64,000 nt of DNA, taken from Acidobacteriota bacterium. Its GTDB lineage: Bacteria > Acidobacteriota > UBA890 > WLXD01. A program made the translations under genes and the position numbers. Every line of letters begins with the position of its first letter. The stretch's first letter is position 1. Where the stretch lies: positions 128,001-192,000 of the forward strand of contig CAXWPH010000012.1 in the NCBI GenBank assembly GCA_963666055.2, given 5' to 3'. Positions 1 to 64,000 of this stretch are shown in pieces. The notes beneath the pieces are model-generated. The model saw only the letters and a list, made by a program, of their open reading frames with translations. It made no database searches and was not told the origin of the DNA.

Positions 1-132
1 AACGCCGAAGACTCGAGCTGCATTGTCAACTACGAGGATTGCCTCGAGTGCGGCACCTGTCAGGTGGCGCGCCGCTACACGACGTGGAACAACCCGCAGG
101 GCGGCTACGGGGTCACGTACCACTACGGTTGA
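1..132 (+). CDS. fixX: FixX-like ferredoxin, 3' end only (runs in from the window edge)
   Basis: Frame 1 reads NAEDSSCIVNYEDCLECGTCQVARRYTTWNNPQGGYGVTYHYG*. CLECGTC plus the W..P.GG.GV.Y.YG ending is typical of FixX. Not in the ORF track. Confidence 0.8.
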   Translation, partial: NAEDSSCIVNYEDCLECGTCQVARRYTTWNNPQGGYGVTYHYG

Positions 133-166
133 GCGGTGGTGTCCTTCATGGGCCGAGCGTGTCGTG

Positions 167-436
167 CTAGCTGCGTCGAATGAAGACCCGCAGGAAGGTG
201 TCTTCACGCACTAGGCCCAGGTACTCGTTGCCGGTGCTCATGCACCAGGCGGGCAGGTCCAACTCAACGCCGGCGTCGTCGGCTAGCAGCATGGCCGTCT
301 GGCCGATGCACATCGCGCGGGCCGCCTCCTGTACGCGAATCACGGGCTCCGGGCAGAACGTGCCCCGCGCGTCTACCGCAACCTCGGCGACTTCGATCAG
401 CGAGCGCAGCTGGTCGTCGGTGGCGCTACCGTTCAC
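167..436 (-). CDS. tusA: TusA/SirA-family sulfur carrier
   Basis: VDARGTFCPEPV motif and DLPAWC...GN. Start uncertain (GTG 436; ORF extends to 484). Confidence 0.85.
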   Translation of the reverse strand: MNGSATDDQLRSLIEVAEVAVDARGTFCPEPVIRVQEAARAMCIGQTAMLLADDAGVELDLPAWCMSTGNEYLGLVREDTFLRVFIRRS

Positions 437-502
437 CTGCCGGCGAAACCGCGCCTTCCGACGGTACGGCGCGTGGCGCAGCATGTTCAGCTCACCAACA
501 TC

Positions 503-1549
503 TCAGATCCGTATCTCGTCGAGGAAACCATCCTCACGCACGGGCTCGACCAGCAAGCGCCCCGCATGATCGTCGAGGCGCCAGTGCACCGGTACCTCGT
601 TCTCGGCACGACCAGCGCAGTATCTCGCAGTGATCTTGCAGGCGAGCTCGAGCTGCTCGGCCGACGGAGCCCCCTCGATGAGGGTTAGCGGTGAGCTGAA
701 CTCCTCAACCCACACCGCTCCTCGCCCGACGCGGAACCGTTCGAGAAAGTCATTCTCCGCCTCGTGGCGTCCGACGATGATCTTGACGCCATCGCCAAGG
801 CGAAAATGGCGGCCGACCTTGAGCAGCATCATGTCGTCCGGGTCGACTACGTTGCCACGGTCAATAAGCAGGTCACGAAGCTTACGTGCGAAGTTCTCGT
901 CGGGTAGGAAGCAGCATCCGCCGGCCGGCTGCGGGTAGTCGACCAGGCCGAACTCGTCCGCCAAGCGCATCTGCTCGTGTCGCGAGCGGCCTGAGATCGC
1001 ATACAGATCGTCACGACGCACCCAATCCTTCTGCTCCGCAATCGTCGGCGACAACAGCTTCGCGGACAATGGGCGTAGCAGCAGTCCCTCGAGCTCCGTC
1101 TCCTGCTCGATCGCCTGCATCGACGGTCGCCGCTGACTCATCGGGCGCTGCCCGAGCACCTCGCCGGTGAAGATAAAGTCGTAGCCGCCTTCCTCCAGCA
1201 TCACCTTGGCACGCTTGAGCATGAAGATGCGGCAATCGATACACGGGTTCATTCCTGAGCCATAGCCATGCTTGGGATTCAGCACGACCTGCTGAAGGTA
1301 GTCGTCCTTGATATCGATGATCTCTACGGGGATTTGAAGTTGCCCGCCGGCATGGAGCGCATCGTTGCGGTACGGCTTGTTCCGGTTGTTCGCGTTGCCC
1401 ATGATGCGATGGCGATCGGCGACGCAGAATCCGGTCGAGAAGTGCAACCCGAGTACCTCAACACCGAGGCGCTGAAGGATGCTCGCGGCGAGCGTCGAGT
1501 CGAGTCCTCCGGACATCAGCCCGAGTGCACGGATGGGTCGCTGGCTCAT
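503..1549 (-). CDS. PP-loop tRNA thiolase-like protein (ThiI/MnmA-related) with DUF814-like C-terminus
   Basis: SGGLDS PP-loop, NPCIDCR, TGEVLGQRPMSQ, PAGGCC, GRHFRL. Confidence 0.8.
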   Translation of the reverse strand: MSQRPIRALGLMSGGLDSTLAASILQRLGVEVLGLHFSTGFCVADRHRIMGNANNRNKPYRNDALHAGGQLQIPVEIIDIKDDYLQQVVLNPKHGYGSGMNPCIDCRIFMLKRAKVMLEEGGYDFIFTGEVLGQRPMSQRRPSMQAIEQETELEGLLLRPLSAKLLSPTIAEQKDWVRRDDLYAISGRSRHEQMRLADEFGLVDYPQPAGGCCFLPDENFARKLRDLLIDRGNVVDPDDMMLLKVGRHFRLGDGVKIIVGRHEAENDFLERFRVGRGAVWVEEFSSPLTLIEGAPSAEQLELACKITARYCAGRAENEVPVHWRLDDHAGRLLVEPVREDGFLDEIRI

Positions 1550-1700
1550 CGTTCGCGAAAGCTCGTGGGCGCCTGTTCGTGGATGCGGTCGAGGCACGCT
1601 CGACCGGCTCGTAGCGGTCTACGGCCGTGCGGTGGCGGGCGACGCGTAGCGAGCCAAGTGTAGCATAGCGGTCTGCTCACAGAGGCTCTTCGCCAGCCTC

Positions 1701-2297
1701 CTATGGCGCCGCGACCTTAGCTCCGTGCCCCCAGTCCAGGAACGGGATCCACTCGTCGTACGGAGCGATCGCGGGCAGCAGCGAGGTCGCCGGGTGCCAG
1801 GCCGGCTGCCGAGGTTCACGGAGCAGTTCCATGCCGGCTTCCTCCGGACTTCGATTGGCTTTCCGGGCGTTGCATCGGAAGCACGAGACGACGATGTTGC
1901 GCCACGTGGTGCGGCCACCGCGCGACCGTGGGTGGATATGATCCAGCGTCAGTTGCGAGGGCCGTGTGACGCGGCCGCAATACTGACACTGGTTGTGGTC
2001 GCGCAGGTACACGTTGGCGCGGGTGAACTTCACCCGTGGGCGAGGCACCCGGTCGTACTCGAGCAGCTGAATGATGCGCGGCACGACGACGCGCAACGAC
2101 GGTCCCGAAATGCAGTTGGCCAGATCCTCGGACGCTAGCACGGAGGCCTCCGTCCAACTCTCCCAGGTGTAGGTAGCGAAGTCGTCGGCGACGACCTTCC
2201 CTCGCCCCACGTAGAGCAGCGTGATTGCACGTCGCGCGTTGACCACGTTGACCACCTGCCAAAGGCGGTTCAGAACGAGGACGCTGGCGTTCAACAC
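1701..2297 (-). CDS. HNH endonuclease (McrA-like)
   Basis: N-terminal VLVLN; RD..CQYCG...LTLDHIHPRSRGG..TW.N.V..C..CN..K. Confidence 0.92.
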   Translation of the reverse strand: MLNASVLVLNRLWQVVNVVNARRAITLLYVGRGKVVADDFATYTWESWTEASVLASEDLANCISGPSLRVVVPRIIQLLEYDRVPRPRVKFTRANVYLRDHNQCQYCGRVTRPSQLTLDHIHPRSRGGRTTWRNIVVSCFRCNARKANRSPEEAGMELLREPRQPAWHPATSLLPAIAPYDEWIPFLDWGHGAKVAAP

Positions 2298-2363
2298 ATC
2301 TTGCTCCCGGCTGCGAGGCGGTCGCGAAAACAGACCATCTACATTAGCAGGCGTGGCCGGGCG

Positions 2364-2384
2364 GTGGCCTGCCTAGCAGGCCAC
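2364..2384. terminator. 9-bp inverted repeat just after the dmpA stop; possible terminator
   Basis: GTGGCCTGC-CTA-GCAGGCCAC; no U-tract. Confidence 0.3.
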
Positions 2385-2401
2385 ACTTCCACCACGGCCT
2401 G

Positions 2402-3586
2402 CTAGCGCTGTTCCACGACGCCGTGCTCTCTGAGGATGTCGAGCGTCCTCTGTAAAGGCAGCGCCTCTATGGTGCCTCGAGCGCCGACGGTGGTACGCGC
2501 CTGAAACAGGCTGTTGTAGATCGATTCCTCGGTGGCCTCGATGGCAGCCAAGAACAGCGGCGATAGGCGCTCGGCGGCCAGCGGGGTGGTGCGTCGGCGC
2601 GCCTCGCCATCCGGTCCGGAGCGCAGTCCGGAATGAGTCGAGAAGGCGATTACATAGTCGCCGCTACCGTTCGATCCCGACGCCCCGGTGCGCGCCATGC
2701 CCATGAAAGCACGCAGCGCCAGGCGTTCAAGATTGGCGGCATCTACCGGTGCGTCGGTAGCGATCACGATCATGCAGGATCCGTCGGCTGCGTCGCTCTC
2801 ATCGGCCGAACCCGTCAACATATCGCGCAGGTAGTAGCGTCCGAGCTCCACGCCGACCGGTGCTCCGGCGATAGTGAGCACGCCTCCGAAGTTCGTCTGC
2901 ACCAGGGCACCGACTGTCCAGCCACCCACACGCTCAGGTAGTCGCCTCGATGAGGTGCCGATGCCGCCCTTGAACCCAAACGCGATCGTCCCGCTTCCCG
3001 CTCCCACGTTGCCCTCCACAACGGCGCCGGAACTGGCGGACTCGATCGCCTCGCGTACATGCTCAGGCCGGATCGGGCGGGCGCGAATGTCGCTCAGGTA
3101 GCCGTCGTTAGTCTCGCCCACGACCGGATTGATTGAGCGAACATCCTCGTTGCCCGGTAGGCCGAGCATGTACGAGATCAACCCGTCTGCGGCGCGCGGA
3201 ACACTGAGCGTACCGGTGAGCAGGATGGGCGTCTCGATGGTTCCGAGCTCGCGAATCTGGCTGATGCCGATCAACTTCCCGAAGCCGTTGGCCACGAAGA
3301 CCGCACCGGGGACCTTGTCGCGGAAGACGTTCCCGGAATGGGGCAGAATCGCCGTCACCCCGGTGTTGGTGGTGGGCGGTACAACGATCGTGACGTGGCC
3401 AACCAGGACGCCGGCCACGTCGGTAATGGCGTTCAGCGGCCCAGGAGCAAGAACGCCTGGCGCAATCCCGAAGACGCGAGCGCGGCCGCGCCTCTCCGGG
3501 GCTTGCGGCGCCGCGGCCAGAGCAGTCGCCGTGAGCAGAATGAGCGCAATGCTTGCCGCAATACGCGGGCACCAGAAGGTCCTCAC
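2402..3586 (-). CDS. dmpA: DmpA/P1-family (S58) aminopeptidase with signal peptide
   Basis: NAITDVAGVLVGH, PVVGETNDG, KGGIGTSSR, DGS processing site, GSGDY. Confidence 0.92.
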   Translation of the reverse strand: MRTFWCPRIAASIALILLTATALAAAPQAPERRGRARVFGIAPGVLAPGPLNAITDVAGVLVGHVTIVVPPTTNTGVTAILPHSGNVFRDKVPGAVFVANGFGKLIGISQIRELGTIETPILLTGTLSVPRAADGLISYMLGLPGNEDVRSINPVVGETNDGYLSDIRARPIRPEHVREAIESASSGAVVEGNVGAGSGTIAFGFKGGIGTSSRRLPERVGGWTVGALVQTNFGGVLTIAGAPVGVELGRYYLRDMLTGSADESDAADGSCMIVIATDAPVDAANLERLALRAFMGMARTGASGSNGSGDYVIAFSTHSGLRSGPDGEARRRTTPLAAERLSPLFLAAIEATEESIYNSLFQARTTVGARGTIEALPLQRTLDILREHGVVEQR

Positions 3587-4233
3587 TCCACGCCTCCGTC
3601 AGCGCCGAAGACAGCTCGACGCAAATCCTCGACTGCGAAGCTCTCCATGCCACGCTGCCGGCGCTCTTCTTCGAGGCGTTCCATGCGCGCCAGCAGTTCG
3701 TCGACGCACGGCCGCTTCTCTGGATGCCGCAGTGCCTCCAGCGGGCTCATCCCTCCGAGACGCGAGTGGGGTTGCTGCGCCCAGCGCGCCGCGAACGAAG
3801 CGTAGAACTCGGCCAATACGCGCGCCTCGTGCTCGGCGCTCCACGTTTCCGGTCGGTCTGCGGAGTGCTGTCGCCGGCCCGGCACGAAGCGCGACAAGTC
3901 GTCGCGCGCGGCGACCCGAGCCCGAGCGTACGGTCGCAATCGCTGATCCAGCACACGCCAACCGCGGCCCACCGACCCCGCAGTCGCTCCTTCCAGCACC
4001 AGCCGGGCGGGACGCAGACGGATCAGGAAGGCGTCGTAGCTACTATCGCCATCGTCCGGCTCGCCGTGCCACCAATACCAACGGTCGGCGGCAGCGTCAC
4101 CTGACGGCTCCGACAACTCCTGCGCTCCCAGGCTGAGCAGGCGTTCATGCGTCGCCGCGCTGTCGGTAACCTCGAAAAACGCCTTGCAGAAACGAAGGCT
4201 CGAGCGTTGCGGCATCGTCTGCGGGACGTTCAT
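3583..4233 (-). CDS. Hypothetical protein with MbcA/ParS/Xre-C-like C-terminal motif
   Basis: C-terminal W...P...LGGMSPLEA......V..LL; stop overlaps the dmpA start. Confidence 0.6.
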   Translation of the reverse strand: MNVPQTMPQRSSLRFCKAFFEVTDSAATHERLLSLGAQELSEPSGDAAADRWYWWHGEPDDGDSSYDAFLIRLRPARLVLEGATAGSVGRGWRVLDQRLRPYARARVAARDDLSRFVPGRRQHSADRPETWSAEHEARVLAEFYASFAARWAQQPHSRLGGMSPLEALRHPEKRPCVDELLARMERLEEERRQRGMESFAVEDLRRAVFGADGGVE

Positions 4234-4261
4234 GCGGCGGATTATACGCACTTCCGTCTCG

Positions 4262-4431
4262 TTCCATTGATATAGTTATCGTATTAAAATCGTATTAACG
4301 ATTATCTACAGTTTTTCCACAGCTCCGCCAGCCTGGTGTTTCCTCCTCTGTTATGCCGAAAGCCCCTGTACACAGGCGCCTCACCCTCGCCGCGGCGCAA
4401 GATGTGCTGCTCCTACCACGGATTATCCACA
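4262..4431. promoter_or_regulatory. AT-rich tract with a DnaA-box cluster (oriC-like)
   Basis: Perfect TTATCCACA at 4423-4431; near matches TTATCTACA (4302-4310) and TTTTCCACA (4313-4321); tandem ATCGTATTAA repeats in the adjacent AT-rich stretch. Confidence 0.55.
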
Positions 4432-4524
4432 GCAACCCCTGACGGCAAGGTGCACGACGATGACATTCGTAGAAGGTAGCGCAGGTGTAGTCACTTCTTC
4501 GGGGGACCGAGACGGGATGGAGCG

Positions 4525-5085
4525 TTGAGCGAGCCACGCGATCCAGCTTCGACACCGGCACCTGGCGCCGAGAGCGAGTCCGCAGAGGCCGGCCAGCACG
4601 CCGGCGGCGACCTATCCGACGAAGTAGATCGCGTCCTCTCATTGATTGCCATCGTGGAGAAACGGGTCCCCGAGGCCTATCGGGTCGAAATTGTCCGGGT
4701 TCTCCTCCCCCGCGCGATTGGAAAGTCGGAACGTGAGCTGGGGACGACGGTGCCCCCGCACGCTGAGGCCGGCACCTCGCGATTGCGGCTGGCACGGTAC
4801 GTGCCGGTTCTGGCGGCGTCTGGAAAGATGCTTCTAAAGGCGCTGGTCGCCCTCGAGGCCACGAGCTTGCAGCTGGGGATCGAATGGATGACCCCGAGCG
4901 AGATCGAGCGCTTCCTGGCGGAGCGTGGCCGCGTGCGGTCCGTCTACCGTACAAACGTGAGCAACGCGCTACGTGCGGCGCGAGATCTAGTCGACCGAAG
5001 GCGCCGTGGTCGCGCCTACGAGTACCGGATCACCGAACGCGGACGCGCTGCGCTTGACCGTGACCTCGCAATTGCCGGGTCCTAG
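4525..5085 (+). CDS. Hypothetical protein with C-terminal winged-helix-like domain
   Basis: MTPSEI...NVSNALR...LVDRRRRGRAYEYRITERG resembles a wHTH recognition helix and wing. Confidence 0.65.
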   Translation: MSEPRDPASTPAPGAESESAEAGQHAGGDLSDEVDRVLSLIAIVEKRVPEAYRVEIVRVLLPRAIGKSERELGTTVPPHAEAGTSRLRLARYVPVLAASGKMLLKALVALEATSLQLGIEWMTPSEIERFLAERGRVRSVYRTNVSNALRAARDLVDRRRRGRAYEYRITERGRAALDRDLAIAGS

Positions 5086-5372
5086 GAGCACCGCTGCCCC
5101 AACGCGTTGGACCAAGCAGGCATCCAGCCGGTGCCGCGATCGACCCCGGCCAGACAAACGGCGCCACCTCGATACCCTGGGCGTGCCACCGGCCGGATGC
5201 CGGGCCGCCTTGGAGAAGAAGGACCTGATCGGGTGGCGCGCAGAGATCGCGGCGGCGCGTACGGTCGTCCGCTACACACTGAGCTTGACGGTGGCTCCCC
5301 TGATCCCGGATGCCAGCAAACATCTCACCCCCCAGCCGTGCAAAGGAAGCGGGCTGCCTCCGCAACGAGCTC

Positions 5373-5396
5373 CGAATGTCGGCGCGCCGACATTCG
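5373..5396. promoter_or_regulatory. Perfect 24-bp palindrome; candidate non-canonical parS
   Basis: CGAATGTCGGCGCGCCGACATTCG, about 130 bp downstream of parB. Confidence 0.45.
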
Positions 5397-5528
5397 CTGA
5401 GATGTTACTTCAGGTTGAAGTCGTCCGGCCGAGGCAGCGTGTTGCACCGGGGCGATTCAGACCGACGCGGCCTCCGCGATCCGGGGCACCGCCGATTTGT
5501 ATCGCGCGACGAAGGAGAGCGCTCGTGC

Positions 5529-6392
5529 CTAACTTGCGGGGATGCCGTTGGATCTCAGGCTGCGGATCGCCTCGAGCAGGGAGCGCTCGACGTCGGCTAG
5601 CGAGACCTCGTCGTTTCCCAGGAACACGGTCACGGTCACTCCTCCCTTGGACCGGAAGGTGATCCGTCGAGGCGGCCGCCGTTTCGTAGTGCTGGCCGTC
5701 TCTTCGGCTGCCGCTGCTTTTTGTGCGGCCCGCCGCATCTTGCGAAGATCATCTCGCGTCAGGCCCTCGCTGATGACGCGCTGTGCGAGCGTTGCCATTT
5801 CCTCAACCGTGTCGCAACGGCAGATCTCGAGCAGCAGTGACTTACCACGGATCCTTGCCTCCTCCAGCTGCGCGCGAACCTCGCGTGGCATGGCCAGCAG
5901 GCTTAGAGACTCGGTGACGCTCGAACGCGACTTGCTGATCCGCTCCGCGACATCGTCGTGGGTGAATCCGAACTGGTCGATGAGCGCCTGCAGCGCTTCA
6001 GACTCCTCGAAAGCTGATAGATCCTGGCGCTGCAGGTTCTCGATCAGCGCGATTTCGAGCGCGCGCGCGTCATCAACATCGAGGACTATGCAGGGAACCT
6101 CCTCGAGCTGAGCAGCGCGGGCCGCCCGGTAGCGACGCTCGCCCGATACAATCTCGTAGCCACTTGCGGCTCGTCGGACCAGCAATGGCTCCAGTATGCC
6201 GACGCGCTGAATGGAGGCAACGAGTTCCTCGAGTCGCTCAAACGTTTGCCGCGGCTGGTTAGGGTTAGGCCGTATCAAGTCCAATGCCAGGAATTGCCCA
6301 ATCGCACGGGTATGCTCGGCCGCCAACTCCTCTACAAAATGAGCGTCATGCCGCATTCGTGTCTTGACCGGCAGCCCAAGTCGCTTAGACAC
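5529..6392 (-). CDS. parB: ParB/Spo0J-family CTPase
   Basis: PNPNQPR, GILEPLLVR, SGERRYRA, IENLQRQDL and an HTH; GTG start overlaps the parA stop. Confidence 0.93.
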   Translation of the reverse strand: MSKRLGLPVKTRMRHDAHFVEELAAEHTRAIGQFLALDLIRPNPNQPRQTFERLEELVASIQRVGILEPLLVRRAASGYEIVSGERRYRAARAAQLEEVPCIVLDVDDARALEIALIENLQRQDLSAFEESEALQALIDQFGFTHDDVAERISKSRSSVTESLSLLAMPREVRAQLEEARIRGKSLLLEICRCDTVEEMATLAQRVISEGLTRDDLRKMRRAAQKAAAAEETASTTKRRPPRRITFRSKGGVTVTVFLGNDEVSLADVERSLLEAIRSLRSNGIPAS

Positions 6393-7140
6393 GCGCCAAT
6401 ACCTCCTCTCCAAGCTTCGCGTATTGTTCCGCGCCCGTCGACGACGGCGCATGTGTGAAGATCGCTTCTTTGTATGCAGGGCTCTCTTCCAGCCTTACAT
6501 TTCGGCTGATCACCGTATCGAACACCTTGTCACCAAAGACGCGCCGCACCTGCTCGACAATATCACGTCCCAGAACCGTGCGGCGATCGAGCATCGTGAT
6601 CAACACTCCGAGCAGCTCCAATTTCGGGTTTACTCGCTGCCGGACGCGCTGCACCGTGTCGAGCAAGTCGTCTGTGCCTTCCATCGCCAGATACGACGAC
6701 TGTATGGGAATAAGCACGTGCGAAGACGCAACAAGCGCGTTAATCGTGAGCAATCCTAGTGTCGGAGGCGTATCAATGATCACGAAACGATAAGTATCGT
6801 TAATAGTAGCCAGTTGGTCGCGCAGTCGATAGTGACCATCAAACTCGCCCGATAGCTTGATCTCGAGCTTGGCCAGCGAAATTCGAGCCGGAGCCACGTC
6901 GAGATTTTCGAGCTGCGTCGAGCAGACGATTCGTTCGAGGCCGAGGCTTGTCTCCATCAGAGCGTCGTAAATCGTCAACTCGAACTCACTCGGGTCGACG
7001 TAGGAAATCGTGCTGTGTCCCTGCGGGTCCAAGTCGACGAGCAACGTGCGGTGCCCTTTTAGCGCCAGTGCCGCCGCCAGGTTCACCGCGGTCGTGGTCT
7101 TTCCCACGCCACCTTTCTGGTTCGCCACGGAGACGATCAT
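6385..7140 (-). CDS. parA: ParA/Soj ATPase
   Basis: NQKGGVGKTTT deviant Walker A, DLDPQG, IIDTPP, ISRNVRLEESP. Confidence 0.95.
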   Translation of the reverse strand: MIVSVANQKGGVGKTTTAVNLAAALALKGHRTLLVDLDPQGHSTISYVDPSEFELTIYDALMETSLGLERIVCSTQLENLDVAPARISLAKLEIKLSGEFDGHYRLRDQLATINDTYRFVIIDTPPTLGLLTINALVASSHVLIPIQSSYLAMEGTDDLLDTVQRVRQRVNPKLELLGVLITMLDRRTVLGRDIVEQVRRVFGDKVFDTVISRNVRLEESPAYKEAIFTHAPSSTGAEQYAKLGEEVLARV

Positions 7141-7424
7141 CGTCGGGCGACCGGCTTTCTTTGTCTTACGGCCGTTCCCAGATACCACCCTGAGCAAGTC
7201 CTTCCGCGCCGGCGCCGGCACCCGCCCTCGCCCCCGACGAGGCCATCCCGAGGCGACTGCTTTCCCGGCTGCCAGGGTTCTATGCCCGCCCACCATGCGC
7301 CTCGCTCGCCTCAACTCGTGCGCGGCGCATCCCCCGAACGGCTGCGAACCCGTCGTTGTCCGCGGGACGACCCATCATGCAGGAGGACCCCAGAGAGCGC
7401 AACCGAATGTGGCCGTGAAGACGC

Positions 7425-7910
7425 CTACATCTCGTATTTTGAGAACTCGTCGGGGTCCAAGTTCTCAAACCAGCGTCGCAGCCTCTCCGAAGTCGACGGG
7501 TCTCGGTCGTCGTCGACGGAGCGCGCCTGATTGAGCACCGCCTCTTCGACGAAGATCGGCGCCTCGGTTCGAAGGGCCAATGCGAGCGCATCGCTCGGCC
7601 TCGAGTCGACCGTGATCTCGCTGTCTTCGATCTTCATGTGGATCTTTGCGAAATACGTGTTCTCGCGAAGCTCGGTGACTACGATCTTGTCGACTCGGGC
7701 ACCGAACGCTCCGACCATGTTGTATAGCAGGTCGTGCGTCATCGGCCTCGGCGTATCGATCGCCTCGACCTTCAAGGCGATGGCGTTGGCTTCGAAGATT
7801 CCCACCCAGATCGGCAGGACGTGGTTTTCCGACTCATCCTTGAGGATGACGATCGGCATATTCGTCACCGGGTCAACCATCAACCCTTTGACCTTCATCT
7901 CCACCTGCAT
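7425..7910 (-). CDS. Bifunctional nuclease family protein (DUF151)
   Basis: LPIWVG..EA.AI, RPMTHDL, DSRPSDALALA. Confidence 0.93.
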   Translation of the reverse strand: MQVEMKVKGLMVDPVTNMPIVILKDESENHVLPIWVGIFEANAIALKVEAIDTPRPMTHDLLYNMVGAFGARVDKIVVTELRENTYFAKIHMKIEDSEITVDSRPSDALALALRTEAPIFVEEAVLNQARSVDDDRDPSTSERLRRWFENLDPDEFSKYEM

Positions 7911-7991
7911 GCGGCGCTCCTCGCTATGTAATACGACTATATCCGTGCGTCGGAGATCGGATCAAGCATGGCGCTGCACCTGACCGGATCG

Positions 7992-9413
7992 TCACTGTGG
8001 ATCGCTGACCACGCGGCCGTAGAGGCTGTGCGCCGCGTACGATGTGACCTTCACGTCGACCAGTCTACCGATTAGCCGGTGGCCGCCGGGCATGTTGACG
8101 ATGTGGTTCGAGGAGGTGCGGCCCGACACATCCTCAGTCGTACGCTTGCTGATGGAGTCGACTAGCACCTCCGTACGGCGGCCCAGCCACGACGCGTTGT
8201 GCTGCTGTTGAATCTCGCGGCCGACGTCTTGGAGCTCCAGGAGGCGGTCGCGCTTGACCCTCGCGGACACGTCGTCCTTATAGTTGAGCGCCGCCGTGTC
8301 GGGACGCTGCGAGTATTCGAACGAGTAAAAAGAGTCGTACTCGACCTCGCGTACGAGACCGAGGGTGGCCTCGAAGTCGGCGTCGGTCTCGCCCGGGAAT
8401 CCGACGATGATATCGGTCGACAGCCCGACCTCCGGTATCCGACGGCGGAGCTCTTCGATCTGCCCGCGATACGAATCGACCGTGTAGTGGCGGTTCATCT
8501 GATGGAGGATGCGGTCGGAACCTGATTGCACCGGCAGGTGGATATGGTCGGCCACGGTCGGGCACTCGGCCATCGCCTCGATGAGGCGCGGCGACAAGTC
8601 CTTGGGGTGTGACGTCAGAAAACGAACGCGCTCGACGCGCGGCTCCGCGCTCGGAGTCGACCGCAGCATGTCGTCGATCGCTGCGAGGAGGCCGGGGAAG
8701 TCCATCCCGGTTTCGGGGTCGACCCACGAATTGACGTTCTGCCCCAGCAGAGTCGCCTCACGATAGCCGCGCAATCCAAGGCCGCGAATCTCGTTCACGA
8801 TCGCGTGCGCCGGCCGATAGATCTCCAAGCCGCGGGTGCTCGGAACGATGCAGAAGGAGCAATAGTTGTTGCATCCCTCCATGATGGTCACGAAGGCGCG
8901 AACGCGGTCTGCTCGGTGGACTTCTGGAGTTTCGAACTGAACCTTGTCCTCGGTATTGACCTGCGGGCCGAGGCCAGCCTGTACCCGGCCCAGAACACTC
9001 TCCAGGCTATGTATAGCCCGTGTGCCGATGACGAAGTCGACGCTGGGTTGGCGATCGATGATCTCCTCGCCACGCTGCTGCGCGATGCAACCAGTAACAC
9101 CGACCAGCAACTCGCGCGGCTGGCCGCCTCGGCCGCCCTCGCGCGACAACACATCCTTGATCTGACGCAGCCTGCCGAGCTGCGAGAAGAGCTTGTCTTC
9201 CGCACGTTCGCGCACCGAGCAGGTGTTTACCAGCACGAGATCGGCATCGGATGCCTGCTCGGCGGCTTCGTACCCCATGCCGTCGAGAAGGCCTGCGTAG
9301 ATCTCCGAATCGTGCACGTTCATCTGACAGCCGAACGTCTTGATCCAATAACGCGGCTTGCGTAACGGGCTCACATTCGTCTCAGACGTACGCAGGCTGT
9401 CGAGATCGGTCAT
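7992..9413 (-). CDS. miaB: tRNA methylthiotransferase MiaB
   Basis: TFGCQMNVHDSE, NTCSVRE, radical-SAM GCNNYCSFCIVP, C-terminal TRAM domain. Confidence 0.96.
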   Translation of the reverse strand: MTDLDSLRTSETNVSPLRKPRYWIKTFGCQMNVHDSEIYAGLLDGMGYEAAEQASDADLVLVNTCSVRERAEDKLFSQLGRLRQIKDVLSREGGRGGQPRELLVGVTGCIAQQRGEEIIDRQPSVDFVIGTRAIHSLESVLGRVQAGLGPQVNTEDKVQFETPEVHRADRVRAFVTIMEGCNNYCSFCIVPSTRGLEIYRPAHAIVNEIRGLGLRGYREATLLGQNVNSWVDPETGMDFPGLLAAIDDMLRSTPSAEPRVERVRFLTSHPKDLSPRLIEAMAECPTVADHIHLPVQSGSDRILHQMNRHYTVDSYRGQIEELRRRIPEVGLSTDIIVGFPGETDADFEATLGLVREVEYDSFYSFEYSQRPDTAALNYKDDVSARVKRDRLLELQDVGREIQQQHNASWLGRRTEVLVDSISKRTTEDVSGRTSSNHIVNMPGGHRLIGRLVDVKVTSYAAHSLYGRVVSDPQ

Positions 9414-9490
9414 TCGAAGGGCTGTCCGGTGCGGCTCGGTCTGAAGGACTCCGCGATTGGAACCGCGTACACGGCGCCGCGGAGGACCGA

Positions 9491-10126
9491 TTATACCAGT
9501 CGTGCGCCCAAGAACTGCCGCAGCTCCGACTCGTCCAGCGCCCCGTGGCGGACGATTCGAGCTGGTGCCTGGGTGATATCGAGCAAAGTAGAAGGCTTGC
9601 CTCCCGCGGTCCGTCCGGCGTCGACGATCCCGGCGAGCGCGGCGTGGTCAACCGCTAACGTCTCGAGGTCCTGAGCCGGCGCCTCGCCGGTTCGGTTCGC
9701 CGATGTACCGGTCACGCCACCCACCCGAGCGGCGATCCGCCGCGACGTCCGGTTACTGGGTACCCGCACGGCAACCGCCCTCGTTGAGCTGACGAGAGGC
9801 CCGGCCAAGTCATCTCGTGCTGGCAGAAGAAGCGTCAGTCGACCCGGCCAAAAACGCGTCGCAAGCTCTTCGAGCAATGGCGGCGAGGCCGGTGCTAGCT
9901 CCCTTGCGGCGGATGTGGTGGCCACCAGAACCAGCAAGGGCTTCTCCAGGCCCCTTCCCTTGAGCCGTTGCACTCGGTTGAGCGCCTCGCCACAACGCAC
10001 GTCGGCTGCGAGCGCATAGAAGCTGCCGGTGGGCACAACGATGATCCCACCTTCTTCGAGGGCGGCGGTGATGGCCCCAAGCTCCAGATCGAGGTCGGCA
10101 TCCGAATGAATCACCCAGCGCTGCAT
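9491..10126 (-). CDS. tsaC: L-threonylcarbamoyladenylate synthase (Sua5/YrdC)
   Basis: VPT...Y.L, KGR...KPL, FWPG.LT, TSANRTG, PSTLLD. Confidence 0.9.
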   Translation of the reverse strand: MQRWVIHSDADLDLELGAITAALEEGGIIVVPTGSFYALAADVRCGEALNRVQRLKGRGLEKPLLVLVATTSAARELAPASPPLLEELATRFWPGRLTLLLPARDDLAGPLVSSTRAVAVRVPSNRTSRRIAARVGGVTGTSANRTGEAPAQDLETLAVDHAALAGIVDAGRTAGGKPSTLLDITQAPARIVRHGALDESELRQFLGARLV

Positions 10127-10245
10127 CTGGCCTCCGGCCCAGGCGGGCCGTTTCAGGATAACCTGAGCTGCGCGACCTCTTGCCCATCATCGTTCCACGT
10201 TGCCATGATCAGCTTCTCTTAGATCGAGTCGCCGTTAATCTCGAT

Positions 10246-11625
10246 ATGCCAGACGCCGCATCCGGAGACCTGTTTGGCCCCCCTGACGGGCCGTCGATGA
10301 CTGCCGAGGTCGATCCGAGCTCGCCCCTCGCCGAGCGTATGCGTCCGCGCACTATCGAGGAGGTTCTCGGTCAGGAGCATCTGCTCGGTGAGGGCCGGCT
10401 TCTGAGCCAGCTAGTAGCGTCAGGGCATCCGACGTCGCTGATCCTGTGGGGCCCGGCGGGGGTGGGAAAGACGACCCTGGCACGCATCATCGGCGTCGCT
10501 ACCGGCAGCCGGCTGGTGGCGCTATCCGCAACCTCTTCGGGCGTCAAGCAGGTACGCGAGGCCGCCGACCAAGCATCTCGCCTCCGCCAGCATTCTGGCG
10601 GCCGCACGGTCATGTTCATCGACGAGATCCATCGTTTCCACAAGGGTCAGCAGGACGCTCTTCTGCCCTGGGTTGAGGACGGGTCGATCGTCCTTATCGG
10701 CGCCACGACGGAGAACCCGTCGTTCGAGGTTATTCCACCGTTGTTGTCGCGCTGTCGCGTCCTTCGCCTCGAGGCCCTGACTCCGGAGCACCTGGAGCTA
10801 CTGCTGCGGCGCGCCCTCGATACATCGCTGCCGCGCGGGTTGGCAGCCTCGGCGATCGAGTTTCCCGAACGGCTGCTGCGTCAGATCGCTGCTCTCGCGG
10901 ACGGCGACGCCCGTGCCGCGCTGTCAGCACTGGAGCTCGCCGTGAGCCTGGCTCGCCAACGGGGTGGGCGACCGCTTTCGGTGAGCGACGACGATGTCAA
11001 AGAGGCGCTCCAACGCCCCCACCTCCGCTACGATCGCGAGGAGCACTTCAACCAGATCTCGGCGCTACAGAAAAGCGTCCGCAACAGCAACCCCGATGCG
11101 GCGCTTTACTGGCTGGCGCGTATGCTCGAAGCGGGCGAGGCACCCTTGTACGTGGCGCGACGGCTGGTGCGCATGGCGAGCGAGGACATCGGCCTGGCCG
11201 ACCCCGGAGCGCTACCGCTCGCCGTTGCCGGCATGCAGACCATGCACGCTATCGGCATGCCCGAGGGTGCCCTGGCGCTGGCCGAGGTCGCCATCTACTT
11301 AGCCGCAGCTCCCAAGAGCAATAGCATCCTTACCGCCTACCGCGCTGCGGTCGATGAGACTCAGGCGAGCGGCAACCTCGCCGTACCGATGCAGCTACGC
11401 AACGCTCCGACCCGGCTGATGAAGGAGGAGGGCTACGGGGCGGGCTATGTCTATGCGCACGATCTCGATGACGGGGTCGCCGCGATGGACTGCCTCCCTG
11501 CGGAGATCAGTGATCGACGCTTCTACGTCGCCGGCGAGCGCGGTGCCGAGATCGGGATAGCCAAGCGACTTCGAGACTTCGCGAGAGGCCGCCGCCCACG
11601 CGGCGCACCCGATCTCGCCGACTAG
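10246..11625 (+). CDS. rarA: Replication-associated recombination AAA+ ATPase RarA/MgsA
   Basis: PLAERMRP, WGPAGVGKTT, DEIHRF.K.QQD, ATTENPSF, SEDIGLADP. Confidence 0.96.
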   Translation: MPDAASGDLFGPPDGPSMTAEVDPSSPLAERMRPRTIEEVLGQEHLLGEGRLLSQLVASGHPTSLILWGPAGVGKTTLARIIGVATGSRLVALSATSSGVKQVREAADQASRLRQHSGGRTVMFIDEIHRFHKGQQDALLPWVEDGSIVLIGATTENPSFEVIPPLLSRCRVLRLEALTPEHLELLLRRALDTSLPRGLAASAIEFPERLLRQIAALADGDARAALSALELAVSLARQRGGRPLSVSDDDVKEALQRPHLRYDREEHFNQISALQKSVRNSNPDAALYWLARMLEAGEAPLYVARRLVRMASEDIGLADPGALPLAVAGMQTMHAIGMPEGALALAEVAIYLAAAPKSNSILTAYRAAVDETQASGNLAVPMQLRNAPTRLMKEEGYGAGYVYAHDLDDGVAAMDCLPAEISDRRFYVAGERGAEIGIAKRLRDFARGRRPRGAPDLAD

Positions 11626-14117
11626 CCCATACCTGCCGGACGTCGTCGAGCTGCCTTCTTTTTGCGTCGAGGTGGTCGTTTGATCGCCGCTTTTCGCGGC
11701 GCCGGCGGCGGAGACGTCAGCGCGTGCTCCAGTGCCTCCTCGACCCGATCGATGAACAGGAACTCCAAGCCCCGCCGCGCCTTCTCCGGAATCTCTTCGA
11801 GATCCTTCTCGTTCTTGCGCGGCATGACGACTCGCTTGAGCCCGGCTCGGTGGGCGGCCAGGACTTTGTTCTTGATACCACCCACTGGGAGCGCCAACCC
11901 CCGCAAGGTCAGCTCGCCGGTGAGGCCCAGATCGCTGGCGACTCGCCGCCCGGTGAATAACGAGGCCAATGCTACGAGCATCGCAATCCCGGCAGACGGA
12001 CCATCTTTGGGAGTGGCGCCGGCCGGCACATGGAGGTGCACGTCGTGGTTCTTGAACGCGCTGTCCGCGATACCCAGATCGGCGGCGTGACCGCGCAGGT
12101 ACGACATCGCGGCCTGCGCAGATTCCTTCATCACATCACCGAGCTGACCGGTCAGGCGCAGCTCGCCCTTGCCCTTCATTCGCGTCGCCTCGATGAACAG
12201 GATGTCGCCGCCCGTGACCGTCCAAGCGAGGCCCACCGCGACTCCCGAAACAGCGGTTCGCTCCGCCAGGTCGGAGAAGAACTTTATCGGGCCCAGGAAG
12301 CGATGGAGGTGCGCCACGGTCACATCGAGTGCCTCCGCCGGGCTGGCGTCGGGGTCATCGATTTGCTCCGCCACCAGCCTGGCCTGGGCACGGCAAATCG
12401 CCGCGATCTCGCGCTCTAGCCCGCGCAATCCGGCCTCCTCCGTATAGTCGCGGACGATCGCACCGATGGCGTCGCTGGCAAAGCTGAGTTGCTCGGGAGT
12501 GAGCCCGTGATCGTCGAGTTGTCGTGGCACCAAATAGCGTTGTGCGATCTCGACTTTCTCCTCGGCGGTGTAGCCGGGCAGCTCGAGAACTTCCATGCGA
12601 TCGCGCAAGACGGCAGGGATACCCTCGGGCGTGTTCCCCGTAGCGATAAACAGCACGCGCGAGAGATCGAAGGCGACTTCGAGATAGTGGTCCGAGAACG
12701 TGTCGTTTTGTTCCGGATCAAGCACCTCGAGCAAGGCGGCAGAAGGGTCGCCCCTGAAGTCTTGGCCGATCTTGTCGATCTCGTCCAGCATGAACACCGG
12801 GTTCATCGATCCGGCCCGCTTGATGCATTGGATTATGCGGCCGGGCAGGGCACCCACATACGTACGACGATGACCCCGAATCTCCGCCTCGTCGTGCACT
12901 CCGCCTAGCGATAGGCGCACGAATTTCCGTCCGAGGGCGGCGGCGATGGAGCGACCCAAGGACGTCTTCCCTACCCCTGGAGGTCCAATGAAGCACAGGA
13001 TCGGGCCCCGTTTGTCGGGCTTGAGCTTGCGCACCGCCAGGTATTCGATGATCCGCTTCTTCACCTTCTCCAGGTCGTAGTGGTCCTTGTCGAGAAGCTC
13101 TGCCGCGATCTTGAGGTCGAGGTTGTCCTCGGTATAGACACCCCATGGCATGTCGAGGATCCACTCGATGTACGTGCGTAGCACGTGATGCTCCGCTGCC
13201 GCGGGCGACATCCGGGAAAGCCGATCGAGCTCCTGGGTTGTTGTCTTACGAACGTCGTCGGGCATCGCGGCCTCGCTGATTCGCCGCCCAAGCGCCTCGA
13301 TCTCAGCGTTGTCCTCTTCCTCGCCGAGCTCGCGCTTGATGGCCCGCAAGCGTTCGCGCAAGTACATTTCACGCTGCCCGCGGTCGATCTCCCCCTGGAC
13401 TTCAGACTCGATCTTCTGTGACAGCTCGAGCACCTGAACCTGCTGCGTGAGCAGCCCCAGGAGCACGGTGAGCCGCTCGCTTGGCGACAACGTCTCGAGC
13501 ACCCGCTGCTTGTCTTCGACCGCGGTGGCAATATGCGCCGCGATGATGTCGACCATAGCGCCGGGCCGCGTCGCCGCACGTGCCAGCCCTTCCAGCTCGG
13601 CGGGCAGATCGGCCGACAGCTCGATGAGCTGTCGCAACAGGCGCAATGCACTGACTCGCTTGGCCTCGATCTCGACGTTGGCCACCGCAGCCTGCTCGGG
13701 GATGTCCTTCCAGGTGGCGTGAATGTAGGGGTCGGTGGAGGTGACCGCGTCGAGACGCAGCCTTTGAATGCCTTGAACAATCACGTTGAGATTACCGTTA
13801 GGCAGACTCAGAACCTTCACCAGTCGCGCCAGCGTGGCGATCTCGTGCAGATCGTCGGCCTTAGGCTCTTCGATCTCGGCGTTGCGCAACGCTACGACAG
13901 CCACCAGCCGATCGGCATCCATCGTCTCGACTACCAGCTGCTGGGAGGCCTTCCGCCCCACCAGCACCGGCATGACCACCCCGGGAAACAGCACAGACCC
14001 GCGCAGCGGTAACACCGGTAGCGTCGCTGGGAACTCGAGCTCCCCTCCTGCCTCGCGGCCAAGCTCCTGCTGAATCTCGGCGTCGAGGTGAGCGTGGAAC
14101 GGATCGGATTCAGGCAT
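11622..14117 (-). CDS. lon: ATP-dependent protease La
   Basis: LON N-domain, GPPGVGKTS, GHRRTYVGA, PKDGPSAG catalytic Ser. Confidence 0.97.
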   Translation of the reverse strand: MPESDPFHAHLDAEIQQELGREAGGELEFPATLPVLPLRGSVLFPGVVMPVLVGRKASQQLVVETMDADRLVAVVALRNAEIEEPKADDLHEIATLARLVKVLSLPNGNLNVIVQGIQRLRLDAVTSTDPYIHATWKDIPEQAAVANVEIEAKRVSALRLLRQLIELSADLPAELEGLARAATRPGAMVDIIAAHIATAVEDKQRVLETLSPSERLTVLLGLLTQQVQVLELSQKIESEVQGEIDRGQREMYLRERLRAIKRELGEEEDNAEIEALGRRISEAAMPDDVRKTTTQELDRLSRMSPAAAEHHVLRTYIEWILDMPWGVYTEDNLDLKIAAELLDKDHYDLEKVKKRIIEYLAVRKLKPDKRGPILCFIGPPGVGKTSLGRSIAAALGRKFVRLSLGGVHDEAEIRGHRRTYVGALPGRIIQCIKRAGSMNPVFMLDEIDKIGQDFRGDPSAALLEVLDPEQNDTFSDHYLEVAFDLSRVLFIATGNTPEGIPAVLRDRMEVLELPGYTAEEKVEIAQRYLVPRQLDDHGLTPEQLSFASDAIGAIVRDYTEEAGLRGLEREIAAICRAQARLVAEQIDDPDASPAEALDVTVAHLHRFLGPIKFFSDLAERTAVSGVAVGLAWTVTGGDILFIEATRMKGKGELRLTGQLGDVMKESAQAAMSYLRGHAADLGIADSAFKNHDVHLHVPAGATPKDGPSAGIAMLVALASLFTGRRVASDLGLTGELTLRGLALPVGGIKNKVLAAHRAGLKRVVMPRKNEKDLEEIPEKARRGLEFLFIDRVEEALEHALTSPPPAPRKAAIKRPPRRKKKAARRRPAGMG

Positions 14118-14225
14118 GTGTGTTCGGTTGCTCTTTGAGTAAGTTGCAGCGCATTCGCCTTCGCGTATGGTACCGCGCCCCCATCGGCCGCATGACGCAG
14201 CCCAACAGGCGCCACGCTTCGGGGC

Positions 14226-15152
14226 TCACTCGTTCTCCTGGCGTGGATCGTACGGATGCTGATCGCGTATCTGTCGCAAGATCTCCACCATTGGATCGGC
14301 GAGCTGTTTCGGCAGCTCGATCGCCACCTTCGCCATCAAGTCCCCTGCGCCGCCCGCCTTGCGTGCGGCGCCCTTGCCGCGCAGGCGGAACACCTGCCCG
14401 TTCGACGTGCCGGCTGGCAAGCTGATCGTCGTCGTCCCGGAGAGCGTCGGCACCTGCACGCGGCCACCGAGCGCCGCCTCATAAATGGTGATCGGCACGT
14501 TGGTGTGCAGATCGTCGCCGACGAGCCGGAACCGCGGGTGCGCCGCAATATCGACCACGACATACAGGTCGCCGCGGGCGCCGCCATTGAGTCCCGCGGA
14601 ACCCTTCCCTCGAACCCGAACCTTGCTCCCTTGCCGCACCCCGGCGGGGATTCGCACGCGGGTACGCTGCACGTCGCCGTTCTCGCCGCGGTAACTGATC
14701 AGGCGCTCAGCTCCGTTTACCGCCTCCTCGAGCCCGAGCTCGACACGAATACGTATGTCGCGCCCTCGCGACGGCGGCTGACGAACATGCGGGCGGCCAC
14801 CGAACCGGCTACCAGCGCCGAACCCACCGAGGAGCTCCTCGATGTTGAACCCACCGACCGAGAAGCCGCCGCCGCCGCCGAACAAGTTGCCGAACTGCTC
14901 GGAGAACGCCGATCCGTCGAAGTCGCGAGCGAACGCCTCAGGGCCCACCTGATCGTATTTCTTGCGCCGCTCGAGATCGCCGAGCACGTGGTAGGCCTCG
15001 GAGATCTCCTTGAACCTCTCCTCGGCCTTAGCATCGCCGGAATTGACATCCGGGTGCCACTTCCGGGCGAGCTTACGGTAGGCGCGCTTGATCTCGTCCG
15101 CCGCGGCTGCCTTCGCGACGCCGAGAACGGCATAGTAGTCGTGGCGCGGCAT
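14226..15152 (-). CDS. Class B J-domain co-chaperone (DnaJ/CbpA type, no zinc finger)
   Basis: DYY.VLGV, HPD motif, G/F-rich region, DnaJ C-terminal domains. Confidence 0.93.
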   Translation of the reverse strand: MPRHDYYAVLGVAKAAAADEIKRAYRKLARKWHPDVNSGDAKAEERFKEISEAYHVLGDLERRKKYDQVGPEAFARDFDGSAFSEQFGNLFGGGGGFSVGGFNIEELLGGFGAGSRFGGRPHVRQPPSRGRDIRIRVELGLEEAVNGAERLISYRGENGDVQRTRVRIPAGVRQGSKVRVRGKGSAGLNGGARGDLYVVVDIAAHPRFRLVGDDLHTNVPITIYEAALGGRVQVPTLSGTTTISLPAGTSNGQVFRLRGKGAARKAGGAGDLMAKVAIELPKQLADPMVEILRQIRDQHPYDPRQENE

Positions 15153-15205
15153 CTAGCAGGCCGTGGTGGAAATGTGGGTCGTCAGGGCCGCCATTCTAGG
15201 GCTGT

Positions 15206-17824
15206 TCATGTCACCTCGGCCTCGGCAGTCACTCGAGTACCGCGGAACGTCAGCACGGAGCTAGTGGGATCCGTGTCCACGCGGATGTGGTCGCCGTCGA
15301 CGAACTCACCTGACAAGATCGCCCGCGCTAGAGGATTCTCGACCAGCTGGCGGATGAGGCGCTTGAGCGGGCGGGCGCCATAGACCGGGTCGTAGCCTTG
15401 CTCCGCCAGTAGCTGCTCAGCAGCCTCGCTGAACTCGATCTCGAGGTTACGATCGGCGACGCGTTCGGCCACTTGGCTTAGCTGGATGCGCACGATCTCT
15501 TGCAATTGTGCCACCGACAAGGACGAGAAGACGATCGTCTCGTCGATGCGGTTCACGAACTCCGGACGGAAGGTGCGGCGCACGGCGTCCAGCACTGCCG
15601 CTTCGATGCCCTCCGGCCCGATCTCGTCCAGCCGCTGCATATGCTCGCTGCCGAGGTTCGATGTCATGATCACGATGCTGTTGGAGAAGTCGACCGTGCG
15701 CCCCTTGCCGTCAGTAAGGCGCCCATCGTCGAGGATTTGCAGCAGGATGTTGAAGACATCGGGATGCGCCTTTTCGATCTCGTCGAGGAGGATGACCGAG
15801 TAAGGGCGCCGGCGCACAGCCTCGGTAAGGAAACCACCTTCTTCGTGGCCAACGTAACCGGGCGGTGCACCGATCATGCGCGCCACCGCGTGGCGCTCCA
15901 TATACTCCGTCATGTCGAGACGAATCATCGCCTCTTCGCTGTCGAACATGAACTCCGCCAGGGCCTTCGCCAACTCGGTTTTCCCTACGCCGGTCGGACC
16001 AAGGAACATGAACGAGCCGTAGGGACGGCCGGGCTCTTGCAGTCCGGCACGGGCCCTGCGGATGGCATCGGAGATGGCCCGCACCGCTGGCTCCTGGCCG
16101 ACGACGCGCTGGTGTAGCCGGGACTCCATTGCCAGCAGCTTGTCGATTTCCCCTTCGATGAGCTTGCTGACCGGAATGCCTGTCCACCGCGACACCACGG
16201 CGGCCACGTCTTCGGCGTCGACCTCCTCCTTGAGCATGGCGTTGCCGTCACCGTTAAGCTCCTCCAGGCGCTGGCGTGAGGTTTCGAGCTCTGCCTGGCG
16301 CTCACGGATAACGCCGTACCGTAGCTCCGCGGCGCGCGCCAGGTCACCGTCGCGCTCGGCGCGCTCGGCATCGATGCCCGCCTCCTCGATCTGGCGCTTG
16401 AGCTCCAGAATGCCACGCACGTGCCGAACTTCCTCCTCCCACCGCGCCTTCAGGCGCTCATGCTCTACGACCAGCGCGCTGAGGTCCTCCTCGAGCGTCT
16501 CCAGTCGATCCCTTGAGGCGCTGTCGTCTTCCTTGCGTAGCGCCTCGCGCTCGATCTCCATCTGGCGGCGGCGCCGTTCGATCTCGTCGAGAGGTGCCGG
16601 CTTGCTATCGATCTCGACTCGCAATCGCGCCCCCGCCTCATCCATCAGATCGATCGCTTTGTCAGGCAAGAACCGGTCGGTGATATAGCGGTGAGAGAGT
16701 GTCGCGGCTGCGATCAGCGCAGCGTCACGGATGCGTACCCCGTGGTGCACCTCGTAGCGTTCCTTGAGACCGCGCAGGATCGAGATGGTTTCCTCTACCG
16801 CCGGCTCTTGTACCCGCACCGGTTGGAAGCGGCGCTCGAGCGCTGGGTCTTTCTCGATGTACTTGCGAAACTCGTTCAGGGTGGTGGCACCGATCGCGTG
16901 CAGCTCGCCGCGCGCCAGCGCCGGCTTGAGCATGTTGGACGCGTCGACGGCGCCCTCGGCAGCACCGGCGCCGACAACAGTATGCAGCTCATCGATAAAC
17001 AGGATCACGTCGCCTGTCTCGGTGACCTCGCGCAAGAATGCCTTGAGCCGATCCTCGAACTCGCCCCGATATTTGGCCCCGGCCAGCATGGCGCCGAGGT
17101 CCAGGCTGATCACACGGCGGTTCTTCAGCGTCTCCGGCACATCACCGTTGATGACGCGCTGCGCCAACCCCTCGACAATGGCCGTCTTGCCCACACCCGG
17201 CTCACCGAGCAGCAGCGGGTTGTTCTTGGTCCGCCGCGACAGGACCTGTACAACCCTCCGGATCTCTTCGTCCCGGCCGATCACCGGGTCCAGCTTGCCG
17301 CGGCGGGCACGCTCGGTAAGGTCAACCCCGTACTGGTCGATGGCGTTGTACTTGTCCTCCGGGTTGGGATCGGTGACCCGCATGCCGCCACGCACCTTCT
17401 GCAACGCGGCGAAGAGGTCGTCGCGGCCTACGCGATGGCTGACGAGCAGCTCGGCTGCTCTGGCGCCCGATCCCAGCAACCCCAGCAGCAAGTGCTCGGT
17501 GGAGACGAATCGATCCTCCAGCTGATCGGCCTCGGTATGAGCCGTCTCGAAGGCCGACTTGGCGCTCGCCTCCAGATAGGGCTCGAGGTTTCCACCACTC
17601 ACCTTCGGACGTTGCTCGGCCTCCGCACGGAGGGCCTGGAGCAGGGCATCCGGATCGCTTCCGAGCCGCTGGAGAACGGTGCGCACGACGCCGTCGGCCG
17701 GCTCGAGCAACGCCATCAACAAGTGGACGCCCGCGAGGCCTTGGTGTCTAAGCGATTGCGCTAACGCCTGGGCGCGCTGGACCGCCTCCTGCGCCTTCAC
17801 GGTGAATCTGTCGAAGCGGATCAT
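15206..17824 (-). CDS. clpB: Disaggregase ClpB
   Basis: Two AAA+ modules ([16 protein letters not shown]) with a long middle coiled coil; ATG 17824 overlaps the upstream stop (ATGA). Confidence 0.97.
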
Positions 17825-18474
17825 CTGGCTGTCCCTCCCCATCCGGGCGAATGTCGTCCTTCGAGTGTCAATGAGAATGGGTGCTGGTTCAGATCACGAA
17901 TCACCGACGCCACGCGCCCCACCACCTCTACTTCGGCGCTGGCGTCGAATCGCCCCGCCAACGGCACCGCCGTTCGGTCATCCGCGGCCATCTTCATCAA
18001 CAGAACTCTGCGTGACTGCAGGCCGAGCAACAGATCTCCGCGGCGCGCCTCGGCATCGCAATCGACTACCAGGAGGTCACCCTGCAGGATCCCGTGGGCG
18101 CCCAGCGAGGTTGAGCGCACCTGCACAGCGATCGCGTTGGGCCCCACCAGCCTGCCATCGACGTATACCTCACGCGTCCGCGCCTTCGAGAGGCCGCGCG
18201 CCGAGGGCACCCCGGCAACCACCGGCACGCCAATCGACCGGCGTCCAGCCCGAGGGCGTGCCATGCGAGCCAACTCGATGCCACGTGAGGCGCCTGGACG
18301 GCGGCGAATAAAACCCTTGCGCTCGATCGCTTTGAGGTGATCGGAGATCCCCGCGGCAGAGCTGAGGCCGAACGCGTCGGCGATCTCCATAAGGGTTGGC
18401 GGGATGCCGTCGAGGCTGACCTGTCCGACGATAAAGTCGTAGATCGCTCTCTGGCGGCGGGTCAGGGTCGTCAT
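17821..18474 (-). CDS. LexA-family repressor with a degenerate S24 peptidase domain
   Basis: N-terminus [12 protein letters not shown]...[32 protein letters not shown]...ASRGI is a LexA DNA-binding domain. The C-domain aligns to LexA but lacks the Ala-Gly site and catalytic Lys. Confidence 0.85.
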
Positions 18475-18544
18475 CTCATCAGGCCTCGCGGTGCGCAACG
18501 GACTTGCCGACGGGCGTTTGTTTCCGTCAGTGAAATCGAGGCCG

Positions 18545-18582
18545 AGTATACCAAATAAATTTATGGTACACAATTTCTGGTA
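18545..18582 (-). promoter_or_regulatory. Sigma70-type promoter with overlapping operator upstream of lexA-like-clpB operon
   Basis: Minus strand TTGTGT-17 bp-TATACT with extended TG; inverted repeat TACCA-N10-TGGTA (18549-18568) plus an extra half-site at 18578-18582. Confidence 0.65.
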
Positions 18583-18611
18583 TCCGGTCGCCGCCTTCAA
18601 AGGATCTCCGC

Positions 18612-19268
18612 CTATGCGGAGTCCACCTGATCCCGCGGCCAAGGACACAGATCGGCCAGTGCACAGCCCGCACACGCCGGCGTGCGCGCCTTACATGTGT
18701 AGCGGCCATGCCAGACATAGAGACGCGAGATGTCCGCCCAGCGAACCTCCGGATATAGATCGCCGAGGCAGCGCTCGATCTTCACCGGATCCGCGTCGGT
18801 GGTCAGGCCGAGGCGCTGGCTGACGCGCCGACAGTGGGTGTCAACCGCTATGCCCGGCAAGCCGAAGGCTCCGGCGCGGACAACGTTTGCGGTCTTGCGC
18901 CCCACTCCAGGCAACGCGGTCAGCTCGTCCATGCCGCGCGGTACCTCACCGCCGTGGAGCTCAACCAGCATGGCGCAGCAACCTTGCACGCTCTTGGCTT
19001 TTTGGCGGAAGAAGCCCGTGCTGCGCAGCTCCTCCTCGAGCTTGTCACGGGGCGCCGCCGCCAACGCCTTGGCGTCGGGGTACTTGCGAAACAGCTCCGG
19101 CGTTACCTGGTTGACCCGTTTGTCAGTCGATTGTGCCGACAGGATCGTGGCGATGAGCAGCTGTAGCGGCCCATCAAAATCAAGCTCGATCCGGGCCTCT
19201 GGATAACGATGCGCGAGTCGATCGAGGATCTCCGCAGCGCGCACTTCAGTTTCTCGCTGCCCCATCAT
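18612..19268 (-). CDS. nth: Endonuclease III
   Basis: LSAQSTDKRVN, HhH LPGVGRKTANV, VDTH, FeS motif C-X6-C-X2-C-X5-C. Confidence 0.96.
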   Translation of the reverse strand: MMGQRETEVRAAEILDRLAHRYPEARIELDFDGPLQLLIATILSAQSTDKRVNQVTPELFRKYPDAKALAAAPRDKLEEELRSTGFFRQKAKSVQGCCAMLVELHGGEVPRGMDELTALPGVGRKTANVVRAGAFGLPGIAVDTHCRRVSQRLGLTTDADPVKIERCLGDLYPEVRWADISRLYVWHGRYTCKARTPACAGCALADLCPWPRDQVDSA

Positions 19269-20128
19269 CCGACCGCTCCGGCGGGTCCGTCTGGCGAGTT
19301 CCGATCCGCCATGGCGCCGTCGATGCCCCCGACCGACGACACCGATTCACCCTGGCTGGACTCCACAACCTTCACGGCGGTGGTCAGCAGCTGAGTGTGA
19401 CCCACCATTCGATGGCCTGGCCGTGTCTTGCCGGGACGGGCGAGGATCTCGCGCACCAGGATCTCGATGGTCTCGACCACGGCGAACCCGCAGCCAGGCA
19501 GGGCGCCGGCCAAACGTTCCGCTTGGTTGAACGTCGGCGTACCGGCGGCGAACCTACCGCTGCCGCGCAACGCTTCGGCGATGGCATCGAGCTCGGCCCA
19601 GGGCTCAGGAACGTCGGTAAATACGGCGTCGACTCCAGGTTCGAGCGGGTCGCCGACTTCGCGCAAGCGAAACTCCAGGCCTTCCTCGATTCCCGCCGCC
19701 GCCGTGTTGTCGCGCGCCAGCTCGAGGAACTCCGGGCGCCGATCATACGAGTAGACCTTTCCACCCGGCAACACCGCGCAGCTCAGGGCTATCGTCATGG
19801 CTCCCGACCCGGAACCGATCTCGACTACTCTTGCTCCGGATCGCAGGCCGAGGGCAGCGATCAAGAAACTTGCGTCCTTCGGGTACATGATGTTCGTGCG
19901 GCGGTGCACCTTCATCATGCGATCGATCCATCGGGGTCGCAGCAGGAAGATACGCGCCCCGGTATTCGTGATGAGCACCTCCCCCCAGGACCGTCCGATG
20001 GCGTCGTCGTGGTCCATCACGCCCTTGTGCGTCGAGTGCCTTTGGCCCGCCCGCAGGCGAATCAGGAACGTCTTCCCGTCCTCGAGAGTCACGAGCACCT
20101 GGTCGCCCGGACAGATCGTGTCACCCAC
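19265..20128 (-). CDS. trmI: tRNA (adenine-N1)-methyltransferase (TrmI/GCD14)
   Basis: R.TNIMYPKD, EIGSGSGA, D.PEPW, RP.HRMVGHT. Start uncertain. Confidence 0.9.
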   Translation of the reverse strand: MGDTICPGDQVLVTLEDGKTFLIRLRAGQRHSTHKGVMDHDDAIGRSWGEVLITNTGARIFLLRPRWIDRMMKVHRRTNIMYPKDASFLIAALGLRSGARVVEIGSGSGAMTIALSCAVLPGGKVYSYDRRPEFLELARDNTAAAGIEEGLEFRLREVGDPLEPGVDAVFTDVPEPWAELDAIAEALRGSGRFAAGTPTFNQAERLAGALPGCGFAVVETIEILVREILARPGKTRPGHRMVGHTQLLTTAVKVVESSQGESVSSVGGIDGAMADRNSPDGPAGAVG

Positions 20129-20323
20129 GGGTTGAGTCTCCTGATACGCGGCGCTTCGCCGCACGCGAGAGAAGCGGCCGCGGCGCGAGACGGGCGCTGT
20201 GCGCACACCGAGAAGGCGATGGGGCGGCTACTGTAGCACGCTGTCTCGGCGGCCAGAGGGCGCCGGAGACGGTGCTGCGGGTGGTATGCTCGACGGCGCT
20301 TACCACCCTATTCGGAGATCGGA

Positions 20324-21610
20324 ATGTCCGACTTGGTCGCCCCGCTTGGCGGCCTGATCCTGCTGCTGGCCTTGTCGGGGTTTTTCTCCAGCGCCGAGAC
20401 GGCCCTGATGGCCGTCAGCCGCTATCGCCTGCGCTATCTCGAGCGGCGCGGGGTGCGCAACGCACAGATCGTGCGACGCCTGATCGAAGCCCCCGAGAGC
20501 CTGCTGTCGGCCATCCTGCTAGGCAACAACTTCGTGAATATTGCGGCGTCATCGTTGGCTGCCGCCATCGCCATCCGCGCTGCCGGTGAAAACGGCCTCT
20601 GGGTGGCAACGGTCGTGATGACCGCGGCGATCCTCATCTTCTCCGAGATCGCGCCGAAGACGATCGCCGCCCGTAACCCGGAACAATTAGCGCTGCTCGT
20701 AGCGCGCCCGATTCAGCTGACAGTTCGGCTCCTGCATCCCTTCGCGAGTTGCGCCGCCGGCATCGCGGGCCTGCTGATCCGACCCATCGTGGGCACTGCG
20801 ACGGGCCCTCCGCGCGTCTCCGAGGAGGAGATCCGGGGCATGCTCGAGGTCGGCGAGGAGGAGCGCGTTATTGCCCGCGAGAAGCGCCGCATGCTGTCGA
20901 GCATCTTCCGTCTCACCGAGACCACGATCGAAGACGTGATGATCCCTCGCACGCAGGTGAAGTCCGTCGCCCTCGACGCAACCTCGGAGGAGGTGCTGCA
21001 CGCACTACGGGACTCCGGCGCAACTCGATTGCCGGTGTATCGCGACAACCTCGACGACATCGTCGGCATCTTGCACTCGAAAGACGTCTTTCGATATTGG
21101 GAGAACATCGCCGATCTCGACATCGCGGCGATCATGCGTAAGCCGGTCTACGTGCCCGAGACGGCAACGCTCGAGAGACTGCTACGACTATTCCGCCACC
21201 ATCGCCAGCACATGGCGCTGGTCATCGACGAGTACGGCGGAGTGGAGGGCATCGTCTCCTTGGAGGATCTGCTCGAGGAGATCGTCGGCGACATCGAAGA
21301 TGAGCACGATGAGCCGCCAGAGCCCGAGCTGTTAGAGCTTGACGACGGTACCCTGCTGGTCGTGGGCACCTGCCCGATAAGCATTCTGAACCAACGCTAC
21401 AGCCTCGACCTGAACGCTCGCGATAGCACCACGCTGGCCGGTCTGCTGATGGAGTGGAGCGGTGGCATCCCACAGCCCGGTAAGCGTCTTACGCACGGAG
21501 ATCTGACCTTCCACATCCGGCGGGCAAGCCGCAACCGGATCGATCTCGTACGAATCGAAGGCGTATACGCCGACCCGGCCAACCCCGCCGATTCAACGGA
21601 TCCGGCGTAG
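20324..21610 (+). CDS. HlyC/CorC (CNNM-CBS-CorC) transporter-associated protein
   Basis: [26 protein letters not shown] pair, [19 protein letters not shown]. Confidence 0.95.
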
Positions 21611-21645
21611 ACCACAGCCCGTCCTCCGGGCATTCGGATTGGTGG

Positions 21646-22860
21646 TCAGAACAACGACACCTCGACTTCTGCGGCCGCGGCAACGCACGTGATATCGGGG
21701 TCGATCTCGATCCAGCCGCTCGCCTGCGCCATGCTGCTGACCGCACTGGAAAACCTGAACGAAGGCGTTGCAACGTGCCCCTCTACGATGACGGGCAACA
21801 ACTGCGTCATGCCAGCGGGCGACCGCACCTCTTCGCCGAGGTCACAGATACGAGTATTGGGCCCCTCCGGTTGGTGACCGATGCGCCGCACGACCGGATC
21901 GACAAGCGCGTGCGCCTGCATCATGCAAGTCGTAGGAAATCCCGGTAGGCCGATAACCGGGCGCCCGCCTACCCGACCCACCAGCAGAGGCTTGCCGGGC
22001 CGCACCGCGACGCCGTGGACCAGGACCTGGCCGAGGTCCCCGACCACATCCGCGATGAGGTCGCGCCGGCCAACCGAGGTGCCTCCGATGGTCACCACGA
22101 GGTCGAAGCCAGGCCGCTGCAATACCTCGGCGAGGGCGTCCGGGTGATCAACGACGATGTCGGCACGGTCTACCTCCGCTCCGGCGCGGGTAAGCAGAGC
22201 TTGCAGCCCGGCGGCGTTGGAGTCGTATACCTGACCCGGCTTCAACTCAGTGCCGAGCGGCACGACCTCATCACCGGTCGGCGTCACCAACACACGCGGC
22301 CGAGCCCACACCTCGACCTCTTGCAGACCTCCTGCGACACACGCCGCCAGAAAGGCGGCATGAACGATCTGTCCCGCGTTCCCGATGGCACGGCCGACGA
22401 GCAGATCCTCGCCGCGGCGCGAGACATGCTGATCCGCTTCGACGGCGACGCCGATTCTCATCTTGTCTCCGTCGCGCGTCGTGTGCTCGACCGGCACAAC
22501 CGCATCGGCACCGGACGGCAGGGGGGCGCCCGTAGCGATCTCAACGCACGTACCCGGCTCGACCTCGATTTCAGCGGGCTGTCCGGCGGCAATCCGTCCG
22601 CGGCAGACGAGAACGTCGCCCTCCGTCGCACCGTCCGCAGCGCGTAGAGCGAAACCGTCCATCGCTGCCCGGTCGGCGGTCGGGACGTCGACGGCGGCGA
22701 CCGCCGGACTCGCCAACACGCGGCCGACAGCGCTCACGAGCGAGATCTTCTCGGTGCGGTCGATGGGGATCGCCAGCTTCGCCGCCGCGGCTCGAACCTC
22801 GGAATAGCTGGCCAGGGTCGCGAAGGGACGCATCGCGGCGCGTTCAGTGTCGGCGCTCAT
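21646..22860 (-). CDS. moeA: Molybdopterin molybdotransferase
   Basis: AAMDGFA, IATGAPLP.GADAVV..E, TGDE, DSN, RPGKP, GLPG.P. Confidence 0.93.
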   Translation of the reverse strand: MSADTERAAMRPFATLASYSEVRAAAAKLAIPIDRTEKISLVSAVGRVLASPAVAAVDVPTADRAAMDGFALRAADGATEGDVLVCRGRIAAGQPAEIEVEPGTCVEIATGAPLPSGADAVVPVEHTTRDGDKMRIGVAVEADQHVSRRGEDLLVGRAIGNAGQIVHAAFLAACVAGGLQEVEVWARPRVLVTPTGDEVVPLGTELKPGQVYDSNAAGLQALLTRAGAEVDRADIVVDHPDALAEVLQRPGFDLVVTIGGTSVGRRDLIADVVGDLGQVLVHGVAVRPGKPLLVGRVGGRPVIGLPGFPTTCMMQAHALVDPVVRRIGHQPEGPNTRICDLGEEVRSPAGMTQLLPVIVEGHVATPSFRFSSAVSSMAQASGWIEIDPDITCVAAAAEVEVSLF

Positions 22861-22894
22861 CGGGGTGCAGTGTAACAGGCTAGACTCGCTCTCC

Positions 22895-24028
22895 ATGGAA
22901 GCCCGCGCGCGCCTGACCGACGCCATTCGCGAGGCCGCCAGCGACGAAGGATTCGATCGCTGCGCCGCCGCTCCGGTGGCGGCACTCGACGCCGCGCCAC
23001 GCCTCCGGGAGTGGTTACGTCAAGGACTCCACGGCGAGATGGCGTGGTTGGAACGAAATGTCGATCGTCGCTGTGAGCCCGGTGTCGTCGTTCCGGGGGC
23101 CCGCTCTGTGTTGATGTTGGCGCGCGACTATCGAACCCACCACGCGGCCACCGAGGACCCTCGACTTGGCCGGCTGTCGCGCTACGCGTGGGGCGACGAG
23201 TACCACGAAGTGCTCGGTGCCGCCATACGGCGCCTCTACGGCCGCATCCAGCGACTCTGTCCAGAGGCCGTAGGACGCTACTACGTCGATACCGGTCCGG
23301 TCATGGAGAAGGCCTGGGCCGAGCTGGCCGGGCTCGGGTGGATCGGCAAGCACACCAACCTGCTCGGCACCCGCACGGGCTCCTGGTTCTTCCTGGCTGC
23401 GATCATCCTGAATGTCGACCTCGACTACGGCACGCCCGAGCGCGACCGCTGCGGCACCTGTCGGGCGTGCATGGACGTGTGCCCGACGCAGGCGATCGTT
23501 GCTCCCTACGTGCTCGATGCGCGTCGTTGCATCTCGTACTTGACCATCGAGCACCGCGGACCGATCCCGCGCTCGTTGCGTGAGCCGATCGGCAACCGCA
23601 TCTTCGGCTGCGACGACTGCCAGGATGTATGTCCGTGGAACCGCTTTGCACGCATGACGGAAGATCCGATGTTTGCGCCGCGCCCGGACAACGAGGCGCC
23701 CAGCCTACGCGAGCTCATGCGTCTCGACCCGGAAGGCTTCCGCCGTCGCTTCCGCCACAGCCCGGTGCGGCGGGCCAAGTACGCAGGATTCCTCCGCAAC
23801 GTCGCGGTGGCGCTCGGCAACTCCGGTGACCCAGCCTCGGCTCCTGTGCTCGCCGAGCGTCTGCGCGATGACGAGCCGCTGATCCGCGGCCATTGCGCTT
23901 GGGCCCTGGGCCGCCTCGGTGGCCAGACGGCGCGCGATTCGCTAACCGCGGCACGCGCGGCGGAAACCGACGTATGGGTTCGCGAGGAGATCGAGCTCGC
24001 GTTGCAGTCGTGTGCCGTGGACGCCTAG
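22895..24028 (+). CDS. queG: Epoxyqueuosine reductase
   Basis: SRYAWG.EYH, YVDTGPVMEK, CGTCRACMDVCPT, CISYLTIE, FGCDDCQDVCPWN, HEAT-like tail. Confidence 0.95.
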   Translation: MEARARLTDAIREAASDEGFDRCAAAPVAALDAAPRLREWLRQGLHGEMAWLERNVDRRCEPGVVVPGARSVLMLARDYRTHHAATEDPRLGRLSRYAWGDEYHEVLGAAIRRLYGRIQRLCPEAVGRYYVDTGPVMEKAWAELAGLGWIGKHTNLLGTRTGSWFFLAAIILNVDLDYGTPERDRCGTCRACMDVCPTQAIVAPYVLDARRCISYLTIEHRGPIPRSLREPIGNRIFGCDDCQDVCPWNRFARMTEDPMFAPRPDNEAPSLRELMRLDPEGFRRRFRHSPVRRAKYAGFLRNVAVALGNSGDPASAPVLAERLRDDEPLIRGHCAWALGRLGGQTARDSLTAARAAETDVWVREEIELALQSCAVDA

Positions 24029-24103
24029 CCAGACCGTGGTGGAAAGGGCACCCGTCCGGGCAGGTTTCTGTGGCATTCTCTAGGCTGCACCAACGGAGGC
24101 TCG

Positions 24104-24958
24104 ATGCGGCTCACCAGGAAGGCTAGCTTGACGGGTATGACGGCGCTGGCCCTTTCCTGCCTGCTGGCTTGGGCGCACGAGCCGCCGCCGACCCTCGTCT
24201 ATCCGGTCGATCTGGTGGCCGACGACGACGGATGGGTAATCGCCGACTTCAAGGCACACGGCTTGTTGCGACTGACGCAGGCCGGCGAGGCCAGGCCCAT
24301 CTACCAGGGGTCGGGAATGCCCCGCTCGCCGTTGTACGGCACGCGCTCGGTGGTTGCTTCACCGGACGGCGACGGCTGGGTCGTCGCCGATCCGGGCACG
24401 TTCGGGCTGTACCGTGTGAGTGCCGGTGGTGAGCTATCGACCATCACGACGGAGCTCGACATTCCGCAGGGTCTGGCCAGGTTCGATGATCAATCGGTGC
24501 TCGTGTCGGATCTGCGCAGCGGCATCGGGGCAGTGCACCGCGTCACCCTCGACGGTCGGGTAACTCTCCTCGCTGACGTCGACAGCCCCAAGGGCATCGT
24601 CGCTGATGGCGCCGACGCCTTTGCAGTCGTGTCGCATGGGGCGCGAGCGCTGTTCCGCATAACGCGGGCAGGCCGGGTTTCTACGATCGCGGCTGGCGAA
24701 CCGTTCGACTTCCCGCACGATCTGGTACGCGACCCGGACGGCAGCTTCGTGGTGACCGACGGTTACGCTGCTGCCCTTTTTCGCGTCTCGCCGGACGGTG
24801 ACGTCAGCGTGCTAGCCCAGGGAGACCCGCTGATAAACCCGCAAGGAATCGTGCGCGACGACGATGGCTACGTGGTGACCGATCCGCAGGCCGGCGCCGT
24901 GTTTCGGATCTCCGTCGACGGCACGGTTCGCCGCATCTTCACAGTCGCCGTTCAATAA
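24104..24958 (+). CDS. Exported NHL/SMP-30-like beta-propeller protein
   Basis: Signal peptide; about six repeats of P.G/D-l...dg..vV.D.....l.rv...G.v. Confidence 0.75.
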   Translation: MRLTRKASLTGMTALALSCLLAWAHEPPPTLVYPVDLVADDDGWVIADFKAHGLLRLTQAGEARPIYQGSGMPRSPLYGTRSVVASPDGDGWVVADPGTFGLYRVSAGGELSTITTELDIPQGLARFDDQSVLVSDLRSGIGAVHRVTLDGRVTLLADVDSPKGIVADGADAFAVVSHGARALFRITRAGRVSTIAAGEPFDFPHDLVRDPDGSFVVTDGYAAALFRVSPDGDVSVLAQGDPLINPQGIVRDDDGYVVTDPQAGAVFRISVDGTVRRIFTVAVQ

Positions 24959-24967
24959 CACACCATT

Positions 24968-25528
24968 TCAGCCAGTAACCACCTGGTAGATTGCCTCGCC
25001 CTTGTTGCGCAGCTCCTCGTCGGACAGGCCCTCGAGCTCGTGCGGGAATACGATCCATTCATCGGTCTCGACCTGCCAATAGTCCGGCCGAATTCCGGTC
25101 TCGTTGCGCAGAGGCTTGTAGTACACGGTTGCGACGCGTAGCTCCGGGGCGTTGCGACGCGCCCGTCGACGGATCTGCTCGAGGATCGCCGCCATCGTAT
25201 GACCGGTGTCGAACACGTCGTCGATGAGCAACACGCGGTTGTCAGCCTCGATCACGTTGATGATGTGCTCGAGCCCCTTGATCTCCACCCCCGAGTCACC
25301 GCGCTGCATCCCCTCGTAGGACTGCGTCTTGATGGTGGTGTGGTACGGGTCCAGGCCGCGCAGCCGGAAGTACTCGTGAATGAGGATCCCCGGAGGCGTG
25401 CCGCCGCGCCAGATCGCTATGAGAAAGTCAGGGCGGAAGCCATCGTCCCAGATCTCACGTGCCAGGCGCACCGATTCCAACATCAGGGTGCGCGCATCGA
25501 TGAAGATCTTCGGGATCGTTTTACCCAA
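24968..25528 (-). CDS. Type I phosphoribosyltransferase (purine PRT-like)
   Basis: IWRGG, PRPP motif VLLIDDVFDTGHT, WIVFPHE. Confidence 0.9.
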   Translation of the reverse strand: MGKTIPKIFIDARTLMLESVRLAREIWDDGFRPDFLIAIWRGGTPPGILIHEYFRLRGLDPYHTTIKTQSYEGMQRGDSGVEIKGLEHIINVIEADNRVLLIDDVFDTGHTMAAILEQIRRRARRNAPELRVATVYYKPLRNETGIRPDYWQVETDEWIVFPHELEGLSDEELRNKGEAIYQVVTG

Positions 25529-25589
25529 GGCCGCCGGCTCCGCTCAGCAGGGCTGACCAGAGCCAGAACGCTAGCAGACTTGGGCGTGG

Positions 25590-25606
25590 CGGGCATGCAT
25601 TTTGCA
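25590..25606 (+). promoter_or_regulatory. Putative sigma54 (-24/-12) promoter upstream of glnA
   Basis: GGCATGCATTTTGCA gives exact GG-N10-GC spacing; context fits glnA. Confidence 0.55.
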
Positions 25607-25895
25607 CCGTGCTCGATCGGCAGTCCCTCGCCTGGCGGTCGAAAGGTGTCGGCAACGCTCAGGTTGGTTGACGGCCGCCAGGGGCGTGGATAGGCTGACC
25701 ACTTCAGGGGCCTCCCCAGCGGCGTGCGGTGGCCGCGTGGATCGGGGGCGAGCATGGGGGCTCGGGGGTTCTTCCTTGCACCAGCGCTAGCCCGATCTGT
25801 TGCCGTACCCGTCTGGGAATCGACTGTATGGAGAGCGTTGTATGGGGTTTGTCGGGCACCAATTTATCCAGCAGGTTCAGGAATTTTCCGACCAG

Positions 25896-27278
25896 ATGGT
25901 GCGCTATACGTCCAAGCATTTGGACGTCGTCGCGGGCGTACCGCGGGGGCTGAGCCTGTCGAGCGTCGACGAGGTGCTGGCGTTCGTTCGAGAGCACCAG
26001 ATCACATCGATCCGTCTGTGGTTCACTGATATCCTCGGGTTCCTCAAGACCTTCGAGATCACCCAACACGAGCTCGAAGGCGCCTTCGAAGAAGGCATGG
26101 GATTCGACGGTTCGTCGATCCATGGATATCAGCGCATTCAAGAGAGCGACATGGTTGCGGTGCCTATCCCGGAAACGGCTCAGTTCATTCCGTTCCAGAT
26201 CGGCCCTTCGCGCTGTATCCGCATGTTTGCCGAGGTGCGCAACCCTGACGGCCGCCCCTACGCAGGCGATCCACGCTATATCCTCAAGCGCCAGCTCGAC
26301 CGCTTGACTGCCCTCGACTTCTCCCACATGAACATCGGACCCGAAGCGGAGTACTTCTACTTCCGCGACGGGCACTCGACCGATGGCCTCGATCAGGCTG
26401 GGTACTTCGACCTGGTACCGACCGATGCTGGCGATGACCTGCGCGAGGCAACGGTGTTCGCGCTCGAAGCCATGGGCATCCAGGTCGAGTACACGCATCA
26501 CGAGGTAGCGCCGTCGCAGCACGAGATCGACCTGAAGTACGACGAGGCGCTGCGGATGGCCGACAAGCTGCAGACCTACAAGTGGCTGGTCAAGGAGGTC
26601 GCACGGCGCAACGGCGTACACGCGACCTTCATGCCCAAGCCGCTGGCGGGCCAAAATGGTAGCGGCATGCACACCCACCTGTCGATCTTCAGCGGCGACA
26701 GCAACGCTTTCTATTCTGCCGACGACGAGCACCATCTGTCGGCCACCTCAAAGTGTTTCCTTGCAGGAGTGCTGGCTCACGCGAAGGGAATCTGCCTGCT
26801 TACCAACCAGTGGTACAACTCGTACAAGCGGCTCGTCCCGGGCTACGAGGCCCCGGTGTACATCGCCTGGGCGGTGCGCAACCGATCGGCTCTGGTGCGC
26901 ATCCCCCAATACAAGCCCGGCAAGGAGGTGGCGACCCGCATAGAGATGCGATTCCCGGACGCCGCGTGCAACCCGTACTTGGCATTCGCCGGCATGCTGG
27001 CGGCAGGGCTCGATGGTCTGGAGCGCGAGTTGCCGCTACGCGACCAGAGCCCCGAGGATCTGTACCACCTGTCCGCCGTGGATCGCGTCGAGAAAGGCAT
27101 CGAGGCGCTGCCACACGATCTGTTCGACGCCGTCGAGTGTGCGCGCCAGTCCGACTTGCTGCGAGAAACCCTGGGCGAGAAGGTCGTCGACAAGTTGGTC
27201 GAAACCAAGATCGCCGAGTACGACGGCTACCGACTCCATGTCTCCAATCGCGAGCTCGAAGAGAGCTTGAAACTCTAG
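25896..27278 (+). CDS. glnA: Glutamine synthetase type I
   Basis: FDGSSI.G, HHEVAPSQHEI, ATFMPKP..G.NGSGMHTH, NSYKRLVPGYEAP, NRSALVRIP, NPYLA. Confidence 0.96.
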   Translation: MVRYTSKHLDVVAGVPRGLSLSSVDEVLAFVREHQITSIRLWFTDILGFLKTFEITQHELEGAFEEGMGFDGSSIHGYQRIQESDMVAVPIPETAQFIPFQIGPSRCIRMFAEVRNPDGRPYAGDPRYILKRQLDRLTALDFSHMNIGPEAEYFYFRDGHSTDGLDQAGYFDLVPTDAGDDLREATVFALEAMGIQVEYTHHEVAPSQHEIDLKYDEALRMADKLQTYKWLVKEVARRNGVHATFMPKPLAGQNGSGMHTHLSIFSGDSNAFYSADDEHHLSATSKCFLAGVLAHAKGICLLTNQWYNSYKRLVPGYEAPVYIAWAVRNRSALVRIPQYKPGKEVATRIEMRFPDAACNPYLAFAGMLAAGLDGLERELPLRDQSPEDLYHLSAVDRVEKGIEALPHDLFDAVECARQSDLLRETLGEKVVDKLVETKIAEYDGYRLHVSNRELEESLKL

Positions 27279-27315
27279 TGTCTGGTAACCGGGAGGCACG
27301 GAACAGCGACCTCCA

Positions 27316-28017
27316 GTGAGGCGAGCAGCGGCTGTCGCCGGCTATGTCGCGATCATGGTCGCCGTGGCCCTGGCCTACGAGACGTTCACCGGCAGTCTGA
27401 CCCCGGCGACTTTCCTGACCATCGCCGGGTTCTATATTGCTACCTCGGGCATCATCACCACCTTCGCAGTGTGGACGGCGGACGAGATCGGCCTGCCGAG
27501 CCTGCTGATCCTGTCTCCGTTGCCAGCGCGAACGCTCTGGAGGCGGTGGGCCATCTACGGTGTCGGCGTTGGGCTGCTGCTGTGTATGGGCAGCATCGTG
27601 CTGTCCAGCGGAGAGGGGGTGGCTCTTCGTCCCTGGTTCTGGAGGCGCATCCAGACACCCCTGGGAACGGTGCTATTCTCGGCGCGCGCAGCGTTGCTCG
27701 AGGAGACGTTCTTCAGGTTGTTCATGATCCCGTTCCTCGTCTCGATCGTCGTGAGGATGAGGCCGCGACAACACCGCCTGCGACTGGAGGGCGGCGCCGC
27801 CCGAGCCATCACGACCCAACCGCAGCCGAGCCGCTGGATGGTTGCCGCGGCAGTGCTCATCTCATCTGTGCTGTTCGGGCTCGCCCATCCGTTCAGCCCG
27901 GTGCCGGCGATAGTGTTGTCTCCGTTGCTGGCGGTTAGCTACCTACGCGGTGGCTGGGAGTCGGCAGTGACTGCCCACTTTGTCGCCAACGTAATCGTGT
28001 TCTCGGTGTACTTCTGA
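27316..28017 (+). CDS. CPBP (CAAX/Abi) intramembrane glutamic protease
   Basis: EE..FR, FGLAH, H...N motifs; multiple TM helices. Confidence 0.85.
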   Translation: MRRAAAVAGYVAIMVAVALAYETFTGSLTPATFLTIAGFYIATSGIITTFAVWTADEIGLPSLLILSPLPARTLWRRWAIYGVGVGLLLCMGSIVLSSGEGVALRPWFWRRIQTPLGTVLFSARAALLEETFFRLFMIPFLVSIVVRMRPRQHRLRLEGGAARAITTQPQPSRWMVAAAVLISSVLFGLAHPFSPVPAIVLSPLLAVSYLRGGWESAVTAHFVANVIVFSVYF

Positions 28018-28024
28018 CGAACAC

Positions 28025-28052
28025 CGAAACCGATCGTCGAGGTTGGCGTATA
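28025..28052 (+). promoter_or_regulatory. ECF-sigma-type promoter (SigW-like)
   Basis: GAAAC-N16-CGTATA about 35 bp upstream of an AGGAG RBS and GTG. Confidence 0.5.
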
Positions 28053-28086
28053 GAGAACCGAGGCTCCGGGGCAACAGGAGAAGATC

Positions 28087-28410
28087 GTGGAAGTCATTGG
28101 TGTTCTGATCGGCTTGATCGCCGTGATCGCGGTCGGAGCTGTGCTCGTGGTGCTCCTCGGCGTGCTGCTACTGCCGTTGGTCGTGCTCATGAAGCTGATC
28201 GGCTTTGGTGTGCAGGTGGCCTTCTCGACTATCGGCTGGGTGTTCGGCGGCCTGTTGTTGTTGCCGGTGATGGTGCTGATGCTGCCGGTGGCCCTACTGC
28301 TCGGAACCCTACTGCTGCTGAAGCTCGTGATCCTGGCGGTGCCGCTGCTATTGCTGGGGCTGGTGGTTTGGGCTCTCGTTACGATGATCCGCAGGCCGGC
28401 GACCGCATGA
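28087..28410 (+). CDS. Small Leu-rich membrane protein
   Basis: Strong RBS; almost entirely hydrophobic 107 aa. Confidence 0.75.
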   Translation: MEVIGVLIGLIAVIAVGAVLVVLLGVLLLPLVVLMKLIGFGVQVAFSTIGWVFGGLLLLPVMVLMLPVALLLGTLLLLKLVILAVPLLLLGLVVWALVTMIRRPATA

Positions 28411-28487
28411 CACTGTCGATCGGCGTCGCGCTACCTCCACGAGGTCGAGCTACCCGTCGTTGACTCGCAGCTGAGCGCGCACCCGAG

Positions 28488-29282
28488 TCACTTCTTGCGT
28501 CCGTCAAACACAGGTACGCGTTTGTCGCGGAACGCCCTCAGTCCCTCGGCTAGGTCATCGCTGGTAAACAGATCTTCCTGAGCTTCGGTCTCGGCCGCCA
28601 AGCTGGCCTCCAGCGAGCCTTCCAATCCACGCCGCAACAGGTACTTGGTCTGGCGGACCATTTCGTGGGCCGTGCCACGCTGAGCCAGCACCGCCGCACG
28701 CTTGCGAACCTCGCCGGGGGGCACCACATCGTGTACCAACCCGAGCTGTAGCGCCTCGGCGCTATCTACCCAACGGCCGCTGATCACTAACTCGAGGGCT
28801 CGCGAGTAGCCGACCAGTTGCGGCAGCCAGAAACTCGCGCCCCAGTCGGGCGTCAGGCCGATGTTGCCCCAGCTGGCGGTGAGTCGGGCACTGTCAGCAG
28901 CAACTCGCAAGTCACAATTGAGTGCCAGCGCGAACCCGGCGCCCGCTGCCACCCCGTTAATCGCAGCCACCGTCAATCCGGGAAACGCTTGGAGCGCGAG
29001 AACGCACTCCACACTCGCATGGAGGATCTGGTGGAACCCGCGATGGTCGTTCGCATCGCGAAGCTCTGCTATTACGTCGACATCGCCACCGGCGCAGAAG
29101 GCGTTGCCCCCGCCAGTGATCACCAGCGCGGCGATTCGCTCGTCGCGAGCTGCCTCGACTATGCGATCGTGCAGCTGCTCGCGCATGTCATCGGCCAGTG
29201 CGTTGAGTTTCTCGGCCCGCGACAACGTAACCTCGGCCACCGCACCGTGGCGCTGCATGGTTACCAACAGCGGCGCGCTCAC
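28488..29282 (-). CDS. Enoyl-CoA hydratase/isomerase (PaaG-like)
   Basis: KLNAL, AFCAGGD, AAINGVAAGAG, GLTPDWG, EGLRAF.DKR.P.F.G. Confidence 0.92.
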   Translation of the reverse strand: MSAPLLVTMQRHGAVAEVTLSRAEKLNALADDMREQLHDRIVEAARDERIAALVITGGGNAFCAGGDVDVIAELRDANDHRGFHQILHASVECVLALQAFPGLTVAAINGVAAGAGFALALNCDLRVAADSARLTASWGNIGLTPDWGASFWLPQLVGYSRALELVISGRWVDSAEALQLGLVHDVVPPGEVRKRAAVLAQRGTAHEMVRQTKYLLRRGLEGSLEASLAAETEAQEDLFTSDDLAEGLRAFRDKRVPVFDGRKK

Positions 29283-30487
29283 CCGCTGTCTCCCAGTCTC
29301 TCCACGAGAATGCTGGTGCCCATCCCGCCCGAGACGCAAAGAGTCGCCAGGCCGCGGTGCTCGTCGCGGCGACGTAGAGCGTGCAGCAAAGTGACCACGA
29401 TGCGTGACCCGGTGCAGCCAATCGGGTGGCCGAGCGAGATCGCCCCGCCGTCGCTGTTGAGCCGCGCGTGGTCAAAGCCCAGGTCACGATCCACCGCCAG
29501 CACCTGGGCCGCGAAAGCCTCGTTGAGCTCCACCCGGTCAATGTCGGCCAGGCTCATGTCGGTCCGTTCGAGCAGCTCGCGAACCGCCGGAACAGGCCCG
29601 ATGCCCATGACCGCCGGATCTACGCCCGCTTGCGTAGCGACGAGTAGCCGTCCCTCGGGCTCCACTCCATGCTTCTCCGCCGCCGCCTCCGACATCATCA
29701 CAAGGGCCGCCGCGCCGTCTGTAACACCGCTGCTATTGCCCGGATGAACCGTGCCGCCTTTCTTGAACACCGGGGTCAGCCGCGCCAAGCTCTCGGGGGT
29801 CACATCGTCGCGTGGGTGCTCATCGCGGGTCACGACCGTCGTGCCACGCCGGCCCGGTACCTCCAGCGGAACGATCTCAGCATCGAACGCGCCGGCGGCG
29901 CGCGCCGCCTGCGCGCGTTGCTGGCTGCGCGCCGCGTACTCATCCTGCTCGGTGCGGGAGATCTCGTATCGCTCGGCGAGACGCTCGGCAGTAAGTCCCA
30001 TCAGATCGCCACACAGCGGACACATGAAGCCGTCCTGGAACTGCCCATCGAGAAGCTGCGCGTGCCCCAGCCGCGCCCCCCAACGCGCCGTCGGCAACAG
30101 GTACGGCGTGTTGCTCATGCTCTCCATGCCACCCGCAATAACAACGTCGGAGACCCCGAGGGAGATCGACTGCGCCGCCAAGATGATCGACTTCATACCC
30201 GAGGCACAGGCCTGGTTGACGGTGAACGCTGGAGTAGTGACGGGAATACCGCTGCCGACAGCGACTTGCCGGGCGGTGTTTGGCCCGCAACCCGCCTGGC
30301 GAGAATGCCCCATGATGACTTCATCGATGGCAGTCGGCTCGACGCCGGCGCGTTGCATGGCCCAGGTCACGGCGTGCGTGCCCAGATCCACCGCGCTCAA
30401 GGGGCGCAGGGCGCCGCCGAACGCACCGATCGGGGTGCGTACCGCGCCAGCAATCAAAACGCGCCGACCATCGCGCAGATCGAGCAT
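29279..30487 (-). CDS. Acetyl-CoA C-acyltransferase (thiolase)
   Basis: RTPIG.F.G, VNQACASG, GGMESMS, NEAFA, GHPIGCTG, LCVSGGMG. Confidence 0.95.
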   Translation of the reverse strand: MLDLRDGRRVLIAGAVRTPIGAFGGALRPLSAVDLGTHAVTWAMQRAGVEPTAIDEVIMGHSRQAGCGPNTARQVAVGSGIPVTTPAFTVNQACASGMKSIILAAQSISLGVSDVVIAGGMESMSNTPYLLPTARWGARLGHAQLLDGQFQDGFMCPLCGDLMGLTAERLAERYEISRTEQDEYAARSQQRAQAARAAGAFDAEIVPLEVPGRRGTTVVTRDEHPRDDVTPESLARLTPVFKKGGTVHPGNSSGVTDGAAALVMMSEAAAEKHGVEPEGRLLVATQAGVDPAVMGIGPVPAVRELLERTDMSLADIDRVELNEAFAAQVLAVDRDLGFDHARLNSDGGAISLGHPIGCTGSRIVVTLLHALRRRDEHRGLATLCVSGGMGTSILVERLGDSG

Positions 30488-30503
30488 GCCGCTCCCTCTT
30501 GGC

Positions 30504-30794
30504 TCAGCGACGTTGGAAATCTGGATCCCGTCGAGCAGCGTACGCCTTGATGCCTTCCTGGCCGCCCGCTGAGGTATAGCGGGCGAGCAGGTTGAGGTCG
30601 GCCCCGGCCGAGAAGAACTTGTCACCGCCGCCGGCTGGCACCATTACGCGCACGGCCGAGTCGTGCCGGACGTCCTCGACAGCCTCCGCTAGCTCGTGCA
30701 GGAGGTCGGAGTTGTAGCTGCTAGCGGGATCGCGGGTCACCGTGGCGAGCGCTACCCCGTCTTGCTTCTCGAGACTGAAAATCGTCCAGGCCAT
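30504..30794 (-). pseudogene. Internally deleted crotonase-family gene
   Basis: Crotonase N-terminus up to FSAGADL joined in frame to the terminal EGIKAYAARRDPDF; only 96 aa. Confidence 0.7.
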
Positions 30795-31098
30795 AGACCT
30801 ACTCCAGCGAGGCAGGGAGGAAACAGACTACTCCCGTCGAACCGAAAGAGGACACGCGCCGGGCGGCGAGGAGGAGCGCAGGGCGCACCCGGCAGGCGCG
30901 TTGAGCGTACCATCGGCCTGGGTGCCCAGCAAACGATCCGGAAGTCGGAAACGCCCCGAGAATGCTACACTTGTGGGTAGTGTGCCTGTCGTCGCGAGAT
31001 CATGCACGACGCGCGTTTTCGGAGGCGTGACGCGACGAAATGGGGTGGCTTGACGCCCGGTCCGACGGGGCGTCCTTGGTCGGGAGCAAAGAAGTCAG

Positions 31099-31347
31099 AT
31101 GCGCGTCAAGGTTGTTCGTACGCCAGGGGAGCTACGCGACGAGATCGGTCACAAGATCATGATTTGCAAGGATTGGCTCGGCACAGTGCAGCGGGAGCTC
31201 AGCGACAAGGAGCTCGCCGATGCCGGCTTCCACCCGAAACGCAGTGAACGGGTCTACGCAGTGCTCTTCGACAAGTGGGGTCAGGCTGTCGCGGTGCCCG
31301 CAGTCAACCTCGTGGAGGTCAACGAAGACAACGAGACCATGCAATAG
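31099..31347 (+). CDS. Small hypothetical protein, possibly SH3-like barrel
   Basis: Isolated ORF with natural composition (MRVKVV...G.V...VYAVLFD...V...NLVEV). Confidence 0.65.
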   Translation: MRVKVVRTPGELRDEIGHKIMICKDWLGTVQRELSDKELADAGFHPKRSERVYAVLFDKWGQAVAVPAVNLVEVNEDNETMQ

Positions 31348-31375
31348 GGGATGCCGACACGACCCTCGGCACCGA

Positions 31376-32509
31376 CTAGCGGCCCTCCACAATCCGCTCG
31401 TGCTCACGGATTACGAAGCGATCCGTCATGCCGGCAACGTAGTCACCGATGGCGATACGCGTGCCGACGCGGTCCGCCCGCAGCCTATGGCGCTCAGGTA
31501 GCAATTCGGGATTGTCCAGGTAGGCGTGGAACAGTCGCTCCATCGTCAGGCGGGCGCTCTCCATCTGCTCCCGCACCAACGGACTCTGGTAGAGACGTTG
31601 CGAGAGCACCTCGCCCAGGACCGCCATGTCCGCTTCGACTTCCTCCGAATGGCAGGCCAGATTCGCCGGCAGGGCGCGAATCTCGGCCAGGCTGCGTACT
31701 CCGCTCGCCGCGATTGCCTCGCGGCTACTCTCGATCAGATCGGTTGCGAGACTGTCTACCATCCGCCGGATGGTCTCGTTGAACAGCTCGCGTCGGGAGG
31801 CACCCGCAAGCTCGGCGCTCATCTTTGTATAGATGCGTCCGAACAGTGGAGCATCCGCGACCAGCTCATCAACCGACAGCACATGCGCCTCGACGCCGTC
31901 GTCGATGTCATGCACGTTGTACGCGAGATCGTCCACTAGATCGATGATCTGGGCTTCGAGCGGCGGACGTTCGTGCGGTCGAAACTCCCGCATCTCCTCG
32001 CCGGCGAAGCGCTCATAGCCCGCCGAGTGCTTGGCGATTCCCTCGCGTACCTCGTACGTCAGGTTCAGCCCCCGGAACCCGGCGTATTTCTCCTCGAGCT
32101 CCACCACCGTGCGCAGCGTGTGGCGGTTGTGCTCGAAGCCTCCCGTGTCACGCATCATCGCGTCCAGGACGCTCTCACCAACGTGTCCGAACGGCGGATG
32201 ACCGAGGTCGTGTGCCAGAGCGATCGCCTCGCTGAGCGCCGTGTTGAGTCCCAAGACCCGTGCCACCGTTCGTGCCAGATGCGCTACTTCGATGGTATGC
32301 GTCAAGCGAGTGCGGAAGTGGTCACCGTGATAATTGGGGAAGACTTGGGTCTTGTACTCGAGCCGCCGGAAAGCGCGCGAGTGAACGATGCGGTCGCGGT
32401 CGCGCTCGAAAGGATCTCGGTATGGGTGCTCGGGTTCGGGAAAACAGCGCCCGCGCGATTCTTCTGATCGCACCGCGTACGGCTGCAGCTCACGGTGAAT
32501 GCTCGACAT
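31376..32509 (-). CDS. dgt: dGTP triphosphohydrolase-like HD protein
   Basis: FERDRDRIVHSRAFRRLEYKTQVF, RTRLTHT, HDLGHPPFGH, DY.AGMTD. Confidence 0.95.
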   Translation of the reverse strand: MSSIHRELQPYAVRSEESRGRCFPEPEHPYRDPFERDRDRIVHSRAFRRLEYKTQVFPNYHGDHFRTRLTHTIEVAHLARTVARVLGLNTALSEAIALAHDLGHPPFGHVGESVLDAMMRDTGGFEHNRHTLRTVVELEEKYAGFRGLNLTYEVREGIAKHSAGYERFAGEEMREFRPHERPPLEAQIIDLVDDLAYNVHDIDDGVEAHVLSVDELVADAPLFGRIYTKMSAELAGASRRELFNETIRRMVDSLATDLIESSREAIAASGVRSLAEIRALPANLACHSEEVEADMAVLGEVLSQRLYQSPLVREQMESARLTMERLFHAYLDNPELLPERHRLRADRVGTRIAIGDYVAGMTDRFVIREHERIVEGR

Positions 32510-32702
32510 TCGCCCGACCTCGTCTGTAGGGACGCGGAAAACGGTAGTGAGAGGCGCCGCTCCGAGCAAGCTGAATGAGCCGTGGCCGGTAGTTGAATCG
32601 ATGGTGCGGGTTATCATCGCGGCGCCTTGAACCGGCGCACGCGCCGCCGCGATTCGATCCAACACACTTCGTCCGCCGGCGGCGAGCGAGGGAGGCCCAT
32701 CG

Positions 32703-34055
32703 GTGTCCGAGCGAGCGACCGAAATTCTTGTCCTGATAAACAGTTACCTCTGGGGTCCTCCCATGCTGCTGCTGTTGGTCGGGACCGGGGTCTACTTGAC
32801 GGTGGTGCTGGGCGGGATTCAGTTCCGCCTGCTCGGGCATGCGCTCTACCTCGCTCTGGTAAAGCGTCGCGAGGAAGGCGACGCGGACGGCGACATCTCT
32901 CACTTCCAGGCGCTGATGATGGCCCTAGCGGCCACCGTCGGCACCGGCAACATCGCGGGAGTGGCGACGGCGATCGCCGCCGGCGGCCCCGGGGCGCTCT
33001 TCTGGATGTGGGTGACCGGACTGTTCGGCATGGCTACGAAGTACGCCGAGGCGCTGCTGGCGGTGAAGTACCGCACTACTGACGCGCGCGGCCAGATGAG
33101 CGGCGGCCCCATGTACTACCTCCGCGATGGCCTAGGGAGCCCCTTCCTGGGCAGTGCCTTCGCACTGCTTACCGCCCTGGCGGCGTTCGGCATCGGCAAC
33201 ATGGTGCAGAGCAACTCCGTCGCCACGGCGATGGAGAGCTATTTCGGCTGGCCTGTCTGGACCACCGGACTGCTGATCGCGCTGGCGACCGGGACCGTGA
33301 TACTCGGCGGCATTCGCGGCATCGCGCGCGTCACCCAGTTTCTAGTGCCGGGGATGATCCTGCTGTACGTCGGTGCAGCTCTCGTAGTCATCGTGACGCG
33401 CTTGGACCAAATCCCCTCGGTGCTGGCGCTGGTGGTTAGCCAGGCCTTCTCGCCAACCGCTGCGGCAGGTGGCTTCCTGGGCGCCACCGTTGCCCAGGCG
33501 ATGCGCTACGGTATCGGCCGCGGCGTATTCTCGAACGAGTCCGGGCTGGGCTCTGCCGGGATCGCGGCAGCGGCAGCGCAAACGCGGCACCCGGTTACCC
33601 AGGCGCTGGTATCGATGACGCAGACGTTCATCGACACGATTGTCGTGTGTTCGATGACCGGCTTCGTGATCATCTCGACGGGGGTTTGGAGCAGTGGTGT
33701 CGACGGTGCCCCCTTGTCGGTCGACGCTTTCAGCGCCGGCCTGCCCGGCGCCGCGGGCGGTGTGGTAGTTCCGCTGGCGCTGGTCTTCTTCGCCTACTCG
33801 ACGATCCTGGGCTGGTCGTACTACGGCGAGCGATCGATCGAGTACTTGTTCGGCTCTAGGCTTATCACGCCGTATCGGGTCCTGTTCACGGCGATGGTTT
33901 TCGTTGGAGCGATCGGACGCGTCGACTTCGTCTGGCAGCTCGCCGATGCGCTTAACGCCGCCATGGCGGTACCGAACCTGATCGGCTTGATCGGACTCGC
34001 CTCGGTGTGCCGGAAAGAGACGCGCGACTACCTTGCCGGTCTGGTGACTCGCTAA
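32703..34055 (+). CDS. Alanine/glycine:cation symporter (AGCS family)
   Basis: [35 protein letters not shown]. Confidence 0.95.
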
Positions 34056-34279
34056 CGGGCCCTGGTGAAAATGTGGCGGGCCTGGTTAGGGCGCGTTGGG
34101 GTCAGATGCAAGGCGCCTGAACCGGCACGCAGCGGTTGCATCGAAGCCGGGACGCTGCGGCCAAGATTTGACCCGCTGCCATCGTGGCAGGTATCGTCAA
34201 GGAGTCCTCTGGCTGATCTCCGTTGGCGAATCCCCTTACCCCGCAAGGGGTGGGTCCCCCAGACAGAAGGGGTTCGACG

Positions 34280-36496
34280 ATGCGAAACCGCGGTCATTTC
34301 TCCTTGGCGGGAGCCCTGCTCTTTGCGCTCGCCCTCGCGGCGCCGGCGAACGCACAAGAAGGGAACGATCCAATCCCGGTGCGCGTGCGCTACTTCGAAG
34401 GCACCGTCACCGTGCAACGTGCGCACGCCGCCGAAACTTCCGCCGCCCTGGTCAACTTGCCACTGGACGCCGGTGACCGCCTGTGGACGAACGATCAGGG
34501 GCGCGTCGAGCTGACGTTTGGCGACGGCACTACTATCTGGCTCGACCACCTAACGACCGTCGACATCGTGGCACTACCTCGCGCTGACACAGGCGACACG
34601 ATCGTCCGTTTGTGGGGCGGCTCGCTGATCGCCGAGCGACCGGGCGCCTATGGTCGCCCGGAGCAGGTACTTCGAGTGGATACCGCCGACGCCGCCATCG
34701 TGTTGCGACCGCAGGGCTCTTATCGCGTCGATCTCGACGACGAGCATCGCACTTGGCTGTCGGTGTACGACGGCAGCGCAACCATGGACGCCGGCGGACT
34801 CACCGAGATCATCGCGGCCGGCGAAACGACCTACGTCGAGCCCGGAACGGCGCCCGCCGAAGTAGTCGATTTCAATACCGCAGAACACGACAACTTTTCC
34901 AGCTGGCAGGTCGAGCGCTGGGTGGCCATGGTGGACACTCAGAACCACGTTCGCGACCGCGATTACCTGCCTGCGGAAGCGCGTCCGTACGCCGCCGACC
35001 TGGAGCGCAACGGCGACTGGGTCTACTACGACGACTTCTCATCCTACGCCTGGCAACCTTCTGTCGCTGCCGGCTGGGCGCCGTACCGTAATGGGCGCTG
35101 GGTCTACTCCTATGCCGGTTGGACCTGGGTGCCGTACGCGTCCTGGGGCTGGGCGACGTCGCACTATGGGCGCTGGCACCACACCCCAGCCTATGGCTGG
35201 ATGTGGTTCCCTGGAGCCGTGTATTCGCCGGGCTGGGTGAGTTGGTACGCCGGCAGCGGCTACTTGGGTTGGAGCCCGCTCGGCTACTACAACCGGCCGT
35301 TTCTGTCGGTGAATCTTTTCTTCGGCGGCCACTACGGCTACGGAAGCGGATATCACGGCGGCCGCAACTACGACTACGCAGTGCGCCGCGGCGGCAAGGC
35401 AGTGGCTGGTTTGGGGTACGCTCGCAACCTTGACGCCGACCATGGCTGGACTTTCGTAAACGCCGATCATTTCGGAACTGGCAAGACAGAGCTTCGCGCC
35501 ATCGGGCGAAACGCGGTTCCTCGTCAGGCGACGGGCAGCGCGGTGAGCTTCGAGGGCAACCTCCGGCCCCGCAAGCCGAGCCTCCTGGCCAACGTTGCAA
35601 GCTCGCGCGGCAACGGAGTCGGCGCCACACTACCGAGCCGCGGAGCTCCCGGGGGCAGTCGCTCGGCGGTACCCCGCGGTTCGCTGTCCAGGCCGGACGT
35701 GGCCTCCGGGGCGAGGTCGGCCACCCGCCGCAGCTCCCCACGGGACGTCGTCCAGACGCGGCCGCGGACGGCTCGCGGCGACAACATTCGGCCGTCTTCG
35801 CCGCGCAGCGGAAGAGGATCGAGTGCCGGCGGACGAGCTACTGCTCGGCCGCGCGGCGGATCCTCGTCACGGGGCTCCTCGAAACCACGAGCCGGCGCGG
35901 CCAGGCCGCGCTCCGGGACTTCGAGTGACTCGTTCTCGGCGGCGCTGGCGCGTCGGCCGGATCTGCCAACGCGAGCTAACCTGACCGGTGCTTCAACAAC
36001 AGGCAACGACGCGCGGCGCGCCGTATCGCGCACGCCGATCAGCCGCTACACGCCGCGCACCAGCCAGTACCAACCTCAGACTCGCACCTACCAGCCCAAT
36101 ACGAGTCGCTATCAGCCACGCAGCGGAATCTACCGACCCACCGAGGCGTCTACCAGGACACCGCAGCCGCGCTACCAATCCGCCTCGCCACGCTACGCTC
36201 CCTTGCGGACGCAACAGTCGGCGAGGTCACGGTACATGCCGTCGATCCAGCTGCGAAACGCGTTCGGCTCTCGGTCGAGCGGGTCGAGCGGGTCGAGCCG
36301 ACGATCGTTCTCGGCACCACGATCCTTCTCGGCACCACGATCCTTCTCGGCGCCACGATCCTTCTCGGCGCCTCGAGGGCCATCCATTAGCAGCCGCAGC
36401 GGTGGACTATCCGGGCGGTCGTTCTCTGCCCCGTCGCGCGGCGCATCCGGCAGATCCTCGGGTCGCAGTGCGACTCGCCGCTCCGGGAGAAGGTAG
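34280..36496 (+). CDS. Exported FecR-domain plus DUF6600-like protein with long Arg/Ser/Gly-rich disordered tail
   Basis: Signal peptide, FecR-like N.P...GD.L.T, GWAPYRNGRW/WGWATSHYGRW motifs. Confidence 0.85.
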   Translation: MRNRGHFSLAGALLFALALAAPANAQEGNDPIPVRVRYFEGTVTVQRAHAAETSAALVNLPLDAGDRLWTNDQGRVELTFGDGTTIWLDHLTTVDIVALPRADTGDTIVRLWGGSLIAERPGAYGRPEQVLRVDTADAAIVLRPQGSYRVDLDDEHRTWLSVYDGSATMDAGGLTEIIAAGETTYVEPGTAPAEVVDFNTAEHDNFSSWQVERWVAMVDTQNHVRDRDYLPAEARPYAADLERNGDWVYYDDFSSYAWQPSVAAGWAPYRNGRWVYSYAGWTWVPYASWGWATSHYGRWHHTPAYGWMWFPGAVYSPGWVSWYAGSGYLGWSPLGYYNRPFLSVNLFFGGHYGYGSGYHGGRNYDYAVRRGGKAVAGLGYARNLDADHGWTFVNADHFGTGKTELRAIGRNAVPRQATGSAVSFEGNLRPRKPSLLANVASSRGNGVGATLPSRGAPGGSRSAVPRGSLSRPDVASGARSATRRSSPRDVVQTRPRTARGDNIRPSSPRSGRGSSAGGRATARPRGGSSSRGSSKPRAGAARPRSGTSSDSFSAALARRPDLPTRANLTGASTTGNDARRAVSRTPISRYTPRTSQYQPQTRTYQPNTSRYQPRSGIYRPTEASTRTPQPRYQSASPRYAPLRTQQSARSRYMPSIQLRNAFGSRSSGSSGSSRRSFSAPRSFSAPRSFSAPRSFSAPRGPSISSRSGGLSGRSFSAPSRGASGRSSGRSATRRSGRR
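36302..36373 (+). repeat. 18-bp coding tandem repeat x4 (RSFSAP)
   Basis: CGATC(C/G)TTCTCGGC(A/G)CC(A/T) repeated four times; a further degenerate copy near 36416. Confidence 0.9.
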
Positions 36497-36503
36497 CAGC
36501 TGG

Positions 36504-36880
36504 CTAGTTCAGCGCCGGCCATCCGGCGTCGGCCGCATCGATGGAGATCCGGTCCTTGAACGACTCCCAGGTAAAATGCCGGTGCAATATCTCGGTCTCA
36601 TCGGGCGCCCAGCACCACAAAACATTAGGATCGGGGCTGCGGAAATCGACCGTGAAGATACCCTTTGGCTGGGCACCAATCTCGAGAATCACGCGCGCCC
36701 ACTCATCGAGCACCAGCCGAGTCTCGGCGTCGACTTCCTCGGCTGCCGACGGGTCAGATTCCTGCTCCTGGCGCAGCTCGCGCATGCGTCGACGCGTACT
36801 CGCGGTCACCTGGTTGACCAGGCGTAGCGCCCGATTCGCCTCGTCCAGAGAGAATATTCGGAAACGATGGTGCGACACGG
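36504..36880 (-). CDS. DUF2203-family protein
   Basis: FSLDEAN..L, KG...VDF, LWCW..DE.EI...H....F..R. Start approximate. Confidence 0.8.
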
Positions 36881-36948
36881 CTTCCCTACCCCCTTTTGCA
36901 CGAACGGTAGCACGGTAACGACTTGTCAAGGAAACTGGGCATCCCATC

Positions 36949-36977
36949 TTGCCTCATGATGGGGTCCCGGCTATGAT
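36949..36977 (+). promoter_or_regulatory. Sigma70-type promoter
   Basis: TTGCCT-17 bp-TATGAT. Confidence 0.65.
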
Positions 36978-36983
36978 TCCGTA

Positions 36984-37179
36984 CTGCCCCAGCCGCTGAG
37001 GGCGGGATGGTCAGCCCCCCCACACCCCCGACCCCCGCCCTTTGAAGGGATTCCGGGTACCACCACAGCCCACCCCACCGGAATCCCTCTGCTCAGAAAC
37101 CGGTGCGGCGGCCAAACTGGCCGCCGCACCGGATTGAAATTCAGAGAAAGCCGGGCTCGTCCCGGCTTTCTCTACATTT
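36984..37179 (+). ncRNA. Putative four-hairpin ncRNA with C-rich loops
   Basis: Promoter upstream; hairpins at 36998-37042, 37046-37088, 37100-37132 and 37143-37173, the last terminator-like. Confidence 0.6.
37143..37179. terminator. Intrinsic terminator-like hairpin
   Basis: AGAGAAAGCCGGG-CTCGT-CCCGGCTTTCTCT followed by ACATTT. Confidence 0.65.
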
Positions 37180-37215
37180 GGGTGCCTACTCGGACGACCC
37201 CGGCAGGAGCAACGT

Positions 37216-38214
37216 GTGGACGTGGCGGTATCGCGCATATTCTCCGGAATTCAACCCACCGGCGATCTCCATCTGGGGAACTACTTCGGCGCGGTGCGCA
37301 ACTGGGTCAGATTGCAAGACGAGTACGAACAAACCATTTATTGCGTAGTCGACTATCACGCCATCACCCACGAGATCGACACCGACGGCCTTCCCGCACA
37401 TTCGCTACGGCTTGCCGGTGACCTGATTGCGTGCGGCATCGACCCCGAGCGCTCGATCCTCTTCGTACAGTCGCACGTGCCCGAGCACACCGAGCTCGCG
37501 TGGGTTTTCAGCGCGTTCACTGCGCACGGCGACCTCAGCCGCATGACGCAGTTCAAGGACAAGTCCGAACGTAGCGGCTACGTCAACGCGGGGCTGTTTA
37601 CCTACCCGGTGTTGCAGGCCGCGGATATTCTCCTGTACCGGTCCGATGGCGTTCCGGTCGGCGAGGATCAGTCCCAGCACCTCGAGCTGACGCGAGGCAT
37701 TGCGCACCGGTTCAATCAAACAGTGGGCACCGAGTTCTTTCCCGACGTCCAGACCATTCTCACTGCCGGCAGCCGCATCATGTCGCTGGCTGATCCGACC
37801 CAGAAGATGAGCAAGAGCCTGGGCGACAAGCACTACATTGGGATCATGGAGCCAGCGGATTCGGCGATCAAGAAAATCCGTTCCGCAGTAACCGACAGCG
37901 GCGGCGCGGCGGGCGACGAGCTAAGTGCCGGTGTCACCAACCTCCTCGGCATCTTGCGACTGTTGGACGCCGACCAGCTCGCCGATCAGATGAGCGCCGC
38001 GGCACGGCAAGGTGAGCTCATGTACGGCGATCTGAAAGCTGCCGTCGTCGAGCATCTAATCGCCGCTCTAGAGCCCATACGCGCGCGGCGAGCAGAGCTC
38101 GCCGATGCCGACATCGCGGCAACGCTACGCGCCGGCGCCGAGCGAGCCGCCGAGATAGCCGCCCAGACGATGAGCAGCGTGCGCCGACTCATCGGAGTCG
38201 GCGCGACCTACTGA
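37216..38214 (+). CDS. trpS: Tryptophan--tRNA ligase
   Basis: SGIQPTG.LHLGNY.GA, YPVLQAADIL, VPVGEDQ.QHLE, KMSKS. Confidence 0.96.
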   Translation: MDVAVSRIFSGIQPTGDLHLGNYFGAVRNWVRLQDEYEQTIYCVVDYHAITHEIDTDGLPAHSLRLAGDLIACGIDPERSILFVQSHVPEHTELAWVFSAFTAHGDLSRMTQFKDKSERSGYVNAGLFTYPVLQAADILLYRSDGVPVGEDQSQHLELTRGIAHRFNQTVGTEFFPDVQTILTAGSRIMSLADPTQKMSKSLGDKHYIGIMEPADSAIKKIRSAVTDSGGAAGDELSAGVTNLLGILRLLDADQLADQMSAAARQGELMYGDLKAAVVEHLIAALEPIRARRAELADADIAATLRAGAERAAEIAAQTMSSVRRLIGVGATY

Positions 38215-38345
38215 AATCACCTGGACGCAAGCAAACCGCCGCGGACGCGGGAAAGCAGGCGCAACCTGTGACCCTTCCTGTCCTGTAGTAGTCATTATTA
38301 ATCACTATAAGTACTTATAACGTTCTATCCGATATTAAAAATGTG

Positions 38346-38374
38346 TTGCACTCTGCATATCAGTTCGATACATT
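38346..38374 (+). promoter_or_regulatory. Sigma70-type promoter with AT-rich upstream region and no downstream CDS
   Basis: TTGCAC-17 bp-TACATT; AT-rich tract from about 38285 with the palindrome TATAAGTACTTATA (38306-38319). Confidence 0.55.
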
Positions 38375-38380
38375 CCTGAA

Positions 38381-38508
38381 CATACTGAGTCACAGCGAGC
38401 GGGATTGGGTCTCCCCCTTGCATAGACCAGGAAATGCTCTGAGGAGCGCGTCGCCTGTGTTACGACCGGGGAGGTGGGACAGTCGGCGACGCGTTCTTCA
38501 TTTTTTTT
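38381..38508 (+). ncRNA. Putative ~130-nt two-hairpin sRNA
   Basis: Lies between the promoter and a hairpin (CGCGTCGCC...GGCGACGCG) followed by TTCTTCATTTTTTTT. Confidence 0.45.
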
Positions 38509-41248
38509 CGGGCGGATAGAGCACTGCTCCCTGGCGCACCAGATCAATCACCCGAGCACGCAACGCTCGCATGAAGAGCTCCTGCGACTCGCGGTCGGCG
38601 GCGCGCGGCAATCGCATCGCTTCTCCGAACACTACGGCGACAGCGTGCGCCCGGAAGCGCCCATCACGTGGCCACATCTCGTAGCTCCCCCAAAGTCCCA
38701 CCGGCACGACGGGTACCTCTAGATGCCGGGCCAGGATGCCGGCTCCACGACGAAACTGTTTCACCCTGCCGTCGCTAGAACGGCCGCCCTCCGGGAAGAT
38801 CCCCAACACCATGCCACGCCGGAGCCCCGCCGCCGCCGCCTGCATAGCTCGCTCTAGATGGCGACTCTGATCGATCGGAACGGTGCGCAGCAGCCTCGCG
38901 ACGCTACCCAGAACCAGGCCACGAAAATACGCGCTGTGGCCGACGAAGAAGATCCGTCGGTAGACGCGGCGCGGCAATGCCGCGACCAGCAGGAACGGAT
39001 CCACGAAGCTCAGGTGGTTCGGAGCCAGGATGAACGGAAAATCCTCAGGCAGGTGGTCGAGCCCGCGAACCTCGAAGCCCCACCATGACAGGCACCAGCG
39101 AGCCATCCGGAACATACGGAACAGCACCGCTTCCCAGAATGCTCGCGTGCGCAGGTAGGGCTCGACTTTCGGCGACGTGCCCGCCAGTACGCCTGCCCAG
39201 CGATCGCTGGCCGCACCGTCGACGGGGGCCGATCCGTCGATGTACGTACTGATCAAGTCGATCAGCTCACCCACCGTCTGCACCCCCGCCGCAGCTTGCT
39301 GCGGTAGATCCAAACCGAGCGCATCGGCAAGCTCGGCGTGAATCTCTATTCGGTCGAGCGACTCGAGACCGAGATCGAGATCGAGGTGTTGCGTGCGCGC
39401 CACCCTGTCTACCCGCGCATGGCGCGCCACGATGCCGCGCACCGAGCGAGCCCACGGAGGCTCATCCACCGCCACCTCGGGAACTGGCTCCTCACGCTGC
39501 GATCTGACGTCGCCGCGTGCCAGGATCTCTCGCTTCAGCTCAAAGCGCTTGAGCTTGCGCGTCGTGGTGCGCGGCAACGGATCGCTACGAACCTCCAGGC
39601 TCGTGACACGTTGCGGTGCCGGCAGCTGGAGGCCAGCTCCATCTATCTCCCAGATGACCATCTCGCGGATGTTCACGTGTCCGTGTCGCCGAGCGTGGTC
39701 GAGGTTCGGCACGACCACCGCGTGCAGGCGCTCGGCACCGCGGCGGGCAGGATCTTCCATGCCCAGAATACAGATCTCGTCGATAAACTCAGACTGGCCG
39801 TAGAAATCCTCCAGCTCCTCCGGGTAGATGTTCTTACCGGAGGCGAGCACTACCACGTCCTTGGCGCGTCCGGTGACCTGGAGATGACCGTTCGGCAGCA
39901 GGCGGCCTAGGTCTCCGGTCTTCAGCCAATCTCCATCGAAGGCCTCGGCGGTGGCCTCGGGATTGCGGTAGTAGCCGATCATCCTGCTAGGCGAGCGCGC
40001 CATGATCTCTCCCACCCCGGCTTCGTCAGGCGAACGGATTCGCAGCTCAACCCCGTTGATCGCTCTACCCACGGTGTCAGGCCGTAGCTCGTTCGGCGGG
40101 AGAACGGTCAATAGTGCCGTTGCCTCAGTAAGCCCGTAGCCTTGGAGAAGCGGAAAACCGAGGTCGAGAAAGTCCTGGAAGACCCGGGCATTGAACTTCG
40201 CACCTCCGGTCAACAAGATTCGCAGCCGCGACCCGAACGGCGCGTGCGCGGCAGGGAACAACCGACGCCCGATCGACACTCCCAAGGCTTTGCGGGCGAA
40301 ACGGCTCAGCCGGAGGAGCGCGTGCGCTAACCGGCGACGCAGTGGCGGCAGCGCTTGGATGCGACCCATGACCCGATCGTGAAAGCGGTAGAAGAACAGC
40401 GGTACGCAGGCGAAGGCGGTGATCCCGAAGCGCGGAAATGCGGCGATGATGCGGTCCGGATGCAGGTCGGTGAGAAACGTCGCCTGCGCGCCGATGAAGA
40501 CCGGAGCCAGACAGCTGGCCATCAAGGGCAGGGCGTGAAACAAGGGCAGCACCCCGAGTACATGATCGTCCTCGGTCAGGCCAATGCTCCGCAGGGCCGC
40601 TTCGATGTTGGTCGCCAGCGCGACTCGCGACAACGCGACGCCCTTGGGTAGCCCGGTGGTGCCGGACGTGTACATGATGGTCGCCGGCACGCCGGTCGCC
40701 TGTCGGGGAGCCCAATCGAAAGACCCGCGATGCTCGGCGACGAATTCGTCCCAGGCGGCCCCACAGTCTTCGCCGCCGGCAGCCGACATCCCATCCTCCT
40801 CGGCCTCACCGTCCCAGCGTCGATCGCCGCAGGCATCGACGTCGAGACACACTGGAGGCTCGTCGAGCCCGGCACAAGCTTCCACGAACTTGGGTCCCAA
40901 TCTGTGAGAAGTCAGCACGAGTCGCGTGCCTGAATGCTCGAGCACGCGCCGAATCGCCTGCGGCTCCAGTGCCGGATCGATCGGTACTACCGTCGCGTTG
41001 GCGTACCAGGTGGACAGATAGCCCACCGGCCATGCAGGCCGATTCTCCATGCAGAGGGCGATACGCTCGCCATCGTATAGCCGCGCCGCAACCAGCGCGG
41101 AACCGAGTCTTTGCACGTGCTCCGCGAGGGCCCCGTAGGTAAGCAGCACCGTGCCATGCTCGCCGGCGAGCCGGAACGCAGGCCGCGCCGAGTGGGCCGT
41201 AGCGTGCCTATGGAGCGACTCGATAAAATCACCGGACGCTTCACTCAT
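38498..41248 (-). CDS. Long-chain acyl-CoA/ACP ligase-ACP-PlsC acyltransferase fusion (Aas-like)
   Basis: YTSGTTG.PKG, QGYGLTE, TGDLG; carrier domain LGLESLD; acyltransferase NHLSFVD and FPEGGRS. Confidence 0.92.
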   Translation of the reverse strand: MSEASGDFIESLHRHATAHSARPAFRLAGEHGTVLLTYGALAEHVQRLGSALVAARLYDGERIALCMENRPAWPVGYLSTWYANATVVPIDPALEPQAIRRVLEHSGTRLVLTSHRLGPKFVEACAGLDEPPVCLDVDACGDRRWDGEAEEDGMSAAGGEDCGAAWDEFVAEHRGSFDWAPRQATGVPATIMYTSGTTGLPKGVALSRVALATNIEAALRSIGLTEDDHVLGVLPLFHALPLMASCLAPVFIGAQATFLTDLHPDRIIAAFPRFGITAFACVPLFFYRFHDRVMGRIQALPPLRRRLAHALLRLSRFARKALGVSIGRRLFPAAHAPFGSRLRILLTGGAKFNARVFQDFLDLGFPLLQGYGLTEATALLTVLPPNELRPDTVGRAINGVELRIRSPDEAGVGEIMARSPSRMIGYYRNPEATAEAFDGDWLKTGDLGRLLPNGHLQVTGRAKDVVVLASGKNIYPEELEDFYGQSEFIDEICILGMEDPARRGAERLHAVVVPNLDHARRHGHVNIREMVIWEIDGAGLQLPAPQRVTSLEVRSDPLPRTTTRKLKRFELKREILARGDVRSQREEPVPEVAVDEPPWARSVRGIVARHARVDRVARTQHLDLDLGLESLDRIEIHAELADALGLDLPQQAAAGVQTVGELIDLISTYIDGSAPVDGAASDRWAGVLAGTSPKVEPYLRTRAFWEAVLFRMFRMARWCLSWWGFEVRGLDHLPEDFPFILAPNHLSFVDPFLLVAALPRRVYRRIFFVGHSAYFRGLVLGSVARLLRTVPIDQSRHLERAMQAAAAGLRRGMVLGIFPEGGRSSDGRVKQFRRGAGILARHLEVPVVPVGLWGSYEMWPRDGRFRAHAVAVVFGEAMRLPRAADRESQELFMRALRARVIDLVRQGAVLYPPEKK

Positions 41249-41287
41249 CGTCGCGCAGTATAGACGGCACCCAGCGGACGCGAACCG

Positions 41288-41662
41288 ATGCCCAGAAAGA
41301 TCTCATTGGCGAGATTCGAGACCATTGTCGAGGAGGCTCTGGCGAGCCTGCCACCCGAGTGGGCCAACCGTCTGGACAACGTCGCGATCGTGATCGAGGA
41401 CGAGCCTAATGCGGAAGAGCTTGCCGGGGTCGGGATCCATCCAGACGACGATGACCAAGACTTGTTGGGTCTGTACGAGGGCACGCCTCAGAGCGTGCGC
41501 GAGAGCGGCGGCTGGGGCCTTCCCGACCGTATCGTGATCTTTCGTGGCCCGACGTTACGGGAGGCGCGTCACCGCGGCGAGATCGCAGAGATCGTGCGCC
41601 AGACGCTGCTGCACGAGATCGGTCACCACTTTGGCCTCGACGAGGGTGACCTGCCATTCTGA
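41288..41662 (+). CDS. Minimal zincin metallopeptidase (Zincin_1)
   Basis: LLGLYEG, LPDRI.IFR, HEIGHHFG. Confidence 0.9.
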   Translation: MPRKISLARFETIVEEALASLPPEWANRLDNVAIVIEDEPNAEELAGVGIHPDDDDQDLLGLYEGTPQSVRESGGWGLPDRIVIFRGPTLREARHRGEIAEIVRQTLLHEIGHHFGLDEGDLPF

Positions 41663-41707
41663 ATCCGCCGCCCCCCTCGAGTGCCAACAAACGTTGCGCA
41701 CGGGACG

Positions 41708-43471
41708 CTAACGGGGCGGCGACTGATCGGCGGGCGGGTCAGGGAGCGCCAACGGCACCTGCCGGACAGGTGCCGAGCGCGAGCGCATCATCGGCCCGCC
41801 GGTACCGGCATCTTCGATCTGGATACCGAATTGCTGCAGCAATGTTCCCTTGTTGAGCTCCAGGTTGGCCAGCGACAGATTGAGGCCGATCAGCGACACC
41901 AATTGCCGCGTCCGTGCCAGCGTCAGCTGGCGCTGGAAGTTGAGCACCTGGAAGGTGGAGGTAATTCCCGCTTCGAAGCGCCGTAGCTCTGCAGCGTATT
42001 GGCGCTCCGCCAAGGCCAACGCGTTCTGCGCCGCATTCACCTGCTGAACGCCCCCGGTCACGTTCCTGGCCGCCTGCTGGACGGCCAGGCGGATCTGAAC
42101 CTGCCGGTCCTGGAGCTGCGTCACCGCCTGCGTCTCACGAATAGACGCTTGAGCATGCTGAGCGCGCGCTGCGTCGTTGCGCACCGGAAACGACACCTGC
42201 AGCCCGACCGACCAGTTGCGAAAGTCACCTGACAGCAACTGCCTCAGCGAGTTGGACAGTCCGCCCTCCTGAACTTCAACCACGCTGCCGCTCCCGAAAA
42301 TGCCGCCGGAGCGAAAGATCTGATCGCCACCCAACCCGCTGAGAGTGCCGCTGGCGATGAGGTCAAGCTGTGGTAATATACCGTTGCGCGCCGCCCTGAG
42401 GTCGATTTTTCTGCTCTCGACGTTCACCCGGTCGAGCCGGATGAGCGGGCTCTTCTGCAGCGCCTCCGCGACTGCTAGTTCCATGTCGATCTCGGGTGCG
42501 TTCCTAGCCGGCTCGTCGGTGGGAACGATCTCTACACTCCACCCCTCGGCCACCACCGAGTCGAGGTTGAGCAGAGACTTCACCTGATCCTGTTGGTTCT
42601 GCAGCGCGATCTGCGATTGGATCAACGTGAGCTCGGCGTCTGCCGCTTGTTGCTCCGTCTGAATCACGTCGACCCCGGCCAGCGTACCGATGCGCACCAT
42701 CGTGTTGTTGCGGTCGAGTTGCTCCAGCGCCAGCGCGAGGCTCTGCTCGGCGATGTCGACGAAACGGTACGCCGACACCAGATTCCAGTAGGCGACGATC
42801 ACCTGCGCGATCTGTTGCTGTAGCTGCTGGCCGAATTGGTGGCGACTTACCGAAAAGTCGTTCTGTGCCACGAGTAGCTGTTGTCGGTTCGCTGTGCGGC
42901 CGAAGTTACGCAGCAGCGGCTGCCGCACGGACAGCGTCATGCTCGTGGTGTATTGCGGGTTGAAGGTCGAAAATTCGTTGTTGGTGACCAGCCGCGATGC
43001 GCTACCCGAGACCGACCACCCGAAACCGAACGAGGTGTTCGACGACACGCTGAACCCAGCTACGATCGATTCTTGCGTGAGCACATCGGCCCCGCCAAGA
43101 ACGGAGGCTGTCGGCTGGGTCGATCGGTTGAACTGCTGGGGCAGATTGAACACGAACACGGGGTCAAACCTCGACCGCGCGAAACGTATCTGCTCTTCGG
43201 TCAGGTCCGGGTTGAGTGACGAGATGCGCACCTGGAGATTGTGGCGCAGTGCCAGCTCAACCACCTGGCGCAGCGACAGCTCCAGGACTTGTGCCTCCTC
43301 CTGTTCCAGCATCAGCGCAAGCGATTCGTTCGACACCGGATGGAGTGGGATGTCGGCCGACAGCACGGCCGTCGGAGTCACCGATTGGGGGGCGGCGGCG
43401 GCAATTGCGGGCACCAGAAGAAACAGGGAGCCCAGGATCGTCGCGAAGTGGCGATTCGAGTTCATGGACAT
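41708..43471 (-). CDS. TolC-family outer-membrane efflux protein
   Basis: Signal peptide, L.L...V..AL..N, QPLLRNFG, V..AYW.L, LP.L.L, two OEP repeats. Confidence 0.88.
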   Translation of the reverse strand: MSMNSNRHFATILGSLFLLVPAIAAAAPQSVTPTAVLSADIPLHPVSNESLALMLEQEEAQVLELSLRQVVELALRHNLQVRISSLNPDLTEEQIRFARSRFDPVFVFNLPQQFNRSTQPTASVLGGADVLTQESIVAGFSVSSNTSFGFGWSVSGSASRLVTNNEFSTFNPQYTTSMTLSVRQPLLRNFGRTANRQQLLVAQNDFSVSRHQFGQQLQQQIAQVIVAYWNLVSAYRFVDIAEQSLALALEQLDRNNTMVRIGTLAGVDVIQTEQQAADAELTLIQSQIALQNQQDQVKSLLNLDSVVAEGWSVEIVPTDEPARNAPEIDMELAVAEALQKSPLIRLDRVNVESRKIDLRAARNGILPQLDLIASGTLSGLGGDQIFRSGGIFGSGSVVEVQEGGLSNSLRQLLSGDFRNWSVGLQVSFPVRNDAARAQHAQASIRETQAVTQLQDRQVQIRLAVQQAARNVTGGVQQVNAAQNALALAERQYAAELRRFEAGITSTFQVLNFQRQLTLARTRQLVSLIGLNLSLANLELNKGTLLQQFGIQIEDAGTGGPMMRSRSAPVRQVPLALPDPPADQSPPR

Positions 43472-43669
43472 TATCGGCTCCAGCGAGGGGTCGTTCAGTT
43501 CGTCAGGTGGTGGATGTAACCGTGCGGAACTAGAGCAGCAAGCCCTGTGCCAGCTTGTCGGTGTCAAACTCCCCTGGCGGCCCGTGGTTGTGCGGCGGTT
43601 GGCATGGGCCGTCGATCAAGTGTCCGCTTATGGGACGGCGCGTGCCAAAAGAGCGCACGTCACTCGGCG

Positions 43670-44605
43670 TCAATCGGCGCTGCAGTCCTCCAGCTTCGCA
43701 TCGACACCGACTCGCAGGCCACTCTCCAGCGTGGCCACTCCCCGGGCCATTCGTGGTGTATTGAAGACCGCTGCAGCCGACCCAGTATGATCCACGACGA
43801 TGAGCCCGCCCCGACCATCGACGCGTTCCAGGTCGGCAAGGGCAGCGCGGCCAGCGGCCGCCGCATCGTATCCCCATGCCAGGGAGCTAACCGCCGCCTT
43901 CGCCATCACGACGCGCAGAATCCCCTCTCCCCATCCGGTGGAAGAGGCGCCACCATGGCGTGAGTCAGCGTACGTTCCGGCGCCAATGAGCGCCGAATCC
44001 CCTACCCTCCCCGGGTACTTGTCGAGCGTGCCGCCGGTCGAAGTGGCGGCGGCGATCAGGCCATCACGATCTCGGGAGACCGCGCCCACGGTGCCCATAT
44101 GATCATCGGGGCCAGGCGCGAACTCCTCGTCAACCAGCGCAGTCTCACCGGCGCGTACTCGCAAATACTGCTCCCGTGCTCGTCCTACGAGCAGATCGCG
44201 CGCACCACACAGCGGCACACCGTGTTCCTCGGCAAAGCGGCGAGCACCGGATCCTACGAGCAACACATGCGGCGAGCTGTCCATCACGCGACGCGCCAGC
44301 GTGACCGGGTTGCGCACCCCCTGCACCGCCGCGACCGCTCCGGCGTCAAGGCCATCGCCCTCCATGATTGACGCGTCGAGCTCAACACGGCCCAACCGAT
44401 TGAGATGCGATCCCTTGCCCGCATTGAACGCCGGATCGTTTTCGAGCAGGCGAACCGCATGCTCGACGACATCCACCGATCCGGCTCCCGCGCGCAGCAT
44501 CCTCCAAGCGTCGCGCAACGCCTCGGCGACGCCGACCAGGTGCTGATGGACAGCGCCGTCAGGAACGTTCCAGGCACCGCCGTGCACCGCGAGCGCAATG
44601 GTCAC
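43670..44605 (-). CDS. iaaA: Isoaspartyl peptidase/L-asparaginase (Ntn hydrolase)
   Basis: AVHGGA, FNAG.G, ELDASIM, GTVGAV, TSTGG, GRVGDS, TG.GE. Confidence 0.92.
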   Translation of the reverse strand: MTIALAVHGGAWNVPDGAVHQHLVGVAEALRDAWRMLRAGAGSVDVVEHAVRLLENDPAFNAGKGSHLNRLGRVELDASIMEGDGLDAGAVAAVQGVRNPVTLARRVMDSSPHVLLVGSGARRFAEEHGVPLCGARDLLVGRAREQYLRVRAGETALVDEEFAPGPDDHMGTVGAVSRDRDGLIAAATSTGGTLDKYPGRVGDSALIGAGTYADSRHGGASSTGWGEGILRVVMAKAAVSSLAWGYDAAAAGRAALADLERVDGRGGLIVVDHTGSAAAVFNTPRMARGVATLESGLRVGVDAKLEDCSAD

Positions 44606-44813
44606 ACTAGTGGCCGGTGATACGTAACGAATATCTGGATACAGGCACTAGAGTCCGGGGTCGCAGGTAAGCTGCTTGCAACGGTCGCCCTTCGTGGCAC
44701 TGCTTGCGGTGGCCGGGCGGCTGTTCGCAAACTGTGGCAGCGGTCGGTCCCGCTGGCAAGCGCACCCCTGCAGCCGCCCTGTCGCTTCCATTCAACGACG
44801 GAGATCTGAGCCG

Positions 44814-45289
44814 ATGGAGATCGCAGAGCGTCTCGACGACATCGAGCACCGCCTACGGCAACGGAGCGCAGGGAGCGGCGGTGGCGACTCGCCTCCGCAG
44901 GACTGATCATCGGGGTCGGCGTGATCGTCGTCAGCGGACAGGCTCAGCGCGGTGGAATCATCGAGGCGAAGACCTTCGTCGTCCGCGACGCCAACGGGCT
45001 CGGCCGCGCGCAACTGGGCATGACCGAGAATGAACCCGCCCTCACCCTCTACGATGACAGCGGGCGCCTTCGGGTTGCCGTTGCCGTCGAGTCCGACGGG
45101 CCGATTCTCAGCTTCTTCAGCAGCTCCGGCAACCCACGCGCCGTGATCGGAGAGCGCGGCAAAACAGCGTTCGTGATTCTCCGTGACGCGGAAGGCGCAC
45201 CACGCGTGGCGATGGCGATTCAGGGCGACGGATCGCCGAGTTTGTACCTGCTCGATGAAAAGATGACGCCGCTGTGGAAACAGCCATGA
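44814..45289 (+). pseudogene. Membrane-anchored beta-repeat protein with a 1-bp frameshift
   Basis: RBS then MEIAERLDDIEHRLRQ; adding one base near 44863 restores ...ERRERRWRLASAGLIIGVGVIVV in frame with ORF 44921-45289. Confidence 0.7.
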
Positions 45290-45349
45290 CGCCAGCCCGC
45301 AGCCGCACTCACGTTGCGGTTCCCGGCAACCACCGACTGTCCCGCGACA

Positions 45350-47020
45350 TCAGAACAGGCCTTCGACGCCCCCCTCAGGTGTGACGCGCATGCGGTTCGC
45401 GGCCGGCACCCTCGGGAGCCCTGGCATGGTCATCACGTTGCCGAGATGGGCAACGACAAAACCGGCTCCGGCCGACGGCGTAACGTCTTGCACGCTTACG
45501 GTAAAGCCCGTCGGTCGACCGAGCCGGCTCGCGTCATCGGTCAACGAGGCCGGCGTCTTGGCCATGCACACCGGCGTGTGTCCGAGGCCGTTGGCCTCTA
45601 GAAAGTCGATCGACTTGCGCGCCTTCGAGCTCAGCTCGACGCGCGCTGCGCCGTAGACGCTCGTAGCGATCGTCTCGATCTTGTCGGCAATCGAAAGGTC
45701 CGTCTCGTAAGCGTGTTTGAAGTCAGCCTCCCCGCTATCGAGCGCTGCCACGACCTTGTGGGCAAACGACTCGCCACCCTCACCACCGCGGGAATGGATC
45801 TCCAACGTATCGGCACAGACGCCGGTCGCGGCGCAATGCTCCAGAACGGCGTCGACCTCCGCGTCGGTATCGGTCGCGAAGCGATTGATCGCAACGAGGG
45901 GCGGCAGACCGTGTTGGCGCACGTTGGCAACGTGTGCGTCCAAGTTCGCGGTCCCCGCCACGACGGCGGCGATATTCTCGGTGGTCAGCGCTTTCGCCGC
46001 CGCACCTCCATGCAGCTTCAGCGCCCTAATTGTGGTTACCAGGACAGCTGCCTGCGGACTGATGCCACCCAGACGACACTTGATGTTGCAGAATTTCTCG
46101 AAGCCGAGGTCCGATCCGAACCCCGCCTCGGTGATCACCACGTCGGCCAGCGACATGGCCGCGCGCGTTGCAACCAGCGTGTTGCAACCGTGGGCGATGT
46201 TGGCAAACGGGCCGCCGTGCACGAAAGCCGGGCCACCCTCGATAGTCTGCACCAGGTTCGGTCTGATGGCATCCCGGAGCAGCATGGTCATGGCGCCGGT
46301 AACCTCGAAGTCGCGCGCCAAGACCGGGCGGCCCTCGCGGTCCGCACCGATGATGATTCGAGCGAGACGCACCTCGAGATCGTCTATACCCGTCGCCAGG
46401 CAGAACGTCGCCATCACCTCACTGGCGGCGGTGATCACGAATCCGTCCTCACGAGGCACGCCGCTCATCGGACCGCCGAGTCCGATGACGATTCGGCGCA
46501 AGGCACGATCGTTCATGTCGATGCATCGCCGCCACGTGATACGCCGCGGATCGATTCCGAGCTTGTTTCCCTGGTGTATGTGGTTGTCTATCGCCGCCGC
46601 CAGCAGGCTGTTGGCCGATGTAATGGCATGCAAGTCGCCGGTAAAATGGAGGTTGATGTCCTCCATCGGTAGAACCTGCGAGTAGCCGCCACCCGCGGCA
46701 CCACCCTTGATCCCGAACACTGGCCCCAGGCTCGGTTCACGGATAGCCGTCGCGACCTTCTGCCCAATGCGCCGTAGCGCCTGAGACAGTCCAACGCTGA
46801 CCGTCGTCTTGCCCTCGCCCGCGGCGGTCGGTGTTGTCGCGGTAACGATCACCAACTTCGACCTAGGCTCAAGGCGCTCGAGGGTGGCCCGACGTAGCTT
46901 GGCCTTGTCAGATCCGTACAGATCGAGGTCATCGGGCTCTAGCCCGAGCTCGGCTGCCACATCGGTGATAGGGCGCAGGGCGGCCGAGCTAGCGATCTCG
47001 AAGTCGGCAGGGAAGCTCAT
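45350..47020 (-). CDS. fhs: Formate--tetrahydrofolate ligase
   Basis: TPTAAGEGKTT, GIKGGAAGGGY, HGGPFANIAHG, TEAGFG.DLG.EKF, CMAKT, TMPGLP. Confidence 0.97.
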   Translation of the reverse strand: MSFPADFEIASSAALRPITDVAAELGLEPDDLDLYGSDKAKLRRATLERLEPRSKLVIVTATTPTAAGEGKTTVSVGLSQALRRIGQKVATAIREPSLGPVFGIKGGAAGGGYSQVLPMEDINLHFTGDLHAITSANSLLAAAIDNHIHQGNKLGIDPRRITWRRCIDMNDRALRRIVIGLGGPMSGVPREDGFVITAASEVMATFCLATGIDDLEVRLARIIIGADREGRPVLARDFEVTGAMTMLLRDAIRPNLVQTIEGGPAFVHGGPFANIAHGCNTLVATRAAMSLADVVITEAGFGSDLGFEKFCNIKCRLGGISPQAAVLVTTIRALKLHGGAAAKALTTENIAAVVAGTANLDAHVANVRQHGLPPLVAINRFATDTDAEVDAVLEHCAATGVCADTLEIHSRGGEGGESFAHKVVAALDSGEADFKHAYETDLSIADKIETIATSVYGAARVELSSKARKSIDFLEANGLGHTPVCMAKTPASLTDDASRLGRPTGFTVSVQDVTPSAGAGFVVAHLGNVMTMPGLPRVPAANRMRVTPEGGVEGLF

Positions 47021-47149
47021 AGGTAGGTCCTGTCAGGTTCACGTTTCGTTGTCGGCGGCTGGGGAGCCGACCTATTTTAGGGAAGCTCATGGCGCGGCGT
47101 ACTCCATCGGTATTGCCTGCCGCACCAGAGCACACCAGGCGCCCCGGCC

Positions 47150-47345
47150 GCGGGCTTTCGTCGCTACGTCCACATCGAGTCGATGAGCGCCGAACAGTAC
47201 ATCCGTCGTGTCTCGGCCGGCGAGTTATTCGATCCAACGCTGACATTCCAGATCGCCCATGGCTTCCAGCCGCGGGTGGCCATCCCCGACTACATGGGTG
47301 ACGACGCGGTCGGCAACAGGGCAGTGCCGGAGCCGGATGAGTTTG
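47150..47345 (+). pseudogene. C-terminal fragment of a YkwB-like GNAT acetyltransferase
   Basis: GFRRY....MSAEQYIRRV.AGELFDPTLTFQIAHGF......DY matches the family's C-terminal motif; N-terminal part absent. Confidence 0.6.
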
Positions 47346-47347
47346 GC

Positions 47348-49054
47348 TCAAGCTCCCGCGAGCAGCCGACTGCTGATCTCCGCGCGGCGGGTCTTGCCGC
47401 TCGAGGTGGCGGGGAGCGCGCTCACGAACTCGAGCCTCCGAGGGCGTGCATGTGCCGCCAGCCGAGTGGCGACGAAGTCTTGCAGCTCGGCGGCGAGCGC
47501 ATCGCTGGGCTCGAAACCAGGATTGAGTCGCACACACGCGGCCACGATCTCACCTCGGTCGAGATCCGGTAGGCCCACGACGCCCGCCTCCATGACAGCG
47601 TCGTGAGCCAGTAGCGCTCCCTCCACCTCTTCTGGTCCGATGCGATAGCCGCTCGCCGTGATCATGTCGTCGAGACGACCCGCAAAGTACAGGAAGCCAT
47701 CGGCGTCGACGCGGCCCGCATCGCCAGTACGAATCCAGCCGTCGCCAAACTTCGCTGCGCTTTGTTCGGGCCGATTCCAGTACTCGAGCATGACGACAGG
47801 GTCGTCACGGTGCACGGCGATCTCGCCCGAGGTGCCCGGTTCCACCTCCTGGCCATGCTCGTCCACGATTCGGGCTCGACGTCCCGCAACGACCTTGCCA
47901 ATGGCACCTTTCGGCGTTTCGAAGAGGGCACTGCACCCGGTGGCGATGTGGTTGACTTCGGTCTGACCGTAGATGTCGTTGACGGTGGTGCCGAGGGCCC
48001 GATGGGTCCACTCGAGAACCTCTGGCGGAGAAACCTCGCCGCCGGTCATCACGGCTCGGAGCGCGAACTGCACGTCAGGCGCGGGGGGCTCCGCCCGCAT
48101 GCGGCGCAGGGCTGCAGGCGCAAGAAACGGACAGGTGACGGTGTGCGCCGACAGGATCCGATACGCACCCCGGATGGAGAAGCGCTCGGCGCTCGCAACG
48201 ACAGGGCAGCCGAAATACAGCGCCGGAAGCACCAACTCGGCCAGCGATGCCACCCACGACCATACCGACGGAGTCCAGAAGACGTCTGCCTGGCGGGGCG
48301 CAAGGTCGAACACCATCTGGAAGCCTGGCAGATGGCCGATGAGCACGCGGTGGGCGTGCAGCACGCCCGCCGCGGGTCCGGTTGTGCCCGAGGTGTAGAA
48401 GAGGATCGCTGGGTCGTCGGCCCGACTATCCGCACACCGAGCCCCGATGGGATCGTCAAGTGCCGTTTTGAGCTCGTCGAGCGGAAAGACACCGGGTATC
48501 GTGGCGATCGGGGTTGGATCGACGGCGGGCGGGATACCCACAGCGCTGGTGGCAACGACGACATGGTCGAGCGCCGGCAGCCGTTGCCGTCGGCTGGTCG
48601 CCCCTGACGGGTGGAGCTTCGCTACGCCGACCAGGTCGGTAACCAGCAGGCGCGCCCCACAGTCGTTGAGTCGATAGGCCAGTCCCTCGGTGCCATAGAG
48701 CGATGCGATCGGTACCGAGATGGCGCCGATCTTGAAGCACGCCAGGTGCACCGCCAAGGCGTCGGCGCCCTGCTCCAGGGTGATCGCGACCCGGTCGCCG
48801 GTTCCGACGCCGCGACCCCGCAACCCTGCCGCCACGCGGTTCGACCGAGCCTCGAGCTCTCCGAAGCTGACGATCCGGTGCCCGTTCACGGGATCGTCTT
48901 CGATCACCGCCGGCGAATCCGGGATCGACCGAGCGTGGCGTGTGCATACCGCCTCGGCGATGTTGAAGCGCTCCGGGATACACCAGCCGAACTCGTCTTC
49001 GAGCGTTTCGTACGACGGAGTATCCGTGCGTATGACCATGGGGGACTCGGCCAT
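47348..49054 (-). CDS. Acyl-CoA synthetase (AMP-binding)
   Basis: W.IPERFNIA, YTSGTTG, YGQTE, TGD, GRLDDMI...GYRIGP.EVE, P.T.SGK. Confidence 0.92.
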   Translation of the reverse strand: MAESPMVIRTDTPSYETLEDEFGWCIPERFNIAEAVCTRHARSIPDSPAVIEDDPVNGHRIVSFGELEARSNRVAAGLRGRGVGTGDRVAITLEQGADALAVHLACFKIGAISVPIASLYGTEGLAYRLNDCGARLLVTDLVGVAKLHPSGATSRRQRLPALDHVVVATSAVGIPPAVDPTPIATIPGVFPLDELKTALDDPIGARCADSRADDPAILFYTSGTTGPAAGVLHAHRVLIGHLPGFQMVFDLAPRQADVFWTPSVWSWVASLAELVLPALYFGCPVVASAERFSIRGAYRILSAHTVTCPFLAPAALRRMRAEPPAPDVQFALRAVMTGGEVSPPEVLEWTHRALGTTVNDIYGQTEVNHIATGCSALFETPKGAIGKVVAGRRARIVDEHGQEVEPGTSGEIAVHRDDPVVMLEYWNRPEQSAAKFGDGWIRTGDAGRVDADGFLYFAGRLDDMITASGYRIGPEEVEGALLAHDAVMEAGVVGLPDLDRGEIVAACVRLNPGFEPSDALAAELQDFVATRLAAHARPRRLEFVSALPATSSGKTRRAEISSRLLAGA

Positions 49055-49082
49055 CGGCTCTCCGGGGTGGTGTCGCGTCAAT

Positions 49083-50312
49083 CTACTGTCCGATGATTCG
49101 GACCGTCCCAGTCGCTGGCAGGTCGGCGGCGGACTGCTGCAGGGAAAGAAGCTGCGCGGCAAGCGCCAGCGACTGCATCGCCCGCCCGCCGCTGCATTCG
49201 CCCGTGCCGTTGGGCACAGAGTACCGCTGACCCTCGTAGTTGACCGCGATAATCGCGTTGCCGCACTCGGACGCCAGCGTGACCACGAACAGCCGCCGCT
49301 CCGCCGCGTTCTGGTTCGGCGACCGCGCAATGATGTGCACCTGCCTGCCGCGCCGCATGATTTCGCCCAGGTAGAACAAGACTGATTGCGGCGAGCGCAG
49401 CACCACCCTGCCTTTGAGCTCGTCGCGGTCTTGCTCGGACGCGGCCCGGAACGCCGCTTTAGAGTCGTACAAGTGGAGCAACGATGTCCCATCTTGGCCC
49501 GGCGAGCTGACGTTACCGCTGCACACGGACGCCCCTGGTACGACTAGGCGGAGTGTTTCCGATGGGCGCTCCAATCGCCAACTGCCGTCGGCGTTTTCCT
49601 GCAGTCGAAGCGGCCTCCCGGCAACCTGAATCAGCGTTCCCAGTCGCGCCACCTCGGCAGGTGCGACCGGCGGCCCGATCTGGATGGTCTGGTGCGGATC
49701 GAGCTCCCATTGCCCGCCTCGATAGATGGCCCCCACCAGCTCCTGGAAGTCGTCCCACGACGGCACCCCTACCTCGTTGATGAGCTCCATCGAACGAACC
49801 TCGCCGGCGTTGCGGCATTCCAGCTCGATGCGCTCGACTGCAAGAAAGAACAACACGTCGCGGGAGAATCCCTGGTCCCAGAAATACTCGACAAGCTCGA
49901 ACGTCAGCGGCGTCATGATGCCTCGGGTGAACGACTGCGAGTCGAGAACCGCAACGTCGAAGCTGGGCGCGTCGACGACGCTCAGGTCGACCCCCATGCC
50001 GATGCTATCGGAGGCGCCACTACGTGCCGTCCCCGAGGCGCCGATTCCAGCGCTCTGGCGAATGCTACCGGTAATGCGCGTCAGACCCGTGAAGACCATC
50101 GGCTTGCGGTCGCGCGCCCGCAAAACGTTGAGCAACAGCATCTCGTTGCGCGCCTGCTCCGCGGCGACGTTGTAATTCACCGCCCGGCTGGAGATCTACT
50201 GGCTACGAACGACACAACCTGACGTCGCCATCGGCAGCAAGCAGACGACGACCGCTAGGGCGCGCGCACGAACGGGTGAAGGACAGCGCCGGGGAAATAC
50301 GATCGGTGTCAT
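49083..50312 (-). pseudogene. Putative lipoprotein interrupted by an in-frame TAG
   Basis: ATG 50312 reads MTPIVFPRR...AVVVCLLPMATSGC-VVRSQ*ISSRAVNYN...; TAG at 50196-50198, then the same frame continues for more than 360 codons. Confidence 0.7.
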
Positions 50313-50362
50313 AGCGGCTCCATCGATGCGCCCTTCGGTATCTTGCACCGGCTGGACGCGGC

Positions 50363-53300
50363 TCACTTCTTGAGATACTTGAGCAGAACGCGAATCACGC
50401 CAATCGATACCTCTGGCCGCTCACGCATGAGCTGCCAGAACGGATCACGATCGATGCGCAGCGCCAGGACATCGCTCAACGCGACGCAAGTAGCGGCGCG
50501 TGGCTCGGCGGTGAGAATCGCCAACTCTCCGAGGACATCACGGGTCCGCAGTACGGTGTCGATTCGACTCCCGTCGATCTCGACTGCCACCTCGCCCTCG
50601 ATGAGGTTGTAGAGACAATCGCCCTCATCGCCCTGTCGGAGGATCTCCTCTCCCTCGCGGAAGGCCGCCTCGCCGACGATCGGCAGCAGCCCGGAGATCT
50701 CCTCGGCGGGGATCTGCCTGAACATCGGAATCTGCTTGAGAAAGAGAATCTTCTCCAGCGGAGCGAGGGCCATGCCCGATTTCTCCTTGATGAGCGCCGT
50801 CGAATCGCGATCCGATTCTGCCCCGCCTGACCGGTCACCGGTACCGTCCGCGGCTACCAACCGACCCAGCTGCAACAAAGTGTAAGCGGCGGTGTAGCGA
50901 ACGTGGGAATCATCGTTCTCGAGTGCCACCTGAACCTGCTCGGTCAACTGCGTCGCACCGGTGAGCCCGATGGCGTGAAGCGCACAAGCCTGGACCCATG
51001 AATCGGGCGCCTCGACCAGGTCTCGGAGACGATCGACCGTCGACACCGAGCCCAGCCGCAGCCGGCGGCGTGCTGCCTCTGCGCGGCGACGATCCGGACC
51101 GCCGAGGTATGGAATGAGCAGCTCCCTATGGGTGGTGACGACGTTGTCGATCAACTCGACCGCGTTGGCCTGCAGACGGCTATCCGTACTATCCAGAGCC
51201 TTCGAGAGCGAGCCAAACGACAGGTCGGAGTGCTGCAGACAGATCAACGCCAGTATTCGTCCGCGGTCGCCATCGACACGCGCGGCAAGCGCTTCGACCA
51301 GCAGTGGCATCTCGTCGGCGTTGGAGCGCAGATCGCGCCAGCACAGCCAGCGGTCGTAGGCGACGCGCAGCTCATCGCCGAGCTTGCGGCGCAGGTGGTC
51401 TTTGGCTAGCTCGGGCCTCTCGGCAGCATCCAACCGACACAGCGTCGCGTATGCGGTGCCCCGGACACCATCGTCGAGCTCGTGGATGAGCTCAACGAGA
51501 ACCTCGCCGCCTACTGCACCGGCCTGCCTGAGCGCCCCTACAAGTTGTTGGCGCACCGGTGCCGGCAGCCCGCGCTCCATCACGAGCTCACGCAACAGCG
51601 CCGGATCTTCACGGCTACAGGCCACCAGCGCGCGTGCGGTCTCCGCCTGCGTGCTGGCATCGTCCACGTTGCTGAGCAACCCGGGAACGAGCTCGGGCGC
51701 CCGTACCGTAAGCGACGCGCAGATTGCCTCCAATCGCACGCGCCTGTCGTCATCCTCGAGCATCTCGAGCAGCGGCGCGTAGAAACCGCCGACCCCCAGC
51801 TCACCGAGCAACCGGGCGCCCTGGCTCCGCTGCTGCGCGTCATCGCTTTCGAGCAAGCTGTGCAGCTGTCGCCCGGCGTGCAGCACACCCTCGAGCCCGC
51901 CAAACCGGATCAGCGCGACGATGGCGGTATCGCGAAGCCGTGGATCGAGCTCTTCGTCGGGGTCCGTTCCATCGTCTGATGCGCTGGCAAGACAGGGAAT
52001 CACCTGACGAACGCCCCGCGGGCCGCAGAGCTGACAGTAGGCCTCGATCGCCGCCCGGCGAACGTCGATGTCTCCCTTCCCCATCAGCTGCCGGATCGGC
52101 TCGACCTGATCCGTGGCAGAGCTCTCGGCGAGGTAGCGTAGCGCCATGACGCGCACGTTGGCGTCGTCGTGCTCCAGCAACGGCGCGACCCGGTCGGTCC
52201 AGTCAACGGTGCGGGCCTCGCGGATCAGACCGAGGGTGTGGATAACGCGCATGGCGTCGGGATGCTGCAGCGCCTCCGCGAGAACGCGGATACTGGTCTC
52301 GTCGGCCAGGTCGATCGCCTCGGCACCCAGGTCGAGGCGGCGCAACGCGATGCTGCGGCCGAGCGTGGTGACGTAGCGCCGTGAGGCGACGAACAACAAC
52401 CACACCCAGAGTGCCGACAGCAGCAGCAGCAACGGCGCCCAGGTGGTCGCCGACAAGCCCTCGAACCTGCCCATGACGAAGAACGCGACGCCCATCAAAG
52501 CCACGAGCGGCGGCTTGATCACACCGTCGATGACCGCCTTCGCCTTGGCACGCAAGGTGGGCGACAGCGGCAGGTACAGCAGGTTGAAGACCGAGTCGTT
52601 CACCGTGTACTTGAGCGAGATGTCCGCGGCCCGTGGAATCGCCACGGCCCACAACGCACCGCCGGTGATCAGAATCGACAGGCCGCCGAGAGCGATCGTG
52701 CCGGGCAACAGCAAGAGTGCCGGCAGAATGCCGAATCGCTCCATCAGAAAGCCGGCTACCAAGAACTGCAGCACCGCTGCCACCACGCCGGCCCAGAGCC
52801 GGAACACCGCGAGGAAGCGCACCATTCCCTGTCCGTCGTCGCCAAAAGTGTCCTTTAGCGCCAGGTCGAGCTGGAAGTCGGCAACGCTGCTGACCAGCGC
52901 GATGACCACGACGATGGCTCCAATTGTGACCATCAGCCTGGACCGCAAGACCTCCCGCAGGTCTCGTGCAAGCGTTCCGCGCGTTGCCGGCGCCGATGCT
53001 ACCGCCGAGCTCCGCTGCGAGCTGGGCTCCGGCTCGAGGCGAGCGCCGCTCAAGCGCCCCACGATGAACATCGACCCCGCGAGGCTCCCGATCACCACGA
53101 AAAGCAGATCCTCGGGGCGCACGGTGTCGGCAAGCTCGCTGAGGAAGGCGCCGAACGCAATATTCGACAGTGCGCTGCCGCCCGAGATGATGCCGAACAG
53201 CCGCCTCGCCTGCCGCGGGTGGAACAAGTCGCCAGCGAACGTCCAGAACTGGATCATGACGACGTTGCCGAGGATGTCGAAGAACACGAACACCGCCAGC

Positions 53301-53668
53301 AGTAGCGCCAGGCTGTCGCGCAACGGCGTAGCCAGGAGCAGGCGTGCGACCGCGACAATGACGATCGCAACGACAAACGTCAGCTGAATCAGACGCGCGC
53401 GGGTCCAACGGTCCGAGAACCGCGTGTACAAGGCCATCACCGCTACCAGTACCAGCGGCGGCAAGATGAACTTCAACGGGATGGCCGAGGCGGGTAGACG
53501 GCTCAAGAACAGCGCCCGACCGGCCAGTTGGCCGGTGATCACGACCCCGCCGACGGACAGGATCGAGTAACCGAGCATCGCGCTGACGATGCCGGCCTCG
53601 CCCGGCTCCACACGCAACAGCTTGCGGATCCAGCGCCAAGGCGCGCGACTCTTCTGGGAGCGGTCCAT
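50363..53668 (-). CDS. Npt1/TLC-like nucleotide transporter fused to HEAT repeats and a cNMP-binding domain
   Basis: About 12 TM helices (QFW.FA.D.F.PRQARRLFG; LLYLP....R.KAK..ID), HEAT repeats, C-terminal GE.AIL...PR.AT. Confidence 0.88.
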   Translation of the reverse strand: MDRSQKSRAPWRWIRKLLRVEPGEAGIVSAMLGYSILSVGGVVITGQLAGRALFLSRLPASAIPLKFILPPLVLVAVMALYTRFSDRWTRARLIQLTFVVAIVIVAVARLLLATPLRDSLALLLAVFVFFDILGNVVMIQFWTFAGDLFHPRQARRLFGIISGGSALSNIAFGAFLSELADTVRPEDLLFVVIGSLAGSMFIVGRLSGARLEPEPSSQRSSAVASAPATRGTLARDLREVLRSRLMVTIGAIVVVIALVSSVADFQLDLALKDTFGDDGQGMVRFLAVFRLWAGVVAAVLQFLVAGFLMERFGILPALLLLPGTIALGGLSILITGGALWAVAIPRAADISLKYTVNDSVFNLLYLPLSPTLRAKAKAVIDGVIKPPLVALMGVAFFVMGRFEGLSATTWAPLLLLLSALWVWLLFVASRRYVTTLGRSIALRRLDLGAEAIDLADETSIRVLAEALQHPDAMRVIHTLGLIREARTVDWTDRVAPLLEHDDANVRVMALRYLAESSATDQVEPIRQLMGKGDIDVRRAAIEAYCQLCGPRGVRQVIPCLASASDDGTDPDEELDPRLRDTAIVALIRFGGLEGVLHAGRQLHSLLESDDAQQRSQGARLLGELGVGGFYAPLLEMLEDDDRRVRLEAICASLTVRAPELVPGLLSNVDDASTQAETARALVACSREDPALLRELVMERGLPAPVRQQLVGALRQAGAVGGEVLVELIHELDDGVRGTAYATLCRLDAAERPELAKDHLRRKLGDELRVAYDRWLCWRDLRSNADEMPLLVEALAARVDGDRGRILALICLQHSDLSFGSLSKALDSTDSRLQANAVELIDNVVTTHRELLIPYLGGPDRRRAEAARRRLRLGSVSTVDRLRDLVEAPDSWVQACALHAIGLTGATQLTEQVQVALENDDSHVRYTAAYTLLQLGRLVAADGTGDRSGGAESDRDSTALIKEKSGMALAPLEKILFLKQIPMFRQIPAEEISGLLPIVGEAAFREGEEILRQGDEGDCLYNLIEGEVAVEIDGSRIDTVLRTRDVLGELAILTAEPRAATCVALSDVLALRIDRDPFWQLMRERPEVSIGVIRVLLKYLKK

Positions 53669-53783
53669 CGACGTTTCTCGCTATCGAGATGCCCGGCAGC
53701 AGAGCCCGGCCGCGCCCAGGCTACCGCGATTCCGATTGCTCCGGTAAGTAATCTACGCCGCCAAAGTGCCCGGTACCGCTAGT

Positions 53784-55409
53784 TTACTTGGCGCCGTTCC
53801 GCCGTAGCACGACGCCGGATCTCGCCCCGGTCGGCTCGCCGTCGCGCAGTGCAACGTCGCCGTTGACGAGCACGTGGACGATACCCTCGGAGTACTGATG
53901 CGGATCGGTATAGGTTGCCCGGTCAGTTATGCGATCGAGATCAAAGACCACGACATCCGCAAAGGTCCCGGATCGAATGAACCCTCGTTCCTCGATGCGG
54001 TAGGCGGTCGCCGGAAGGCTGGTCATGCTGCGGATCGCCGCCGGTAGCGTGACGAAACCATCCTCGAGCACGTACTTGCGGATCTTGCGGGGATAGGTGC
54101 CATAGGATCGGGGATGCGGCTTGCCGGCACCGAAGGCTGGCAATCCTCCGTCGGAGGAGGTCATCGTCCACGGCTGTACCATCAGCCGGCGAAGGTCGTC
54201 GGTATGCATGTTGAACGAGATGATCGAGCCGGGCAGTCCGCCGGTGATGATCTCGATGGCGACGTCGATGGGATCTGTTCGTTGCTGATCGGCCAGCGAC
54301 TGCAGCGTCCTGCCTTCCATCTCCGGGCCGCCGCCGGTGAACTGGAGTCGATCGGCACCGCCCCGCCGCGCCAGGTTGTCGACCATCGCCTGGCGAATTC
54401 GCGCGCGCGTCTGGCGGTCGGCAAAGCGCCGCGCCTGCACGTCGCTGCCCCCGGCCTGCGACCAGCGCGGCAACAGGGCCGCGGACAGGCCCGTGCTCGA
54501 AGCCTCGTAGGGATACTGGTCGGCGTACATCTCCACGCCCTCGGCTCGGGCCGCATCGATGCGCTCGACGATGGTCTCCGATTCACCCCAGGCGTTTGGC
54601 CCAAGCGCTTTGATGTGGGTGACCACACCGGGGATGCCGGCTTCGCGTGCCACCCGGATGACCTCGTCGACCGCGGCAACGACGCCGATCGTGTAGTCAG
54701 CTTCGTCGCGGATGTGGGCACCGTATGCGCCCCCGAGCTCGGCGACGACCTTAGCGAGCTCGATCACCTCGTCGAGCTCGGCATAGCTGCCCGGTGCATA
54801 GAACAGGCCGCTGGAAAGCCCGAACGCTCCATCCTCCATGGCCCGGCGGACGAGCACCCTCATCTGTGCTAGCTCATCGGCCGTCGGAGCGCGATCCTCC
54901 ATGCCGAGCACCGCGCCACGGACAGTTCCATGACCAACCATCTGGGCGACGTTCACGCCGAGGCCATGCGCCAGCAGAGCGTCCCGTTGCTCGGCGACAT
55001 CGAGGCCGCCGCCCCCGTCGGGATTGATCACCACCGTCGTCAGACCCTGGTACAGCAGCGGCGCGGCAGCGCTACGATCCTCGGTGATCAACCCGGCGAG
55101 GGCATGCGAATGGACATCGATGAAGCCTGGTGCCACGTAGAGCCCGGTGGCGTCGATCTCGACCTCGGCCGAGGCATCGGAAAGATCGCCCACCGCGACG
55201 ATTCGCTCGCCCTGAATGCCAACGTCAGCACGGATCCAGGGATTTCCGCTACCGTCGAACATACGCCCGCCGCGGATGATCAGATCGAGCCGCGGCTCCT
55301 CTGAGGCCTGCGGCGCCGCTCGCCCCGCGCCCACGGCCCCCGCGGCAAGCATCAGGCACCCAACGGCAAACCAGCGGATTCCGAACCGGGGTCGTATGGT
55401 TTCGATCAT
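53784..55409 (-). CDS. N-acyl-D-amino-acid deacylase (D-aminoacylase) with signal peptide
   Basis: APGFIDVHSH, GLSSGL.YAPG, HIRDE, DQYPY, HPR.YGT.PR. Confidence 0.92.
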   Translation of the reverse strand: MIETIRPRFGIRWFAVGCLMLAAGAVGAGRAAPQASEEPRLDLIIRGGRMFDGSGNPWIRADVGIQGERIVAVGDLSDASAEVEIDATGLYVAPGFIDVHSHALAGLITEDRSAAAPLLYQGLTTVVINPDGGGGLDVAEQRDALLAHGLGVNVAQMVGHGTVRGAVLGMEDRAPTADELAQMRVLVRRAMEDGAFGLSSGLFYAPGSYAELDEVIELAKVVAELGGAYGAHIRDEADYTIGVVAAVDEVIRVAREAGIPGVVTHIKALGPNAWGESETIVERIDAARAEGVEMYADQYPYEASSTGLSAALLPRWSQAGGSDVQARRFADRQTRARIRQAMVDNLARRGGADRLQFTGGGPEMEGRTLQSLADQQRTDPIDVAIEIITGGLPGSIISFNMHTDDLRRLMVQPWTMTSSDGGLPAFGAGKPHPRSYGTYPRKIRKYVLEDGFVTLPAAIRSMTSLPATAYRIEERGFIRSGTFADVVVFDLDRITDRATYTDPHQYSEGIVHVLVNGDVALRDGEPTGARSGVVLRRNGAK

Positions 55410-55443
55410 CAACCTACTGCTGGACCCCTCCGGCCTACCCGGC

Positions 55444-55755
55444 TCAGCATACACACAGAGACACGGCGCGTGTAGCTGGGGGAACCCCAACTCCCGAGCG
55501 GCTCGGTGAGCGGACAAACCCCGTGAGGCTAGAGGACGATCTCAGCGCTTCGAGATCGGCGTCCAGGCGCTCCACGGACCCCGGCATGGCGATACCCAGG
55601 ATGCTCGGGGGGACCGGTTCGCGGGCGCTTGCTGCGCTGCTGAACAGCTCGACATACTCACCGGTTTGCGCCCCAGCCGGAAGGTCCGGTCCGTGCAGCA
55701 GCAGGGCGACCCCCGTGACGATAACCAACGGTCGGATCTTCGCAATCGCTCCCAT
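55444..55755 (-). pseudogene. Possible truncated remnant of an exported protein
   Basis: Signal-peptide-like start ending A-G-A/Q, then no recognisable domain. Confidence 0.3.
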
Positions 55756-55900
55756 TCGCGGCCCCCATGGACTAGGTCGTGCTACCCGCTGCCGGCCGCC
55801 ACGACCGAACCAATGCCCTCAGGCGAGCAATCAATCCGACCACGCGTCACGGCAGCCTGTCAATAAGCGCGGCGCGCTGCCAGCAGGGCTCCTGTATCGA

Positions 55901-57514
55901 CTACTGCTCGATCCCTTCGCCCGGCAGGACCGGGGTATGCAAGGGGTCGCGGCGTGCTCTGGTCAGCTGCTCAAACGCATAGCCAATTGCCAGCAGTCGC
56001 GCTTCGGTGAAGGCCGCGCCCAGGAAGGAGATGTTCACCGGCAGCCGGTTGCTGGTAAAACCGGCCGGTACGGTCAGATCGGGGAACCCGGTGAGGTTGG
56101 CGATGTTGGTCACCGACCTCCCGCCGCCACCGGTGCTGCCCTCCACGAGACTCGGGCGTGTTGGCCGGGTCGGATAGACGATGGCGTCGAGCTCGGACTC
56201 GCTGAGAATCCCTTCGACGATGGCGCGTACCAGGGCCAGGCCGTGATCTCGAACAGCGAGATACTCGCTGTCGGTCACCTCGCCGCTCTCCTCCTCCTTC
56301 TGCAGTAGTGCCCAACGCGTCGGGTTTGGCTGCGCCCCGTATTCCGTTCTGGCGGTAATCTTCTGCGAGCGCTCGATGAGCTCGGCGAGCGTCTTCGGGT
56401 ACTCCTCGCCCAGCGTGCTCAGATACTCGGCGATCTGGACCCGAAACTCGCGCCAGCGAATGGTAGTGTACATGTCGGCGCGCGCTTCGAGTAGCCACTC
56501 GGGAAACTTCACGTCGATGACTTCGGCGCCGGCGTCCCGCATAGCCTGCAACGAGGCCTCGATAATCCAGTCGACCTCCTGATCCTGCCCGAGAAAGTCG
56601 CGCGCGATGCCAAATCGCGCACCGTCGAGCGCGTCGGCATCCAGCGCCATGGTGTAGTCGGCCATGACCTTCCCCTCGCTCTTTCGCGTCGAGTCGTCGG
56701 CGGGATCCACCCCAGTCAGCACGCTGAGCATCGCCGCGACATCGTAAACGTGCCTAGCCATGGGACCGGCGGTGTCAAAAGAAAGACCCAACGGCACGAT
56801 GCCGTCCCGACTCACGAGACCGTGGGTGGTCTTCAGCCCCACAATCCCGTTGGCGGCAGACGGGCCGCGCACCGACCCACCCGTATCAGTGCCGATGCCG
56901 ATCTGCCCGAACGCGGCGGCGATGGCGACGCCCGTGCCACCAGAGGAACCGGATGGAGTGCGCGTCAGGCTGTGTGGGTTGCGCGTGTAGCCACCCATCG
57001 AGCTCATCGGAACGCCCGAGGCGAACTCGCTCATATTCAGCTTTGCCAGGATGATCGCCCCGGCAACCCGCAGCTTGCGAACGATGAACGCGTCGTCCGG
57101 CGGGATCGAGCCGGCAAGCAACACCGATCCCGCAGTGGTCGGCATGTCGTGCGTATCCACGTTGTCCTTCAGCACCACCGGGATCCCGTGAAGTCGGGAG
57201 CGAGGGCCACCCTCGCGACGTTCGCGGTCCAGCGCTCGCGCAGTCTCGAGGGCATCGCGGTTCATCCAGAGAATCGCGTTGAGCTCCGGCCCCTTGTCGT
57301 TGTATGCGTCGATCCTCGCCAGGTATTGCCGCAGCAGCGCCTCGGATGTGAGCGTGCCCGCGTCGAGCGCCGCGCTGATATCGGCGATGGTCGCTTCCGT
57401 CAGGCTCAGTGTCTGCGCCGCCAGCGCGCCGGGGAGAATTAGGCCCGCCAGGGCGGCCAGCAGCGAGATCGAGGCCACCGGTCGCGCACCGATTAGAAGC
57501 TGGATCACTCGCAT
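55901..57514 (-). CDS. Amidase-signature family protein, exported
   Basis: LHGIPVVLKDN, SGSSGG, GTDTGGSVRGPS; AGGAGA RBS. Confidence 0.93.
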   Translation of the reverse strand: MRVIQLLIGARPVASISLLAALAGLILPGALAAQTLSLTEATIADISAALDAGTLTSEALLRQYLARIDAYNDKGPELNAILWMNRDALETARALDRERREGGPRSRLHGIPVVLKDNVDTHDMPTTAGSVLLAGSIPPDDAFIVRKLRVAGAIILAKLNMSEFASGVPMSSMGGYTRNPHSLTRTPSGSSGGTGVAIAAAFGQIGIGTDTGGSVRGPSAANGIVGLKTTHGLVSRDGIVPLGLSFDTAGPMARHVYDVAAMLSVLTGVDPADDSTRKSEGKVMADYTMALDADALDGARFGIARDFLGQDQEVDWIIEASLQAMRDAGAEVIDVKFPEWLLEARADMYTTIRWREFRVQIAEYLSTLGEEYPKTLAELIERSQKITARTEYGAQPNPTRWALLQKEEESGEVTDSEYLAVRDHGLALVRAIVEGILSESELDAIVYPTRPTRPSLVEGSTGGGGRSVTNIANLTGFPDLTVPAGFTSNRLPVNISFLGAAFTEARLLAIGYAFEQLTRARRDPLHTPVLPGEGIEQ

Positions 57515-57583
57515 ACGTCTCTCCTGTGGCCCCCGTAGCGGGACCGGTTCCACAAGGAATCCACTGCACCAACCGTGCGGCCG

Positions 57584-58828
57584 TTACAGTCCACCAGCCA
57601 CACTCCGAACGTCGACGTTCGTCTCGAGATCCGTGCGGCACAGTGCATGCAAGAAACAGGTCTGCTCGCTCATGTCCAGCGCGGTGCAAGCGAACGCGTC
57701 GTCGCCAGGAGTCTCCAGGAAGACGTGGGTCTCGACTGCATCTGCCACTCCTTTGACACCCGACACGCCGCTCACGCCTCCTGGCGAGAAGTAGGTGTCC
57801 TGCACCACCCGACAGGCGTCGAGATCATGCTTGACGATGTCTGCGTACCTGCCGAACTGCGTCATGAAGCAGAAGGCAATACCGGCCGAGATGTAGCTTG
57901 CGGCGTCCGGAGCTCGGCGGCGGCGACCGGACACCGAATCCTCCTCAGAAAGAAAGCGGAAGCTCGAGCCGATCGGTTTGAACAGCGTCTGGTCGATCTG
58001 CCGTACACCATCCTCGCGAACAGTGCACACGCCGCGGCAGTGAAGCCGGCGGTCCTGACTCTCGGTCAGGCTGGTGTTGATCCCGCCGGGCTCGCTCTCG
58101 ACCCTCTCGGCCTCGGCAAACTTTCGGATCAGGTCACCGACGGGCTCCTCCGCAACGCGGACTTCAGAGAAACCATCCACCGGATCCGGCTGGGGCGCGC
58201 CTCGGAGGTGTTTCACCCTCGCTGGCACGATCTCGACACCGTTGTGACTCAGCGTGAACAGGCTCTCGTGCACTCCCCGAAGCAGTCCGGTAACCGGCGC
58301 GGCTTGTACCGCCTTCGCGACGAGACGCTGCAAGGCCGACTCCGACGCGTCTGCGTCGATCTCCACACGCAGCTCCGGCGCCAACGCTCCGCCGGTCATG
58401 GTGCCGCGAAGCACGCTGCCCTGCATCGAGTAGTAGTTGTCGAGGACGAGCCGTAGATCTCGGATTTCAACGTCGTGCTGCCGCGCTGCGGCGAGGATCT
58501 CGTTCATGTAGGCAGCCACCATCCCCGTGGTGAAGAACGAAAGTGGGCACGGGCCGACATCGTGCCCCGCAAGGTACGGCCCCTCGTCGCTGGTGAACCG
58601 CCAGGCGTCGTCGTTGGCGCCGTTGATCGTGATCGCCTCCTTCTGCATCCCGGAGAGCGTTCGAACCCAGGTACGCACCGACGCACCATGGCGAACAGCC
58701 GGCGGCGCCAACCCGAGAGCTTCGGCGTTCCCAACTGAAAAGAACAGCGGCCGCGGATCTGCGTCGAGGACGTTGGGATGCCGGCGGGTCACGGTTCCTC
58801 CGCTTCGAGAATCTGGCTCCACGTACAC
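57584..58828 (-). CDS. Tandem OsmC/Ohr-like domain protein
   Basis: Two repeats (SDEG......GPCPL.FF..G; SEE......APDA..YI.AG.AFC.MTQ ... EQTCFLH). Confidence 0.7.
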   Translation of the reverse strand: MYVEPDSRSGGTVTRRHPNVLDADPRPLFFSVGNAEALGLAPPAVRHGASVRTWVRTLSGMQKEAITINGANDDAWRFTSDEGPYLAGHDVGPCPLSFFTTGMVAAYMNEILAAARQHDVEIRDLRLVLDNYYSMQGSVLRGTMTGGALAPELRVEIDADASESALQRLVAKAVQAAPVTGLLRGVHESLFTLSHNGVEIVPARVKHLRGAPQPDPVDGFSEVRVAEEPVGDLIRKFAEAERVESEPGGINTSLTESQDRRLHCRGVCTVREDGVRQIDQTLFKPIGSSFRFLSEEDSVSGRRRRAPDAASYISAGIAFCFMTQFGRYADIVKHDLDACRVVQDTYFSPGGVSGVSGVKGVADAVETHVFLETPGDDAFACTALDMSEQTCFLHALCRTDLETNVDVRSVAGGL

Positions 58829-58853
58829 ACGTGGAGGGGCAAGCCCAAATAGG

Positions 58854-59933
58854 CTAGCCAGCCTCCGGGAAAATCTCCTTGGCGATCATCATGTGAACGC
58901 CGACGTTGCCGTCGACGAGCTGGGTAATGCGTAGGTCGGCGGCGATGCTCGCCAAGGCGTATGCGGCGCCGCGCTCGAGGCTCCGAGTCTGCATCAGGAA
59001 GTCGACCATTTCCTGAACGGCGATGCGGGTTGCCTCAGTGAGGTTCTCGTGCATGCCCATGGTGATGAAGTGAGTCGGCGTCTCGGCCCGCGGCCAGGCG
59101 AGTCGAGCACCCTTGTGCAGAAAGAACTGCAGGCTGCCGTCGAGCGAGGTCTCGATCGCCGTCTGATCGACCTCGCCGTCACCCTGGGCGGCGTGCCCGT
59201 CGCCTACCTCGAACAGCGCCCCCGGAACGTGCACCGGGATGAACAGGGTCGTACCGGCCACCAACTCCTTGTTGTCGAGGTTGCCGGCGTGAATCCATGG
59301 CGGGCTGCTGCTGATGCGGCCCGCATCGGGTGGCGGCGCCACCCCCATGCTGCCGAAGAAGGGTCGCAACGGAATCTCGATGCCGCCGCTGAACGGTGCC
59401 ACCATGCGCTCCTCATCGAACCGGAAGATGCGCATCCGCTGCTCATCGCAGTTCTCCGGCATGAAGCCGCTGCAGCCGTTATAGGCGTAGGGGATCGCCA
59501 GGTCGATGGAGAGCACCCGTACCTCCAGGGTGTCGCCCGGCTCCGCCCCCTCTATGTAAATCGGGCCGGTGAGAATATGGCCGCCGGGACCGCGGTCGGT
59601 CACCTGCTCGTATACGTCGCGCAGGGACTGCTGGACTTCCTCTGGCGGAATTCCCGCCCCCTCCAGCCTCGTCGGGCTCGAGGTCAGCAGGGTTTCGACC
59701 TCGACGATGTCCCCCGGCTCGATCCGCAGCACTGGCTCGGCTTCGGCCCAGTAGTAGCCCCACGCCACCGTTGCCGGGGTTGCCGGCAGCTGGTGAACGC
59801 GGGCCGGCGGAGCCTGCGGGGCGCGATCTCCGCTCTCGCCGGCCGGGCTGCCGACGCACGCTGCGTGCAGCAGGAGTGCAAGAAATAGCGCCAGGGTCGC
59901 AGCGCGCCGCGATCTTGTTGGGGAGCATTCCAT
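58854..59933 (-). CDS. Acetamidase/formamidase family protein, probable lipoprotein
   Basis: H.LTGPIY.EGAEPGD.L, P...GNLDN, GDGHAAQGDGEV; N-terminal LHAAC. Confidence 0.92.
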   Translation of the reverse strand: MECSPTRSRRAATLALFLALLLHAACVGSPAGESGDRAPQAPPARVHQLPATPATVAWGYYWAEAEPVLRIEPGDIVEVETLLTSSPTRLEGAGIPPEEVQQSLRDVYEQVTDRGPGGHILTGPIYIEGAEPGDTLEVRVLSIDLAIPYAYNGCSGFMPENCDEQRMRIFRFDEERMVAPFSGGIEIPLRPFFGSMGVAPPPDAGRISSSPPWIHAGNLDNKELVAGTTLFIPVHVPGALFEVGDGHAAQGDGEVDQTAIETSLDGSLQFFLHKGARLAWPRAETPTHFITMGMHENLTEATRIAVQEMVDFLMQTRSLERGAAYALASIAADLRITQLVDGNVGVHMMIAKEIFPEAG

Positions 59934-60251
59934 GTTGGCCTACCTCAGGTTCGCCGCGATCAAGATTATGCCCAGCCAGATCACCGCGAGGATGGAGGAG
60001 ACTAGCACTGCATGGTTGCAGCGTCCCGTCTCCGGTCAGCCCCAGGCAGCTTGAATCATGAACCCGGATTCCACCTTAGCTGTGACCAAAACCTGTCCAA
60101 TGGATGGGGTCCACCTCTAACGCTTCGTCGCTCGGCGCCTCTTTAAGCTCCTGGAGTCGACGGCGATGACCGCTTGACAGTCATAGAAGCATCAATTCAA
60201 CCAATCTGGCCGCGCAGTGGAATTCCCTGAATCCACCTAAGCCTTTTGTTA

Positions 60252-61376
60252 TCAACAGTGCCGGGGCTGGGACTCGAACCCAGATGACCTAAGGCCAGCG
60301 GATTTTAAGTCCGCCGCGTCTGCCAATTCCGCCACCCCGGCAATACCTACAACCCGCGTCTTATCAATGCTTTGAGAACTATTGGAGAACTTGTCTACGC
60401 CCGTTTTATCTGCTTGGGTAGCGCTCTGGGTAGCACTATCTAAGCGGTCAGCCGCGAGAGCGGTTTGCTCTTCTCCCAAATGCACATAGCGCTTGGTCAT
60501 CCATCCCGTCCGCTGCCGGAGGAAGTTCTGGATCTCGGCCTCGGTTGCGCCCGCCGCACCGAGCCGCGTGGCGAATCCGTGGCGCAGGTCGTGCAGCCTC
60601 AGGCCTGAAAGGCCAGCCCGTTTGAGCGCGCGGCGAAAAGCTCGGTACAACCTGTCGTAATCGATGGGACCGCTGCCATCCGCATTCGGGAACAACCACT
60701 CGGAGGTCTTAGGCAGCGACTCGAAGTGCTCACGCAGGGTTGATCGCAGCCGCTTTGTCATCGCGAGTCCCCCCTCTTTACCGCGCTTCGCAGCCGGAGT
60801 CGTGATCAACCCTTTGCCGTTGCGCCAGTCGAAGTTTAGGTGCTCTCTGCGCGTCCTCAGCACCTCGGAGCCGATTCGCATGCCGGAGTCGTAACAGACC
60901 GTCAGGATCACTGCGAGAAACGGCAAGAGGTCATCCCGAGAATGAGCCAGGATCAGGTCGAACTCCGCCTCTGTTGGGACGGACCAGGCGCTGGTGTTCT
61001 CGGGGTACCGCCTGATTCGGCGGACTGGGTTGATCTTGATCCGATCATCTTCTTCGAGGCACGACATGAAATCCGAAAGGGTCGCCAGGTATCGATTCAC
61101 GGTGGGGCCACCTCGCTTGCGCTCGGAGGCACCGCCCTTCCCCGCGATTAGGTCCTTCTTACGTTGTCGGACCGTGAACTTGGTGATGCGGTCGACGCGA
61201 AGGCCGGGGAGCAGGTTCCCAATAACCGTGAGGTGATTCCGTTTGTCGCCCAGCGTGCTCTTGGCGTTGGGTACCTCCTTCTCGCGGAAACACGGCGAGC
61301 GAACCCGAAGCCCCCCGTATTGCTTCTCCGCAACCCACGGACTTCCCGGGCGATCTGTCCGACGAAAGACGCCCAT
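60252..61376 (-). CDS. int: Tyrosine recombinase/integrase
   Basis: TVNRYLATLS, SGMR..E, K, LHDLRHGFAT, MT.RY.H; the reading frame continues through the tRNA. Confidence 0.93.
   Translation of the reverse strand: MGVFRRTDRPGSPWVAEKQYGGLRVRSPCFREKEVPNAKSTLGDKRNHLTVIGNLLPGLRVDRITKFTVRQRKKDLIAGKGGASERKRGGPTVNRYLATLSDFMSCLEEDDRIKINPVRRIRRYPENTSAWSVPTEAEFDLILAHSRDDLLPFLAVILTVCYDSGMRIGSEVLRTRREHLNFDWRNGKGLITTPAAKRGKEGGLAMTKRLRSTLREHFESLPKTSEWLFPNADGSGPIDYDRLYRAFRRALKRAGLSGLRLHDLRHGFATRLGAAGATEAEIQNFLRQRTGWMTKRYVHLGEEQTALAADRLDSATQSATQADKTGVDKFSNSSQSIDKTRVVGIAGVAELADAADLKSAGLRSSGFESQPRHC
60259..60341 (-). tRNA. tRNA-Leu (anticodon TAA), CCA not encoded
   Basis: GCCGGGG acceptor stem, GGAATTGGCAGAC D-arm, GCGGA-CTTAAAA-TCCGC anticodon arm, long variable arm, CTGGG-TTCGAGT-CCCAG T-arm. 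Confidence 0.96.
60362..60434. promoter_or_regulatory. att-arm-like signals inside int
   Basis: IHF consensus TATCAATGCTTTG (60362-60374); direct repeats GAGAACT x2 (60374, 60385) and TGGGTAGC x2 (60415, 60427). Confidence 0.6.
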
Positions 61377-61579
61377 CAGCTTTGCTCGCAGATTGAGCGT
61401 TCCACCTCGCTCAATCGAAAGCGCCGTGTACGTGGGCCGAGTGCATGGCTCGGGATCTTACCCTTGATCGCCCAGCGGTAGACAGTGGCCGGGTTAACGC
61501 CGAGGAACCTTGCGATGACCGTCACTTTCACAAACGGTTCCCGCTCGGTGTTGATGCGTAGGCGCTCCGCCTCGCTCAC
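61376..61579 (-). CDS. Excisionase/AlpA-like HTH protein
   Basis: IA.FLGV...TVYRW...GKIP....G...RF..SEV; TGATG overlap with int. Confidence 0.88.
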   Translation of the reverse strand: MSEAERLRINTEREPFVKVTVIARFLGVNPATVYRWAIKGKIPSHALGPRTRRFRLSEVERSICEQS

Positions 61580-61772
61580 TCAGCCACCTCTGCCCGAGCG
61601 CTGGCAGCACGTAGGCTCCCGGTGGTCTCCTGGTTAGGGTGAGCGAGGGCCAGGTCAAGCTCGTGTACGTTGCTCCAAACACGCTTGTGTGGGCTGGTCG
61701 AACTGAGACCGGTGCACGACCAGAGTGGCCAACGGCTCGTAGGCTGCTCTCGAATCCAAGGGCCCGAAAGAT

Positions 61773-61879
61773 GCCGCCCGTGTCGCCCGTATCGCCCAGA
61801 CTCGTGCTGCGCGGGATGACAACGAGCCACGAAGCCCTCCCCAGAAGCGCGTTTGGGCGGCATGGGCGTTATGGGCGTG
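61773..61879. repeat. Inverted 3+3 array of 9-bp-period CGCCC repeats
   Basis: CGCCC at 61775, 61784, 61793; GGGCG at 61855, 61864, 61873. Confidence 0.7.
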
Positions 61880-62229
61880 GAGTTACCTCACTTTGGTGGA
61901 CACCTGAACGCTTGGAGTTTGGGTACTCGTAGTAGCAGTGAAGTGGGAACTCGTGGGAGCCGCATAGCGCTCGGTCGACCGTCGCCTCCGGATTCGTGAT
62001 CTCCGGCGTGCCGAGCATCGCTATCCTCGTGCCGAGTCGATCCTGCTCGGCCATCAGCCGCGCGTGCTGCGCGTCTTTCGCTCGCCAGAGGGTGTTCCTA
62101 CGCTGGGCGCTGATCACCGCCACCCCAGCGAGGCAATCGTGCTACGGGGACGTCGGGCGGGTCGCTGGGGGCAACGCTGGTTGCCGTCGACCGGTCGGCC
62201 TGTCTCCGCGGCCCGCCGGAGCAGAGCCC

Positions 62230-63018
62230 ATGCTTTCACGATCGATCCGAGTCGCCCTGGCGCTCGTGTTCGTCTTCTCGGCTGCTGCGGCGTTCGCACA
62301 GCAGGGCGGGCGCGGCGCCGCCAACCTCCCGAACCCCATGACCGCCTTCGTCGACTTCACCGTCGATCAGCTCATTGTCCGCGGCGGCAGGCTGTGCCCG
62401 ACTCCGAACAAGGTGAAGGCGGTGTTCCTCGGCGGTGACCCGCTGACGGTCATCTCTAGCCGCGAACGGCTGATGATTCTCGCCTTCGACCGCAGGCTCA
62501 TCGAGTTCGGCGTCTCGCACCTGCTGTCGATCCGCTGCGATGGCGGCCAGGAAGAGCAGTTCGAGGTCTATATCGAGCGGGCCGGGAAGCAGGGGCCGAC
62601 GGGTGACACCGGTGCAACGGGGCCGGCAGGTCCACAGGGTGTGCCGGGCGGACCCGGTCCCGCCGGGCCTCCGGGTCCGGCAGGTCTACAGGGTGTGCCG
62701 GGCGGACCCGGTCCCGGAGGCAGCCTGACCCTCGAGACCGCCCAGGTAACCACGAACATCGCCGGTTTGAACGGTACGACTGCCACGGGCGGCACGGTCG
62801 GCGCCAGCAGCACCAACACCCTGTTGTGTCCCACACCGACTCGTCGGGTGATCGGGGGCGGTGTGCTGATCGATAACGCGGCCATCGGACAAAACGTCGA
62901 CTTGCAGGCAAGCTACCCGAGCGCCGCCAACGCCTGGACCGGGACGGTGACAAACAAGGCCACTGCCAACGTCGAAGGAGGTAGCTATACCGTTTACATC
63001 ATCTGCGCGGACGCCTAG
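62230..63018 (+). CDS. Exported collagen-like (Gly-X-Y) protein
   Basis: Signal peptide (AFA/QQ), about 15 Gly-X-Y triplets, C-terminal CP......GGG...SYP....W.........ICA domain. Confidence 0.85.
62623..62716 (+). repeat. ~40-bp near-identical duplication (54-bp period) in the collagen segment
   Basis: CCGGCAGGTC(C/T)ACAGGGTGTGCCGGGCGGACCCGGTCCCG twice. Confidence 0.85.
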
Positions 63019-63533
63019 GCTCGGCGGCCTCCTTCATGGCTTCTCTACAAACCAGTGTGACAGGGGGCTTGCCCGGCGGCGGCTAACCATGCCGACGTTC
63101 CGCAGTTGCGCCGCGGCGCCCCTCACCCGACCCTCGCGAGGTTGCGCTACATACTCGGCGTGGTGTTCAACATCCTTGCATTGGGGCTACTCCTCCCCTA
63201 TCCGGCACCAGACTTGTCCTCAAGCTGCACCCGAGTCCCGAGCCCGGCAGCGGTCCGCTCTCGGGCAGATCGTGTACCAAAGGTAAACGACAGAAGCGCC
63301 GTGGCGCCGCTCAGCTGATCCGCGAACTGACGCCTTGTAACCCAGCGGAGCGCAGCCGGCTTTAACAACGTCGCGTCGGGGGCGAGCTCCAATAACCTCT
63401 TGTCAGCACCGATCCTATGAGTTACGAAAGTACCCAAACCCTTGGGCAAGGCTAACCTGGGCTGCCTTTCGAGTCAGACCAACCAAGGAGGCCTGCCGAA
63501 ATCCCACTTCGAACGCTAGTAGGGGAAGCTGCC

Positions 63534-63740
63534 GTGAAAGTAGATCGGTACACCAAGATCGTACTAACCATCATCGCCGCCGGCCTGTGGACGTTGATCC
63601 TCATGGCCGCCCTGTTTCCTCAGCCTGCCGTCGCCGGCATCGGTCTTGCGGGTGGCGGAGAAGAACAGCTCAGCATCACGGGCCTCGGCGGTTCTGAAAA
63701 CCCACTCCACATCGACCTCACCTGCCACGGCTGCCGATAG
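63534..63740 (+). CDS. Small membrane-anchored or exported protein
   Basis: RBS; MKVDRYTKIVLTIIA..L N-terminus; C-terminal CxxC. Confidence 0.65.
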   Translation: MKVDRYTKIVLTIIAAGLWTLILMAALFPQPAVAGIGLAGGGEEQLSITGLGGSENPLHIDLTCHGCR

Positions 63741-63836
63741 GCCAACATCCGTGTAGAGCTTCCAGAGAGGGCTTCCTGCCTACTACGACAATGGCTAATA
63801 CCGAAGCCGAACCCTTTCGGAACAAGGAGGATTGAC

Positions 63837-64000
63837 ATGAGATCGTCTCTGCGTACCGTCGCAGTGTTGACCCTGATCGCGATTATTGCGGGCTGCTCGC
63901 CTGCCGCCGAGGAGGCAGCCTCGCCCGAAGCCGAGGTCGGCACCGCCACCACGCCAGAGACATCGCTGTACGAGCGGTGATGTCGCGTCGGACACGCGGC
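63837..64000 (+). CDS. Lipoprotein, 5' part only (runs off the window)
   Basis: AAGGAGG RBS; MRSSLRTVAVLTLIAIIAG-C lipobox. Confidence 0.75.

Follow-up and report, generated by a model that had tools for sequence, protein, structure and literature searches.

The window is a 64,000-nt stretch of DNA from genome G000 (other G numbers denote the genomes of relatives, L numbers loci, P numbers integrase (Int) proteins, and C7 and C12 contigs). Its minus strand carries a 374-aa reading frame, int (60252-61376), which matches the PF00589 profile with an E-value of 4e-18. The catalytic residues R, K, H, R, and Y are invariant across 80 homologues and give the frame the R-K-H-R-(H/W)-Y set of a tyrosine integrase, with Gln at the H/W position throughout the subfamily of the window Int (LRQRT). 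Past the catalytic Tyr297, the frame stays open for 77 residues as far as its TGA stop codon, which lies 5 nt 3' of the discriminator of a tRNA-Leu(TAA) gene (60258-60341) that shares the strand of int and is read in frame. This count agrees with an earlier note on this DNA, which had described about 75 open codons after the Tyr, running across direct repeats, an IHF consensus, and the whole tRNA. The question raised there of whether this is the only UAA-Leu tRNA can be answered for the 60 tRNA genes called in G000, among which it is unique. The att core corresponds to int codons 346-359, and every catalytic residue is located upstream of it. The features of the locus are as follows.

61376..61579, minus strand: xis-like HTH gene of 67 aa, the stop codon of which overlaps the ATG of int (TGATG); ORF call, HTH_17 E = 1.7e-10.
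60252..61376, minus strand: tyrosine integrase ORF with R167-K197-H262-R265-Y297, open across the arm and the tRNA; invariant columns (P0002 numbering minus 46).
61278..61283, minus strand: junction of an in-frame 46-codon deletion, with Glu-Lys at either end of the lost segment; alignment to relatives.
60415..60437, minus strand: two arm-type direct repeats of the AGTGCTACCCA type; the pair is also found behind the C7 half, in G002, in G003, and at both att ends of G005.
60362..60374, plus strand: perfect IHF consensus, the TTG end of which reads CAA (Gln) on the int strand and TAA (Int stop) in relatives; motif scan and arm comparison.
60354..60356, minus strand: second variable position, with CGG in the window, TGA in G002 and G003, CGG in G012, and CGA in G004; arm comparison.
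60303..60343, minus strand: att core of 41 bp, in which two leader bases precede the tRNA 5' half, which ends together with the anticodon loop; exact match at G000:C7:45767-45807.
60258..60341, minus strand: tRNA-Leu(UAA), single copy, CCA not encoded, stop-free in frame 0 only; tRNA call.
60215..60257, minus strand: second arm remnant 3' of the tRNA, IHF-like and A+T-rich, likely derived from an unrelated 3'-type element; sequence, with similar arms in G003 and G004.
61877..61969, no strand assigned: dispersed genome repeat, likely the upstream limit of the xis-int remnant; repeat search.

Two sets of direct repeats had been pointed out in the arm. The TGGGTAGC pair (60415-60425 and 60427-60437) is kept in relatives, whereas the GAGAACT pair (60371-60380 and 60382-60391) is absent from the arms of G002, G003, and L027 and is probably due to chance. 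G003, which belongs to the same genus as G000 and shares its contig with L107, is labelled Acidobacteriota.

Read contigs from three of four sequencing runs, representing two studies, are identical to the window over 60314-62633, and the fourth run gave matching fragments; the whole tRNA is bridged by no single read contig. Because the read contigs of the two studies match letter for letter, neither the read-through nor the 46-residue deletion is an assembly error. The loss of a stop codon through a sequencing or assembly error might be suspected in a metagenome-assembled genome with duplicated segments, but it is hardly credible in view of these identical contigs and of homologues that read through in the same frame. 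The window int contains TTA at codons 312 and 357, one of which lies within the anticodon loop of the crossed tRNA itself. Therefore, read-through needs the very tRNA that int crosses.

Alignment to P0002, P0003, and P0004 shows that 46 residues are missing from the window Int. In the P0002 model (mean pLDDT 86.5; helices 33-49, 52-56, and 64-78), they correspond to the helix of the arm-binding domain and the first core-binding helix, and the arm-binding and core-binding domains of the window Int are thus predicted not to be intact. Only about 1.5 kb of DNA from the element seems to be left before the dispersed repeat. The att halves are located on different contigs, the ends of which do not overlap, and rnpB is found 129 kb upstream, on the element side of the window int. 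The att ends of the window copy do not bracket one contiguous element, whereas those of G005 do. The window copy carries the 46-aa deletion, has host genes (rnpB) on its element side, and cannot excise cleanly; it is probably a dead remnant.

A deleted and grounded copy would also fit an origin of the open frame by drift in an already inactive element, as A+T pairs of the arm eroded to G+C in a host genome of 64% GC. The residue changes between the G002 arm and P0003/P0005, as deduced from the proteins, are those of T>C or A>G transitions. However, the full-length P0002 and P0003 also read through, and the IHF site and arm spacing of the window are perfect and free of indels. We therefore regard a stop loss after the death of the element as improbable.

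Three different dispersed non-coding repeats, each with many copies in G000 or its relatives, occur at 60022-60123, 61877-61969, and 63344-63450 of the window, and the first has a very high depth in the metagenome runs. The plus strand encodes a likely secreted protein with a short collagen repeat (62228-63018; PF01391), the homologues of which are found at unrelated places in G002, G003, and G004; another collagen-repeat gene is present in the C7 remnant described below.

The earlier note placed the element 5' of the tRNA and proposed that a second, tRNA-derived att end exists. An exact 41-bp copy of the 5' part of the tRNA, up to the end of the anticodon loop, is located at G000:C7:45767-45807, and the AGTGCTACCCA repeat pair recurs about 140 bp beyond it; the junction of this half is based on the assembly and one 30-letter joint in read contigs. 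Both proposals are borne out by this copy, and the upstream position is further supported by G005, which holds a complete 16.4-kb element with an Int of the same family. That element is bounded by a 59-bp repeat, which includes a TACAAT box (-10) and the tRNA-Leu 5' half. It had been left undecided whether attP carries the 5' half or all of the tRNA; the 5' half stands, as the C7 copy runs from nt 1 of the tRNA to the anticodon loop. As judged from their sequences, the C7 and window halves are attL and attR of an element that supplies its own tRNA 5' half. Because the sequence 5' of the C7 half holds a C-terminal remnant of another integrase with different arms in place of a host promoter, the insertions were tandem.

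As another candidate, an attL after the tRNA-Cys of a Gly-Cys-Leu operon was ruled out, since a protein gene follows the Cys in G000, G011, and G012. The C7 remnant behind the attL half (L021, G000:C7:36000-45767) contains, besides an IS21-like istAB at a distance of 200 bp from the arm, genes for a second integrase and a DnaB-N/AAA_25 helicase. The C7/C10, C14/C15, and C6/C13 contigs of G000 show duplicated tRNA clusters and an 8-kb contig overlap, which suggest a strain mixture or assembly overlap.

A second att copy that matches the tRNA 5' half as far as the anticodon loop and leads into an element arm is present not only at C7 but also at three of 12 upstream-type loci: G005 (Leu, 59 bp), G260 (Lys, 40 bp), and L070 (Ser, 40 bp). 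At the other nine loci, no partner half was found in the fetched part of the DNA, several contigs being short, and a search of G002, G003, and G004 with an 18-nt pattern and one mismatch found no 5'-half partner. Among 121 distinct Int C-termini, 29 have a tRNA within 450 nt, with Int upstream on the same strand in 15 and convergent in 14. Because 15 of these 29 tRNA-adjacent Ints are upstream on the tRNA strand, the 5' geometry is common in this Int family. In a review, this 5' geometry is described as seldom encountered among bacteria (PMC8371274).

The tRNA-Leu(UAA) is sandwiched by remnants of the 5' and 3' types, with IHF-like 3' arms in the window (60215-60257), G003 (L002:2100-2170), and G004 (L013:1430-1500). 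The tRNA-Leu(CAA) at G000:C15:521264 is likewise located between a 5'-type and a 3'-type remnant. G005 has two complete tRNA-Leu(CAA) genes (C2:31171 and C5:450321), which differ in their variable arms, with the second of them located behind one of the Ints of this family.

At a threshold of 90%, the close Ints form seven clusters, including that of the window. The frame enters the tRNA in four of them (P0001, P0002, P0003, and P0005/P0013/P0014), whereas the other three (the P0004 group, P0007, and P0008/P0015) stop at ...KRS, about 30 nt before the tRNA. The case made in the earlier note would have been refuted by close homologues ending before the att arm. This outcome was not observed, yet read-through is polymorphic, with three of the six clusters besides that of the window reading through and three stopping before the tRNA. 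In every family- and order-level relative examined, Int ends 42-90 nt short of the tRNA. Because P0002 and P0003 are full-length, read-through also occurs in apparently intact integrases. In a tree of 13 rows, the read-through Ints form two groups, P0001/P0002 and P0003/P0005/P0014 (supports 98/99 and 97/98), and the hypothesis of one origin was not rejected (p-AU 0.555). If there was a single origin, the frame has been kept open and in phase across 25-40% Int divergence, which could reflect selection. The conservation of phase between int and tRNA in stop lineages is not convincing (six of 15 in frame, including the window).

The search for further close loci gave one hit in a metagenome scan of 80 (L027), one in the genome scan (L107), and none in the viral scan. 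From the distant representatives, 139 of 147 gave a tail, with a median of 29 aa, and credible tRNA-derived tails were observed in two. The tail of P0135 resembles the 5' part of a tRNA-Lys in the sense orientation, and that of P0157 is tRNA-derived and antisense; both belong to distant integrases.

The IHF consensus WATCAANNNNTTR has a single match in the 64 kb (60362-60374), with 0.17 expected by chance and one found in 17 of 100 shuffles. In the window, G002, G003, and G012, it begins at a distance of exactly 33 nt from the tRNA, and the arms of the window, G002, and G003 are aligned without gaps. The TTR end of the site thus sits 11 codons before the tRNA, the one stop-free frame of which begins at nt 1. 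On the int strand, this end reads TAA in G002, G003, and G012 and CAA in the window. In G003 and L027, Int does end at this TAA, which G002 and G012 have in frame at -33. Gln at -11 and Asp at -8 are found in all four read-through clusters, and no further position among the 11 is kept; P0002, P0003, P0005, P0013, and P0014 are known as proteins, and their CAA is deduced from the Gln. These two residues are the ones dictated by the IHF motif. The second possible stop is TGA in G002 and G003 and CGG or CGA in G012 and G004, which are arms without read-through.

An unrelated convergent Int pair at a tRNA-Met presents the same alternative: the TAA is the stop codon in L159, and L158 has CAA and reads 22 nt into the tRNA in the antisense direction. 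The IHF site of this pair (G219 and G327) lies 17 nt from the end of the tRNA-Met. The 49 codons from the Tyr to the tRNA are open in 6% of base shuffles of the window and the last 11 codons in 39% (range 24-43%). Because shuffles leave the last 11 codons open in 39% of cases, the open frame alone is unremarkable. The frequency of read-through, in three of the six other clusters and four of seven in total, fits the 24-43% chance of 11 open codons. The choice between stop and read-through appears to depend mainly on one base, which is neutral for the IHF consensus. In the literature searched, which covered few subscription journals, no paper described an overlap between an integrase stop codon and an IHF site.

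The P0002 model predicts that the tail is disordered from the start of the tRNA part (pLDDT below 50 from residue 394), and its sequence is unconserved among the read-through clusters. P0003 shifts frame within the variable arm. The bodies of P0013 and P0014 are as in P0005, but they leave the tRNA after ADLKSA for unrelated sequence, which most likely belongs to the arm of another element in tandem. If the window int were joined to the C7 half, 10 residues would follow ADLK, compared with 16 in the window. The earlier suggestion that the integration state could change the Int tail is supported by these predicted lengths and by the natural exchange between P0013/P0014 and P0005. State-dependent tails appear to exist, and there is no sign that their sequence matters.

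The two tails might instead give integrases of different activity. The IntP of Myxococcus phage Mx8 resembles the window Int in that its tyrosine integrase gene contains att at the 3' end and its C-terminus reportedly depends on the integration state; there, a 112-aa tail is exchanged for one of 13 aa, and the product is described as less active (PMC4701971). The att core of the window likewise lies inside the ORF. In contrast to the lost 112-aa tail of Mx8 and the reported activity drop (PMC4701971), the window element would exchange only 10 and 16 residues, which lie some 60 residues past the catalytic Tyr and are unconserved, predicted to be disordered, and absent in the stop lineages. We consider a switch of the Mx8 kind very improbable.

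The earlier note had seen no obvious promoter for the tRNA. A consensus promoter scan of the window likewise gave no sites, and with a promoter matrix neither the window arm, which was equalled by 38 of 200 shuffles, nor the stop-type arms of G002, G003, and G004 gave a significant promoter. The TAA of the stop-type arms might conceivably serve as the -10 box as well. The matrix, which was trained on 29 of 57 host tRNA upstream regions and told only two of 13 arms from shuffles, detected an element-borne promoter in G012 (a CAA element; none of 200 shuffles was as good) and a host site in G005. No terminator is predicted on the minus strand between int and the tRNA, and co-transcription is therefore plausible. 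The 5' part of int is gone in G002 and G003, and G002, G003, and G004 each hold one copy of this tRNA. G004 has no int, about 30 nt of arm, and a divergent gene 150 bp upstream. Because int is missing and the upstream gene is divergent in G004, this tRNA probably need not depend on the xis-int message. UUA accounts for 0.9% of the Leu codons in the host, yet it occurs in 721 of 2134 long ORFs; therefore, the rebuilt tRNA must stay expressed.

These observations bear on a built-in regulatory switch, which the earlier note had proposed. In the integrated state, the xis-int message would continue into the tRNA, RNase P would cut at the 5' end of the tRNA, and the resulting stop-less int mRNA would lead tmRNA to tag Int for proteolysis. 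We regard this course of events as unlikely. Its counterpart on the excised circle, where Int would end 10 residues after the core because the full tRNA is missing, so that read-through lineages would keep Int low in lysogens, seems doubtful to the same degree. Equally unlikely is the corresponding claim that read-through alleles are kept since tRNA maturation by RNase P turns the int message into a non-stop one as long as, and only as long as, the element is integrated, with tmRNA destroying Int in lysogens and the element controlling the host's sole UUA decoder. The shared strand, the lack of a predicted terminator, the presence of rnpB and tmRNA in G000, the different tail on the excised side, and the occurrence of read-through in full-length Ints of two groups are all consistent with such retro-regulation. 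Moreover, in archaeal elements of the pTN3 type, the integrase promoter reportedly drives the rebuilt tRNA (PMC8371274).

However, stops ahead of the tRNA are found in three of the six other close clusters and in every family- and order-level relative examined. The base that toggles is neutral for the IHF site, and the same toggle also occurs in the convergent pair, whose int strand is no substrate for RNase P. A -10 box (G005) or a full promoter (G012) is supplied by related elements themselves, and G004 probably expresses the tRNA in the absence of int. Together with the tail, which is unconserved and predicted to be disordered, and the deletion in the window copy, these points speak against the proposed switch. 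Among the titles in the literature searched, nothing concerned control of int by tRNA processing.

Williams reportedly described, in 2002, bacterial elements (class IB) that give rise to a duplicate of a tRNA gene's 5' half. The window element presumably belongs to this type. It shares with such elements a crossover in the anticodon loop, a position upstream of the rebuilt tRNA, and a tRNA severed from its own promoter. The window family differs in that the int frame can extend over the core and the whole tRNA and in that the geometry is frequent (15 of 29).

A further parallel concerns the suicidal integrases of pTN3/TKV4 of Thermococcales, in which a 41-bp att corresponding to the 5' half of a tRNA-Leu lies inside int, and the rebuilt tRNA is separated from its promoter (PMC5495485, PMC8371274). 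These elements are archaeal, and their integration disrupts int, whereas the whole catalytic domain stays upstream in the window and only the short tail changes. The window Int is not split into N and catalytic C halves of the pTN3/SSV1 type. The window element further differs from pTN3/TKV4 in its lambda-type arm repeats, IHF site, and xis and in the polymorphism of att-in-int (four of seven close clusters).

On balance, we consider it fairly probable that the read-through is neutral, a by-product of the att arm that arises from one base of the IHF site in a dead element of the 5'-half-duplicating kind. After insertion at the anticodon loop of the tRNA-Leu(UAA), such an element would have restored the gene by means of a 5' half that it carried itself, and the window copy would be the attR end of this decayed tyrosine-integrase element. 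In this family, the 3' end of int overlaps the att arm, and the position of the IHF site 33 nt before the tRNA sets its register with the sole stop-free frame of the tRNA. The TTA end of the site on the int strand serves as the Int stop in relatives. TTG, the other base permitted by the consensus, would turn the stop into Gln and presumably keep IHF binding. With the next possible stop position varying freely, translation would reach just past the tRNA. The added tail is predicted to be unstructured and would be exchanged upon core recombination, and its sequence shows no sign of selection. A promoter in or beside the arm, the site of which was not located, probably drives the tRNA.

If the non-stop mechanism described above were true, it would be a new way of tying the integrase level to the integration state. 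The analysis identifies a bacterial integrase family with frequent replacement of the tRNA 5' half, a geometry that has been called rare, and island finders that seek only 3' fragments miss such ends. It also provides a testable rule for integrase ORFs entering tRNA genes, namely that the stop codon lies in the IHF site and that the consensus permits a non-stop base. The comparison of arms suggests that one base of the IHF site would switch integrases between a normal end and read-through into the tRNA.
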